From the human T2T-CHM13v2.0 reference genome, Homo sapiens, in the NCBI RefSeq assembly GCF_009914755.1, contig NC_060929.1: a stretch of 64,000 nt of DNA; one strand, given 5' to 3'. Below, one piece after another: positions 1 through 64,000 of the stretch. Under the pieces are notes generated by a model that did not search any database, had not been told where the DNA came from, and was given only the letters and a program-made list of their open reading frames with translations. A program made the position numbers and the translations under genes. The first letter of the stretch is position 1. Each line of letters starts with the position of its first letter.

Positions 1-124
1 TAAATGACAAGTTAATGGGTGCAGCACACCAACGTGGCACATGTATACATATGTAACAAACCTGCATGTTGTACACATGTACCCTAGAACTTAAAGTGTA
101 ATAAAATATATATATATAAAAAGA
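1..124 (+). mobile_element. L1PA 3' end with decayed A-rich tail (element continues left of the window)
   Basis: GGGTGCAGCACACCAAC..GGCACATGTATACATATGTAACAAACCTGCA..ATGTACCCTAGAACTTAAAGT.TAATAAAA is the L1PA 3' terminus; followed by an (AT)n/A tail. Confidence 0.93.
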
Positions 125-473
125 AATTATTGCATGGAAGATTGGCACTGAGGAAACCTGAGATGTGAGCTTTTGAGCTGATTAGATGCTTAAATTTGAG
201 CACCACTCCTATGACATTCTGTCCCCTCTCTATTTGTGTCAGTTTCTAATATAGGCATACAAGTTTCTAGCTGGAACTTTGGTATTTACACAAGTAACTG
301 CCTCTAACAGTGCATCATGGACAGAGATACACTGGTCTCCTGCTTGAACCATGTAATTCCTCTGGGTTCTCATTAAAGTTGCATAGGCATAATTACCTAC
401 AGTTTTTTCATGCTTGATTCTTTCCAACATGGCATCTATGACAATGAAACAACCAGTCCAGCCAACTCCTTCA
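124..473 (-). pseudogene. PTPRD: Processed pseudogene fragment of receptor tyrosine phosphatase delta (end of D1, linker, start of D2)
   Basis: Minus translation [74 protein letters not shown]; after a 1-nt deletion near 247 it continues [65 protein letters not shown] and LTQIE fit PTPRD better than PTPRF/PTPRS. Reads through the FK|RL position (188/189) with no intron. Confidence 0.92.
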
Positions 474-604
474 GATTCGGTAGGCTGTGCAAGCATGGCA
501 GCTGCATCTGCTTGTCTTCTGGTGTGGCCTCAGGAAGCTTTTATGCAAGGTGGAAGGTAAAGGGGGAGTGAGTGTGTCACATAGTGAGAAAGGAAGCAGA
601 AGAG
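474..604 (-). mobile_element. MST-family (ERVL-MaLR) LTR segment forming the 5' end of the PTPRD retrocopy
   Basis: Minus strand CTCTTCTGCTTCCTTTCTCACTATGTGACA...AGCTTCCTGAGGCC.CACCAGAAG..AAGCAGATGCAGCTGCCATGCTTGCACAGCCTACCGAATC resembles MST LTR from the CT-rich region to ...CAGCCTGCAGAACC. Confidence 0.8.
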
Positions 605-3594
605 CCTTTGCCAATTTTTAAATCAAGTTGCTGTTGGGATTGTTTGGTTGTTGAGTTTTAGTTCTCTGTATATTGATGATAGTAAGCCTTTATAAGTTAC
701 GTGATTTGAAAATATTTTCTCTTATCCTATGGTTTGCATTTATCACACTTGGCTGGCAATGTCTTGATTCACAAATTTATTATTAGTTTTTTTTTTAGAG
801 ATGGAAATCTCCCTATTTTGCCCAGGCTGGACTTGAACTACACTCAAGCGATCCTCCTGTCTTAGCCTTCTGGGTAATTGGGACTACAGATGCACACCAT
901 CGCATTCTAATTTTAAATCTTTATCGACTCCTGTGTGTCTATTTTTGTCTTTTTCTGTGCCTTTGGTGTCATATCCAAGAAAGCACTGCCAAATCAATGT
1001 CATGAAGCTTTTCCTTATGTTTCTTACAAGAGTGTTAGAGTTTTAGTTTACCTTTAGGTTTTTGGTATATTTAGAATTAATTTTTGTATAAAGGGTCCAA
1101 CTTAATTCTTTTACATGTGGATATCCAGTTTTCCCTGCACCATTTGTAGAAAAGATAGTCCTTTCCCCATTGAATGGTTTTGGTACCCTAGTCAAAAATC
1201 ATTTGACCATATATGTGAGGGTCTATTTCTGGGCACTCTATTCTATCCCACTGGTCATATGTCCTTCTTCATGCTAGTACTTCATGGTTTGATTATTGTA
1301 GCTTTGTAGCAAGTTTTCAAAATCAGGGAGTGTGTGTCTTTCAGGTTTGCCCTTTTTCAAGATTACTTTGACCATTCAGTGTCCCTTGAAATTCTATATA
1401 AATGTTAGGGTGGATTTTTTTATTTCTGAAAAGTACATCACTGGGATTTTGATAGATATTGCATTGAGTTTGTAGCTCACTTTGGGTAGTATTAACATCT
1501 TAATACTATTAATCCTTCCAATTCATGAATATAGAATGTCTTTCCAATTATTTATGTCCTCTTTAATTTCTTTAAGCAATATTTTGTAGTTTTTATTATA
1601 CAAGTTTTTAACCTTCTTGACTAATTCCTAAGTATTTTATTCTTTTTGATGCTATTGTAAATGCAATATTTTTTAGTTTCCTTTTCAGATTGTTCAGTTA
1701 GTCTATGAAAATGTAACTGATTTTTGTGTGCTACCTTTATAGCCTCCTGCTTTGTTGAATTTATTATTTCCACATTTTTTGTAGAATTGTTAAGGTTTTC
1801 AATATATATGATTGTGTCATCTGCAGAGATAATATTACCTCTTCCTTTTCCATTCATACGTGTTGCATTTCTTTCGCTTGACTCATTCATCTGGCTAGAA
1901 ATTCTAATATTATATTGAAGAGAAGTACCACAATTAGCAACCCTTGCCTTGTTCTTGAAATTAAAGCTTTTAATTTTTCATAATTGAGTATGATATTCAC
2001 TGCAGGTTTTCATATATGGCTTTTATTATGTTGAGTGGTTTCCCTCTATTCTTAGTTTGTTGAGTGTTTTATCATGAAAGTGTATTAAATTTTGTCAAAT
2101 GCTTCTCTTTGCATCAATTGGGATGATAATGTGTGCTTTTTTTAGTACTTTCTTTCTGTTAATGTGGTGCCTTGCATGGATTGGTTTTTGCATGTTGAAT
2201 CATCTTTCCCTTCCAGAAATAAACCCCATTTAGTCATAATGCATAATGCTTTTAATATGTCACTAAATTTAATTTGCTAGTGTTTTGTTTCAGATTGCTA
2301 TATCAATGTTTATTAGAAATTTTGGTCTGCAGTTTTTTTCTTATGATATTTTTGTCTGATTTTAGTATCAAGGTGATACTAGCCTCATAGAAGAATTAGA
2401 ACATTTTCTCTTCTATTCTATTTTTTGCATAATTTGAGAAAGATTTGTGTTAATCCTTTGAGTCTTCTTTAAATGTTGGTAGAATCCTCCAGTGAAGCCA
2501 TCAATCAGGTCCTGGGATTTTCTTTGTTGGGAGATGTCTGAGTACTGATTTAATCTCCTTACCAATAGTTATAAATCTACTTAGGTTTTCTATTTCTTCA
2601 AAATTTAGTCTTGGCAGGCTTAATGTTTTTTGCAATTTGTCCATTTCACCTAGATTAGCCAATTCGTTAGTGTACAATTTTGAATGTTTAATTTTAATTT
2701 CTCTGGAATCACTAGTAATGTTCTAATTCCTGAATTTAGTGATGAGTCTTCTGTCTTTTTTTTATAGCTGTTCTATTCGAAGTTTTGTCAATTATTTTGA
2801 TCATTTCAAATAATCAACTTTTGGTTTCCCTAAATTTCTCTATTGTTTTTCTATTCAGGGCTTCATTTTTCTCTGCTATAGTCTATTATTTCCTTTCTTC
2901 TGCTAGAGTTGGCTTTAAGTTGTTCTTTTTTTCTGGTTCCTTAAGTTGCTAAGTTAGGTAGTTGATTTCTTATCTTTGTTGATTTGAAACATGTTTATAG
3001 CTATATATTTTTCCAATTAGCACTACTTTCACTGTGTCCCATAAGCATTGGCATATTGTGTTTTTGTTTTAATTTATTTCTAATTATTTTCTAACTTTTG
3101 CTTGTTATTTTTTCTTTGATCCACTGGCTGATTTGGAGTTTGTTTTTTAAGTTCCACAAATGTGTTCATTTTCCCATTTTCTTTGTGTTATTGACTTCCA
3201 ACTTCATCTCATTGTGTACAGAGAAGATACTTTGTACAACATCTATATTTTATATCTATTAAGACTTAATTTGTGGCCTAACATGGTCGGCCTGGAAAAT
3301 GTCTCATCGGCACTTGAGAAGTATATGCATGTAGTTGTTGCTGAGTTAAGTGTTCTGTGCATGTCTGTTAGATCTAGTTGGTTTATTGTGTTAAGTCCTC
3401 TGTTTCTTTACATATATTCTGTCTTGTTTTTCTATGGATAATAGAGAATGAGATATTGAAGGCTCAAACTATTACTGAGTAACTTTTTATTTCTTACTTC
3501 AACTTTGTCAGGTTTTGCTTTATATATATTTATAGTCTGTTATTAGGTATGAAAATATTTATAATTTCCATATCTTTTTGCTATATTGAAACTT
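605..3594 (-). mobile_element. Old L1M (L1MA/L1MB-type) ORF2 relic
   Basis: Continuous antisense ORF2 homology from the endonuclease region (~3590) through the RT region (SADD remnant in ORF 1621..1890) to the C-terminal region; many stops and frameshifts. Confidence 0.88.
787..910 (-). mobile_element. FLAM/Alu monomer inserted in L1M
   Basis: poly-T then GAGATGG..CCCAGGCTGG..CTCAAGCGATCCTCCTGTCTTAGCC..GGGACTACAG. Confidence 0.85.
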
Positions 3595-4117
3595 AAAAAA
3601 ATTAATTATATTTTAATTTCTGGGTTACACGTGCAGAACATGCAGTTTTGTTACATAGTATACATGTGCCATGGTGGTTTGATGCACCCATCAACCAGTC
3701 ATCTACATTAGGTATTTCTCTTAGTGCTATCCCTCCCCTAGCTCCCCATCCCCCGACAGGCCACAGTGTGTGATGTTCCCCTCTCTGTGTCCATGTGTTC
3801 TCACTGCTCAATTCCCACTTATGGGTGAGAACATGTGGTGTTTGGTTTTCTGTTCTTGTGTTAGTTTGCTGAGAATGATGGTTCATCCATGTCCCTGCAA
3901 AGGACATGAACTCATCCTTTTTAATGACTGCATAGTATTCCATGGTGTATGTGTGCCACATTTTCTTTAACTAGTCTAACATTGATGGGCATTTGGGTTG
4001 GTTCCAAGTCTTTGCTATTGTGAAGAGTGCTGCAATAAACATACGTGTACATGTGTCTTTATAGTAGAATTATTTATAATCCTTTGGGTATATATCCAGT
4101 AATGGGATTGCTGGGTC
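3595..4117 (-). mobile_element. 5'-truncated L1PA (about L1PA7-8) 3' end
   Basis: Antisense L1PA 3'UTR and ORF2 C-terminus (MWHTYTMEYYAVIKKDEFMSFAGTWM). Confidence 0.92.
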
Positions 4118-4229
4118 ATAAAAATAATGACCAAAAGAGAGCAGAGGTGGCTATGCAAAATCAGACAAAATAGACTATAAATCAGAAAAGTTGGCAAGAA
4201 CAAAGATATTATATATTAATAAAAGTTTC
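4118..4229 (+). mobile_element. Inverted L1M endonuclease-domain segment
   Basis: CCAAAAGAGAGCAGAGGTGGCTAT..ATCAGACAAAATAGAC..TATTATATATTAATAAAAGTTTC is L1M EN sequence directly upstream of the segment that begins at 3594 on the other strand. Confidence 0.78.
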
Positions 4230-4375
4230 TGGTCAGAAACACTAAGATCTTGGAGAGAAAGAAAATGCACTTAGGTACATTTTTACCACAGTTTTTCTGC
4301 ACAGGAAACTTACAAATAAAAACAAAAATAAAGAGATGCTGAAGGAAAAGTAGCAGCTTGAACATATGTTCAAGC

Positions 4376-4455
4376 CACTGGGCTCGGAGCAAAGAAAACA
4401 AAAATAAAACAAGCAAAGTCACTGGGCTCGGAGAAAAGAAAACAAAAATAAAAAC
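4376..4455. repeat. 44-bp-period tandem duplication
   Basis: CACTGGGCTCGGAG(C/A)AAAGAAAACAAAAATAAAA at 4376 and 4420. Confidence 0.9.
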
Positions 4456-4559
4456 CAACAAGGAAGCTACCAAGGAAGATAGCATTTAATGGGGACAAGA
4501 TCCTGAAGAAAAAAGTTGTATGTGCATGAAGTGATATGTAAGAAACTAAACAAAAATCA

Positions 4560-5187
4560 TATACTAAAACAGCTAAATAGAAAAAAGTTTATAGAATATG
4601 AAGAAAAAGTATTTTATACAGCTGTACAATGTATTTGTCTTACTTTAAGTGTTCTTCCAAAAGAGTCAAAGAGTTAAAAATAAGTTTATAAAGTAAAAAA
4701 AGTAATAAGGAGCTAAGGTTAATATATTATTGAAAAAAAGAGTTTTTTAAATGAATCTGGTGTAGCCTAAGTGTGCAGTGCTTCTAAAGTCCACAGGAGT
4801 GTACATAATGTCCCAGGTCTTCACATTCACTCACTACTCATTCATTGACTCACCCAGAGCAGCTCCTAGTCCTGCAAGCTCTATTCATAATAAGTGAATT
4901 ATAGATGTACCACTTTTAACCTATTTTAATATTTTTACTTTTCTATGTATAGATACACAAATATTTATTATTGTGTCACAATTTCCTATAGTATTTAGTA
5001 CAGTAACATAATATACATGTTCATAACCCAAGGAGCAATAGATGACAATATCATATACCCTAGGTGTCTAGTAGGCTGTATCATCTAGATTTGTCTAAGT
5101 ACACTCTATAATGTTCAGATAACACTGAAATGGCCTAATGAAGCATTCCTCAGAATGTATCCCTGTACTTAAGTGACACAGGACTGT
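4560..5187. mobile_element. Tigger3b (MER7B/Golem) DNA transposon, one end
   Basis: CACATTCACTCACTACTCA..GACTCACCCAGAGCA core; terminal CCTAATGAAGCATTCCTCAGAATGTATCCCTG..TTAAGTGACACAGGACTG followed by TA. Confidence 0.85.
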
Positions 5188-7909
5188 ATATGATCAAATG
5201 TGTTATATTTTTAATGTATTGAATACCACAGAATCTTTAGCACATTCTACCAGATTAACTCATTTCTGTGCATATGTGAATAAAACTTTTCTTTCCATCT
5301 GTGTGTACATGAGGGGTATACTGAATTGGCATGAGGAGTAGTTAAATTACTACAAACCTTTGCAAATAATTACTGAATGAATTGGATTTAAAAAATATTA
5401 TGCAACTAAAATATATGATAGATACTGAATTATAGTAAATACAATAGAGACTGAATTGGGACTTTATAATACAAAACCAAAAAATAGTGATTGTGTCATT
5501 GTTATTAATTTTATAAAGTTTCATAAGTTTATATTTATAAAACAAATTCATACTAATATAGTATCACTTTTGTTAATTTTATATATACTGTGGTTTCATG
5601 TGTTTATTAGCAAAAATCAAGTTGCTTCTATAAAAGTTATAAAACTACTGAAGAAAAACTATAAGAACATTTATGGAAGAGTTTGTACCTGCAGTGCCTA
5701 AAGAGTGCTCGATGATGCCTATTTGATGATTAAATGGATAGGCTAACTTACGTGGCTAATAAGCATGTATATATAAGCCTATATTTGATGGTCTTAAATT
5801 TCTTGAGGAATAATACTTTTCATATTCCATATATGAAAATAATCGACTTTTAAAAATCCTACACATCTTCTTAGTTATAAAGCCAAATGACCAAATGGTT
5901 TCCATAAATGTGTATAAAATATAAGCTCTGTTTCAGCTACCATTGTGGCACAGGTGTGAACCTAACATCTGCTTCAAATTAGGGTGATCTTTTTAAGAGC
6001 TGAATTGGAATGCTGCAGAATTCCATTAGAGACTACGTGAAAATGTGGACAGGAATAGCTAAAAACACTACAACTACTGAATCAGCCAAATCCTCCGAAG
6101 TTGACATTGCTACATCCTGGAATGTAAAAATAAAAACAAGGATGCAACTGGAAAAATACATTTGAAGGTGCAAAGCATGCACTTGGTTGAACACTTATAC
6201 CAAGGATGGAGGAAGTAAAATGCAGCTGCACAGAACTGAAAATATTTTCTGGAAAGTAATGCTGACAGGTGATATGCTTTTAAAGAATGGCTTCTTACTA
6301 GCCATGCAAAAATATGCAAAAGTTGTTTTCACCCAGCATGTTCTGGGTCTACAAGACATTCTGCAAATGTACTGAGGTCTGTTACCAAAAAAGGAAGACG
6401 AACAAAAATAAATATTTTAATATTTCTAATATTTCTCCTGGTAGAAGCCCTGAAGTGATATAAAGTGCCTGCATTATAATGAAAATGAACTTGAGCAAAC
6501 CTTGCATTTGGATGTGGATTTTTCCTATGGATCAGGATTTTTGAGTACCTGGAAGAGAAAAGGAGCATTATTTGTTATAATACTTTAACAACTATTTCAG
6601 TACTGCTTGTTAGACAATTTTTAGGAAGACTACACATAACTTTTTAGGAGATATGTGGAAAAAACAGATGTTGACCAGTATTACTGTGGTACATAGGTGG
6701 AATGCAATTGCTCTTTGATACAAAGCTCTACAAAAAAAAAAAAAAAAGGTTTTTTTAAATTATAGATTTTCCTAGTTAACCTGTAACTGTGTTTTTTTTC
6801 TTAGAGAGATAAAGTGATGGAAAAGAAGGATGAATAGTCTGCCCAGGACTCATAATGTTGGTATTTCTTTTTTATAGTTAATTCACAAAGGTGGTTATCA
6901 CTGGTAACTCTTTGTGGAAAATTCTCCATTCTTTTTTCTTTAGAAGTAAAAAGGGACTGTTTCATATTTTATCCAAATTACAACCAAATTGGTGAGGAAA
7001 ATGTGAGTCAAAGTATTTTCTAAGTCATAAATATTTTTGAATGTTTTTGCTACTAAAGTTTCACTATAACAAATCTCAAAGAAATAAAATATACTAATAG
7101 GACATTTATGCTCTTCAAGGAAGTTCTGATGGGAGCATTTAAGTCTGGCCCCAACCTGGGGACTACCTGCTTACTTATTGTCCCCGAGGTTATAGTCATA
7201 CCCTGAGGTCAGTGGCTTCAATCTTTCTGTAGTTGCTGGTCAGCTGTGGGACAGAACTGAATCCACCTCACATTCTATGTTGGGTACAGCTGAAATTTAG
7301 TGAGTTCAGCTGGGCACAAAGCTGAGTAATTTTCAAATAGAATAAAGCAAAGCTGTAATCTATATCTTTTTCTTAAACACCCTCTGTACCTACCCATTAG
7401 TAATAAATTTGGCTGGGTGGTTAGAGTTTGGGATGTAGAAGTGACTCTAATATTTAAGAGATGAGTCTGCTAGTTTACTCTTTTTTAAAATAATTTTTGA
7501 ATTTTGAAACTTAATTTCTAAATAACACTCTCTAAAGAATCTAGATTAAAAATTGTTATTTCATCAGGAGCATTAACTAAATAAACACTGTTAATAATAG
7601 CATTGAAAATTATTACACACCTATTGGCTCAAGCTTATGGCTTTTGGTAGAAGAAATAGCAGACCATAATTCAGATTTCATTCATTCATTCCCATCAAGA
7701 GGAAAGGGTTTGCCGATCTAAATTTGAGCAGGTTGGTGAAGTATGCATATGTCTTTACAAACTTATTTCATAGTTTCATTTAACAAATCTTCAGGTTCAA
7801 TTTCACCCTCAATACATGCCTTATAGAGATAGATATCACAATTATTAGATGAATTTATGATTTTAGGGTTTGCATCATACCCATATATTCACAAGTTTAT
7901 AAATTCTGT

Positions 7910-8062
7910 TTTTAAAACCATCAGATCTTGTGAGACTTACTATCATGAGAACAGCACAAGAAAGACCTGCCGCCATGATTCAGTTACCTCCCACCGGGTC
8001 CCTCCCACAACATGTGGGAATTCAAGATGAGATTTCGGTGGGGACACAGCCAAACTATATCA
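7910..8062 (-). mobile_element. THE1 LTR 5' half
   Basis: AATTCAAGATGAGATTTCGGTGGGGACACAGCCAAACTATATCA is the reverse complement of the THE1 LTR start. Confidence 0.9.
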
Positions 8063-8517
8063 AGAGTTTAACTGACAACTGCAATCATCCCAGACACCTG
8101 ACCCCACTTGCCTGTACCTTTCCTCGGAGGTCCAATAAAAATGCCTGAAGCTCAGTGTTCCATTTAGGGTTCCACTTTCTCACCAGGATGTCTGTACAAG
8201 AGATGCATAGTCTTACGGGAGAGTAAAGTATATATCTTTAAACAATTTGTTTACTATGATATTCTACTAAGTGCATTTATTATCTTGCTTTCTCTCCTAC
8301 CAGCAAAGGAAAAAAAATCATCTTAAGTAAATTTTTATAGATGATACTATCCCAAATTCTTCAACAAATGTTTTCCTGTATAATTTTTAAAAGGTTTGTT
8401 AAATGATAATGCCTTACTGATAGATTGTTGTATAGAAACTTTACTGGAAGGGATTCAGGAATACTGAAGAATGGAAGAAATCACAGAGAAGTCCAGCTTC
8501 TGATTCACCTTTGTGGG

Positions 8518-9191
8518 TGATATGGTTAGGCTTTCATCTTGAACTGTAATCCCCATGTATCAAGGAAGGAACCTGATGGGAGGTGATTGGATCCTGGGGG
8601 TGGTTCCCCTATGCTGTTCTCTTGATAGTGAGTTCTCAGGAGAACTGATGGTTTTAAAAGTGGCTCTTCCTTCTTCACTCTGTCTCTCTCCTGCCACTAT
8701 TTAAGATGTGACTTGCTTCCCCTTAGCCTTCTGCCATGATTGGAAGTTTCCTGAAGCCTCCCAGCCATGCGGAACTGTGAGTCAATTAAACCTCTTGATG
8801 TGGTTTGGCTGTGTCCCCACCGAAATCTCATCTTGAATTCCCACGTGTTGTGGGAGGGACGCGGTGGGAGGGTCTTTCCTATGCTGTTCCTAAGCTCACA
8901 AAATCTGATGGCTTTATAAACAGGAGTTTGCCTGCACAAGCTCTTTTTTTCTTTCTGGCCGCTGTCCACGTAAGATGTGACTTGCTCCTCTTTGCCTTCT
9001 GCCATGATTGTGAAGCTTCCTAAGCCACGTGGAACTGTGAGTTCTCCATTAAACTTCTTTCCTTTGTAAAGTGCCTAGTCTGGGTTATGTCTTTATCAGC
9101 AGCGTGAAAACGGACAAATACACCTCTTTTCTTTATAAATTGCCCAGTCTCAGGTAGTATCTTTGTAGCAGTGTGAGAACAGACTAATACA
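8518..9191 (+). mobile_element. MSTA/THE1D-type solo LTR, interrupted by a THE1 LTR
   Basis: TGATATGG...GACTAATACA termini; 5-bp TSD GTGGG at 8513-8517 and 9192-9196. Confidence 0.9.
8796..9122 (+). mobile_element. THE1A/B solo LTR nested in the older LTR
   Basis: TGATGTGGTTTGGCTGTGTCCCCAC...ATCAGCAGCGTGAAAACGGACAAATACA; TSD CCTCT at 8791-8795 and 9123-9127. Confidence 0.92.
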
Positions 9192-9290
9192 GTGGGCATG
9201 TTCTGCTCCATACAATCTGACACTTGATTATAAAGTAATTGTTCGCTGTACGTTCTTTTATCTCAGAATAACCTGTTTTCTAATTAGTGC

Positions 9291-9335
9291 TTTATAGAGT
9301 GTTATAAAGTGTTATAAAGTGTTACAGAGTGTTAC
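9291..9335. repeat. 10-bp tandem repeat (TTATAAAGTG), about 4 copies
   Basis: tttatagagtgttataaagtgttataaagtgttacagagtgttac. Confidence 0.85.
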
Positions 9336-9554
9336 TTTAGCCTTTGCTTGCTGCAAAAGAAAAATTGGGCCAGAAATTGGCTATATATCTATCGGATCTC
9401 CCTCCCTCCCTTTCTATCTCCCTTTCTCTCTCTGACGAATCTAATCTGTGAACGATGGCATTTGAAAGCAAAGCAAAATGCAAAATACGCAAAAATAAAA
9501 GTTCTCTGGTGTTAGAAGACAGAAGAATCTTTTGAAAATTTAATTAAAAATTAA

Positions 9555-9682
9555 ATTACCAGGCCTCTTCCTTAGAAATTCTGATGTGGTAAGTCTGAGC
9601 TGGTATCCAGGAATTTCCACTAAATAAGCTTCCTTGTAATTCCATTGCAGGTGATTCTTCTACTCATGTTAAAAACACTGGC
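9555..9682. mobile_element. MER5-family hAT-Charlie fragment
   Basis: AGAAATTCTGAT..AGTCTG..CCAGGAAT..AAGCTTCC..GGTGATTC..AAACACTG pattern. Confidence 0.55.
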
Positions 9683-10395
9683 TTAGGGAATCTGTATTAG
9701 GGATTATTCTGGTTGGCAGAATTTACCTATTTTCTAGCTATTCTACTGATATTTCCAGAACTGGTGGTCTATGATAAAGCATTTGAAACTTAAGTATTCG
9801 ATTCTGGCTATTTGAAACTCACATTTTTCCCAGAAGGGCATTATTGTCCTATTATGAACCCAACAGCCATTCCTGCTTTCCTTTTTATTGACTTTTGCTT
9901 GACCTACTCAGAAATAACTATTATTTGGGTCCAGCGAGGCCCCAGGCTGTTACATATTTAGCACTTCTTTCTCCAACTCTAAGCCATCCAGCTTGGCTTA
10001 GCTATATAAAAAGCTCTTTCTCACAGCGGTGTTTCTGCCTGGTTGTTTATTTAGTGCATATCAGTTCACTGTTGCTTGCTGAATTGTTTCTTTTTGCTTG
10101 GCAGAGATGTTAAGTTCCCTGCTCCTATTGCTACATATTATCTGCAGCTTTCAGCCAAAATTATTAAGCAGATTTTGTTTAGTGAAGCTACATTTATTTA
10201 AAACAATTTTCTTTACCTGCAATCATTTGACTTTTTCATGATGTTCCTGCCTGATTTGCTTGAGATTTTTAATGATAATTCACCAAATAGTATACGGGAA
10301 GGTGGTTTATAAAATCATGTAGGTATTTGAATGGTTCAAAGGATTTTACTGTTCCTTCCACCCCAACATGTACCTCTTTTCATTGTAATTTGCTT

Positions 10396-10425
10396 GTGTG
10401 TGTGTGTGTGTGTGTGCGTGTGTGT
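10396..10425. repeat. (TG)n microsatellite
   Basis: direct read. Confidence 0.97.
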
Positions 10426-10850
10426 TTTCATCCCTTCTCAGTTCTTGAAAAAGAAGTTGTGCCACATAATTAGTGGCCATTTAAGTCAGAGGTAATTTTT
10501 GGTTTACAGTAGCCATATGTCCTGATGGCACAGTTATTTCAAATACATTATTCAATTTTCTTCATGAATGTATTCATAGTTAATATGAGCGAGTCCTGAA
10601 TTACGGGTGAGGGTTTATTTTCACCATTGCTCAATTTCAACAATTTGTGTTAATTCTACCTTCTAAACATCTCATGTATTCTCTCCTTTCCGTCCCAGTT
10701 GTCACTGCCTTAGTAAGCTGTCACTGTATTCTGCGGTGGACCATTAGGGGCCTGAACCTGAACTTCTATTTGCCCTCTGGATTACTCTGTTTAAATTCTT
10801 CCACTACACTTGAGTGATCCTGGACAATCTGCCTTCTCATGCCTCTGTGT

Positions 10851-11375
10851 CAGTGGTCCCCAACCTTTTTGGCACCAGTGACTGGGTTTGTAGAAGACAA
10901 TTTTTCCATAGACTGGGGTGGGGGGAAATTGTTTCAGGATGATTCAAGTGCATTACATTTGTTGAGCACTTTATTTCTATTACATTGTAATATATAGTGA
11001 AATAATTATGCAATTCACCGTGAAGTAGAATCAGTGGGAGCCCTGAACTTGTTTTCCTGCAATCAGATGGTCACATCCGGGGGTGATGGGAGATAGTGAC
11101 AGATCATCAGGCACTAGATTCTCATAAGGAGCTCGCAACCTAGCTCCCTCACATGTGCACTTCAAATAGGGTTTGTATTTGCTCTTAATAGAATCCAGTG
11201 CTGCTGCTGATCTGACAGGAGTTAGAGCTCAGGAGGTAATGCCAGTGATGGAGAGTGGCTGTAAATATAGATGAAGCTTTGTCCACTTGCTAGCCGCTCA
11301 CCTCCTGATGTGAAGCCCAGTTCTCAACAGGCCTCAGACTGATACCCGTCTGTGGCCCAGGGGTTGGAGCCCCTA
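10851..11375. mobile_element. MER1A hAT-Charlie MITE, full length
   Basis: CAGTGGTCCCCAACCTTTTTGGCACCAG...GGCCCAGGGGTTGGAGCCCCT termini, ~525 bp, typical internal sequence. Confidence 0.92.
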
Positions 11376-11901
11376 CTGTATGTGTTTGCCTGTGACCTTC
11401 CCTGGCCTGAAGTTCACAGCCCAGCTGACCCACTGGCAATTCCTAAGCATTATTTAAGAAAGTTAGTGTAAAACTCTTCTCAGTAGCTTCAAAACTCCTC
11501 TCTGTCTCAAGTGGGCCACTTGAGTCCTTGTTCTCATCTATCTCCTGTGTCCTCTTTTGTTGCAGAAGTTGTGACGTGTCATGGAAAATATTGTTTTCTT
11601 CATCTGTTTCTTTGGAAAATTGATGTCATTTTGCTCATTAAAAATCTTTTGCCTAGCCAAGTATCTTGCAGGAAATAGATGTTGATTTAAGAAATAAGTA
11701 TTTACATGTGATAAAGAAGAAAGAATATAATAAATTGACGTTTGTGTTCATTGGCCTCCATTATTTTTAATGTAAGCCCTATTTCACTTGCCAAATTTTT
11801 GAGTCTGCAGGAAAGTTATTTCCCTGTCTGTTATAAAGATTTTATGTTTTTATGTCCTTGTTGAAGAGTTGAGCTCCAATTTTTTTTTAAGAGACAGAGA
11901 T

Positions 11902-12364
<463 letters not shown>

Positions 12365-12972
12365 ATTCTCTGTTGACCTCTGTTGTTGTTGCTTCAGGTG
12401 GCAGTTTAAATATAATCTAAGAAATGAAACTTGACCTCAACTCACTACAAACCTCACCTACATGACGGTTATACCCATGGGAGAACGTCACGTATATGTT
12501 TATCTCTGTTCCCATGTGAAAATGACAGTTTTGAGTCTCTTTAATCTAGTTTTTATCCTGGTAATTCCCAGAATATCAGGACATTGTTTAATTTTTATAT
12601 TCCTACTACAAGATAACACATTGTTCTGTCTAGATCTTTTCCTGCCTGTTCCCTCCAAAGCTACTCTCCGTGCTGCCAAACTCAAGGGTTTAGTTCAGAT
12701 CTCAGCTGAAACTTCAAGAAAGGTTTTCATGATTGTCTAAGGCAAAGTCCAGTGATTGTCACTTACCTCCCTAAGCCCTGCTTTCACTCCTATGAGAGCA
12801 TTTATTACTTTGCAATATGACAACATATTCACATCTCTGTAGTTAAATGTTAAACTATTAAATTGCAAACAGAGATTATCTCCTTCACTGTTAAACCCAT
12901 GTACTTAAAGAGGTGTCTGTATAATAAATATTTATTACATAAATACAACTTTTTGTGTTAGAACTGACATTA

Positions 12973-14010
12973 CCGTTGATCCTTGAATAACATGAGTTTG
13001 TACTGTGTTTGTACACTTTTACCTTGATATTTTGCAATAAACATATTGAAAAATTATTTGGAAATTTGTGAAAATTTGAAAAAAACTCACAGATGAATCC
13101 TGTAGCCTAGAGATTCAAAAAAAAAAAAAAAAAAAACAAAGGAAAACTTAGTTGTGCTGTCAATTCATAAAATAGATGTAGATACTAGTTTATTTTAGCA
13201 TTTACTATCATAAAAATACACAAGTCTATTATGAAAATTTAAAATTTATCAAAACTTATACAAACACCTACAGACATGGTGCTATTTGCAGTTGAGAGAA
13301 ATGTAAAGAAATATAAAGATGCGGTATTAAATCATGACTGAGTGCAATTTACTGCAGTACACACCATACTACTGTAATAATTTCATAGCTATCTCCTGTT
13401 GCTATTGTGGTGATCTCAAGTATTGCAAGGATCTGCTTACATGCCATGTGACAATAATTATCTCTTTTTGTGCAGTTCTTCTCTCCAGTTAATTGTGTGT
13501 CTCAGTAAAATTGATCTCTCCAAGTTCTTGCATATTTTTCATTGTGTTTACTGTAATACTTTAAATAACACCATGGGACCCACATAAAGTGTCACTAGTG
13601 TTTCTGGGAGTGCTCCCAAGAAGCAGAGAAAAGTCGTGACATTACAATAAAAAGTTCAATTACTTGATATGTATCATAGATTGAGGTTTGCAGCTGCAGT
13701 GGCCACCATTTCAAACAGATTATTTATCTTGTAAACAGATGACATAAACTTACAGCATCAATGAATAAAGTGTAGTTCTGTACATTTATTTTTCTTCCTT
13801 ATGATTTTCTAACATGTTCTTTATTGTAGGAATACAGTATATAATACATATGACATAGAAAATGTGTTCATCAACTGTTTGTTATTGGTGAGGTTTCCAG
13901 TCCACAGCAGACTAATAGTAATTACATTTTGGGGGTGTTAAAAGTTACATGAGGATTTTTTATGGCAGGGGCTGGAAACCCCAACCCCTTCATTGTTCAA
14001 GGGTTGGTTG
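12973..14010 (+). mobile_element. Tigger2b internally deleted DNA transposon
   Basis: TIRs CCGTTGATCCTTGAATAAC / TTGTTCAAGGGTTGGTTG with TA on both sides; transposase N-terminal remnant APKKQRKVVTLQ*KVQLLDMYHRLR at ~13612. Confidence 0.88.
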
Positions 14011-15639
14011 TAATCGTTTTGAAAATGAAAAGTACATTCTTTGAAATGACCATATAGAAAGATCCAAGCTGGAACCTGCAAAACAAAGGTTGGAATTGGA
14101 ATTTTATGATTCAATATAGGCTTTCTGATGATTAAGAAAATTTAATCTATGTTATCTTCTTACATGTCTTATGACAAATGAAAAGTAGCATATATTGTTT
14201 TTATGCTAGGAAGCTTTAAAAGTGTTATTGTTTGGCTCCGTTTGAGATCTTTTGAGTTGCCCCTTTAAAAGTAGCTGACTTAGAAAGTGCTCAGGTAATG
14301 TCAGTGTCAGTTTTCTGATGAGCTACCAAGTGCTGATGTGCTCCTGAGTGAGGGCACAACCGTGTTTGAGTGAGAGTCTCAGCTGAGTGGACAGGTGGCC
14401 ATTTGGCTGGGTGACAGTAGGGCTGTCTCTACAGAAAAATTCACAAGTAAAGCTGATGACAGAAGTAGAAATGAATCCTTTATTGGTGTGAGGTAGGTAG
14501 ATTCAATCACAGTTAATTAAGGATGACAGAAAGGACATAAACTGAATTACAGTCTAATGAAGCACTTGGCCTTATTTGCTGTGTGACAGACATTCTGGCT
14601 ATTGGCTCTCTTTTACTTTGAGGACATTTGGATTTTCTCTTTTAGACACACATGATCATGTGCAGAATAGCAGAGTCTGAGTGCAGACTAATCCCATGAC
14701 AACCTTGGATATTGTGATTGTTGTTCCCTATGCCCCAAGAGCTCTGCTTCCCACTTAGACATGGAAGAACCAGTATAGGTACCTGGAGAATTTTGCTTAA
14801 TGACCTGCAAGTTGCTCAGTGATCTGAAGGTTTGTGTCTGAAATTATGGAGGCATAACTCTCTCCTTTTTGAATCAATGAATATATGCATCTGTTTGACT
14901 AATTAGTACTCCAAGAAATCTAAGCTCTCATGTTACAGTATATGCCTTTTATTTTTTCTAATAACCTTGTCACTTGAATTCTTTTCATAAATGATATTTA
15001 GAAGATACACTCATGAAAATGACAGTATACTCCATGCCAAGTCTTATTGTGATTGTCATTCCTGATGTTTAATAAACTCACATTTATGTATAGCCCATCC
15101 ATCTCTTCCCCTTTCCAGGACACAGTGTTGTTTTCATTTTACCCAGGCACTTTTCCTTTTAATGTTCACTGCATTGTCAAACATACCTTATCTGAAGTAA
15201 ATGATGTTACTGGCTGTCCTGGGGGAACACAGTAAATATCCGTAGGTAAATAAAAGCTCTGGTAACTTCTGCAATGTCAACTTTATCTCTGTCACCATTA
15301 TGGTGATGGAAAGCATGCGAAGCCTGCTGGTCCATTTCATCTCCCTGACTACATCTCTTGCAGTTGGGGGAATGTGACTGATGTGCAGCTACACAAGAGT
15401 TTTAATTAATTTGAAATACTACAGCAGCAAGTAAAGATAAAGTTTCAATACTCAGATGTATCTAGAGGCCTAGTATCATTAGCAACTTCGTCAATATTCA
15501 TTCATCTATTTATTCATTTATGGGAGTCTCATGCATAACTAGAAGATTTGAGCTGTTTAGAGAGATCAGCCAATCTTCCCATGGGGAAAGAACACTTGTT
15601 CTAATATATTAATGATCAGTAGAAATTAAGTTATGCAAG

Positions 15640-16880
15640 AAGAAAGAGAGAAGCCTTCCAAGTAGTGACTATATAAAAGTTATTTTAGTATGAAAAAATC
15701 TGTTGAGTACAAAGAATAGCAAGAAGGTTTGTGTGGCTAGAGTGAAAAGACTAAGAAGGATAGAGTATGGTTTGAGATGATGTTGGGGAAGTATGTGGAA
15801 ACCATATCATGCTAAATATTGTCACCCATGTTAGAAGTTTTTGTCTTTATCATTAAAACTATGAGAAACCTCTGAAAGTTTTAAGAAGTGTGACTATGTA
15901 TTGTTTGTGGTACAGATATCTTTCTGAGTGTGTCTATGGGGTATCTAACTGTGGCATGTAGCTGTGATTCTCTGGGTGCATGTGTTTGGATGAGTGGCAT
16001 AAGCAAATTTTATTAACCTATTCAATAAGTATTTTGAGCACCTGTTCCGGGTACTCTTCTAGTTCTTGAAATGAGACCTGTAGATAAGATACACAAGATT
16101 TTTGATTTCATGGGAACATTCTTCTGGGAAAACACAAGATTTAAAATACCCAAAGTCAAATAATGAAATAATATAATTTTGTGTAACGATATGTGCCATG
16201 AAGAAGATTAAGTAAAGTAAGAATATAGAGGATGAGATGTGACAGTGATTAGGGGAAACCAAAGTGAGGGAGTGAGTTATGAGAAGATGTAGGGAAGAGC
16301 ATTCCAGACTGTGATGAGTAAGCGAAAGTCTTAAGGGGGGTATGAGCTTAGCGTGTTTGAGGAGCAACAAGAAGACTATGAAAGAGGCACCAGGCTAGGA
16401 CATGAGTTGAGATGAGTTCAGAAAGGTAGTTAGGGTTTAGATTTAAAGACCTCACATGGCATATTTATTAGTGCCTTCCCACTGTGAAGTATGGCTAAAA
16501 GATTATAGAGAACAAGGGAGGATATAATGATAGATGCAGAGAGTGACAAGTCTTTTGCAATAGATTTGGTAAGATAGAGTAGTAGTTTGTGGAGGAGGAT
16601 CAGATTCTGGATACGTTTTGAAGGCAGAGCCAACAAGACTTACTGATGGATTAGATATAGACGGTAGTTGGAGAGATCATGGACAGAAAAACTAATTTTG
16701 TTTTGGGCCTGTGCAACTGGGTAAATGGTGATAGCACATACTGAGATGGAGAAGATCAGGGGGAGAATGGAATTAAGGAGAAATTATTCTATCATGTATT
16801 TGGGATTTTTTTTATAATGTCAGAATAGGCATTCTGACATTCCTGTTAAGCATACAAGCCAAGATCAGATTATGAAGTTG
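15640..16880 (-). mobile_element. L2 (LINE2) fragments
   Basis: ATTCAATAAGTATTTTGAGCACC 3' end at ~16020; GGGAAGAGCATTCCAG, GGATACGTTTTGAAGGCAGAGCCAACAAGACTT motifs. Confidence 0.75.
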
Positions 16881-17361
16881 AACATGAGTATGGTTTGCAT
16901 TTTTAAAATGTGTCTACCTTTGATGTAGAGCAGATTGTTGTGAAAGCACTCTTGCCTCCCACCCTACTCTCTTAGTAACCAAACTGTAGTCAAAGTGTGA
17001 TTTAAATGTACATACTTAAAGGAGGAGGTGGTAGAAGGAAGTGATATAGTAACATTGAAGAGTTCCAGATGTAACTTGAGCTTCACAGTGGAGTGGGATG
17101 GAGGAGATTTAAAGATTTCCAGGGTGTTGGCTGTGAGCCTAATGAGTTTAGTCCTAATTTCCTGATGGAGGAGGAAAGTGAGGTATCCATCCCTTTCCAT
17201 CCAATTATAGAACCCTCTGCAGATCATCATGTAAGGCTATAGACTGTGTGCATGTACAACTTCAGGAGCAATGTACCTAGAGTGAGACAGGAGAGGTGGC
17301 TGGTGGTCCTTGGAGTGGAGCGGATCGGCAGACCTCCTTCTATCACTTTTATTATTGTAAA

Positions 17362-17570
17362 TCTATGCTGTCTGATACAATAGCCATTAGCCATAGATAG
17401 CTACTTAAATTTAATAAAATAAAAACTAAATAATATTTAAAATGCAGTTGTTCTGTAGCACTAGCTATATGTCAAGTGCTTAATTCTCACATGTGGCTGG
17501 TGACTACCATACTGAACGGGGCAGATACAGAATATTTCTATCATCAAAGCAAGTTATTTTAGACAGTATA
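17362..17570. mobile_element. MER3 hAT-Charlie MITE
   Basis: TAGCCATTAGCCA..GCACTAGC..CAAGTGCTTAAT..CACATGTGGCTGGTGACTACCATACTGAAC..ACAGAATATTTC. Confidence 0.8.
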
Positions 17571-19736
17571 ATATGAAGAAAGAAGTGGATTGGATGATTT
17601 ACTGTATTTCTGCCTTGTAGTTCAATTTCTCTCTCTTGAGACTAAATGCAAATATTTTATATTATAGAGAATCCAGTATGAATTCAAACTTAATCAGGAG
17701 TTTGTGATAGGAAATATCCAATAGGTTGGAGTCATATACTCCTGCAATTCTCCTATATGGGCTTTACCTTTAAAATATTAAGCACACACACATATATATA
17801 CCATCTTAGATAATAAAACAAATCACTGCTCTTCTTATATTGAGACTTGGAAACAGCTTCTGCATTAATTCAAAGAAACACAATAAAAAATAGAGTTGGT
17901 CAAAGCTTGTTTATTCTATTTAGAGTCCCAGAAATGTACTTCCTATTTCTTTTGTTCCAATTTGATGAAGCTTTGACACTACAGCGAATTATGTAAGTTA
18001 TAAACAAAGAACTACATCATTATGAGCAGAACTTAACGTAATATCGTAATATCAGCCTTTAATGGTCTTTTGTAAACCTGTGGTATGAATAGCAGTGCCT
18101 TACAGAAAATAGCACAACTGATCTAAAGAAAGCACTTTCATTCTGCACATTAACTCATTCAAGAATAAAGGACACCACACTATACAATGAAGTGTATTGA
18201 AATAGAAAAATTCATGAAGCCAAGACTGCCAAATTATTTATCTTTCATTAAAAGAGAAAATCACACATTATTATCTCTGGTAAATGAACGTGTTTGTCAA
18301 AGTTGGCCGTGGGCTCAGAAATAATAATCATAAGAAATTCTATCCTCAATAAAGTAAGTATAACTCTGTTTTAATATAAATTTTAGGAAAGGGATTTCTG
18401 AGCATGGAGTACTTTCAAAGGAAAATTTAAATAGCCCTGTGGGTCTTGCCTGACCATCAGTAGGGATGACACATGCGTCTCTACAACTCGGTGGAATAGC
18501 TCATCCATGCCAAAGATATTTTTCTATCCTTGTAACTCAGTTACTGATCAATTCATGCATAAGCAAGAATCTTAATAACGATTGAAGATTTTCAGCTATA
18601 GAAGCTTGGAATTCTATGCCCAGAAAGGAAGTAGATATGCAACACTTTTTAATTTTAATAACTCCCCCTTTTTACTTTTTTGGAAAATTTAAATAATATG
18701 TGCCAGAGAAAGATACCAAACAAGAATTTCCATTTCAAAACAGTTTCATTTGAGGCTATACAATGAATAGCATGGAGATAATGTGCAGGTGTCCTGTCTT
18801 GGTTCTCACAGTCAAGAGCAAAAGTTTCAGCCTACTAAAACTGAGAGCTTTCAACTTAGAAACTCTTTTTGTTCTAATCATAAACCATGCATTTGCAGGA
18901 AGCAAGGACATGCCAAATTAAATAAAAAGTTTCCTTTCCTGTTTCAGAGAAACTCTGAAGAAGGTTTTTCTTTTTAAATTATTTGTTTATTTATTTTTTT
19001 TTTTATTTTTAGGGGCAAACTGCCAAGTCTGTAAATATTCCTGGAAAAATTTCTGAATAGGCACCTCTTGATATTTTCATTGAAGAGTCTTGTCACCTTA
19101 GAAAAAGGGAAAATATGCTGCATCCCTTAGCTATTCAAGGAGAAACTTGAGTTACAGTGAAAGATTTCTGCTATGTTTTTAGTATGATCTTCTGAAAGTT
19201 TTTGTAGATGCTGAAACTTCTGAGGGAGTTAAAAATTCACCTTTAGAACCAACCTGGCTGGCTCTAACCCCTGAAATGTTTTCCATTATTCATAGTTGCT
19301 TCAGGAGCTCATATTAACTTTCAATAGTACTGTTGTGATAATTAATGATTATGGCACCTCCATCCTGCAGGCCCTGCCCCTTTATTTTGCTGTCCTCTTG
19401 ATGGAGGTTTAGATTATCTTTCTATAGAAAATATTTCATTTTAAAGAAAGTTGTGTGTATTATTTTATAAAACAATACATTCAGGTTCCATCTCATACCT
19501 CTTTTTTTTTTTCTTTTTTGGTTTGGGGGATCTATTGGACCTTTCTCCTATTTTTACTACATTCTAACTCACAGAGATGATCTGAGTTCACACCCCTTTG
19601 TTGTCAAAAGAGGAGAGACCTTTGGAAGCCACGTTGGCATACTTTCAGGTACCAAAGGAAGAAACTTAGACATAAAACTACCAACTGTTCACAGCATTGT
19701 AGAATGCCAGAGCTGGAGAAAACCCTGAAAAAAAAT

Positions 19737-19943
<207 letters not shown>

Positions 19944-22162
19944 ATTAAAATTCTTTTAAAAAAATCTCTAAAAAATAGAGTCTATCTGCTTATATTTTAA
20001 AGATGAAGAGAGATTTACATACAGATAGATTTTGTGAATCAAAGCTGAGTCTAAGTTTCAGGTCTCTGGATTGCCAGTAGAGCCCTCTTTCCCAATACCC
20101 TGTACTCTTGCTGCTGTCTTTCCTGAGTAGCATTTAGTCTCTCTAACTTATTTACTTTAATCCCAAGTGGAGTTGCCTACATTACTCCCTTTCTGGTCTC
20201 TGGAGCGTGTGACTCTTTGCTGTGTGCCCCAGACCCATCCCTGACCCTCTGGAAACTTTGTGACTATCACCCACAAACAGCTCCATCCCTTAACAGCTCC
20301 ATCCCTTTCTGTGAACCTCTGGCATCTGTTTCTCTAACCATCATTTTCTTTCTTCTCTTTTGTCTCTGTTCCTAAGGGTTTATCTGATATCTGTTCTCAG
20401 GGTAAACAAGTCAGGCTATAAATTCCCCTTGCAGGAATTTTGGACAGGAACAGCCTGACTTATCTTAGAACTTTGACACTTCAGAGAATTGGAAAATGTA
20501 CTTCATCTTGCAGGAGGCATCCCTCAGCATTTTTAGCAGGAAAAATATGTTTTCTCTGCTAAGTGCTTTTAGTGCTTCTCAATTATATTCTTTTCTCTTT
20601 CTGCTTTTCCTTCAATTTTTTTAGTAGGTAATCCACTTGTTGGATTATCATGAGCATGTGAAATTTATAATAACAATAAAAAACTCATAATGATGTACAG
20701 TATTTAGGGTGAAAATAAATCATAATTCCTGAATAGAGCAAGGAGCCCAATTAGAACCTAGGATCTAAATGTATCAATTATTAATAGTTAGATGGACTGA
20801 GTAAAGTAGATTGAACCATATTCCACCTGGAATTGATGTTATCTCCTCAGAAAGATGATTTTATCTTCTCCAGCTTGGGGAACCTACTTCATCATAGGCA
20901 GGAGTTGGGAACAGATAAAAGTCCTGACGGTGATTCCTGAGGTAAGCAGTAGGTTAGGGGACAGAAACCCAAGGGATCAGCCTCCTCCCAGCAGTCTCCT
21001 CTAACTCAATCACCCTGTCTAGCCCAAAATTGTGCACTAATGGAAGTGAGGCTCCATCCAGTCTTCCTTGTCAGGGAAGTCCCTTCTCGCAGGAGGAAGG
21101 AGGAATGTGGAAGGATTTATTTTGAGTACATCTAGAAAGGTGGAAAGTGATGGTGAAGCTACCCGTTTATGTGTGGAATCAGGAATATGGGATGAAAATT
21201 TTTTCAAATTTTTTTATTTCAGTCTAAATAAGAATTAACATCTAGAGTTAAGAAAATGATGTTTATCTTTCTAGAGCATCTATCATGCATTAGAAATGAT
21301 GCTAGTGTTTTACATACTTTATCTCAAGCCTATCAATAACCCTTTAAATGGTATAAAAGAACAATTCACCTCTCTCCCCATATTCTCCCCAATTCAATCA
21401 TTGTATAAGCCTGTGGAATCTAAATATCATCCTAGTAAAAAGCAAGGAGGAAAAAAACTGAATTGATCAAGTGTAAATATTTAATAACTGAATTCACCTA
21501 AAACTTACTAAGATATTAATATTTTCCAATGGAGTAGAACAGAAAAAGATAAAGGAAGTTGCAATTTAAATATTTTTGAATACTTGGATTTAAAATTCAT
21601 AAATTTGTTACAAATTCTTACATTGTAATATTACAAATGATACATATGTAAACATTATGAGGTGAAACTGGCAAGCAGGAGGCCAATCGGGTTGAGCTTG
21701 GGAAGGAAGGCTTTTGCCCATGGATGGTATTCTAGGTATAGAAGAACGGCAGGAATAAGACAAAGTGCTAGGAGGAGTTACATGGTCTTATTTTTGAGGG
21801 AAGAACTTAGCCACAGAACTTAGGCTCAAAGCTAACATGAGGCCACAGCCACTGTTGTTACACAGCACCCTGACCTCCTGGTCTGGGTTCTTCAGAACAA
21901 CAACAGAAACTATCTTGAGATCTAATTTAGCATTAGCTCAGCAGGTGGGGATTATTTGGCCCAGATAAGGGAACCGGTAAGTGTAGTGGCACGTGGCCTC
22001 ATTTCTTAGAATTGAAATGCACCTGGTTTGTATTTCTATTAAAACAACTCTCACTGCCGACCTTGAACATTAAAATACATTATTTCAGACTGTACATACG
22101 AATTTTAATAGTGTTAAGTTTCAGCCTCTTTTCTTGAATAAGCATTTTGCATTCCCAATCAC

Positions 22163-22538
22163 AGTTTTTGTTTAGTTTTATGCTTATAGATGAATCCTAG
22201 TTGTACATATTTTTGGCATACTTGTGATATTTTGATACATGTATGCAATGTGTAATGATCAAATCAGGGTAATTGCAATATCCATCACTTCAAACATTTA
22301 CCTTTTCTTTGTGTTGGGGATATCACAATTCTCCTGTTCTAGCTATTTTGGACATAGAGTAAGTTTTTGTTAAATTTTTCTACCGTACTATTAGATACTA
22401 GAACTTGTTCCTTCTATCCTACAATGTTTCTGTAACCATTAGCCAACTTCTCTTCTTCCTGCCCATCACTTCCCAGCTTCTGGTAACCACCATTCCAGTC
22501 TCAACCTCCATGAGATCCAATTTTTTTTAGCTCCTACA
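22163..22538 (-). mobile_element. L1MA 3' end
   Basis: TGTGTAATGATCAAATCAGGGTAATTG..CTCCATGAGATCCAATTTTTTTAGCTCC; TSD TCCCAATCAC at 22153-22162 and 22539-22548. Confidence 0.88.
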
Positions 22539-23649
22539 TCCCAATCACTTTTTGAGGTAGCTGAAGCATCATCTACCCACTGATAGATGTACCTGGTTTA
22601 CTTCAGTCACGTGGCACACAGACCTTTAGACAATTCTTTCTTTTTCTAGGAATTATATCCATATATAACCTAGGGAAATAAAAAGTTACCAGGAGAATCA
22701 CCACGTCTATTACTTAAAAGGGACATCAGAAGTGAATATTCCAACTTTCCAGCCACGTGGACATCCCGTCTATAGCATCCCTAAGGGGAGGTCTGGTCTC
22801 CTAGCCTGTCTTATGTTGATTGGTTCCTCTTTCTAAAATGTCTTTGCTCTGGCCTAAGAATCTGGGAGAAAAGCACTCCAAAGGATGCAGGATAAAGAAC
22901 ACATTCGTTTGAAATTAGGAAAGATGAAATTTGGAAAAAATAGTAGCATTAAGGGTTGCACTAAATGTATTATAAACCAAAGGTTAATAATCTGTTTCTT
23001 AAATTCTTCCTTCAAATTTAAATAATTTTTTCATATATCAGTTGTCAGTTCTATTCATTCATCATTTATTCCAAAATAAATTTAAAATACCATAGAAGCA
23101 CATAAAAAACAGCAAACCAACAGAAGTGAGAAGAAAATCAAAATATTGCGAGACAAAAATGAGGCAGGGACAGAGGACATTACAAAGTCTATTCAGTTGT
23201 TGCATATACTTACAATGAGTGGTTATCAGACTTTATTCACGTAGTTGCATAGGGATCATTTATTTTCCTTGAAGTCATTGAATTGATTTAATTGATTTAA
23301 ATAGAAGTGTGTCCTATGCTTTTCTACTTAATTTCATAGCAGATTTTTGTCTACAAATTGACACACATTTTGACCAAGTTCAAAGCTTCATAAAATCCTT
23401 TTGTTTGTACTAGTGAAATGGTCCCAGGTATTTTCTATCTCTATTTGTTTATTCCCCCAAAATATGACCACCTAATGTTGGAAATAAATGGCTCAAAAAG
23501 ATTGTAAAGTAACAAATACATCTTTAAATTACAGTATATATATCCACAAATATTTATTGACTGCTAAGCACTGTTATAGAAATTTGGATCTTATCATTAA
23601 AAAAAAAAAAACAAAAAAAACCTAGCTTCCTGAAGATTACATCCAACTG

Positions 23650-23821
23650 TAGTGGTTTTCACTGAGCTGCATGTTGGAATCAATGAGAAAAGTAAAAAAT
23701 GTTCTGATGCTTGGACCGCATGAAATTCTGAGGTAATTGATTTGGGTGTGGTCTGGGCATCATCAGGCTTTTTAAAAACTTCCCAAGTATTTTAAACATG
23801 CAGCCAAAATTGAGAACCACC
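23650..23821. mobile_element. MER5A/B MITE
   Basis: AGTGGTTTTCA..GCTGCATGTTGGAATCA...ATGCAGCCAAAATTGAGAACCAC inverted ends. Confidence 0.75.
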
Positions 23822-25404
23822 ATACAAGTGTAAAATAGGTAATATTTTTAATTCAAGGCAAATATTTTATATTGAATTCTGTGTCATACTCAATATCAGT
23901 GCTATTTATAGCATATAAACTAGAAAATGAAACAAGTTAAGAACTATTTTTTATGAGAGTTGTTGTAATTAAGAGGCCAGATATGAAACACCAAATGGAC
24001 TTGTAATTATAAAGCGGAAACATGGTGGTAGAATAAGAGAATAAGACTTATAAAAACATCTTAATCAAATGATTGTTCTTGGGGTACAATATCACATCGC
24101 ATTTTGACATCTGAATTCTTTCAGACAAGCCACAACATGGCAATAGTGTTTTGTCACAAAATTAAATAATTTGCTTTGAAAATAAATGTGTTTTTCTTTT
24201 GCATCTTTTCTTCAATACAAAAGCTTTCCTTAATGAAAAGTTGTACACAGGTTAGTGTACATGGCTATCATGTTTCTTCCAGTGAATGGGGAGTGGGTAT
24301 TGTACATGAATGGTTCTTAAGGCACTATTCTGACTTCAGACCATGTACCTAGTACCCCAAATCCAAGAAATTATATATTTTTTTAAGTTGTGAATTTATG
24401 CTTGTGGTGGACAAGTTGAAGTAGTAGATTTTCTTTTTTTTTTTCCCCCCCCAAAAATAGTTTTATTTTGGAACTGATTTTTCTTTTGGCAGAACTGACT
24501 ATCCAACTGTATGGCTACCTCATTCTTATGTCAGCAATTCCGAACATGTGGAGCTCTTTTTGAAAACAGTGCCTATATAGGTTTGCATTTAAGTATGTCT
24601 CTCTCATGCTTATTTATTTGCTCATTTGAAATGAAGTAGGCTGAGGCCTTATCAAACTTTAATGTGAATACAAATCACCAGTTGTCAACAAGAGTAGAGA
24701 TTGAGATTTTCCCCTACCTGCAAATTAAGTTAGCCTCCCACAGTTTCATGTATTTTGGCAGAATACATGAGGTTTGTGGTCCAGAGATAACCTATTACTC
24801 ACGACACAGAAGGCAGAATGATGCTTACATTACCATTGCTTCCCCTTACTCCTCAAGTACATGCTGAGTACGCAGTAGGTTTGTATCACTGTTGAGGAAC
24901 TTCAAATGTAGGAAAGTCCAATCTTTAAACAAGTTACATAAAGCTCTTTTCTGCCTTTCCTCCAATGGGAAACATTATTTTTATTACCTTGGTCAGCAAA
25001 TGAATCTGTCCTCTGCTTTGCAGTGAGATACCATGTCTTTCTTTTGAGACCATTTGCTATACAAACATCCTTGAAAACAAAAGCTGTCAATGCCTTCAGA
25101 CTTTCAGAAGACATGAAGTATGAGATACCCATGGAGAACTGTGTCCCAACACTGAGGATTTTGTTTGAATAAAAATTCTGATTCAGGTGGTTTGGGGTTG
25201 AACCTGATATTCTTCATTGCTAACAGGTTTCTAGGTGATTGATGCCAATGACCAAATGGCAAGCAGTAGTGGGCATGTTTATTATACTCTGTAGCCTGGC
25301 ATACTGTCTTGATTTTAAAATTCGGCAGAATTGTATGTGGGTATATGATGACGAGGCCATGGGGGAAAAAAAAACTGATGCGTCTCCTGACATACTATGT
25401 TTGT

Positions 25405-25407
<3 letters not shown>

Positions 25408-25438
<31 letters not shown>
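25408..25438. repeat. (TG)n microsatellite
   Basis: direct read. Confidence 0.97.
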
Positions 25439-25439
<1 letters not shown>

Positions 25440-25559
25440 GTATGCACTGACAACCTGTCTAAACGTGGCCAACTTAGAACACTGTGTAATGTCACATACT
25501 ACATATTCCTGACATTATAAGAACTCTTTGCTACCTAGGCTTTTAAGGAGAAAATCTTG

Positions 25560-26045
25560 TGCAGTGATTAAGAGTATAGACTCCAGAGTCAAAGTTCCTA
25601 GATTCAAATTTGGATTCTGCCATTTACTAGCTCTATAAACTTTAGCTAGTTATTGAACTTCTTTGCGATTCAGTTCCCCATTTATAAAATTGAGATGATA
25701 AAAGTCAATAGGGGCCAGACACAAGGGCTCACGCCTGTAATCCCAGCACTTTGAGAAGCTGAGACGGGTTTATCACTTCAGGTCAGGAGTTCGAGACCTT
25801 CCTGGCCAACATGGTGAAAATCAGCCAGTGTGATGATGTGTGCCTGAAGTCCCAGCTACTCAAGAGGCTGAGGCAGGACAATCGTTTGAACCAGGAGGTG
25901 AGGTTGCAGTGAGCCAAGATCATGCCAGTGTACTCCAACCTGGGTGACAGAGTGAGACTCCCCACCCCCCAGAAAAGTCAAGAAGTGTCAAGTGCTTAGA
26001 AATACCAGTCCACTGGTGACAGCTACATGAATCTTTGCTATTATT
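25560..26045 (+). mobile_element. MIR split by an Alu
   Basis: CAGTGATTAAGAG..ATTCAAAT..TCTGCCATTTACTAGCT..CAGTTCCCCATTTATAAAATTGAGATGATA; resumes AAGTGCTTAGAA after the Alu. Confidence 0.75.
25713..25972 (+). mobile_element. AluSx-like with deleted central linker and C-rich tail
   Basis: Alu dimer; GGTGAAAATCAGCC fusion across the linker; AAAAGTCAA repeated on both sides. Confidence 0.92.
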
Positions 26046-26480
26046 GCTGGGTCTACTAACACCCTTTTTAGATGTATACATGAGTTGAAATCAAATTATG
26101 AAATGAATTGGCAAAAATACTTGCTCTTCCATCGAGCAACACGAAATATGAAGTTTACGACATTAAAAATTTGTAATCAAATTATTGTTCTCACCTAATC
26201 ATGTTATTAAGGACTCAATAGCTATAAACTTCTAGTTATTAAAAAGTAAAATTATTCTCTAAGTTACATAAAATGAAAAATACATTTTTATTATATGAAA
26301 TATCACAGATTGCGTATATGATTAATGTACCTTAAGTGCCGTATCTTAAGAATAATACCTTAAAGTAAACAAAGTAATTACTATGCTATTGAAACATTGA
26401 GGTGAATGAATGGTCAACTAATACTTTTGTTGGCCTTCTTGAATTTAGGAGAGGCATTTGTATAATTCTGTTCAACTTAG

Positions 26481-27125
26481 TGAAACGGCTCTGTTGTCTG
26501 GGGTATATACCCTGGTTTTTGGTCTCAGTTGAGAAAGAATTCCAGACATTGATGCACATGGGAGTGAGTTTTAGGAGCAGAAAATTTAATAGAAAAAGAG
26601 GAGAGAGAAAAAAGGATTCCTCATATTGAGAAAGTGGGTCACCCAAAAGAGGGTCTCTAGTTTGTGGTGGAAGGCAATTGATTTTCTACAGGGGCTTGAG
26701 GAGGAGGTGATTGATTTACACAGGGCTCAGGGGATTGGATCCACCAGGTGTGTCTTTTACGTAGCCAGCGAAAAGACTGGCCCTCCCACCCTAGTCTTTT
26801 ATTATGAGAATGTAGCCTCCACCTGGCTGGTCGCCATGAGGCCTGTACATGTGGGTTTATCTGGAGGCTGCCATGACACCTGGTACAAGTAGCGACAACA
26901 AAAAGAGGGCAGGAGACACCATATTGAATTTACCTGGCTTCCAGGTACAGCTGCCTGCATTTACATATAAAAGCTTCTAGTTTGCATATCTATGCCTAAG
27001 TTATCAGGTTGCTTTCTGTAAGAGAAGAAATGGTTTAGGGCTGCTTTTTACTAAAGGAAAATTCCATGGAGAACTTTGACCCTTTCTAGTTGCCTAAAAA
27101 TTATTTCCTAATAACTTCTGTATTA
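26481..27125 (-). mobile_element. ERV1-class solo LTR (MER50/LTR29/MER51-like group)
   Basis: Minus strand starts T(A)ATACAGAAGTTATTAGGAAATAATTTTTAGGC and ends GGGTATATACCCCAGACAACAGAGCCGTTTCA; ATTAAA signal; near-TSD TTAG/TCAG. Confidence 0.8.
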
Positions 27126-28138
27126 TCAGCACATATGAATAAATGTCTCTTATTTGATGGTTGTCTTACCAGACATTGCGGATATAGAAACAAGACCTAG
27201 CTATTAAGTATCTCACAATATAATGGAGAAAGAAAGGTACGCATTATATACCATTATTTAATTATAGATATTACATAAGAATTTGTGGACACTGAACAAG
27301 GAGCAATAATTTTTGGCTTCCTAAAACATGAAGTACATCAGAATTTGACATAATTGTGAATCGTTTTCCTCTCAATAACATTTTCCAAAATAAAGAGCAT
27401 CTTTCCTTTTGCCATTCATTTTATGCAATTTATTAAAAAAAATCATTCATTCAAAAATAATTTATTAACTGTCCTGCTATGTGCAAGGAATCTATAAGAG
27501 GTGCCAGGGTTAGAAAAACAAAATAAAAACAAAAACAAACATATGGTCTATGACCTCAAAGATGCACCGTGTGTAGTCAAGGAAGACAAATAACCGGCTG
27601 CATGAACGTTGATGTGATAATGATGGAGGTAACACACAGGTGGCTTTGAAAACGTGCCTTGAAGATCATGCCAAGGCATGCTGCTGTTCTTTCATTTAAC
27701 TTTATTTTGGGGGTAATAGAGTGACTTAAACTATTTTTGCGTTTATTATCTATTTGTATATTTATTTCAGTAACTGCCTGCTCATCTGCATCATTCCCTT
27801 TAGTTTCTATTGAATTATTCATCTTCTTTTAAACTAATTTCCAAGGTTTTTATCTTCATGGCACCGCAGCATCATTAAAGGATTTTAATAAGGGAAGTAG
27901 GGAAAGGGTTTATGGGTGCACATAAATTTTGTAAAACTTATCACTATTCTATCATGTTTTTCTTATACCCTATATGGATATTTCAAAAAATCAAATCAAA
28001 TCAAGCAGCAGAGTAGTATAGAGCAAGAAACAAAGTCCTCTGCTGTCTGTCTCCAGCAGTCCTACTCGCGAATGTAAGCACTTTTAAATTTATTTTGTGT
28101 TTCTTTCAATAAACTTTATAAACATAATCAAGTATGTA

Positions 28139-28517
28139 CAGTTGACACCCTTGAAAAACATGGGGTTTAGAGTTACCTAAACACACAGCCCCCTCCCCAT
28201 GCAGTTGAAAATCTGTATAACTTTTGACTCCCCAGAAACATAACTATGAATACCCTACTGTTGCCCAGAAGCGAAGTTGTATTCTTACAATAAAGTAAGC
28301 TAGAGAAAATAAAATGTTACTAAGAATATTATAAGAAAGAATATATTTACTATTTATTAAGTGGAGGTGGATCACCATGAAGGTCTTCATCCTCACCGTC
28401 TTCACATTGAGTACGCTGACAAGGGATTGGTCTTGCTGTCTCAGGGTGGCAGAGGCAGAAGTAAATTCCAGGATAAATGGACACACACAGTTCAAACTTG
28501 TGTTGTTCGGGGTCAAG
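28139..28517 (-). mobile_element. Tigger2a (MER28) MITE within decayed L1ME
   Basis: TA-CAGTTGACACCCTTGAAAAACATGGG...CAGTTCAAACTTGTGTTGTTCGGGGTCAA. Confidence 0.85.
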
Positions 28518-28599
28518 AGCATCTATTTCTATCTTTATCTACCTATATATTGGTATACATATATAAAGCTTAATAGTAATTTTAATAGCAATGAAATCA

Positions 28600-29160
28600 T
28601 TCTATTTGATATTTGTTGACTTTTCTGTTTAATGACTTGAATAATTTTTTATATATCGTTATACTTAGATTTATCTCATTCATTCCAGCTTTTTAATATT
28701 AGTAATAGCCATTGGTGATTTATACATATAATATTAAGTATGTTTTCAATCTTTTGTAGAGTGTGTTAATGGAAATAAAATTGCTAGATTAAGGGCATGT
28801 GCATTTAATATTTTAGTAGATAACACTAAAATATTTTTTTCACAAAGACAGTACCAATTTACACTCCCATCAAAAATGTATGGTTTTTTTATTTCTACCA
28901 ATGCTTACCAACACTAGCTATGGTAAGCTTTCTAATATTTTCTAAACTGAGATAAAAGTTATTATTACAATTTTTTAAGGTGCAGTTTCTTAGTTATAAA
29001 TAATTTAGGGTATGTTTACAAAATCGTATTCATTATTTTAACGTATGTGTAAGGGTGTGTGTGTGTGTGTCTGTGTGAATTTCCTGTTCATGTCCTTAAC
29101 CAATTTTAGAAATTGAGTTGTTTTTCCTTAATCTCAAATTTATTTATATTAATTATCCAT
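28600..29160 (-). mobile_element. Ancient L1ME fragments
   Basis: AATTGCTAGATTAAGGG..GTACCAATTTACACTCCCATCAA..TTCCTGTTCATGTCCTT. Confidence 0.65.
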
Positions 29161-29810
29161 TTTAACAACCTAGAGTTATTCAAAAATCCATAGATGCTTT
29201 AGAGGATGGGGTTTAGTTTTGCCAATATTGTTTTCAGATAAGGAGTTTTCAAGAGAGAACTTTGGTAAGAAATACTGCAGAAGGCCGTAGAAGTTAATGG
29301 CTAAAGAAGATTTACCACTCAATATTCTTTCACCTGCACCAGGCAATTAGCACCCTACTCATTCAGTCAAGAATATCTTTGAAAAATAACATGAAGTTGA
29401 AATTCATTCTTCTTTTAAAGCTCAATAGAATCCTCTCTTTCGCCTTATGAGCACTTTAGTTTTAAGTTCTTAGGCTTTTTTTTTTTTTTTTTAAAATACA
29501 TTTGTGCAGCTTCCATGCTGAAATATTCAAGAAGAGTAAAACACATCAAACGTATTTAAAGATAATGCTTGGGCTTGTGACCTCTGTACATTTGAATATA
29601 TTGTTTTTATGTGTTCTGAATAACTTTATTCCGAAATAAGTTTCCACATCATTCAGGTTTGTTAAAGTAGTTAACACAAGGCTATTAGCAACTTTTAATA
29701 ATAAATATTATACTAGTTCTAAGTTGTTCATTAGACATATTTTCCTTGGAAAATATTAAGAGTATAAACATTTCATGATTAATAATAAAAATATATAACT
29801 AAAAATATGT

Positions 29811-30139
<329 letters not shown>

Positions 30140-30140
30140 A

Positions 30141-30264
30141 TGTTTGTTTGTTTTTTAGAGATGGCCTCTTGCTCTTTCACCCAGCCAAGAGTGTAGTGGC
30201 ATGATCATAGCTCACTGCAGTGTCAAGCTCCTGGGCTCAAGTGATCCTACTGCTTCAGCCTCAG
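30141..30264 (-). mobile_element. AluJ/FLAM fragment
   Basis: GATCATAGCTCACTGCAG..CTCCTGGGCTCAAGTGATCCT. Confidence 0.85.
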
Positions 30265-31212
30265 TAAGTATAAATATTATCCATAGTGATAATCACATAA
30301 AAGTAGATATAAATAGATTCATTAAAAGTATGAACAAGTTTATTTTAGGATATATGGCAAAGACTAAATGGAAAATTTCAACAAAATTTACCTTAATTAG
30401 AAAGTAATCTTTACAAAACATATTTAGATGTTAAAATGTTGTCTATGAGGGAGTTAGCCTGATGTAAATGCTTTGTACAGCAGCTATTTTAGAGATGAGT
30501 CTCCATTGCTTGATATGATCGTCTTTTTAAAGATGCTGAATATAGATTTTAAGTTCTCAGAAGAAATTTAATAAAAACCTATTTTATGGCTCTCATTATA
30601 TATATGGAGATATTTCTGGTCTATTGGTAAGTTTATCTGAACTGGTAACTGAAAATAACAAGTTTCAAGAAATAAAGTCACATAATCAAAATATGATTCC
30701 CTTTAATAAACCATTCTATTTTTACAAGAGTTACCACTGTTTTTGAAGAAGTTAGATAATATACTAAACGAAGTTTTCAGTAGCTGTTTAATAGTAATAG
30801 ATTAGGTGTGTGCATTTTATTTCCAGTATTTCATTGAGTAGAGACCTAAGTGATATTTTAATTCAAATTCAGAAAAATGAAGAAAACCAATTTTTTTATT
30901 AAACCTTATGTGTAAAATAAACTCTATCTTATAAAAAACAAAATGTTATTTGCTGATTCATGCAGAAAACATTGATGCCAGCTCATAACAATAAATGGAG
31001 AAAATTTGTTGTAATATTGATTTTTAATTTGAATTACTGAAGATAGCGCTAATGAAAACAAATCTGAAAAATATCACTCTCCATCTATCACTGAGTGGGG
31101 TCAGGAAATTACTTCCATCATTATTTGTCTTCATTATTTAATGTAATATGAAGAGTCATCTTGAATTTGGAGAAACATATCATTTCAAGGTGACTATAAA
31201 ACACAAAGCCTT

Positions 31213-32492
<1,280 letters not shown>

Positions 32493-32519
32493 AAAGCTTT
32501 GGAGCACTTTCTACTATGG

Positions 32520-35500
32520 AGTCACGTTTTGTATCCTAGCCCTTGCCCAAATGTGAACCTGGATAAATTACACTGTACTTCAGTTTTTGAATCTGTGAAA
32601 TGGAATAACAATGAACTTACCTAATAGGGTTGTTGTGAAGTTTACATGAGTAAATATACAAAAAGCTCTTATAATAGTCCGTTATAATTAGTAGACATTT
32701 CTGAAGCTATCATTTTATTTTTTTATTTCTTCCCAGTTGAGCAATAATGTGTTGTGATAAAGATATAGAAACCATCATTAGAGAATTTAATTTGTTTAAA
32801 TCTAGACTTTAGAAATAATCTAAGGAAAATCCTATATTTTACAGTCTAAGTGTTCAGATTAGCTAAATACAGAGAAATGCGGTTTGTTAATCTCCTGGTA
32901 TACATTCTGCTTCCTTTTGCCACCCTCACCATTGTCCACTATAAATGATTTTTTTTTAACTACAAATATCTCAAACGCTTTTGAGAAATCGACAATTTAA
33001 ACTACCATGTGGAGGTAAAAAAATGAACAAACAAAAAACTGAAAGGCAAATCATACACATTGTTACCTAGAAACCCCAGATTTTCCTTCAAGATGGTGCA
33101 ATAGCAGTGACTTGCTGTGCTAGCCTCTGTATCTTTGTCCTTAGCATTTGTTTCAGTAGTGATACATCTGTAACCTCAAAGGTATAAGTGATGCCCCTTC
33201 CACTGAATTATTTTTGAGTAAGATGGAGAGGTGAAAAAAATATAGGATGGGCTTCAACTTCAACTGCAGCCCATGCATTGATGATCTTTGCTGACAAGAA
33301 TGTTGAACATAATGAAGGATGCATGACAAGATAGAAAAGTGGGTCATAAAAAACGGAACGCCTTTGCTGCCAGGATGCCGCTCTGGTTTCTGGGTTAATC
33401 ATGCACTGCTGGAAAAAGCATTTGTGTTCACATGCCCGAATGAATCTAAAGACCATAATGAACAAAATCTTGTTTTTTTTCTTACCCCTCTATAATGGAC
33501 ACTGGTATTTGCTTTTCTGAGGAGGTAATTGTAGCTATCTTTCTCTCCCAGGTTTTTTTCTTTTTTATAGCCTAGATAACTGGATAATGCTTTAACAGCT
33601 ATTAAATAATTACTATATTTGGCATTGAGGTAGCCATAGAAATAGATAAAGCAAAGTTAAGCTTCCAAGGAACTCATAACTTAGAACAGCGTATAATGCT
33701 TCTCACACATATCATCCAATGTGTGAGGTAAATGTATGAGATAAACATTATAAATGAAGTATTGCGGGTATTAGGAGAAGGGAAAAATTATCAGTGGACT
33801 TTCCTTGAAGGAATTAACAGTTAATCTTTGCCAGGAAAATTAAAGAGAATTTTAATATGAAAGGAGGAAGGGGCTTATCAGATGGGATTATAAATAAATC
33901 CTAGGCAAGCTCTGGTAACAGCAGCATTTAAATCTGGCCTCCACATAAGTTGTGTATTTGACAGTGATGGAATAAGAGAGTACTTGAGGGTCAGATCATA
34001 AGAGACTTTACTTGTGCTAAAGAATATGGACCATTTTTCTTCTAATGGAAATGGGGAGACCTGAAGATTTTTACATAGAAAATTATCATGTCTAAATTGT
34101 GGTTTCTGAGCATGCCATAATCAGCTGGTGGATATGGAACAAGGACTAGTGAAAATACAAGGAGTCAAGTCAGGATAATCTGGGGCTGTAGGCCTCTTCC
34201 TACTGAATGATGTGTCAAAAGGCCGAGATTAAATAACCCTTAGTTACTACATAAATTGACTTTCCATGTAACTTCAATGTTACATCTATTAAGCTCTATA
34301 ATAAAAATCAATTTTCCACTCTTATCAAGACAAAGGAGTAAATATGGAAGCCATGGAAGCTGTGGCATGAGCACCATCTGAAGACGGTTATGCTGCCTTC
34401 TAAATCCAGGATCGTGACTCTTGGTCAAATCTAAAGAATAAAGATTACTGACTTTGACACAACGTGTTGTGTTTCTAATGGTAATAATGAGAACAGAAAT
34501 TATTATAATTAATCCAAATTAATGAGAACCAGAAGGAAAATTGAAAATAAATGAAAAGTGAAAAGATTGTAAGAGTTAAGGAACAAACTAGTGCATTAAA
34601 AGTTTACTTTTATTTTGTTTGTATCTTGTACCTAATAGTAATCTAAATTATAGAAAACACTTTTGTTTTGTTTTCCACCAGAAAATGTCTGTTATAAATT
34701 TTGGAATAGAGAAACTAGTGGTGAAAAATTTATGTATTGTCAAAAACCATTCTAGGGTTCTTTTGTGATTACTCCTCAAAACAACCCTATTTCATAGTTG
34801 TTATTAACTTGCCATTTACAGATGAGGAAACAGTCCCAGAAAGATTAAATGATTTTCCCACATTAATTTTTCTATAAAATACCACAACCAAAGTTAGAGC
34901 CAAGATCTATTGGATCTAAAGCTCACACTGAAATTGTTCACTAATGTTGCATAAAGTCTACTAATGTATTTTACGGAAGAATCACAAAGCATGATTATTT
35001 CAACCAGTGAATCTGAAGTGATAATACTTAAGTTTATGTTTGGGCTCTGCTCCTTAACCAATTTGGCGTAGTCATACAAGAATTATTAATTATTTTTAGA
35101 CTTTATTGTAAAATGGTGGTTGTTACCTGCTTTATGGTTGTTGCTGGAGTAATAGAAAAGCTCAATGTGAACTCACAGTCTTGAACACTATATAAATCAT
35201 GCTGAATATTTTATTAATATTAATACCAAAGTTTAACATTTTATTTAGCACTAAAATGATGGTGGTAATAATATTTGGGCTTTGTGAAGCTCATACTTTT
35301 GATTTTAATATGTTCTGTTGGTTCTTGTGTTTAAATGAACCTTGTTATTTCCATTTGTCTAAATACACATAATGTCAGTTTAGAAGCAGAAAATCAACTC
35401 TAATTGGTATGTAAGAAGTAATTTGGGATAATGGTAGACACTCGATTTTGAAGTCCCACAGATCTGGTTTTATTTTTTAAATCAGACACCCTGGATGTAT

Positions 35501-37590
35501 GTATTTAAGCAAATCACTTAACTTGAAATATTTCCATATTTACCAAATGAGAGATTAAAATATGTAAAGTTATTATGAGTATATGAGATAATATACATAA
35601 AGTCCCTGATACACAGTGAGTGCCTAGTGAAAGGCAGATTCTATTGTAGTTATTAAAGCTAATTTCCCATTAATTCCCTTGGGTAGATGACTTCACAATA
35701 TCATGAGGGAGAAGACAACATTGGCAAAAAGAAATTTCATTTTTCTTCTGAAAGTTTAATAATAATAACAAACAAATAGGTCACCAGGGCTAAAAATCAG
35801 AAGGTTGACACTCTCAGACATTTCTTTGACCCTTAATATTCTATCAGGCCTGAAGAACATGAAATAATGTACTGGCAAGGAAATTGTCAGCGGGCTCCTG
35901 TGATTAAGGTCCACATTACAAAACAACTTATATTTAGGTACACAGATAAGATTTTTTGTGATCATTATATGTTAAACTCATATATATTTAGAAAGTTTTT
36001 ATATTAATTTGTCATGGACAATAGGATTCATACTCTAAAAATAATGTAAAAGGAAATTGTTAATAATAGTATACCAAAAGATATCTTTCTTTGATGATTG
36101 CTCTGTAGGTTCTTAAGAGTGATAAAATGAATAGTCTTTGAGGTCAGATTACTTAGTTTTATTTTTGCTTTTCTCTAGTAGCTGTATGGCATTAGATAAT
36201 TTGACTTTAAATTTTAGCTTCCTCATCTGGTAAGAAATAAAAAAGGGCAAACAGTTGCCTCTTAAGTTTGTAAAAATTAATATAATCATGTATGCAAAAT
36301 ACATAATATGATGCCCAACACTTTGTGTTAAGCACTCCAAAATGTAGTGATTCTTGCCAGTGGCAAGTTACCAACCATCACTGTGGAGCTCGTTGTCCTG
36401 TAGAAAGCAGTGGGCTGAATCTGACCTCATTTGAATGTTCCTTTGTGTAGGATATATAAATATTGGTTTATTTGCCTGCTGTTTTCTAAATTCTTTCTTT
36501 GCAAAATAGGTGAGAATTTATTCATTTGAGAATTCTGAGATTTATATCATCTCAGAATTTATTCGAAATTTCTGGTTCTTTGCTTACAGAGCAGTGGCCA
36601 TTTCTATTTCTGTCCACCAATGTCTCAGCTTGTTTCCAGTACCAAATTTAAAATATGGAACTAATTGAAGCCAGTTTAAAAAGGCAAAATCAACTTAGCT
36701 TTTGAGACAAACCCATAATTTTTCACCACTGTTTTCTCTGCCTGCCAAAATAAGCACTTTCTTAGGCAAATCTTATTTTCCTTTGAAAAATCCATAGGTG
36801 TAAATTTGCAAGCCGCTTTCAAACTTTTGCCTCATTAAGCCTAATGCTTTTTGGAATCACAGTAAACTATTTGCTTCAATAATTTATTTTGGGAACTAGT
36901 TACAGGCACTAATTCAGCTTTATGCAGAGAAGTATTTCTTTCTACCCATTCTTTATTTCTTGCTTTTTAATGTTATTATATGTTCTTCATGTGAAACACC
37001 AAACTTTTATTCTCCATACCACTGATTGATCTTGTAACAAAACAAGTGTGTGGTTGAAGGGACATACGCATACATAGATAGTATTTTGTAATGTTGATGT
37101 CCTATCAGAATATTAAGGAAACATGAAAATACCATAGTCTACGCAGTGTATTCATAAATTGGAAATCAGAGTTTGATTTGTAAGTTTATTTTGAATATGA
37201 AATAGAATTTTCATGACAATAATTTAAGAAACAGTGATTAGAATACAGTCATTTAAATTCAGCACATACCTATGAAGCACATACTATGTGTAATGCTCTG
37301 TGTCCTATTTACTACTGGGGACACACTATCTGACTTCATGAACTGAACTTCATGTACCTATAAATAGTGATACTAATAACTAGCATTTTCTGAGAAGTTA
37401 TGCTAAATATTATATGTTCAACATACATTATCTCATTTATCCCTCCCAGTGAAGAGGATACAGTTGTTACACTCATTTCATAAATTAGGAGCCAAGACTT
37501 ATAGATATTTAGTGTCTTGCCTGAAGTCAGAAAACCAGAAAGAATCCTTATTTGAAACCAAGCCTGCCAGACCTTGAAATTCATGTTATT
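32520..37590. mobile_element. Scattered MIR and L2 fragments (e.g. ~32520-32700, 33590-34150, 34740-34930, 35430-35650, 36170-36345, 37370-37590)
   Basis: MIR cores such as TCAGTTTT..ATCTGTGAAATGG and TTTACAGATGAGGAAAC; decayed L2 motifs. Confidence 0.6.
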
Positions 37591-40500
37591 ACTCAGTAGA
37601 GGTAAAGCCTATTTAAATGTCTTATGTTCTCACCTTTAAGTACCACTATTAGCTAGATGGATATTTGCAGGCTAAGTTGAGTGTTTAATTGTCATTTACA
37701 ATATTGCATTCTTCAATAGTGTCCCACAGATTGTTGATATTATATCTGCCTCACGCTTCAAAAAGTTAGCAGGGGATCCTTCCAACTTCAGGTCCAAAAT
37801 TGAGCCCTGTTGGCCTCACTACCAGCAGTGGTGGCAAAAGAAGGCATGCCAGGTGAAGGGAGTAGAAAGGTGTTAAGGTCTCACCCAAGGTTAATGCCTT
37901 TGGCCTGAGGGAAGTTTGCCCTCAGATATAAATTAATGAACAGAGTCTGGGCCCCCAGACATGGATTGGTTCACCCTCTTACTCTACGTGTACATTCTTA
38001 CGTTGATATTTTAAGAAAGAAATTGTCAATGGGAAGGAATTTTAGGGAAGAAACAGGTAAATAATGAAAGAAGAAAATAGAAATTTTAAAAGAATATAGT
38101 AGAAATCTCTTAAAAAAACAGCAAACTTTTTTTTTTAATCCTCTAAAAGTAGATGGATTTGTGTTATTTAGTAAGAAGACATTTTCACTGTAAGTGAAAA
38201 TCTCAGGACTTTCTAATCTTAGATTCAAAGTGTTTAAAGATATTGATGGGATAGAGTTTAAGAGATTATATTATTATTCACACATATGTGATTGTGTGGT
38301 AAATGGGCTACTGGGGGAGAGGAGGGCTTTACATCTCCTTGCTGGAATATTCATGGCTTGCGTAGGCTGGAAGAGTTGATGATGCCTGCATGCATTTTCA
38401 TAGGGTGGAACAAATCTGAATGTTTTCCTGTTGGGGGTGTGGTTCATGGGCTAATCTGTGAAAACTTTTATTTATCTCTGTATTATACAAACCCGTGATT
38501 CTGTCATTAGAATTGTCTGAATAATTACCAAGCATAAAAGCTGCATCATGATTAAAACATGAAATACAGAGGATGTTTATCAGAAAATTATCCAGATCTC
38601 TTTGAACTTTTACTTTCATGAGAGTAGATGTTTTTTGAGATTACCTCATGGGGAAGGCGTAACTGCCTAATCATAATAAAAGTCTTCCTTCCTATGTTTA
38701 TAAAACTGACAGATGTGGTTTCCAGAAAGTCAGATAATTTAGAAGTCGAGAAAAAGACAAAACTAAATGGTAAGTTTGTAAAATATCTTAAATGATTCCA
38801 AATTCATTTTTCCTTTAGATCAATGTCTAAGTTTGGAGTAGTTGTAGACATTTTTCAATAAAATGATTTGTGTTAATCTAATACAATTTATCTGAAGGAA
38901 AAGGTCAAGAAATAAGAACATTTTTAAAATAAGGTATCTGGTGAAAGTAAATACTGAAAACTCTGAGACTACATGTTAGATTTGTCTCTTGAAAATTGTT
39001 TCAGATAGCTTAAAACTCATGAGATTATAATGCTGAATCTTTTAGATTATTCTTGCACGCGTATTTTTTACAAGTGAGGAATTTCAAACAAGAGAAATTA
39101 TGACTCCGATGATAGAATTTGGCAAAACTTTTACTATAAGCCAGTCTTTTCAAATCTGTTTGTTGTTCTTTCTATGAAATCTTTTTTGACTCTCTGATTA
39201 TTCGATATAATTGTCCTTAAAATAAAAAAAAAACCGTCTGGTTTTACTCTTCATTTACAAGAGATATCAATAGTGAAAATTTAAAGTAAATGATTTGTTT
39301 TTTTAAATTTATTAATAAACTGATGATGTAGCTATGCAATTCTATGCTTATTTTTAATATATTTGAGGACACAGAGTTTTACTAGATGACAAAAAAGGCT
39401 AGTCTAGTGTGGATGGGTCTGCCTATATTCTCTATTTCTATTTTATTCATTGTGCAGCACTGATGAAAAAGAGAAGGTCTAATTTTCTGGGTTCCAGTGA
39501 CCCTCTGATGAACACCGGGTGCTGGAGGTTTCTTCTAAAAGATAGCAAGTTTAAAATCTGAACTGGTGAAAAGTAATTCATAATAATGCTTACTTAATCG
39601 GGAAATAAAAAGAGGGACTAGAGTATCTAAATGCAGATGAAAGACCTTAGCTCTGCTCTGTATTTCTGTGGGTTAACCTCACAGTGGTTAAGAGAGTGGT
39701 TTAGAAACAACCAATTTGCTGAGCAATCCTGCTGACCAGTTCTCAACGGAAGACCTGGGGGAGTACTCTGTTGCTCTCCAGAGCTCTCTCTGTAAGGCCC
39801 TCTCCTCTCTTGTACTCTGCCCTGACATTGCTAGCTGCCTTGGCCTCCTTGACATTTCATTCAGCTCCTGTCTTTCTCTCTAAATCTAGGCTAGCATTGG
39901 GTATAGAAAGATGATCAGAGACTGGGAAGAGCTCATGTATTGGTTAAGAGAAATCTGATGCAGTAATGTGGTCAGGCATATATTTGTAATATTTTATAGA
40001 GTAAAAACTCAATGCTGTTATATTTTATTGTTACAACATAAGCAAATCAAACTGTCCAACTCTCTACCTTTCTCCTGTTGCTTATTAGAGTTGTTAAGTT
40101 TAGAAAGTAATGGATAGGTTGAGCTTCACATTTTTTTGTCTCCTATAAACTCCCACCGCAGTAATATAGTTTTTATTAATTACATACACACATATTTTTC
40201 CTACTTTTCACACTAGTTAATTATTGTGCAGACCACAAAGGTGAGAGTTCTAGTGAAACATGCGCTATCTCTTTCCTTGGATTTATGTAAACAAATGCAA
40301 ACATGAAAGTAAATTTGACACAGCTTCTGCTTCTCCCCTGCAGTGGCTTTGTGTGTTTTCATGCCAATTGTCAACATCCATTTTTCTTATCGCAACACTT
40401 TTCCTCTCCTTAATTCAGTTTTTATGTAGAAATTTGCCCAAGAAATAACCTAGTTAACCTCAACTTCTGTTTCAGCATACTTTGACATTTGTTGGCTAGA

Positions 40501-42036
40501 AAATTCTTTTTTTTTTTTTTTTTTTTGGCTTTTTCAGCAGTAAGAGGTGTGTCTGCATTTAGAAAAATATGTTCAATTATATAACTTATTTTGAAATTAA
40601 CCATTGAAAAATTCACAGGGAGGCAATAATGATTTAGATGGTTTTGATTCATATATTTATTTCTCATTCAAAAAATAACTGGAACCTTCATAGTAAGAGG
40701 GGGGCATGATGCTTGAGAACACTACCTCTGTTTCTCTAAATCTACAAAATAAACCCAAATAAATAAAAATGAGAATAGATAAAAGAGAATGCAATAAGTC
40801 CTATCTTTTAAAAAGTCATAGGCAAAGGAAGAGAAAAAAGGAACCTTTAAAATAACATAGCGATTTCATCAGCTTTCAATTTCCTCTGTATGCCAAATAT
40901 ATTGATATGTTAAGAAAAAAAGTTTAAGAGACAATATCATAAAAAAACCCCTCCATTACCACCCCGCTCAAAATAATAGAATGAGCCCAGAGGCAGAGTT
41001 CTTAACATGAATCTCAGGAAGTCTTTGCTTGGCCCATAAAGTGCTAGGTGGCCTGACTTCTAGACACATCTCTGTTTCTCTCGTATCTCATCCCCTTAAT
41101 TCACCCGGGTCTGTTTTCTTTGTCCTTAATTTCCTGAACATGCGCAAACCCTAGAGTCTCTTCTGAAGCTTGGTCATGTGACTGAAACGTTTTTATACAG
41201 CCTTCACATGATTAGCTTGTTTTATTATTGTTTAGATCACTCTAAAAGTGATTGCTATGCAAACCTTCATGATATGAATGAATAGCAGCATTCATTTTAA
41301 TTACAAAATCAGATAGGGCTTGCCCTCTTTAGAGTTAGTGATGGGTTAGGCACTAACTAGGAGTACTTCTAGCTTGGGGATGTGCAGGTATGTTTCTATT
41401 TCTTAATGGGAGTGTGAGTAATGTTTCCTTCCTAGATCTAGACATTGGTTTTTGAAGGTGCTTAGTTTGTGAAATGTATTAGGCAATAAAATTATATTCT
41501 GTATACTTTTCTGTATATACTTCAACAAAAGGTAGCAAAATACACACAGTTACAAATCTTATCTCATGTTATCAGACACTGTATAACCACAAGCAAGTGG
41601 TACTTAAACATGTTTATTTGGATTTTGTTTCGTTTTGTTTTTTCTGATCCCATTACTTTGTGTTTAGCCTCACATAATATCTCCATCCACTTCTGGAATT
41701 TTAAATGCTAAGAACTGAAGGCCATCTTCTAATTCTTTGGACTTAGACCAGGCCAAGTCTTGGACATGAAATGTTTCATTCTTTCACCAAATAATTCTCA
41801 CTCACGCCAACCCCACTAAAATAAATAGCTACAAGTTTTCATCTTCATTTCCTCATCCGCAAATTTCACTCACATAGTCTTTCATTGGCAAGTAGTCATT
41901 TTTTTGCCTTGTGAGTTTATTTTGCTAAGTGTTGTTTGTATTTATTAAGTATTCTTAACATGATATTGTAACTTTCACTTACAATATGGAATATATTCAT
42001 TAGAGTACATAAGGTGAGAAAGTCTGGAATTAGAAC

Positions 42037-42425
42037 TGTTGAGAGCCCGTAGCCTGGAATTACATGGTACTGCCAGATGGAAAGTAGTCACGACTTCAGC
42101 AGGAAGAATACAGGTGCTCTTCTTAGAAAACTAGTCTGTTCAGAGAAATAGTCTGATGGTTACATTGCGATTGCAGTGTATGACTTACCTGGGCCATCTG
42201 GACTCAGCCAATCATACAACTTCATTGAAATCCACTAGTAATTTCACTTACAGTTGTTTAGGTTTTTGGCTTTATAAAAATCCTGTACTAGCTCCTTTTC
42301 CTGAAAACCCCATCTCACAGGGACTAAGCCTTCTTTGTTGGGTGAGGGTTTCTCTGCCTTAACTAGCAACCAACTCAGGTGAATTTTCATGATGTCTCTA
42401 AGTCTTTATTTTTCCCTTGTCAACT
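42037..42425 (+). mobile_element. Probable ancient ERV/Gypsy-type solo LTR
   Basis: ~390 bp from TGTTGA to TCAAC(T) (inverted ends), with CCAAT (AGCCAATC) then TATA (CTTTATAAAA) in LTR order. Confidence 0.45.
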
Positions 42426-42549
42426 CAAAATATAATTTATAGTTAATGTTCTTTCACTGCATTCTTATGCAGGATTTTTATGTATATTACTTACAAATAT
42501 GCCCTTTCATGTGTTTATTGAATTGACAATTGATGTCTTGAATATATCA

Positions 42550-42761
42550 TACAATAAGGGAATTCTCAGTGAATTATTATGTAAGTGTTTAAGGGTGTTT
42601 TCTTAGTATCTGAGGAAAAATTGGTTGGGATTTTGAAATGGCTTGGGAATGAATTATTTTTTACAGTTAAAATAATAGAACAAGACTCCTGTTATTTAAA
42701 AACTTGGTATTCAACTCATTTGCAGGATTGGGCTAGATTCAGATAACAAGGAATGCCTGTA
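42550..42761. mobile_element. Old TcMar-Tigger terminal fragment
   Basis: Ends TTCAGATAACAAGGAATGCCTG-TA, a Tigger-like TIR plus TA. Confidence 0.5.
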
Positions 42762-43199
42762 TTAGCAAATTGAATTAAATGATATACAAGTATAATGCAG
42801 CATTATAAAATAGCCAGTTAAGGTTCATGCCATGAATTAAAAAATGACTCAATATTAATAAATATAATACTACAGAGAATGAGCCCACTGGAAAAACTGC
42901 TATTTCATCACCAGTCCAGTTACTGAATTCTTATTTTTTCAGTTTTTTTTAGTGGATTTTGTTTTTAGTATTATAGTCAAATTATCTGGGAAAAGTAACC
43001 ATTTTCCCTATTCATTTACAATTTTTATGTATCTTCTGAAGTTTTTCAAGTTACATTAGCTACTTCTACAAAAGGGCAAAACTACAGTTGTAACATTGGG
43101 CGTTGATGTCTTGTCCCTGAATTAAGAAATATTGGTCTTTTTTTTATATGATAAAGATTCATTTCATATATGTGAGGAATACAAGGATTATTGCACAAA

Positions 43200-44170
43200 T
43201 ATGATTAAGAAAGCTAACAAGACATATAATATGCATGTATATATGTGTCTGTATCTGTGTGTTTATATGTATATGCATATATAACAAAATAAATCCCAGA
43301 TGACAAAAAGCCTTAATTGTAAGAATTTATTTATAAAGATACTATGCAACAATAAGATAAATGTATTTATTGGAGTAGAATAGGCCATTCTGAATGAGAC
43401 AGGAACCAAGAATCTATAAAGAAAAGTTTTAGGTAGTTTTACTGCTTAATAGTGCACTACTTTTATATGATAAAAATAACCTAGACAAAGTTAAGTGACA
43501 GATGATACATTGTGAAAAATAAGTACATGGCTAATTTCAGGCAAAAGGCAAATTTGATTTGCAAAGATCTCCTGGAAGTTAGTAAAAAAAAATTATATTA
43601 AAAAAGTGAGAAAGTTATATACGTAACTATTTCTCAGACTAAAAATATAAATGTTAAACAGTGTATTAAAATTCAATCTCACTTTAATAAATATGAATAA
43701 AAGTAATAAATAGATAACATTTTAACCTATCAGATTGGCAACTGTTTAAAGGTTTTGATGCAATTCAATGTTGGCAAATATATGAGGAAACAAGATATCT
43801 TTAATATTTCACAAAAGATGCCAAGATAGCTGTACAGGATATTAACATTACTATTACCATAACTATTCATAATAGTAATAAAGCCAGATTAAACATCTAT
43901 CAGTCAGGAGATAGTTAAAATGTATAACTATATACTATAGCTATTAACCCAGAATGAGGTAAATCTATGTGTTTGGGTATGAAAAATATGGAATCCCATT
44001 GGTGAAGATAAACAAAGAAATGTATATATGTGAGTATAAATGCTTTACTAGAAAGATAAATTTTTAAAAATGTAGTTAATTTTGAGGAAATATATGGATG
44101 TGATTAAATGTGGGAAGGAAAGAGTAGACTTTGTATTTCACATCAGAGACTTTCATATACATTTTTTTTC
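43200..44170 (+). mobile_element. Ancient L1ME 3' relic
   Basis: TTTTAACCTATCAGATTGGCAA..AATGTTGGCAA..GAGGAAACA ORF2-end motifs. Confidence 0.65.
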
Positions 44171-44329
44171 TTTTACCATTTACATGCAATATACATTTTC
44201 ATGTCAGCAGCGTTCCAAGAGTGATAAAATTAAGACTTTTTAAAAAAATTTTTCTTCCCTAGAATCTTTAATAAGCAGAATGAAAGAATTAAGATTAAAA
44301 TGAACGTCTGCTACTTTCATGATTAGATT

Positions 44330-44596
44330 ATTTTTAATTTGTTTTATTTATTTATTTATTTTTTTGAGACAAGGTCTCACTCTGTCACCCAGGCTGAAGC
44401 GCAGTGGGCTCAAGCAATCCTCCCACCTCAGCCTCCCAAATAGCGGGGACTATACGCACATCTGGCAAATTTTTATTTTTGTAGAGATCTTGCTATGTTT
44501 CCCATGCTGGTTTCAAATTTCTGGCCTCAAGTGATCCTCCTGCAATAGCCTCCCAAAGTGCTGGGATTGCAGGTGTAGGCCACACCATGCTCAGCC
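44330..44596 (-). mobile_element. AluJb with internal deletion
   Basis: GAGACAAGGTCTCACTCTGTCACCCAGGCTG..GGCCTCAAGTGATCCTCC..CCCAAAGTGCTGGGATT. Confidence 0.9.
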
Positions 44597-46659
44597 TGTG
44601 AACAGATAATTTTACAAGCATTTTCCCCCAAACTGTACTCCTGGGTGATTTTTTTCCTAGATATTTTAATACCAGAGTTGGAGTTAAGCCATGTATTGAA
44701 TAATCATAGCTTGAAGTGATATTAAACTTGAAGTGGAATTTTCTCCCATCACTCTTTCAAATAACATATATGTATGTATATCAAATCATCTGTCCCAATT
44801 CCTAAATCATTGCACAGTTTTCTAGTCCCTTTCAGTTAATTAAAATCACAATCAGGTCCACTTTAAACCTCTGATCTCATCTCTCCTTCAGCCCTGACCT
44901 TGGCTGGAGGGACCTAGGTACGAATAGCTCTTTTAATCCTTTTCCTCTCACTTCAACGTTGGGGCAGGAAGGAAACATTAAAGGAAAGAGAAAATCTTTT
45001 CACTGAATTGGGCATGACAGAAGTACAGCATTTCTTTGGGGTGGCTGTTTCCAAAAGTCCCCTTTAATACATGTGTTAATTCTTTGGAAGGCCCTTGGGA
45101 AGCCTCCTCATTGCCCTGTTGCCTAGTGTATGAGACTAATTCTAACCCTATCAACCTCTTTTAACCCATTGCCTTTCCCTATGGGATGGAAAGCCTCAGC
45201 TAGGCAAATCACATTTGATTCTACTGACTAATTCTCACTCTCATTCCTCTTTTACTGTTGCACCTTTATATTGATGTAGGCAGGGGATTTGGATTGTGAG
45301 TCAGCCAGCCTCTGATATGATGTAGAATGAAAGATGTACAGGCTCATATTGGGTCCAATTCCAAGACAACAGGAAGGTTACCACTCAATTTTATTTTCCA
45401 CTAAATTCTCCCTAAATATACTAAATACACCCCAACAGCTAGCTATCTTTGTAAACTTAAGTAAGTCTTTGGTGCTAGAATTCTTTAACATATCCTAAAT
45501 TTCTTGTTAGATTTAAGCTTTCTTGAGAACATTACTAATTTGATAGTGCTAATATTCTGTGCCTAGAAAAAGAGAAATGATAAGACATAATGCTGAAGTT
45601 ATAAACCAAAATAGGATTCTATATAGCATTTTATTCCATAAAAATGAGCTTGAATTTTTCCCTCTCAGTAATGAGAAGCCGCTGAAAATAACCCTGGGTC
45701 AGAATAACTAGCTGTTTCATTCGAATTTACCCTGGCTGCTGTAGAACATTTGAGGAAAAGTTGGCTGTTTTGAAGCACCAGACTCACACCTATATGAGTT
45801 TGTTTCTAAATTCAGTAAGTAAAGCAAACACCATTGAAGGTTGTCAGAAACTCCTTAAAAATTAACTGGGAAAATGCCAGTTTGGGATCAACATACCATC
45901 TCTAAATAGTCACAACACAGGCAATTTTCTTTCCAATTGGAATATGTCTGCTGTGTGCTTAAGTGGTTGGTGAGTTCACATTTAGTGTTATATTGTACTT
46001 CTATGAAAAGTCTAGACTCACTTAGGGAAGCAAATAGCTCACGCATGAAAGAGACATGCAGGAACCAAGACCTCTTTCTGATTCTGAAGTGAAATAGTGG
46101 GTGGAATTGCCTATGCTATTCTAGTATACTTTTCCTCTTTAGTTTCAGAGAATGAGTAAAGCTAATTATGTTAAAGTTAGTTATATAATATGGCTCCATC
46201 ATTATCTCAAGAGAGCATTTAAAGAAAAATGTAGAAAATTATATCAAAAGCTACAAAAATAAAATTAGATGAATATATTAGTTTTCTAGTTCTGCTGTAA
46301 CAAATTACTACAAACTTGATCGCTTAAAACAACATACCTCCTAAGAAGAATGGAAAAAAGTCAATGTTTACATGGAATCTTAGACAAGAAAAAAAAATGT
46401 GATTTGGGGAATGATAGGATTTAAAAGAGACACAAATTATACTCCAGATATCAGTTTGGAATAGAGACAAATAGAGTCGTTATTTATTATAAGAACTTTA
46501 AAATGTTTAATATAAATTGGGAGAGAGATTTTTATTTTAATTACATTTAGTAGAGCTGTCGATATATATACAAGTCTACAGTTGTGGGTAAAGATATAAG
46601 TTGAAAAATAAGATTTGGAGTCATTCACCTATATGATATTTAAAGCAGGGAGCATAGAT

Positions 46660-46850
46660 CAGGGTTCTTCACTTTGGCACTATTGACATTTTGTACAGGA
46701 TAATTCTTTATGTGGTGAGCTGTCCTGTGTATCATTTAGTGGTTTTTTTCCTCCAGAAGTCTGTAGCACCCTCCAGTTGTAAGGAAAATATCTTCAGACA
46801 TCATCAAATGCCTCCTGGAGGATAAAATTGCCCCTGATTGAGAACCGCTA
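46660..46850. mobile_element. MER20 hAT MITE inserted in L2
   Basis: GGCACTATTGACATTTTG..CAGACATCATCAAATG..GATTGAGAACCGCTA; perfect 8-bp TSD GCATAGAT at 46652-46659 and 46851-46858. Confidence 0.92.
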
Positions 46851-46968
46851 GCATAGATGACAGAACCAAGGCAAAGAGTTTGATTGAAATTTGAGGGATG
46901 AAGAGGAATCACTGGTGTTATGCCAATATTTGTTGATAGTTAGAAAAAGGGTCATCCTGAAAGGGTAC

Positions 46969-47363
46969 TGATAAGATTTGCTCAAATCTCATGTCAAATT
47001 GTAATTGTCATGCCAAAATCTCATGTCAAATTATAACTCCCAGTGTTGGAGGAGGGGGTCTGCTGGGAGGTGATTGGATCATGGAGTGGATTTCTCCCTT
47101 GATGTTCTTGTGATAGTGAGTGAGTTCTCAAGAGATCTGGCTGTTTAAAAGCACTTTCCCATTCTCTCTATTCCTCCTGCTCCAGCCATGTAGGACGTGT
47201 CTACTTTCCCTTCCCCTTCCACCATGATTGTAAGTTTCCTGAGACCTCCACAGCTGTGATTCCTGTACAGCCTGTGGAACCATGTGTCAATTAAACCTCT
47301 TTTCCTTATAAATTACCCAGTTTCAGATATTCTGTTATAACGGTGTGAGAATAGACTAATACA
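46969..47363 (+). mobile_element. MSTA solo LTR
   Basis: TG...GACTAATACA termini; GGGAGGTGATTGGATCATGG, CTTCCACCATGATTGTAAGTTTCCTGAG; TSD GGTAC/TGTAC. Confidence 0.92.
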
Positions 47364-50300
47364 TGTACTGAGGGGAGGGTCTGTTCTAAACAAAGGAGGA
47401 AAACCAGAAGAATAGAGCATCAGAACTATTAGAGGAAATTGAAGAGGCGGAGGATCATGGTGGACGGGAGGCAGGATTAGATTGCAGCTCCGACTCGGAT
47501 GGACAGAGCAGCATGTGGAGGCTGGCATCATGAATTTTTGCTCCAGAATGACTGCAGGAATATATCATGATACCTGAGAGGACCCCCTGAGGGAAGCAGA
47601 TTGCTCCTGCAGGACCCGGGAGACACGCCAAATACTGTGAGTGTCCAAACTGTGGAAGTGGGAAAGGGAGATCATCCTCCCCTCAACACAAACCCACACT
47701 GGGGAAACTGAAGGTCTAGATTAAGAGAGATTCTGACCTTACCTGGGGCTGAGTCAACTTAGAAAGCTGAGTGCAATACAGAGGTAGAGGAAGCAGCGGG
47801 AAAAGCCTTGGGAGTTCGCTGGGTCCCCTAGCAACTCATTTTTGCCTGGTCTCACAGGGGTCCTCCAGGAAGGCAACTAGAGGTGCTGAGAAAAGGCCAC
47901 ACAGAGAAGGAAACCTCCAACTAAACTTTGTAACAATTTGAACTGATAGAGAAGCCTCCTGGCTAGAACTCAGGGGAGGGTGTGAATTCGGTGTGCAGAC
48001 GCCACAGGTGGAGAAAGAAGGAAAGCCATACTTGATTTTGCTGCTGGGAGGTGGGTAGCCTGGGGCAAGTTCTCAGTCCTGCTCGCCCACTGCCTGGAAA
48101 CAGACTCAATGCTGTTGCGGGGAGCATGGTGGAAGTGAGACCAGCCCTTTGGATTGCAAGGGAGCTAAGTGAGGCCGACTTTCCCCCAGTTCCCTGACAA
48201 CCTGCATAATGGAGACAGTCATAATCCTCCTAGGAATATAACTCCATTGACCTGGGAACCTCACCCCCAACCCCCACAGCAGTCATAGCAAGACCTGCCC
48301 AAGGGGAGTCTGAGCTCAGACACACCTAGCCCTGCCCCCAGCTAATGGTCCTTCGCTACCCATCCTGGTAACAAAGGGTATATACTCTTGCAAGTTGTAG
48401 GGCCCTGCCCACCACCTGTTCCTCCTTTTATAACCACAGCTGATGCTCTCTGGAGAGCCCCACTTCCTGGCAGGAGGCCAACCAGCACAAAAATCATGCA
48501 TTAAACCACCAAAGGTAAGAACCTTCACAGAGTCCATTTCACTCCCCTGCCACCTCCACCAGAACAAGTGCTGGTATCCACGGCTGAGAGTCCCACTGAT
48601 GGTTCACATCACAAGACTCTGGGTAGAAAACCCCCAATACCAGCCTGGACCTTGATAGACTTGCTGGGTGGCTAGATCCAGAACAGAGATAACAGTCACT
48701 TCAGCTCAGCTCTCAGGAAGCCACATCCATAGGAAAAGGGTGAGAGTACTATATCAAGGGAACACCCTGTGGGGCAAAAGAATCTGAACAACAGCCTTCA
48801 TCCCTAGACTTTCCCTCTGACAGAGCCTACGCAAATGAGAAGAAACCGGAAAACCTATTCCGGTAATATGACTAAACAAGGTTCTTTAACTCCCCTACCC
48901 GCCCAAAAAATAATCACACTATCTCACCAGCAATGGAGCCAAACAGAAAAGAAATCCCTGATTTACCTGAAAAAGTATTCAGGAGGTCAATTATTAAGCT
49001 AATTAGCGAGGCACCAGAGGAAGGTGAAGCCCAAAGTAAGGAAATACAAAAAAAAAAAAAAAAAAAATGACAGAAGTGAAGGGAGAAATATTCAAGGAAA
49101 GAGATAGCATAAAATATAAATCAAAACTTCAGGAAACAATGGACACACTTATAAAAATGCAAAATGCTCTGGAAAGTCTCAGCAATAGAAGTGAACAAGT
49201 AGAAGAAAGAAATTCGGTCTTGAACACAAGGTCTTTGAATTAGCCCAATCCAACAAAGACAAAAAAGAATAAGAAATGTGAACCAAGCCTCAAAGAAGTC
49301 TGGGATTATGTTAAATGACCAAACCTAAAAATAATCAGTGCTCTTGAGGAAGAAGAGAAATCTAAAAGTTTGGAAAACATATTTGGGGGAATAATCTAAG
49401 AAACCTTCCCTGGCCTTGCTAGAGATCTAGACATTCAAATACAAGAAGCATGAAGAACACCTGGGAAATTCATCGTAAAACTATCATCGCCTAGGGAGAT
49501 TGTCATCAGGTTATCTAAAGTTAAGATAAAGGAAAGAATCTTAAGATCTATGAGACAAAAGCAGCAGGTAACCTCTAAAGGAAAACCTATCAGATTAACA
49601 GCAGATTTCTCAGCAGAAACCCTACAAGCTAGAAGCGATTGGGGCCCTCTCTTCAGCCTCCTCAAACAAAACAGTTATCAGCCAAGAATTTTGTATCCAG
49701 CAAAAAAATAAGCCTCATATATGAAGGAAAGATACAGTCTTTTTCAGACAAACAAATGCTGAGAGAATTTGCCACTACCAAGCCACCAAAACAAGAACTG
49801 CTAAAAGGAGCTCTAAATCTTGAAAGAAATCCTGAAAACACATCAAAACAGAACCTCTTTAAAGCATAAATCTCATAGGACCTATAAAACAAAAATACAA
49901 TTTAAAAAACAAAAAAACCCCCAAAAATCCAAGGTATACAGGTAACAAATAGCATGCATGGAATGGTACCTCGTATCTCAATACTAACATTAAATGTGAA
50001 TGGCCTAAATGCTCCATTTAAAAGATACTGAATTACAGAATAGATAAGAACTCACCAACCAACCATCTGCTGCCTTCAGGAGACTCACCTAACACAAAAA
50101 TACTCACACAAACTTAAAGGGGTGGAAAAAAGGCATTTCATGCAAATGGACACCAAAAGTGAGCAGGGGTAGCTATTCTTATATCAGACAAAACAAATTT
50201 TAAAGCAACAACAGTTAAAAAAGACAAAGAGAGACATTATATAATGATAAAAGGCCTTGTCCAACTAGGAAAATAGCACAGTCCTAAACATATATGCACC

Positions 50301-51629
50301 TAACACTGGAGCTCCCAAATTTATAAAACAACTACTAATAGACCTAAGAAATGAGATAGCAACACAATAGTAGTGGGGGACTTCAATACTCCATTGACAG
50401 CACTAGACAAGTTATCAAGACAAAGTCAAAAAAGAAACAACGGATTTGAACTATGCTGTGGAACAAATGGACTTAACAGATATATACAGAACATTACATC
50501 CAACAACAGCAGAATATACAATCTATTTAAGAACACATGGAACTTTCTCCAAGATAGACCACATAATAGGCCACAAAATGAGCCTCAGTAAATTTAAGAA
50601 AATTGAAATTATATCTAGCACTCTCAGACCACAGTGGAATAAAACTGGGAATCAACTCCAACTTCAAAACCATGCAAATACCTGGAAATTAAATAACCTG
50701 CTCCTGAATAATCATTGGGTCAATAATGAAATCAAGATGGAAATTAAAAAAATTCTTCAAACTGACAACAATAGTGACATAAACTATCAAAACCTGTGGG
50801 AGAAAGCAAAGGTGGTGCTAAGAGGGAAGTTCAGAGCCCTAAACACTTGCATCGAAAAGTCTGAAAGAGCACAGACAATCTAAGTCTACACCTCAAGGAA
50901 CTAGAGAAACAAGAACAAACCAAATCCAAACATAGCAGAAGAAAGGAAAAAAACAGGATCAGAGCAGAACTAAATGAAACTGAAACAAAAAATATGAAAG
51001 ATAAATAAAACAAAAAGCTGGTTCTTTGAAAAGATAAATAAAATTGATAGACCATTAGGAAGATTAACCATGAAAAGAAGAGAGAAAATCCAAATAAGCT
51101 CAATAAGAAATGGGAGATAATATAACTGATATCACAGAAATACAAAAGATCATTCAAGGTTACTATGAACACCTTTACATGCATAAACTAGAAAACCTAG
51201 AAGAGATGGATAAACTCCTGGAAAGACACAACCCTTCTAGTTTAAATCAGGAAGAAGTAGATACCCTGAACAGACCAATAACAGCAAGATTGAAGTGGTA
51301 ATTAAAAAAATTACCAACAGAAAGAAGTCCAGGACCAGACAATTCTATCAGACATTCAAAGAAGTCTTGATACCAAGAAAAAGAGGGATCCCTTCCTAAA
51401 TAATTCTATGAAGCCAACATCACCCTAATACCAAAACCAGGAAAGGATATAGCCAAAAAAGAAAATATAGACCAATATCCCTGATGAACATAGTTGCTAA
51501 AAATCCTTAACAAAATACTAGCTAACAAAATCCAACAACATGTCAAAAAGATAATATCCATAATGATCAAGTGGGTTTCATACTAGGGTTGCAGGGATGG
51601 TGTAATATATACACGTCCAGAAATGTGAT

Positions 51630-52257
51630 TGTAGCTCACTGCAGCCTCGAACTCCTGGGTTCACACAGTCCTCCCACCACAGCCTCCCAAAACACTGGGA
51701 TTGCAAGCATGAGCTGCCATGCCTGGCCAGCCTATTTTTGGCTGGACACCAGTGGGCCAAAAGCAGTGGGGTGCTGTCTGGGGAGCTCTGAGAATGCACT
51801 TGTGTGACAGGCTGAGCCTAAAGACTGTTATCCAGTGTCTGCCCTCCAGTGTGTAGCATGCTGCGCACTGTCGCTCCATGTTGCTGCCCACGTGTCCCCA
51901 CCAGGCAGGTGTTGGTGGTTATCTGGACACTGAAGGGTCAGACCTGGAAAACTGGGACCAAAAGATGAGGTCTCCATAATTTAAGGTGCTGTTAAGAGTT
52001 CGTTCAGGTCATAGGACTTCTTTCATCTCACCCTTCCTTGGAATCCTCCTGCTTTCATCTGGGGATCTTTTAGAATGAAACCACTTGTTATTGTGGAGGG
52101 CAAGGTGTCCTAATGCCCTCCTCTTAGAACCTGAGCCAGTCGAGGCAGCTGCATCTGTCTACATGTTTTATCTGCAGAGATAAATAGTTATTGAGCTTTT
52201 TTTGTTTGGCCTTGTTTTATTATACCATAAAAAAGATTTTCCTCTTAAAAAAAAAAA
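51630..52257 (+). pseudogene. 5'-truncated retrocopy of an unidentified mRNA 3'UTR inserted in L1PB ORF2
   Basis: Non-L1 sequence ending in an A11 tail; TSD AGAAATGTGAT at 51619-51629 and 52257-52267; first ~100 nt are an antisense FLAM/Alu. Confidence 0.82.
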
Positions 52258-54125
52258 GAAATGTGATACACCACATAAACAGTATTAAAAACAAGCATCG
52301 TATGATTATCTCAATAGATGCAGAAAAACAATTCTACAAAATCCAGCATCCCTTTATGGTTAAAACTCTCAGCACAATTGGCATACAAGAGATGTACCTC
52401 AATATAATAAAAGCCATCTATGACAGACCCACAGCCAACATAATACTGAATGGGAAAAAGTTGGAAGCATTCACTCTGAGGACTGGAACAAAACAAGGAT
52501 GCCCACTCTCACCACTCCTCTTCAACATAGTACTAGAAGTCCTAGCCAGAGCAATCAGAAAAGAAAAAAAAAATAGAGGGCATCCAAATAGTAAAGAGGA
52601 AATCAAACTGTCACTGTTTGTTGATCACATGATTGTTTACCTAGAAAACCCTAAAGACTCCTCTGGAAAGCTCCTAGAACTGATAAAGGAATTCAACAAA
52701 GTTTCTGGATACAAGATTAATGTACATAAATCAGTAGTTCTTCTATATACTAACAGAGACAAGGCTGAGAATCAAATCAAGAACTCAACCCCTTTTACAA
52801 TAGCCGCAAAAAAAAAAAAATTAGGAATATACCTAAGGAAGTGAAAGACCTCTACAATGAAAGCTACAAAACACTACTGAAAGAAATCATAGACAAAACA
52901 AACAAAAGGAAACACATCCTATGTTCATAGATAGAATCAATATTGTGAAAATGACCATACTGCCAAAAGCAATCTACAAATTCAATGCAATTCACATCAA
53001 AATACCACCATCATTCTTCACAGAATTAGAAAAAACAATTCTAACATTCATAGGGAACCAAAAAATGAGCCCGCATAGCCAAAGCAAGACTAAGCAAAAT
53101 CACATTACCTGATTTCAAACTGTATTATGAGGCCATAGTCAACAAAACAGCATGGTACTGGTATAAAAATAGGCACATAGGCCAATGGAACAGAGTGGAG
53201 AACCTGGAAATAAACCTAAATACTTACACCCAACTGGTCTTCAACAAGGCAAACAAAAACAAATGGGAAAAGGACACCCTTTTCAACAATGGTGCTGGGG
53301 TAATTGGCTAACTACATGTAGGAAAATGAAACTGGATCCTCATCTCTCACCTTAAAAAATCAGCTCAAGTTGGACTAAGGACTTAAATCTAAAATCTGAA
53401 ACTATAAAAGTTCTAGAAGATAACTTTGGAAAAAAGCCTTCTAGACATTGGCTTAGACAAGAATTTCATGACCAAGAACCCAAAAGCAAATGCAATAAAA
53501 ACAAAGATAAATAGCTGGGACTTAAACTAAAGAGCTTTTGCATGGCAAAAGGAGCAGTCAACAGAGTAAACAGACAACTACACAGTGGGGGAAAAGTCTT
53601 CACAAGCTGTACATCTGACAAAGAACTAATATCCACAATCTACAATGAACTCTAACATGGAACAAGCAATTCCATCAAAAAGTGGGCTAAGGACGTGAAT
53701 AGACAATTCTCAGAAGAAGATATACAAATGGACAACAAACATGAAAAAAATGCGCAACATTGCTAATGATCAGGGAAATGCAAATCAAAACCACAATGTG
53801 ATACGACCTTACTCCTGAAAGAATGGCCATAATCAAAAAATCACAAAATAGTAGATGTTGGCATGGATACAGTAGACAGGGAACACTTCTATACTGCTGG
53901 TGGGAATGTAAACTAGTACAACCACTATAGAAAACAGTGTGGAAATTCCTTAAAGAACTAAAAGTAGAAGTACCATTTGATCCAGCAATCCCACTACTGA
54001 GGAAAATAAGTCATTATATGAAAAAGATACTTGCATGGGCATGTTTATAGCAGCACAGTGCATAATTGCAAAAACGTGGAACTAACCCAAATGCCCATCA
54101 ATCAATGAGTGGATAAACTGTGGTG

Positions 54126-54127
<2 letters not shown>

Positions 54128-54178
<51 letters not shown>
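54128..54178. repeat. (CA)n microsatellite inside L1PB
   Basis: direct read, ~25 units. Confidence 0.97.
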
Positions 54179-54180
<2 letters not shown>

Positions 54181-54420
54181 TGGAATACTACTCAGCCACA
54201 AAAAAAAGCAATGAATTAATGGAATTTGCAGTGACCTGGCTGAGATCGGAGACTATTTTAAGTGAAGTAACTCAGGAATTGAAAAGCAAACATCATATGC
54301 TCTCACTCATAAATGGGAGCTAAACTATGAGGATGCAAAGGCATAAGAATAACACAATGGACTTTGGGGACTCAGGCAGAAGGGTTAGGAAGGGGGTGAA
54401 GGATAAAAGACTACAAATAG

Positions 54421-54723
54421 GGCCGGGCGTGGTGGCTCACACCTGTAATCCCAGCACTATGGAAAGCCGAGGTGGGAGGATCATTTGAGGTCAGGAGTTC
54501 AAAACCAGCGTGGCCAACATGGTGAAACCCCATCTCTACCAAAAATACAAAAATTAGCCAAGTGTGGCAGTAGGTGCCTGTAATCCCAGCTACTCTGGAG
54601 GCTGAGGCAGGAGAATTGTTTGAGCCCAGGAGCCAGAGGTTGCAGTGAGCAGAGATGCGCCACTGCATTCCAGCCTGGGTGACAGAGTGGGACCCTATCT
54701 CGGAGGGTGGGAGAAAAAAAACA
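54421..54723 (+). mobile_element. AluS/J in the L1PB 3'UTR
   Basis: Full dimer; TSD ACTACAAATAG at 54410-54420 and 54724-54734. Confidence 0.95.
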
Positions 54724-54923
54724 ACTACAAATAGGGTGCAGTGTATACTTCTTGGGTGATGGATGCACCGAAATCTCACAAATCACCACTAAAGAAGTTA
54801 CTTATATAACCAAACACCATCTGTTTCTTAATAACCTATGGAAATATAAAATAAATATGGGAGATCAATTCAAGAAAGAAATGGTAAATTATATCACAAG
54901 CTGTAAAAATAAAGTAAGATAAA

Positions 54924-55425
54924 TCTATTGGTTTTCACTGCTGATGTAACAAATTACTATACTCTTGGTGGCTTAGCAAACACAAATTTGTTTTCATGTA
55001 ATTGTGAACATCAGACATCTAACAAAGGTCTTCGTGAGCTAAATTTAGGAGTCAGTAGGGCTGTGATCATTTCTGGAGGCTCCGGGGAGAATCCGGCTCC
55101 TTGCCGTTTTCAGCTTTTAGGTGTTGCACTCATTCCTTGGCTCATGGCTCTTCTTGAGTCTTCAAAACCAGCAACATCACATCTGTCTGATCCTTCTTTT
55201 GTTGTCAAATCTCAGTCTCTGTTTTGAGCCACAGTTGGAAAATGTTCTGCAATTTGAAGGTTTCATGTAATTAGATAGAACTTACTTGAATAAACCAGAT
55301 CATCTCCTCGTCTGACTCACCTTAACTTAATTACATCTCAGTTTCTTTTGACATATAAAATAACACATTCACAGGCTCAGGATTACGACATTGACATTTG
55401 GGAGAGTTTTATTTTGCCTACCACA
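54924..55425 (-). mobile_element. MLT1 (MLT1D-like) solo LTR
   Basis: GCTGATGTAACAAATTAC..TTTCTGGAGGCTCCGGGGAGAATCC..CATTCCTTGGCTCATGGC..TTTTGCCTACCACA. Confidence 0.85.
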
Positions 55426-55469
55426 ATGAATACATTAAACACATTTAGATTTAGCAGTAAGAAAATCTC

Positions 55470-55642
55470 ATTTCAGGAATAGAAAATGAAATACTATATG
55501 TTCTCACTTACAAGTGGGAAGTAATGTACAATGTACACTACTGAGGTGACTGGTGTACTAAAGTCTCAGACTTGACCACTATACAACTCACCCATGTAAC
55601 CAAAAACCACATGTACCCCAAAAGCTATTGAAATAATAAAAG
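55470..55642 (+). mobile_element. L1PB/L1MA 3' end fragment
   Basis: ATGTTCTCACTTACAAGTGGGA..GACTTGACCACTATACAA..CATGTAACCAAAAACCAC..CCCCAAAAGCTATTGAAATAATAAA. Confidence 0.8.
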
Positions 55643-56360
55643 ATGATCACATTTTACCTTGTTGAGAGCATCTCAGAGGAATGGGGAAGGCGAGAAGTTA
55701 GATTTCAGTGCGTTAAAGAGTACATAGCAGCTGAGGCAGAAGAACCAGTAAGTATATAAGCTTAGAGAAAAATATAAACAATAATATAATTAAATCTAGG
55801 GTACATGCCTCATAGCTTTGTTAATTTTTAACACCTTGCTGTATATGCTACAGATCGTTTTCCATTTCTTTTCTCTTTCTTCCTTCCTTTGCTTGCCTCC
55901 TTCTCTTGTGTATCTGTTCCCAACTCCATTGTATTTCCTGTTTTTGCAGAAGAAACCACTCCTGATTTTTTATTTCGTGGATGTTTTAAGATTTTACCAT
56001 GTTTTAAGAATATCAATATGTTTATGGATACAAACATATTTTTTGCATGTTTTTGAAAGTTTTTAAAGTGTCCTTCTGTACTCTGTTTTTGAAATTTATG
56101 TATCTTGATAGCTATAATAGTAATTCACTTGTAATTACTGAATAGTATGCTATTGACTGAATGTAGCCTAATTTATTTATCTGCTGATAAATAAGTTGCT
56201 TCTGATTTTTATACTTTCTTTTTCTTTTTTAAATCAATCTTACTGATATTTTTATATTTTAAAGGTTTTCTTAAAATCAGTTTCTAGTCTATTAATCTCT
56301 AATATAGCCTTGCTTTCTACTTTGTTCCATTTAGTTCTCTTTATTTTTCCACTCTTCCAC

Positions 56361-57980
<1,620 letters not shown>

Positions 57981-59338
57981 CAGTCTTCCAGTTTATTTTC
58001 TGTGTCCTTTTTGAATTATGTGAAACCTATTCTTTGCTCAATATGCAAATAATAATCAGTATTTTATTGTAATATAAACTTTTCAGACCATAAAATTCTT
58101 CAAATTAATGTTTTATTTGCATCTCAGCGTTTTACATGTAATATTTCTTTTTGCTTTTAAATATTTTTTAATTTTCACTAAAATTTCTTTGTGTGTATAT
58201 CCATAGCTGTTTAGAAATATGCTTCTAAATTTTCAAGTGAATGTGTTTCCTTTTACCATTATGTTACTGATGTCTGACTCAATACAGAAAATATGGTTTA
58301 ATACATAATTTATTTTATTTATAAGGGAACCTTAAAGCATTTGCTTTGAAGAGGCAGCAAGAGTGATAGGCTTGGTTTATTAAATATAACATATTTATAA
58401 TGAATGAAGGGCTCTTTTTCCATAAACGAAAAACTTGAGAATGTTAACATACTAATGAATGAAGCAGGAAAGTATGAGACGGAAATTGGGTGGTCTGATT
58501 TCCCGGAGCTGTAGGTGATGAATCCCCCAGATTTTGTTGAGCGGTCTTAGAAGGGAGTAGGGGAACCTCCTTCATTGTAACAAGAGAGTGAAGAAAAATG
58601 TGTGTTACTGTAGGAAACTTCGTTGGTTGAGAATTTACAGAATTGATCACTATTTTCTGAAAAATATAAAGCAAAACTGTCTAGTAAAGTAGATGGCAGG
58701 GATTAGTAGGAAGTTTGAGAAAACTAAAAAATATATGAAATTTTTCCTTAGAAAATAGCAAAATGGGAAACTTTTAGAAGTCTGTTAGACAGTTAGCTCT
58801 AGTAGCTAAAATGGGTCTCCATTAGTGATCTCTATGGGATCTCAGAATAAACTGTAAGCAACTTTCCACAGACTCTCATCTAAAATTGTTGTTGAAAATT
58901 GGGAGTAACTGTCCTCAAATCCCTATCCAAATTATATATAGTCCATTGTTTCCAGTTCCAGGTCCTTGGGGGTACATCCTTAATGCTCCATTCCATGCCG
59001 CCTGGCACAAGAACAATTTATATCTTTTCTTTAAAGAGAGAATTTCATTCTGGAAATGCTGAGCAGGTCTTAGTTAGTAGACTCTAGTTATATAAATTCA
59101 GAAATATTGAAGGCATTCCATTTCCAAGATTTAATTTAGGATTCAAACTTTTTATTTAGCATGCACATTACACAGGTCTCAGTTTTGTAACTAAGTGCTC
59201 TTTCTACTTTAAAATCATTGTTGGCTTCAGTGCTGCCCCCAAATATCAGATTTATTTTGTGTTCACACCACCGTTTAGATCCCAAACACTCCTTAAGTTT
59301 GTGAATTTGTAATTCCTTTTTCCTGCTTTTGTCTATGT

Positions 59339-59340
<2 letters not shown>

Positions 59341-59372
<32 letters not shown>
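59341..59372. repeat. (CA)n microsatellite
   Basis: direct read. Confidence 0.97.
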
Positions 59373-59376
<4 letters not shown>

Positions 59377-59620
59377 TCTGCCAGTTGAAACAGTATCCAC
59401 TCACAAAACATGTGACAAATAATCTCCCAGTTGAAGTCTGAGATCCTTGACTACCATAGACACTTATGAATAATCAAACTGTACAATATTTTATTACAGG
59501 TCTCAAATGGTTTGCCTATTTTATCCATATTGATTGTTTTCTTCTAGTGATCTCAAAGTAGGTGATTAAAAACCTAAGGTATACATTGTTGGTGATATTT
59601 TGTATGCTCTTCTGGAAAAA

Positions 59621-59738
59621 AAGGTGATCAACAGTCCAGGACTGAGTTTTTCCCAGAATTAAGGGGTTCCCAAGATGTGAGATTATCAGTTTTAAAAATG
59701 GAATAATCCTGGGAAAATTGAGACAATTGTTTATCCTA
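59621..59738. mobile_element. MER81-like hAT-Blackjack MITE
   Basis: AGGTGATCAACAGTCC..GGGGTTCCCAAGATGTGAGATTATCAGTTTTAAAA..TCCTGGGAAAATTGAGACAATTGTTTATCCTA. Confidence 0.65.
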
Positions 59739-62589
59739 TCTGAAAGCCAAACTAGATTCAAAGTTTGGGTTATCTAGATTTCTAGCCAGAATTCAATGTT
59801 TCAAACAGTTTGTCATTATTTAATTTTTTACTTATATTCATAAATGTGGAAGTTCCTCTAGTGTGTTCTGTCTTACAAGTTAGTCTCACAAGTTTTGTAC
59901 AATATGCATTTTAAATGAGGTATATTTAAAAAAATGTAAGAAGCTAGCTTGGAGAAGTAATACTTCCTCAATAAAACTCTATTTGCTTTTATGTATACGA
60001 ACATTTACAGAGAATGACATCTTAAAAAGTCTGGAAATAATTTGAGGTTACAGGCCATGAAACTTCATGCTTTAGGTCTAAAATAAAATGTCAAAATACT
60101 TCACCAGGTTTTTCAGACACAAAATAAAATAGGACAAATGAATGATTTGGGGGAATTTGAGATGAAGGATATTATCTGAATAATACAAGCAGAGAACAAA
60201 AGTGGAACTTTTTTAATTAAAGTTTTTTTCACACAGTTATGTTAATTTCTTTGGTTTGGACTTTAATAATACTTTAATAATGCACTAAATTAGAATATAG
60301 CACAGGTGATTGTGGAAATAAGTATTTTATTGTAAGGTTTCAGGGGCATATTCTAATGTATTAAAATGGTCTCAACTTCTTTGTCTAATATCCCACATTT
60401 GATGTTACACGAGGAGTAGGTGCAAATTTTGATGGAACACAAAGGAGCAAGTGAGAAAGTAGGCATTTTCCATAAAGTAAATGGGCAAATTTTTTAGCAT
60501 GAGATATCAATTTTTGAAAACTTAAAGCATAAGAGAAGGGGGCATATTTACAGGTAAATAGTCAAATCTACTTGGTGATTTTGGTCCAAGTAGAACGGAA
60601 AAAAACCAATTTGCACAGAATGTAGTCTAACTTCTATTACACAAGTATGTTTCTGGACACTGTGGCCTAGTGAGAAAATATTTTGCAGACATGGAGATGC
60701 ATGTATATCACTGAGAGATGGGGATAAACTGTTAGAAATAAACCAGCAATGATATTTTAAAACATCTTTGTTTTCCCACATAGTAATTAAAGCAAAGAGT
60801 TACTACTGTTCCTAGAAAGAACAGGAGGATGGTATCGCTATGTTTTCCTGGGAATACAATCTGTGTGGACACGGTCTGAAGATTTCCCAAAGGGGATTCA
60901 TGACTTTTGAGAAGAAAGTCTAAACAAAATTACTCTCCTTTGATACAGGAGAATGAAGGAAGGTGAGAAGATCAATTACTTAGCATGTTCACAAAGACTG
61001 TACAATCAGAGGAGTGGTTTCTTGATAATGACAGGCTCCTGTGACAAGGCCTTCAAAGCACATCAAGGGGTTGATTGAGCTGCTGGAGCAGGCAGGCATA
61101 TGTGGTTAGCTTTCTTTGTAAAAGAACAATGGAAACTGGTGTCACCAGGTGACTTACCTAATTTTCACCTGTTTCCCCAGATGGGAGTGAAAGAATGGGG
61201 GGCGGGCGCGGGTAGGTAGAGGTAGAGTCAGCAGCAACTGCCTTGCTCTTCTCTCCCTCCCCCATCTATCCCTGTTTTGTCTGACAGAGGGCAGATTAGG
61301 GCAGCTGAAGGAGTTAGAGGGACTCATGTTTTATAATAAACCTTCCCTGCTCTGTGGATTTGTCCACAAAGTTAATATGATTTATGCTGGATGGTAAGTT
61401 TAATTTGTGCTTTTAAATATGGATCAAGGACTTCATAGATTCCTTCCTCTAATCAACATTTATGGAGCACCTCATCAGAACCTGGCACTGTGCTAGGTGG
61501 ATTTTTGTAAAAACTGAAGATAGAAGGATTTTGAAATAGGTTTCATTCTATTTTGTCCATTTAGACTTTACCAGTAGCTATTAATTCTGATAATAAAGGG
61601 CAAGAAAAACAGAACATTGCTCTCCTCTCCCTAACTGCCCCCCCATTTCCCATGATGTATGTTTGACATTTCCATGATTATTAAAGTTTGAATAATGAAA
61701 TATTTGGGGATTTGTGCATATTTCCCCCTTTACCTGCTAATTTTTAATGAGTAGTCAAATTAAGACATGACGGGGCAAGGGCTATGTTGCGAGAAGGTTC
61801 TGTATTATTTAAAACTGAATTATTCTGTTCCTAAATCTGGAGGACCTCACAACATGGAGGCTGTTTTATCTAAATCTAGAGAGTACTTCTGGAAGTTTCT
61901 TGAAAGCCCAATTTTTCTTCCTTTTTCGTATTAATTTGTTTATAACACTGCCAAATACATTGATTTATCCTCTTACCTACTGTCAAAGCAGCCCAGCTCT
62001 GATGTTGAACATGGGCCATTTCAGGTAATCTATCATAAAATGGCTCAACAATGCCAAGTTTCTTTAAACCCCTTTCTGAATGTGTTTTCTTACTCAAAAG
62101 CAACTGCTTTGTGGAGTGACCCCTGCACCTGGTGTGTCAAGATTCAATAACTAATTGAATACACAGTGATTTCGGTTCTCCACCTGAGACAGCACTGATA
62201 ATGAAATGGAGACCTATCTCAGACAGCAGAACCTATAAATTAGCTTAGTAGTCCATCAATCTAAGCCCTGTCAAAAAAAAATGAGAGAAAGAGAAAAAAA
62301 GAATAACTGTTAGAAAATTATACCCTTCCACATTTGTATCCAACAAGCAAATAATCATCAGCACACTGAATCTGTGTTAGGAAGGGGAATAAATATAGCC
62401 TTCTATTAAAATCCTTAGCACATAGAAAGAAATGAAAGCACTTACTTGGGCTGAACACATTTTATTTAACAATGAAGGTCTAAATCCCAATTTTATCTTC
62501 ACTGTCATGAGTACTCCCTATTTTTATATATAATAGGTACTATTGTACAAAATATATGCTCCTTACAGTATAAGGGTGAGGCAATCTAA

Positions 62590-62987
62590 CAAATCTGATG
62601 CTTCAGGTGAGTTGCCAGAGACACAGGCTCTGAAATAAAGTTTAGTATGCGTAAAGTTTATTAGGAAATGTCCCAGGAAGGGAATGAAGGTGGATCATGT
62701 GGAGGAAGAAGCTGGGCTCCAGTGCAGGAATACCAAAACCTCAGCCTCCTTCATGAGGAGCCTGATGTTTGGATTTACCCTCCAAGTTGCCCAGATTTGG
62801 GATCAGACTCATATACTTGAACAGTCCTTGTATGAATGCTGCTCCAAGGAGGCACCATGACATTGGCCGTGGAGTCTCAGAGTGGGCTTGGGCATCAAAG
62901 GCTTAGCTGAGAGCACTTTCTACACTGTAGGGAACAATCTTGGGACTCCTGGAAAGCGGGCCTGAACACAGCACAGTGTTCACTACA
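62590..62987 (-). mobile_element. LTR16-family ERVL solo LTR
   Basis: GAGACACAGGCTCTGA..AAGTTTATTAGG (AATAAA on minus)..ACCTCAGCC..CACAGTGTTCACTACA. Confidence 0.6.
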
Positions 62988-63394
62988 TCAGGAAAGTGAC
63001 AGCTGTCACAAGCTACGGTAAGCATCCAGACAGATTCAGGAATAAAACAAAGAGTTCAGGAGAAATCTGGGTAGTTAACTGTTGTATTTCTTCCCAGAAT
63101 AAGTGCTACTGAAACCCCTTGAACGTGAATGTCCCACTGTTAATTTCCTGATTTTTTTTATTCTTTAGGCATTCTTTGGTAAGATGAAGTAGTTTGACTC
63201 TACATAGGCATATCATAAATTTCACATGAGAGTTTAACAAAGAGAGGTTTTTAATAACATCCTCCAGAGCAGAGTGTACGTAAGCTCAGAAAATGGTCAG
63301 TCACAGGTGTCATCACCTTCCCAGGGTTGTTTGTTGTTGTTCATGGAATATTCTGGAAAGAAATAGGTAAGCTACTACAGACCACGCAGGTTGG

Positions 63395-63767
63395 TTTTGT
63401 GGACTGAATTCTGTCCCTTGCCAAAATCCATACGTTGAAGCCCTAATCCCCAAAATGACTGTATTTGAAGATAGGACCATTATGGAGGTAATTAAGTTTA
63501 AATGATATAAAAAAGGTGATGCCCTAATCCAATATAACTGGCGTCTAAGAGGAGGATGAGCTACCACAGTTCTAGTTCTCTCTACATGAGCACGGAGGAA
63601 GGAAGGCCACGTGAGGATACAGCGAAGATGTTTATTAGACCAGAAACTGATTTGGTCAACACATCAAGCATGGACTTCTAGCCTCCAGAGCTGTGAGAAA
63701 ATATTTCTGTTGTTTAAGCCAGACTATCTGTACAATTTCATTATGGCAGCCCAAGCAGACTAATATA
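63395..63767 (+). mobile_element. MLT1A solo LTR
   Basis: GGACTGAATTCTGTCCC..GTTGAAGCCCTAATCCCC..GGACTTCTAGCCTCCAGAGCTGTGAGAAAA..GCAGACTAATATA; TSD GTTGG/GCTGG. Confidence 0.9.
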
Positions 63768-63888
63768 GCTGGTTACATGGTTAGCAAATAGAGGGGCCAT
63801 CAGTTTAGTCTCTTTGCACTACATAAAACTGGAGATAATGAATAAAGAAAGACAACTTGCATGTAAAAACAAGTTACAGGAGTTTGAA

Positions 63889-63924
63889 TAGTTGACATAA
63901 ATTAGTTGACATGAAATAGTTGAC
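63889..63924. repeat. 14-bp tandem repeat with TAGTTGAC core, about 2.5 copies
   Basis: tagttgacataaattagttgacatgaaatagttgac. Confidence 0.8.
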
Positions 63925-64000
63925 TATTACAAGCATAGGCAGTTAACTGGTGCTTTAGAAGAAAATTATATTACAGGATGCGAAAACCTTCTCAAAGGAA

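What the first reader, a model, noticed from the sequence alone, without database searches (positions are those of the whole stretch)
124..604. Fossil retrocopy of an LTR-initiated, spliced MST-PTPRD chimeric transcript
Seen: on the minus strand an MST LTR segment ends at ...CAGCCTACCGAATC (474) and runs directly into TGAAGGAGTTGGC (473), where PTPRD homology begins. Recalled knowledge: the MST consensus reads ...CAGCCTGCAGAACC|GTGAG, the MaLR splice donor. The PTPRD exon after the D1 catalytic Cys starts T-GCG-GGA-GTT-GGC and ends at ..TTT-AAG, about 286 nt. Here 473 to 189 is 285 nt with one 1-nt deletion, and the sequence then enters the next exon without an intron. The LTR piece starts (~604) in the CT-rich stretch just downstream of the MaLR TATA, where LTR transcription would start. 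Inference: both junctions are splice junctions, so this is an L1-made copy of a 5'-complete mRNA started from an intronic MST promoter in PTPRD. MaLR LTRs are known oocyte/early-embryo promoters, which fits germline fixation.
Basis: partly seen in the sequence, partly recalled or inferred. Interest (0 to 1): 0.88.

Follow-up and report, generated by a model that had tools for sequence, protein, structure and literature searches.

The report
Retrocopy of an LTR-started PTPRD transcript
This is the head of an old, dead, intronless copy of part of the PTPRD phosphatase gene whose first 131 bases come from a retroviral LTR joined exactly splice site to splice site, so it preserves an ancient LTR-driven PTPRD messenger RNA, although no matching LTR was found in the part of the human PTPRD gene that could be searched.

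Summary
On the minus strand, window 473..189 is the 286-nt PTPRD exon that starts TGCGGGAGTTGGC. It is 285 nt here, 87.4% identical, with one gap. Window 188..124 continues into the next exon with the intron removed exactly.

Window 604..474 is a MaLR LTR piece. It ends exactly where 8 genomic and 2 in-window copies carry the LTR's GT(G/A)AG donor or its AT-decayed form. It starts 18-32 nt after their TATA-like box. A RefSeq lncRNA in this same window (LINC02147) uses that same donor position in another MaLR copy.

New here: beyond a later L1 insertion the copy runs on through five more PTPRD exons and the 3'UTR to the gene's ATTAAA poly(A) site. The whole unit, LTR piece included, lies between target-site duplications inside one split old L1. 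So the LTR piece was part of the retrotransposed RNA.

None was found in chr9:8308001-8518000.

Verdict: a real processed pseudogene of a spliced, most likely LTR-initiated, chimeric mRNA. The mechanisms are standard, the example is good, and the source LTR is missing.

The parts
605..624 (-). Upstream target-site duplication of the retrocopy, within an old L1 ORF2 fragment on the minus strand (reads about GATTTAAAAATTGGCAAAGG). Its partner lies outside the window at about -4325..-4342.
   Evidence: both flanks printed; the two flanks abut at positions 973/972 of an L1 used as a ruler. Boundaries are good to about 3 nt because the duplicates have diverged.
474..604 (-). MaLR (MST-like) LTR segment running from the expected transcription start to the LTR splice donor. 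It is the first exon of the retrocopied chimeric RNA. It holds an ATG at 496..494 in frame with the PTPRD reading frame.
   Evidence: 80-85% identity to the eight best-matching genomic copies (L003-L010), down to 78% in the rest of the table; 927 candidates, 40 scored; alignment; the only profile hit in 23 kb. ORF 239..529 reads ...[18 protein letters not shown]...
189..473 (-). Copy of the 286-nt PTPRD exon (chr9:8348534..8348249) that encodes [16 protein letters not shown]...ELEFK. It is 285 nt here; a 1-nt deletion shifts the frame after ...NLYAYIR.
   Evidence: PDB matches to LAR-family D1 domains, best E 1.6e-39.
124..188 (-). First part of the next PTPRD exon (chr9:8347826..), joined without the intron. 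It is cut by a later L1 insertion. The bases 123..139 are also that L1's target-site duplication.
   Evidence: Best PDB match is PTPRD itself: 6kip_A, E 2.6e-13.
1..122 (+). 3' end and A/T-rich tail of a younger L1 that inserted into the retrocopy. The L1 runs from window -1680 to about 122. Its 17-nt duplication GAAATTATTGCATGGAA lies at -1697..-1681 and 123..139.

Best explanation
Tens of millions of years ago an RNA was made whose first exon was the stretch of a MaLR (MST-like) LTR from its own transcription start to its own splice donor. That exon was spliced to the normal acceptor of the PTPRD exon that follows the D1 catalytic cysteine. The RNA then carried all downstream PTPRD exons to the normal poly(A) site.

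L1 machinery reverse-transcribed this mRNA and inserted it into an older L1 on chromosome 5, creating a target-site duplication of about 17-19 nt. The copy had no promoter and decayed. A younger L1 (window -1680..122) and an Alu (-3594..-3923) later inserted into it. RefSeq's pseudogene LOC100129526 (-4304..-1681) is the distal part of the same retrocopy. Window 124..604 is its unannotated head.

Shown: the exon junctions, the end of the LTR at its donor, the poly(A) end, the duplications that enclose the LTR piece, and a single parent gene.

Inferred: that transcription began in the LTR rather than upstream of it, and that the LTR lay in cis in the PTPRD intron and has since been lost or was never fixed.
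For: - Exon A starts at the exact first base after the parental AG acceptor, and the A/B intron is removed exactly.
- Five further exons and the 3'UTR follow colinearly with the parental exons. The segment ends abut to within 3-11 nt of each other. Identity is 83.7-88.6% in seven of the eight aligned segments; the exon at 8346895-8347027 was not in that table and aligned in two pieces of 77.8% and 93.3%.
- The copy ends at ...TTTACCACA after ATTAAA, as in the parent, and is followed by an A-rich tail.
- The flanks are one old L1 split at a single point, with a duplicated ...TTAAAA.TGGGCAAA.. stretch on both sides. The LTR piece is therefore inside the inserted unit.
- The LTR profile matches only 604..474. 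No U3 sequence upstream of the TATA box and no LTR tail downstream of the donor are present.
- All 10 compared copies have GT or AT at the position after 474: 6 GT and 4 AT.
- RefSeq LINC02147 exon 1 ends at window 8776, exactly at GGAACT|GTGAGT of another MaLR copy (together with the hub's gene table). This shows the position works as a donor in human transcripts.
- Passages in PMC5538554 and PMC13408016 state that MaLR LTRs supply promoter, start site and a conserved donor near the LTR 3' end.
- The piece starts 26-32 nt after the TATA-like box in 5 of 6 copies, and 18 nt in the sixth. This is the usual TATA-to-start spacing, which is textbook knowledge.
- No other PTPRD retrocopy exists that could have served as an intermediate. 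All 8 of 8 candidates were scored: the copy itself, 4 chr9 exons and 3 paralogue exons.
Against: - No sense-oriented LTR of this family was found in the 33.9-kb intron upstream of exon A, or anywhere in chr9:8308001-8518000, by blastn with the piece, blastn with 8 copies, or the nhmmer profile. The cis source that the model needs is absent from this human genome. The rest of the gene, about 2 Mb by my recollection of its extent, could not be scanned.
- The first three bases after the junction (TGA) fit the LTR's GTGAG with one base deleted about as well as the exon's TGC. PTPRD cDNA also reads G|TG across its own junction. A 3-nt microhomology join is therefore not strictly excluded.
- The 5' end is fixed only to about 3 nt, and no direct start-site data for this LTR family were seen.
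- No RNA evidence was available.
- In one search one PDB row (2nv5_A) aligns from query residue 9, upstream of the junction. The alignment was not printed. The DNA shows no similarity there (1 of 14 bases, my own count).
Confidence: 0.78

Rival explanations
1. The RNA was spliced as described but did not start in the LTR. A longer transcript from an upstream promoter used the LTR stretch as part of an exon, and the retrocopy is simply 5'-truncated at about 604.
For: L1-made copies are often 5'-truncated (general knowledge). The 5' end is known only to about 3 nt. No start-site data were seen.
Against: The truncation would have to fall by chance 26-32 nt after the TATA-like box, as it does in 5 of 6 copies. 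MaLR LTRs carry no splice acceptor (passage in PMC5538554), so an internal exon starting inside the LTR is not expected.
Confidence: 0.1
2. Trans-splicing. An LTR-initiated RNA from another locus donated its first exon to the acceptor of PTPRD exon A on a separate pre-mRNA, and the product was retrocopied.
For: It explains both exact splice-site junctions and also the absence of a sense LTR in the 210 kb of PTPRD scanned.
Against: Trans-splicing is rare in mammals (general knowledge). No candidate donor locus stands out: the best genomic match, on C23 at 39035173, is only 85% identical, within the spread of the family. Loss of a neutral or harmful intronic LTR over this time span is an ordinary event.
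Confidence: 0.07
3. The chimera formed without splicing, either by an L1 reverse-transcriptase template switch or by RNA ligation between a PTPRD mRNA fragment and an LTR-containing RNA, as in U6/L1 chimeric retrocopies.
For: Such chimeras exist and also lie within one pair of target-site duplications. I saw PMC6789731 only as a search listing and abstract start. A 3-nt GTG microhomology exists between the LTR donor and the PTPRD cDNA junction.
Against: One breakpoint would have to fall at the exact first base of an exon and the other at the LTR donor, both in sense orientation. The microhomology version also needs an extra 1-nt deletion, whereas the spliced version needs no indel.
Confidence: 0.04
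4. The LTR fragment was already at the chr5 site, or inserted there independently, and merely abuts a 5'-truncated PTPRD pseudogene.
For: None beyond adjacency.
Against: The piece lies inside the retrocopy's target-site duplications, within one split L1. It lacks both LTR ends, and no other LTR sequence is present in 23 kb. It ends at the donor, and the gene part begins at an exon start.
Confidence: 0.01

Closest known systems
Processed pseudogenes as fossils of old transcript isoforms
   Same: It is an intronless L1-made copy ending at the parental poly(A) site, flanked by target-site duplications. It records an isoform, here an alternative first exon, that differs from the canonical mRNA.
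   Different: The recorded first exon is the start-to-donor segment of an LTR, and its source is not in the searched part of the parent gene today. The 'genomic fossils' study of processed pseudogenes as a record of old transcripts is my recollection and was not read here. It was cited in papers listed.
MaLR LTR-initiated chimeric transcripts (LITs) of oocytes and early embryos, e.g. MT-driven Dicer(O) in mouse and THE1/MLT1-driven transcripts in human
   Same: It has the same architecture: start site and donor both inside the LTR, spliced to a normal acceptor of a host-gene exon, giving a 5'-truncated host message (passages in PMC5538554, PMC6102241 and PMC13408016).
   Different: Known LITs are seen as RNA from an LTR that is present in the genome. 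Here only a DNA copy of the RNA survives, and the expression site is unknown.
LINC02147 exon 1 in this same window (8729-8776, plus strand)
   Same: It is a MaLR-derived first exon ending at the same conserved donor position (GGAACT|GTGAGT) (and the hub table).
   Different: It is a live annotated lncRNA at its own locus, not a retrocopy, and it comes from another MaLR subfamily copy.
Retrocopies of fused or read-through transcripts (PIPSL-type) and U6/L1 template-switch or ligation chimeras
   Same: Two unrelated sequences lie inside one retroposed unit.
   Different: In PIPSL-type copies both parts are genes joined by intergenic splicing (my recollection). In U6-type chimeras the junction is not at splice sites (PMC6789731, listing only).

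Membership tests
L1-mediated processed pseudogene (retrocopy) | Introns removed exactly at parental exon junctions | tested here: met
   The A/B junction was checked base by base. Five further junctions were inferred from colinear BLAST segments whose ends abut to within 3-11 nt.
L1-mediated processed pseudogene (retrocopy) | Ends at the parental polyadenylation site with an A-rich tail | tested here: met
   ATTAAA ... TTTACCACA is followed by GAAAATGAAAAATAGTAAAAATTAAAA. The parental sequence diverges at the same point.
L1-mediated processed pseudogene (retrocopy) | Target-site duplications flank the whole unit | tested here: met
   A diverged duplicate of about 17-19 nt of an L1 ORF2 stretch lies on both sides. 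The flanks abut at ruler positions 973/972.
L1-mediated processed pseudogene (retrocopy) | One intron-containing parent gene elsewhere | tested here: met
   The chr9 exons are 83-89% identical. The only other matches are paralogue exons on C19 and C1 at 74-76%.
MaLR LTR-initiated chimeric transcript | First exon ends at the LTR's conserved splice donor | tested here: met
   10 of 10 copies have GT or its AT-decayed form right after the position of 474. Donor use is shown by RefSeq LINC02147.
MaLR LTR-initiated chimeric transcript | Donor joined to a true acceptor of a host-gene exon | tested here: met
   The parental intron ends ...CTCATAG and the exon starts TGCGGGAGTTGGC. The copy's homology starts at that T.
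MaLR LTR-initiated chimeric transcript | First exon begins at the LTR's own transcription start | tested here: inconclusive
   The start lies 26-32 nt after the TATA-like box in 5 of 6 copies, and 18 nt in one. This is consistent, but no start-site data were available and the 5' end is known only to about 3 nt.
MaLR LTR-initiated chimeric transcript | Sense-oriented LTR present upstream of the acceptor exon in the host gene | tested here: not met
   There is no sense copy in chr9:8308001-8518000 of this human genome; three antisense copies only. Other species and the remaining upstream part of the gene were not tested.
MaLR LTR-initiated chimeric transcript | RNA evidence of the junction | not testable with these tools
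   No expression data were available.
MST subfamily of MaLR LTRs | Classification against a curated repeat library (Dfam/RepeatMasker) | not testable with these tools
No repeat library was held. It is shown to belong to a large dispersed family (927 candidates, 40 scored, 78-85% identity) related to the THE1-like copies in the window.
Template-switch or ligation chimeric retrocopy (U6/L1 type) | Junction unrelated to splice sites, with the 5' partner ending at its RNA 3' terminus | tested here: not met
   The junction lies at a donor on one side and an exon start on the other.

The most novel reading that the evidence does not exclude
The retrocopy is the only surviving record of a sense-oriented MaLR LTR that once sat in the 34-kb PTPRD intron, drove a truncated PTPRD message in the germline, and was then deleted or never reached fixation. 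In that reading the pseudogene is a 'ghost' of a lost and probably harmful LTR insertion allele. The LTR-borne ATG at 496..494 is in frame with PTPRD. The message could therefore have encoded a protein lacking the D1 catalytic cysteine but keeping the whole D2 domain.
Probability: 0.5. Interest if true: 0.55.

Novelty: new member of a known kind. Interest (0 to 1): 0.45.

Why it matters
The finding shows that a processed pseudogene can preserve, base for base, an LTR-initiated host-gene transcript from an early primate or pre-primate germline. The rough age comes from K2P distances of 0.13-0.19 to the parent and an assumed neutral rate; it was not dated against other species.

That is direct DNA evidence that a MaLR promoter and donor were used in cells that contribute to the germline at that time. 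Here the LTR itself is not visible in the searched part of the parent gene.

The example suggests a simple genome-wide screen: look for retrocopies whose 5' ends are LTR segments that stop at the LTR donor. Such a screen would recover ancient LTR-driven transcripts and lost LTR insertions.

It also corrects the annotation. LOC100129526 is about 480 nt longer at its 5' end than annotated, once the interposed L1 is set aside, and it begins with an LTR exon.

Nothing suggests a present function.

Tried and rejected
- The in-window self-search gave only weak hits, at 47203-47253, 8711-8764 and 51704-51734. The first two proved to be MaLR copies and were useful. The third is Alu-like and was dropped.
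- Looking for the source LTR by best identity across the genome does not work. The best hit (C23:39035173, 85%) is not in PTPRD, and a true source is expected to be no closer than other family members. Only 40 of 927 candidates were scored.
- The antisense MaLR inside the intron (8361550-8361921, plus strand, 65.9% identity to the piece) was considered as a source and rejected on orientation and identity.
- A two-step origin through an intermediate PTPRD retrocopy next to an LTR was rejected, because no other PTPRD retrocopy exists.
- My recollection that D6Ertd527e was a retrocopied LTR-Spin1 chimera was wrong. The passages read say it arose de novo from an MTD LTR exon plus a CAG repeat expansion.
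- Searches for a precedent, for LOC100129526 (0 papers) and for a PTPRD pseudogene (1 unrelated paper) found nothing on this locus or on retrocopies of LTR-initiated transcripts. I judged these from titles and abstract starts only, so this is not proof of absence from print.

Full report
**What is in the sequence.** Read on the minus strand, window 604..474 is followed without a break by 473..124. The frame open over 529..239 translates to ...[36 protein letters not shown]....

Against the Protein Data Bank this frame matches D1 domains of LAR-family receptor phosphatases: 35 distinct sequences at E up to 0.001, the best being 1lar_A at 1.6e-39. In all 4 printed alignments the match begins at the residue encoded by 475..473. 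One row, 2nv5_A, lists a stretch that starts at query residue 9. That alignment was not printed, and the DNA comparison below shows no homology there.

The next frame, 245..84, matches PTPRD itself best: 6kip_A at E 2.6e-13, with 6 sequences at E up to 1.

**The parent gene and the two junctions.** The window's own genome (G000, 24 contigs) could be searched. The finding matched C9:8348249-8348530 (88%) and C9:8347760-8347826 (85%), both on the minus strand. I fetched the region and printed the junctions.

- The parental intron ends ...TTTTCCTCATAG and the exon starts TGCGGGAGTTGGCCGGACTGG.
- The copy reads ...CAGCCTACCGAATC then TGAAGGAGTTGGCTGGACTGG.
- The upstream parental exon, found by a motif scan, ends ...GTGCACTGCAG|GTAAGA. 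It encodes ...VVHC plus two bases of the serine codon.
- Its last 14 bases agree with the copy's 487..474 at 1 of 14 positions, by my own count.
- The exon is 286 nt. The copy is 285 nt, 87.4% identical, with one gap.
- At its end, parental ...GAATTTAAG|GTATGG and ...CAACAG|CGTCTAGCCAGC correspond to the copy's CAAATTTAAGCATCTAATCAGC. An intron of about 420 nt has therefore been removed exactly.

I call the locus PTPRD for three reasons. The chr9 exon translates to ...KLTQIETGENVTGMELEFK, identical to the PTPRD chain printed. The only other genomic matches are weaker exons on C19 and C1, which are PTPRS and PTPRF by my recollection of their chromosomes. The gene's position on chr9 is also recalled.

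**The copy is much longer than the finding.** At window 123 the copy is cut by the 3' end of an L1 on the plus strand. That L1 runs from -1680 to about 122 and has a 17-nt duplication, GAAATTATTGCATGGAA, at -1697..-1681 and 123..139. Beyond it the copy resumes in the same exon. It continues colinearly through the exons at chr9 8346895-8347027, 8345477-8345603, 8338141-8338295 and 8326380-8326514, then through the last exon with its 3'UTR (8324487-8322790). An Alu interrupts it at -3594..-3923.

Identity is 83.7-88.6% and K2P distance 0.13-0.19 in seven of the eight aligned segments. The exon at 8346895-8347027 was not aligned there; it matched in two pieces of 77.8% and 93.3%.

The copy ends at window -4304 after ATTAAA ... 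TTTACCACA, where the parental sequence goes on differently. An A-rich tail follows. The span -4304..-1681 is exactly RefSeq's pseudogene LOC100129526 in the hub's table. Window 124..604 is therefore the unannotated head of that pseudogene.

**Target-site duplication.** Upstream of 604 the minus strand is an old L1 ORF2 fragment that ends ...GATTTAAAAATTGGCAAAGG. After the A-rich tail the sequence reads ...ATTAAAATGGGCAAAAAATTTTAATATAC... and continues as L1 ORF2.

Using the younger L1 as a ruler, the 5' flank aligns up to position 973 and the 3' flank aligns from position 972. The two flanks are therefore one L1 split at a single point, with about 17-19 nt present on both sides. The duplicates have diverged, so the 5' end of the insert is fixed at 604 to within about 3 nt. 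The LTR piece lies inside this unit. It was therefore part of the inserted cDNA and not a resident or independent LTR.

**The LTR piece.** It matches a large dispersed family. There were 927 first-look candidates, of which 40 were scored. The LTR matches among them were 78-85% identical, with two shorter partial matches at 86% and 89%, and none ran past window 472.

I aligned it with the 8 best genomic copies and 2 MaLR copies from the window.

- After the position of 474, six copies read GTGAGCC, GTAAGCC or GTGAGTC.
- The other four read ATGAGCC, ATAAGCC, ATACGCC or ATGTGTC. This is the change expected from decay of the CpG that spans the site.

A profile of the 8 copies hits the 23 kb around the finding only once, at window 604..474, profile positions 313-443, E 9.7e-38. 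No LTR sequence upstream of the TATA-like box or downstream of the donor is present.

The piece starts in the CT-rich stretch, at the following distances after the first T of the TATA-like box in the 6 of 8 copies where the box is recognisable:

| Copy | Distance (nt) |
|---|---|
| L003 | 29 |
| L005 | 26 |
| L008 | 26 |
| L009 | 18 |
| L010 | 28 |
| L006 | 32 |

That is where RNA polymerase II usually starts, by textbook knowledge.

The multiple alignment also lined up the L1-derived ...TTTAAAAATTGGCA with the LTR's TATA region. I take this as coincidence, because the same stretch recurs in the 3' flank as part of the L1.

**Independent support that this position is a real donor.** In the same window, a MaLR copy at about 8520-8796 carries ...GCGGAACT|GTGAGTCAATTAAACC. 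RefSeq's LINC02147 exon 1 (8729-8776 in the hub table) ends exactly at that bar.

Three papers, of which I read passages only, bear on this.

- PMC5538554 says MaLR LTRs carry promoter, start site, similar donors near the LTR 3' end, sometimes an AUG, and no acceptor.
- PMC13408016 says MaLR-driven transcripts use both initiation and a donor inside the LTR.
- PMC6102241 says human oocytes hold many LTR-initiated transcripts, with THE1 and MLT1 among the MaLRs. MST is not mentioned there (0 occurrences).

**The failed prediction.** The model needs a sense-oriented LTR upstream of exon A, most simply in the intron 8348535-8382475. I searched chr9:8308001-8418000 three ways.

- Sensitive blastn with the piece gave 4 hits. 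Only one was significant: 8361755-8361869 on the plus strand, 65.9% identity.
- Blastn with the 8 copies found LTR-length matches on the plus strand only, at about 8309138, 8361553 and 8405306. The few short minus-strand rows involve only the outer ends of two queries, which I took for repeat flanks and did not check.
- The nhmmer profile found plus-strand hits at 8309128, 8361550 and 8405066-8405451. The only minus-strand row had E 3.2.

I then searched 8418001-8468000 and 8468001-8518000 and found nothing on either strand. PTPRD is on the minus strand, so the three copies found are antisense to it.

Other species were not available.

Best identity cannot pick out a source either. Both the copy and a neutral source would have drifted, so a true source need not be closer than other family members.

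**Weighing the explanations.** Splicing explains the two exact junctions with no indel. A template switch or an RNA ligation would need both breakpoints to fall on splice sites by chance. A GTG microhomology between the LTR donor and the PTPRD cDNA junction exists, but using it requires an extra 1-nt deletion. A resident LTR is excluded by the duplications. An intermediate retrocopy is excluded because none exists (8 of 8 candidates scored).

What stays open is where the LTR was. It may have been in cis and since lost or never fixed, which I favour. It may lie far upstream, with many exons skipped. Or it may have been in trans. It also stays open whether transcription truly began in the LTR. 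The TATA spacing favours that, but it is not shown.

**Coding aspect (observation only).** The ATG at 496..494 inside the LTR piece is in frame with the PTPRD frame across the junction. A one-in-three chance would give this. If it was used, the product would have lacked the D1 catalytic cysteine and kept D2. The copy itself is dead: a 1-nt deletion is followed by stop codons after ...NLYAYIR.

**Comparison and novelty.** The element is a member of the processed pseudogenes; all four defining features that I tested are met. It works like a MaLR LTR-initiated chimeric transcript. The donor and acceptor features are met and the start is consistent, but the feature 'LTR present in the host gene' is not met in this genome.

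Four literature searches listed no paper that describes a retrocopy of an LTR-initiated host-gene transcript. Two searches found nothing on this pseudogene. I judged those lists by titles and abstract starts only, and subscription journals are not covered.

The mechanisms are all standard. I therefore rate it a new member of a known kind and of moderate interest, mainly as a clean worked example and as a lead for a systematic screen.

Noticed in passing
window 8520-8796 and 8797-9100 (+): Two adjacent THE1-like MaLR LTR copies, the second apparently inserted into or abutting the tail of the first. RefSeq LINC02147 exon 1 (8729-8776) lies wholly in the first copy and ends at the conserved MaLR donor GGAACT|GTGAGT. 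This lncRNA is therefore LTR-derived at its 5' end.
   Followed up: partly
window ~47000-47365 (+): A near-complete MaLR LTR of a related family. It has a TATA-like box (GTTTAAAAGC), a decayed donor (GGAACC|ATGTGT) and an AATTAAA signal. I used it as an in-window comparison copy.
   Followed up: partly
window 496-494 (-): The LTR-borne ATG (GCCATGC) is in frame with the PTPRD reading frame across the LTR-exon junction. MaLR LTRs are reported to supply a start codon in some co-opted transcripts (passage in PMC5538554).
   Followed up: partly
outside the window: -4304..-1681 (chr5:118229697-118232320): RefSeq pseudogene LOC100129526 is the distal part of the same retrocopy. Its annotation stops at the L1 insertion and omits window 124-604. 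An Alu sits in its 3'UTR part at -3594..-3923.
   Followed up: yes
window ~773-905 (-): A short Alu-like monomer with an A-rich tail, inserted in the old L1 fragment that forms the 5' flank of the retrocopy. It overlaps the stretch masked at 773-984.
   Followed up: no
L014-L015: chr9:8361550-8361921 (+): The 34-kb PTPRD intron holds one MaLR LTR, antisense to the gene. All three MaLR copies found in the 210 kb scanned are antisense. This fits the known bias against sense-oriented LTRs in introns (general knowledge).
   Followed up: partly

What the first reader, a model, noticed from the sequence alone, without database searches (positions are those of the whole stretch)
239..499. LTR supplies an in-frame ATG: predicted cytosolic PTPRD isoform lacking the D1 catalytic cysteine
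Seen: GCCATG at 499-494 (minus) lies inside the LTR segment and opens [26 protein letters not shown]..., in frame with PTPRD up to the 1-nt deletion near 247. Knowledge: the junction falls just after the HC of the D1 signature, and D2 of LAR-family PTPs is the mostly inactive interaction domain (e.g. liprin-alpha binding). Inference: the parent transcript could encode a soluble D1-tail plus D2 protein with no ectodomain, membrane anchor or catalytic Cys, possibly a germline decoy isoform. The copy here is dead.
Basis: inference. Interest (0 to 1): 0.7.

Follow-up and report, generated by a model that had tools for sequence, protein, structure and literature searches.

The report
Fossil of an LTR-driven PTPRD transcript
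This is the dead front end of a PTPRD processed pseudogene, copied from an ancient messenger RNA that began inside a retrovirus-like LTR and was spliced into the middle of the gene, so it records a shortened PTPRD transcript whose driving LTR is no longer in the human gene.

Summary
GCCATG lies at 499-494 (minus strand) and opens an 85-codon frame (496..239) that reads PTPRD D1 sequence from just after the catalytic Cys. A 1-nt deletion at about 247 ends it.

The LTR piece (604-474) is not flanking DNA. It sits inside one L1-mediated retrocopy: target-site duplication, then the LTR piece, then spliced PTPRD exons, 3'UTR and A-tail, then the second duplication. The host is an old L1 that continues on both sides. 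LOC100129526 is the 3' part of the same retrocopy, cut off by a later L1 insertion.

The LTR piece starts a median 27 nt downstream of the family's TATA-like box. It ends at the column where some family copies read GTGAG. PTPRD begins there at the first base of an exon. So the parent RNA was an LTR-initiated, spliced chimeric mRNA.

The ATG is ancestral to the LTR family (23 of 28 copies) and in frame.

- No sense-oriented LTR of this family is left in the 33.9-kb human intron.
- The leader carries upstream ATGs.
- The copy shows no coding constraint.

The protein isoform is therefore unproven. This is a new example of a known kind.

The parts
605..619 (-). Upstream copy of the target-site duplication (AAAAATTGGCAAAGG, possibly from 622). 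It is part of an old minus-strand L1 into which the retrocopy inserted.
   Evidence: The same motif recurs after the A-tail, outside the window at -4328..-4341. The L1 ruler alignment shows the host L1 resumes there.
474..604 (-). 131-nt LTR-derived first exon of the parent mRNA (MST-like MaLR LTR, sense orientation). It runs from the inferred transcription start to the LTR splice-donor column.
   Evidence: Family alignments. Mean identity to 28 copies is 78.6%. The start lies 16-30 nt (median 27) after a TATA-like T[TA]AAA[AG] box in the 21 of 28 copies that keep the box. The end column is followed by GT in 8 of 28 copies and by AT in 17 of 28.
494..496 (-). ATG in the context gctGCCATGc, 23 nt before the junction and in frame with PTPRD.
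580..582 (-). Upstream ATG followed directly by TGA (a one-codon upstream ORF).
   Evidence: ATGTGA is present in 18 of 28 family copies.
505..507 (-). Upstream out-of-frame ATG in a weak context (aagcagATGc). It opens the 23-codon frame 507..436, which overlaps the in-frame ATG.
   Evidence: Present in 24 of 28 family copies.
189..473 (-). Copy of the PTPRD exon that begins with the third base of the Ser codon of HCS (parent C9 8348534-8348249, 286 nt). It encodes the D1 C-terminal part.
   Evidence: (the window coordinates printed are one too high).
239..496 (-). It ends at TGA 241-239, after the 1-nt deletion at ~247.
123..188 (-). First 66 nt of the next PTPRD exon, spliced on without an intron. 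Its last 17 nt (139-123, TTCCATGCAATAATTTC) are the TSD of the later L1 insertion.
1..122 (+). 3' end and A/T-rich tail of a younger plus-strand L1 (about -1674..122) that split the retrocopy; it is not part of the parent mRNA. Three further parts lie OUTSIDE the window, before base 1. (a) -1681..-4305 (- strand) is the rest of the same retrocopy, annotated LOC100129526: the remainder of the second exon, four more coding exons, and the last exon with the stop codon and 3'UTR (interrupted by an Alu), ending at the parent's poly(A) site. (b) -4306..-4325 is the A-rich tail remnant. (c) -4328..-4341 is the downstream TSD copy, after which the host L1 continues.
   Evidence: 86.6% to an L1 in a PTPRD intron; exact 17-nt TSD, repeated at -1681..-1697. 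Outside parts.

Best explanation
Window 604-123, together with LOC100129526 just outside the window, is a single dead L1-mediated processed pseudogene of PTPRD.

Its template was not the normal PTPRD mRNA. It was a chimeric mRNA that started at the promoter of an MST-like MaLR LTR lying in sense orientation in the 33.9-kb intron that splits the D1 active-site codons (VVHC-AG | T-GCG). The RNA ran 131 nt through the LTR, used the LTR's own splice donor, and joined the next PTPRD exon. It continued through all downstream exons to the normal poly(A) site.

A retrocopy can only be inherited if made in the germline or early embryo, so the chimeric RNA was present there. This was roughly at the time the LTR family was spreading in early primates.

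What is shown:
- the retrocopy boundaries;
- the splice-site-precise junction, to within about 4 nt;
- the start position just downstream of the LTR's TATA-like box;
- the family-wide in-frame ATG;
- the decay of the copy.

What is inferred:
- that the LTR acted as promoter;
- that it sat in that intron and was later deleted or never fixed;
- that the mRNA could be translated from the LTR ATG into a protein of about 366 aa (8 residues whose codons draw on the LTR, then 358 PTPRD residues), consisting of a D1 remnant without the Cys plus an intact D2.

I put translation and function of that protein at only about 0.2. The locus has no function today.
For: 1. One insertion unit. Read on the minus strand: an old L1 ends at 605 with AAAAATTGGCAAAGG; then come the LTR piece, the PTPRD exons, the 3'UTR ending 18-20 nt after ATTAAA exactly where the parent diverges, about 20 nt of A-rich tail, and AAAATGGGCAAAAA; then the same L1 continues. 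Against a younger L1 used as a ruler, the upstream flank is aligned to ruler position 956 (window 628) with 23 further host-L1 bases up to 605, and the downstream flank restarts at position 955. The target lies in a TTT|AAAAA context.

2. Intronless. Seven parent exons are joined at their GT-AG borders.

3. PTPRD side of the junction. The parent exon starts ...cctcatAG|TGCGGGAGTTGG. The upstream exon ends VVHC AG|GTAAGA. The window reads ...GAATC(474)|TGAAGGAGTTGG.

4. LTR side. In the 28-copy alignment the window leaves the family exactly before the column that reads GT in 8 of 28 copies (GTRAG in 7, GTGAG in 6).

5. Start. The first LTR base (604) aligns 16-30 nt (median 27) downstream of a TATA-like box kept by 21 of 28 copies.

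6. In-frame ATG. Present in 23 of 28 copies; in phase 2 in 21 of those 23.

7. Known mechanism. ERVL/MaLR LTRs supply a promoter, TSS, splice donor near their 3' end and sometimes an AUG, but no acceptor. They create 5'-truncated isoforms in oocytes (PMC5538554, abstract and passages).

8. Uniqueness. No second PTPRD retrocopy was found in the genome; all 8 of 8 candidates were scored, and they were this locus, four PTPRD exons and three PTPRS/PTPRF paralog exons.
Against: - No sense-oriented LTR of this family is present in the human intron or in the 110 kb examined (C9 8318531-8428530, no Ns). The only copy (8361553-8361904) is antisense and 67-73% identical to family copies.
- At the donor column 17 of 28 copies read AT, not GT. 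A GT in the source is therefore inferred, not seen.
- The first four bases of the exon copy differ from the parent at two positions (TGAA versus TGCG). TGA could also be aligned to the LTR after a 1-nt gap, so the junction is fixed only to within about 4 nt.
- No transcript data and no other species could be examined.
- Against the protein reading:
  - There are two upstream ATGs here, and 23 of 28 copies carry a further out-of-frame ATG in a CCACC context, where the window has TTG.
  - dN/dS is 0.43 against the modern parent, and differences are spread 42/45/60 over codon positions 1/2/3, as expected for neutral decay beside a constrained parent.
  - The product would keep only the last third of D1.
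  - One abstract states that LAR-RPTPs bind liprin-alpha through both D1 and D2 (PMC6954185, listing).
Confidence: 0.85

Rival explanations
1. An ordinary 5'-truncated PTPRD retrocopy happened to land inside a pre-existing LTR. The LTR and its ATG would then be flanking DNA that was never joined to PTPRD in RNA.
For: 5' truncation is common for L1-mediated copies (established knowledge). MaLR LTRs are abundant; one search found 927 first-look candidates.
Against: Only 131 nt of the LTR are present. There is no 5' part before 604 and no 3' part after the A-tail. Only about 20 nt of A-rich tail separates the 3'UTR from the TSD, and the host L1 follows. The TSDs bracket LTR and PTPRD together. 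Both sides of the junction fall on splice-site columns.
Confidence: 0.03
2. The chimera was made during reverse transcription (the L1 reverse transcriptase switched template from PTPRD mRNA to an unrelated LTR transcript) or by trans-splicing. No LTR would then ever have sat in PTPRD.
For: No source LTR is found in the human intron. A 2-3 nt overlap (TG/TGA) is possible at the junction. Template-switch chimeric retrocopies are known (recalled, not looked up).
Against: A template switch has no reason to fall at the first base of an internal exon and, at the same time, at the LTR's donor column. My rough estimate of chance for being within 4 nt of each is about 6% times 2%. The LTR part also starts at the position expected for a TSS. 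Trans-splicing would explain the junction but is rare in mammals (established knowledge).
Confidence: 0.06
3. The LTR piece was an internal, exonised segment (or part of a retained or read-through stretch) of a longer PTPRD transcript, and the retrocopy is 5'-truncated inside it. The LTR then gave a donor but not the promoter, and the ATG would be an internal codon.
For: The 5' end of a retrocopy alone cannot prove a cap site. TE exonisation is common (established knowledge).
Against: The copy starts 16-30 nt after the TATA-like box column, which random truncation would hit rarely. ERVL LTRs are reported to carry no splice acceptor (PMC5538554 passage).
Confidence: 0.06

Closest known systems
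MaLR/ERVL LTR 'plug-and-play' promoters giving 5'-truncated isoforms in oocytes. Examples: the mouse oocyte Dicer isoform from an MTC LTR in intron 6, and truncated estrogen receptor beta mRNA from an MTD LTR (PMC5538554, abstract and passages; Flemr 2013 and Peaston 2004 only as cited there).
   Same: A sense intronic MaLR LTR supplies the start site, first exon, splice donor near the LTR 3' end and an AUG. The product lacks the N-terminal part of the host protein. Germline expression is implied.
   Different: Here the transcript is known only from a retrocopy. The LTR is an MST-like primate family, and I did not assign the subfamily. The driver LTR is absent from the present human gene. No expression or function is shown.
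Processed pseudogenes as 'genomic fossils' of past transcript variants (Shemesh et al. 2006). I saw only its entry in a reference list; the paper is not held and its content is recalled.
   Same: A retrocopy preserves an mRNA form, including an alternative exon junction, that is not otherwise documented.
   Different: The preserved variant here is a transposon-initiated chimera whose source element is missing from the parent locus.
THE1B LTR-driven CSF1R transcript in Hodgkin lymphoma (PMC6558280; only the abstract start in the listing).
   Same: A primate MaLR LTR acts as an alternative promoter of a receptor gene.
   Different: That case is somatic and pathological, lies upstream of the coding region and yields a full-length protein. 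This one is intronic, truncating and ancient.
[quoted passage not shown]
   Same: It is a membrane-free intracellular PTPRD fragment.
   Different: That fragment keeps a complete D1. The form predicted here starts after the catalytic Cys and would arise by transcription, not proteolysis.

Membership tests
L1-mediated processed pseudogene (retrocopy) | Parent exons joined without introns | tested here: met
   Seven PTPRD exons are contiguous in the copy.
L1-mediated processed pseudogene (retrocopy) | Ends at the parent's poly(A) site with an A-tail | tested here: met
   The copy diverges from the parent right after ...TTTACCACA, 18-20 nt past ATTAAA, and about 20 nt of A-rich sequence follows.
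L1-mediated processed pseudogene (retrocopy) | Flanked by a target-site duplication at an A/T-rich L1-endonuclease-type site | tested here: met
   A TSD of about 15 nt, with 2 mismatches and 1 indel between the two copies, lies in a TTT|AAAAA context. The host L1 is continuous across the insertion.
LTR-initiated chimeric transcript (MaLR LTR as promoter, first exon and splice donor) | 5' end inside a sense-oriented LTR, downstream of its TATA-like box | tested here: met
   Base 604 aligns 16-30 nt (median 27) after the box in the 21 of 28 copies that keep it. That the position is a real cap site is inferred.
LTR-initiated chimeric transcript (MaLR LTR as promoter, first exon and splice donor) | The LTR part ends at a GT splice donor of the LTR | tested here: inconclusive
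   The column after the junction reads GT in 8 of 28 copies (GTRAG in 7) and AT in 17 of 28. The source's own intron side is not preserved in a spliced copy.
LTR-initiated chimeric transcript (MaLR LTR as promoter, first exon and splice donor) | The host part begins at a genuine exon acceptor | tested here: met
   The exon starts AG|TGCGGGAGTTGG in the parent, and the window continues TGAAGGAGTTGG. Resolution is about 4 nt.
LTR-initiated chimeric transcript (MaLR LTR as promoter, first exon and splice donor) | A source LTR present in sense orientation in the intron upstream of that exon | tested here: not met
   The human intron C9 8348535-8382475 has only an antisense copy. Other species are not available.
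LTR-initiated chimeric transcript (MaLR LTR as promoter, first exon and splice donor) | Transcript observed in RNA data | not testable with these tools
   No expression data were at hand. Literature searches found no paper linking PTPRD to such a transcript.
Protein tyrosine phosphatase catalytic domain (Pfam PF00102) | Complete domain with the HC(X5)R active site | tested here: not met
   Only profile positions 177-234 of 234 are matched. The ORF starts at the Ser after the Cys.
Functional retrogene | Intact reading frame and purifying selection | tested here: not met
   Three frameshifting deletions, 8 in-frame stops and an L1 in the coding part. dN/dS is 0.43, with codon-position differences of 42/45/60.
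LTR-retrotransposon-mediated retroposition (PMC5131818; abstract start in the listing) | Gene copy embedded between LTR retrotransposon parts, without an L1-type A-tail and TSD | tested here: not met
   LTR sequence lies on the 5' side only. An A-tail and an L1-type TSD are present.

The most novel reading that the evidence does not exclude
The retrocopy is the only surviving record of an MST-type LTR that inserted into the PTPRD active-site intron of an early primate and was later deleted or never fixed. From that LTR the germline made, and translated from the LTR's own ATG, a membrane-free, Cys-less 'D1 tail plus D2' PTP-delta that acted on D2 partners such as liprin-alpha. Some living primates may still carry the LTR and the isoform.
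Probability: 0.1. Interest if true: 0.6.

Novelty: new member of a known kind. Interest (0 to 1): 0.35.

Why it matters
This is a clean worked example of a processed pseudogene acting as a dated snapshot of germline transcription. It preserves the start site, first exon, donor use and start codon of a transposon-driven isoform of a major synaptic and tumour-suppressor phosphatase gene, although the driving LTR is absent from today's human gene.

Surveys that look only at present-day LTR positions would miss such events. Retrocopies with transposon-derived 5' leaders could be mined systematically to recover them.

It also corrects the annotation: LOC100129526 is missing its first 482 nt (604-123), which lie on the other side of an L1 insertion.

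For PTPRD biology the consequence is small unless a primate that still has the LTR is found.

Tried and rejected
- **Source LTR.** I searched in three ways:
  - blastn (word size 7) and single-sequence nhmmer with the window's own LTR piece against the 33.9-kb intron;
  - 8 longer family copies against 110 kb of PTPRD;
  - all 28 copies against the intron at E 0.01.
  Only the antisense copy at C9 8361553-8361904 turned up, plus hits from Alu sequence or simple repeats in the query flanks. In one search all 4 sense-strand hits came from Alu sequence in the flank of L037.
- **LTR as flanking DNA.** Rejected on the TSD and L1 continuity.
- **LTR-mediated retroposition.** Rejected on the A-tail and TSD.
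- **Early coding constraint.** Nei-Gojobori dN/dS against the modern human parent gave 0.43 over 338 codons. Without an outgroup the parent's own synonymous changes cannot be removed. About 0.5 is what neutrality would give, so there is no sign of constraint.
- **Second PTPRD retrocopy.** None found.
- **Shemesh et al. 2006.** Not held.
- **Literature.** Searches for PTPRD with LTR or alternative promoter, with LTR-initiated/MSTA/THE1 and with retrocopy or pseudogene terms, and for LOC100129526, found nothing on this locus or isoform. A 2025 PTPRD review does not contain the words truncated, cytosolic, alternative promoter, retrotransposon or pseudogene.
- The window coordinates printed are one too high because of a script offset. 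All coordinates in this report were rechecked.

Full report
**Observation**

On the minus strand GCCATG occupies 499-494. The ATG at 496-494 opens an 85-codon frame ending at TGA 241-239. Residues 8-84 align to D1 of LAR, PTPRS and relatives, starting at the Ser of the HCSAGVGRTG signature (1lar_A, E 1.8e-39). Pfam Y_phosphatase is matched only over profile positions 177-234 of 234.

**Parent gene and extent of the copy**

A search of the window's own assembly placed the coding part on contig 9 at 8348249-8348530 (88%) and the next 60 nt at 8347766-8347826. These are PTPRD exons on the minus strand.

I fetched 10 kb before the window and 110 kb of PTPRD and compared them by blastn (its printed window coordinates are one too high, corrected). 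The window piece is the 5' end of a much longer intronless copy, laid out as follows:

- first exon copy at 473-189;
- start of the second exon at 188-123;
- a younger plus-strand L1 (about -1674..122) with an exact 17-nt TSD (TTCCATGCAATAATTTC at 139-123 and at -1681..-1697);
- the rest of the second exon, four more coding exons, and the terminal exon with 3'UTR (interrupted by an Alu) down to about -4305.

This outside part coincides with the annotated pseudogene LOC100129526 (-4304..-1681). That annotation therefore lacks the first 482 nt of the copy. No other PTPRD retrocopy exists in the assembly. One search scored all 8 of 8 candidates: this locus, four PTPRD exons and three PTPRS/PTPRF paralog exons.

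**Is the LTR piece flank or cargo?**

Read on the minus strand, the order is:

- an old L1 ending at 605 with AAAAATTGGCAAAGG;
- 131 nt of LTR (604-474);
- PTPRD sequence;
- the 3'UTR, which leaves the parent sequence right after ...TTTACCACA, 18-20 nt past ATTAAA;
- about 20 nt of A-rich tail (-4306..-4325);
- AAAATGGGCAAAAA (-4328..-4341);
- the same old L1, continuing.

I used the younger L1 as a ruler. The upstream flank is aligned up to ruler position 956 (window 628), and 23 more bases of host L1 follow up to 605. The downstream flank restarts at ruler position 955. There is no LTR sequence after the tail and none before 604.

So the LTR piece and PTPRD entered as one polyadenylated RNA copy, by L1 machinery, at a TTT|AAAAA site. 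This excludes the simplest alternative, a truncated retrocopy landing in an LTR.

**The junction**

In PTPRD the exon starts ...cctcatAG|TGCGGGAGTTGGCCGG. The preceding exon, 33.9 kb upstream, ends ...VVHC AG|GTAAGA. Together they read HCS-AGVGRTG. The window reads ...CCGAATC(474)|TGAAGGAGTTGGCTGG.

I aligned the LTR piece with 28 other genomic copies taken from the best-scoring matches (8; all 28). The family starts TGATATGGTTTGG..., which I recognise from memory as MST/THE1-like MaLR. I did not assign a subfamily.

The window follows the family up to 474. The next column reads GT in 8 of 28 copies (GTRAG in 7, GTGAG in 6), AT in 17 of 28, and something else in 3. The intact form is a CpG straddling the junction. 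The AATAAA-type signal follows about 10 nt later.

So the break falls at a donor-type site on the LTR side and at the acceptor on the PTPRD side.

Caveat: bases 3-4 of the exon copy differ from the parent (AA versus CG, a CpG), and TGA could also be aligned to the LTR with a 1-nt gap. The junction is therefore fixed to within about 4 nt. My rough estimate of the chance of a random break within 4 nt of an exon border and within 4 nt of the donor column is about 6% times 2%.

**The start**

Base 604 aligns 16-30 nt (median 27) downstream of a TATA-like T[TA]AAA[AG] box, which 21 of 28 copies retain. This is where a Pol II start is expected.

It matches what is described for ERVL/MaLR LTRs: a promoter, TSS, poly(A) site, often a splice donor near the 3' end and sometimes a functional AUG, but no acceptor. 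Such LTRs generate truncated isoforms such as oocyte Dicer and truncated ER-beta (PMC5538554, abstract and passages).

**The ATG**

- It is present in 23 of 28 copies. In 21 of those 23 it has the same phase as here, and in 20 it lies at exactly 23 nt from the junction.
- The exon begins with the third base of a codon, so the ATG was in frame by the design of the family, not through an indel of this copy.
- With the human exons, the frame from the first exon copy runs 358 codons to the normal stop. The predicted product is therefore about 366 aa: about 60-65 residues of D1 after the Cys, the linker, and D2.
- It is not the first ATG. The window leader has ATGTGA at 582 and a weak-context, out-of-frame ATG at 507.
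- 23 of 28 family copies also carry an out-of-frame ATG in a CCACC context, 75 nt from the junction in most. The window reads TTG there.
- Translation from the in-frame ATG would need leaky scanning or reinitiation.

**Source LTR**

The intron (C9 8348535-8382475, no Ns) and the 110 kb examined contain a single LTR of this family. It lies at 8361553-8361904, is oriented against PTPRD, and is only 67-73% identical to family copies. It cannot be the source.

Either the source was deleted in the human lineage, or it never reached fixation, or (less likely) the chimera arose in trans.

**Age and constraint**

- The copy is 85.0% identical to the parent CDS (892 of 1050 aligned positions).
- It carries deletions of 1, 7, 18 and 1 nt and 8 in-frame stops.
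- Differences fall 42/45/60 on codon positions 1/2/3, and dN/dS is 0.43 over 338 codons.
- A constrained parent changes mostly at silent sites, so this is what neutral decay from birth looks like.
- Positions 1 and 2 give about 12.9% divergence (87 of 676). From recalled substitution rates this means some tens of millions of years, near the early primate radiation. The figure is rough.
- The LTR piece is 78.6% identical on average to the 28 copies, which are 81.4% identical to one another. The LTR insertion and the retrocopy are therefore of similar age, and the LTR was young when it was transcribed.
- MST families were active from the primate ancestor to early simians (PMC10735291, passages).

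**Verdict**

The existence of an LTR-initiated, spliced LTR-PTPRD mRNA in an ancestral germline is well supported (about 0.85). It belongs to a known kind of event. This instance appears unreported, on the searches and the review checked.

That the mRNA produced a working cytosolic, Cys-less isoform is possible but unsupported (about 0.2 for translation, about 0.1 for the full 'decoy' reading). D2 is the liprin-alpha-binding, synaptogenic domain (PMC6994669, abstract start). However, one structural study reports binding through both D1 and D2 (PMC6954185, abstract start).

The locus itself is dead.

Noticed in passing
window 123-604 versus the annotation of LOC100129526 (-4304..-1681): The annotated pseudogene covers only the part of the PTPRD retrocopy beyond the L1 insertion. 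The first 482 nt (LTR leader plus one and a half exons) lie unannotated inside the window.
   Followed up: yes
window about -1674..122 (+ strand); TSD at 139-123 and -1681..-1697: A 5'-truncated L1 of about 1.8 kb is inserted in the second exon of the retrocopy, with an exact 17-nt target-site duplication. It is 86.6% identical to an L1 in a PTPRD intron. It gives a minimum age for the retrocopy, which I did not convert into a date.
   Followed up: partly
outside the window, about -3915..-3600: An Alu element is inserted in the 3'UTR part of the retrocopy. It matches many Alus in PTPRD introns at 67-89%.
   Followed up: no
window 605 to about 2443 (- strand), interrupted at about 773-984: This is the old L1 that hosts the retrocopy, about 64% identical to the younger L1. 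It carries an Alu-like insertion in the stretch NCBI masks at 773-984. The GGCTGGGC... and poly-A motifs were seen.
   Followed up: partly
G000 contig 9, 8361553-8361904 (in L013): An older MST-like LTR lies antisense in the same PTPRD intron. It would drive transcription away from the downstream exons and is not the source.
   Followed up: yes
retrocopy CDS columns 482-488 and 547-564 (outside the window, about -1850..-1915): A 7-nt deletion and an in-frame 18-nt deletion lie in the D2-coding part. The second removes the codons across an exon-exon junction region.
   Followed up: no
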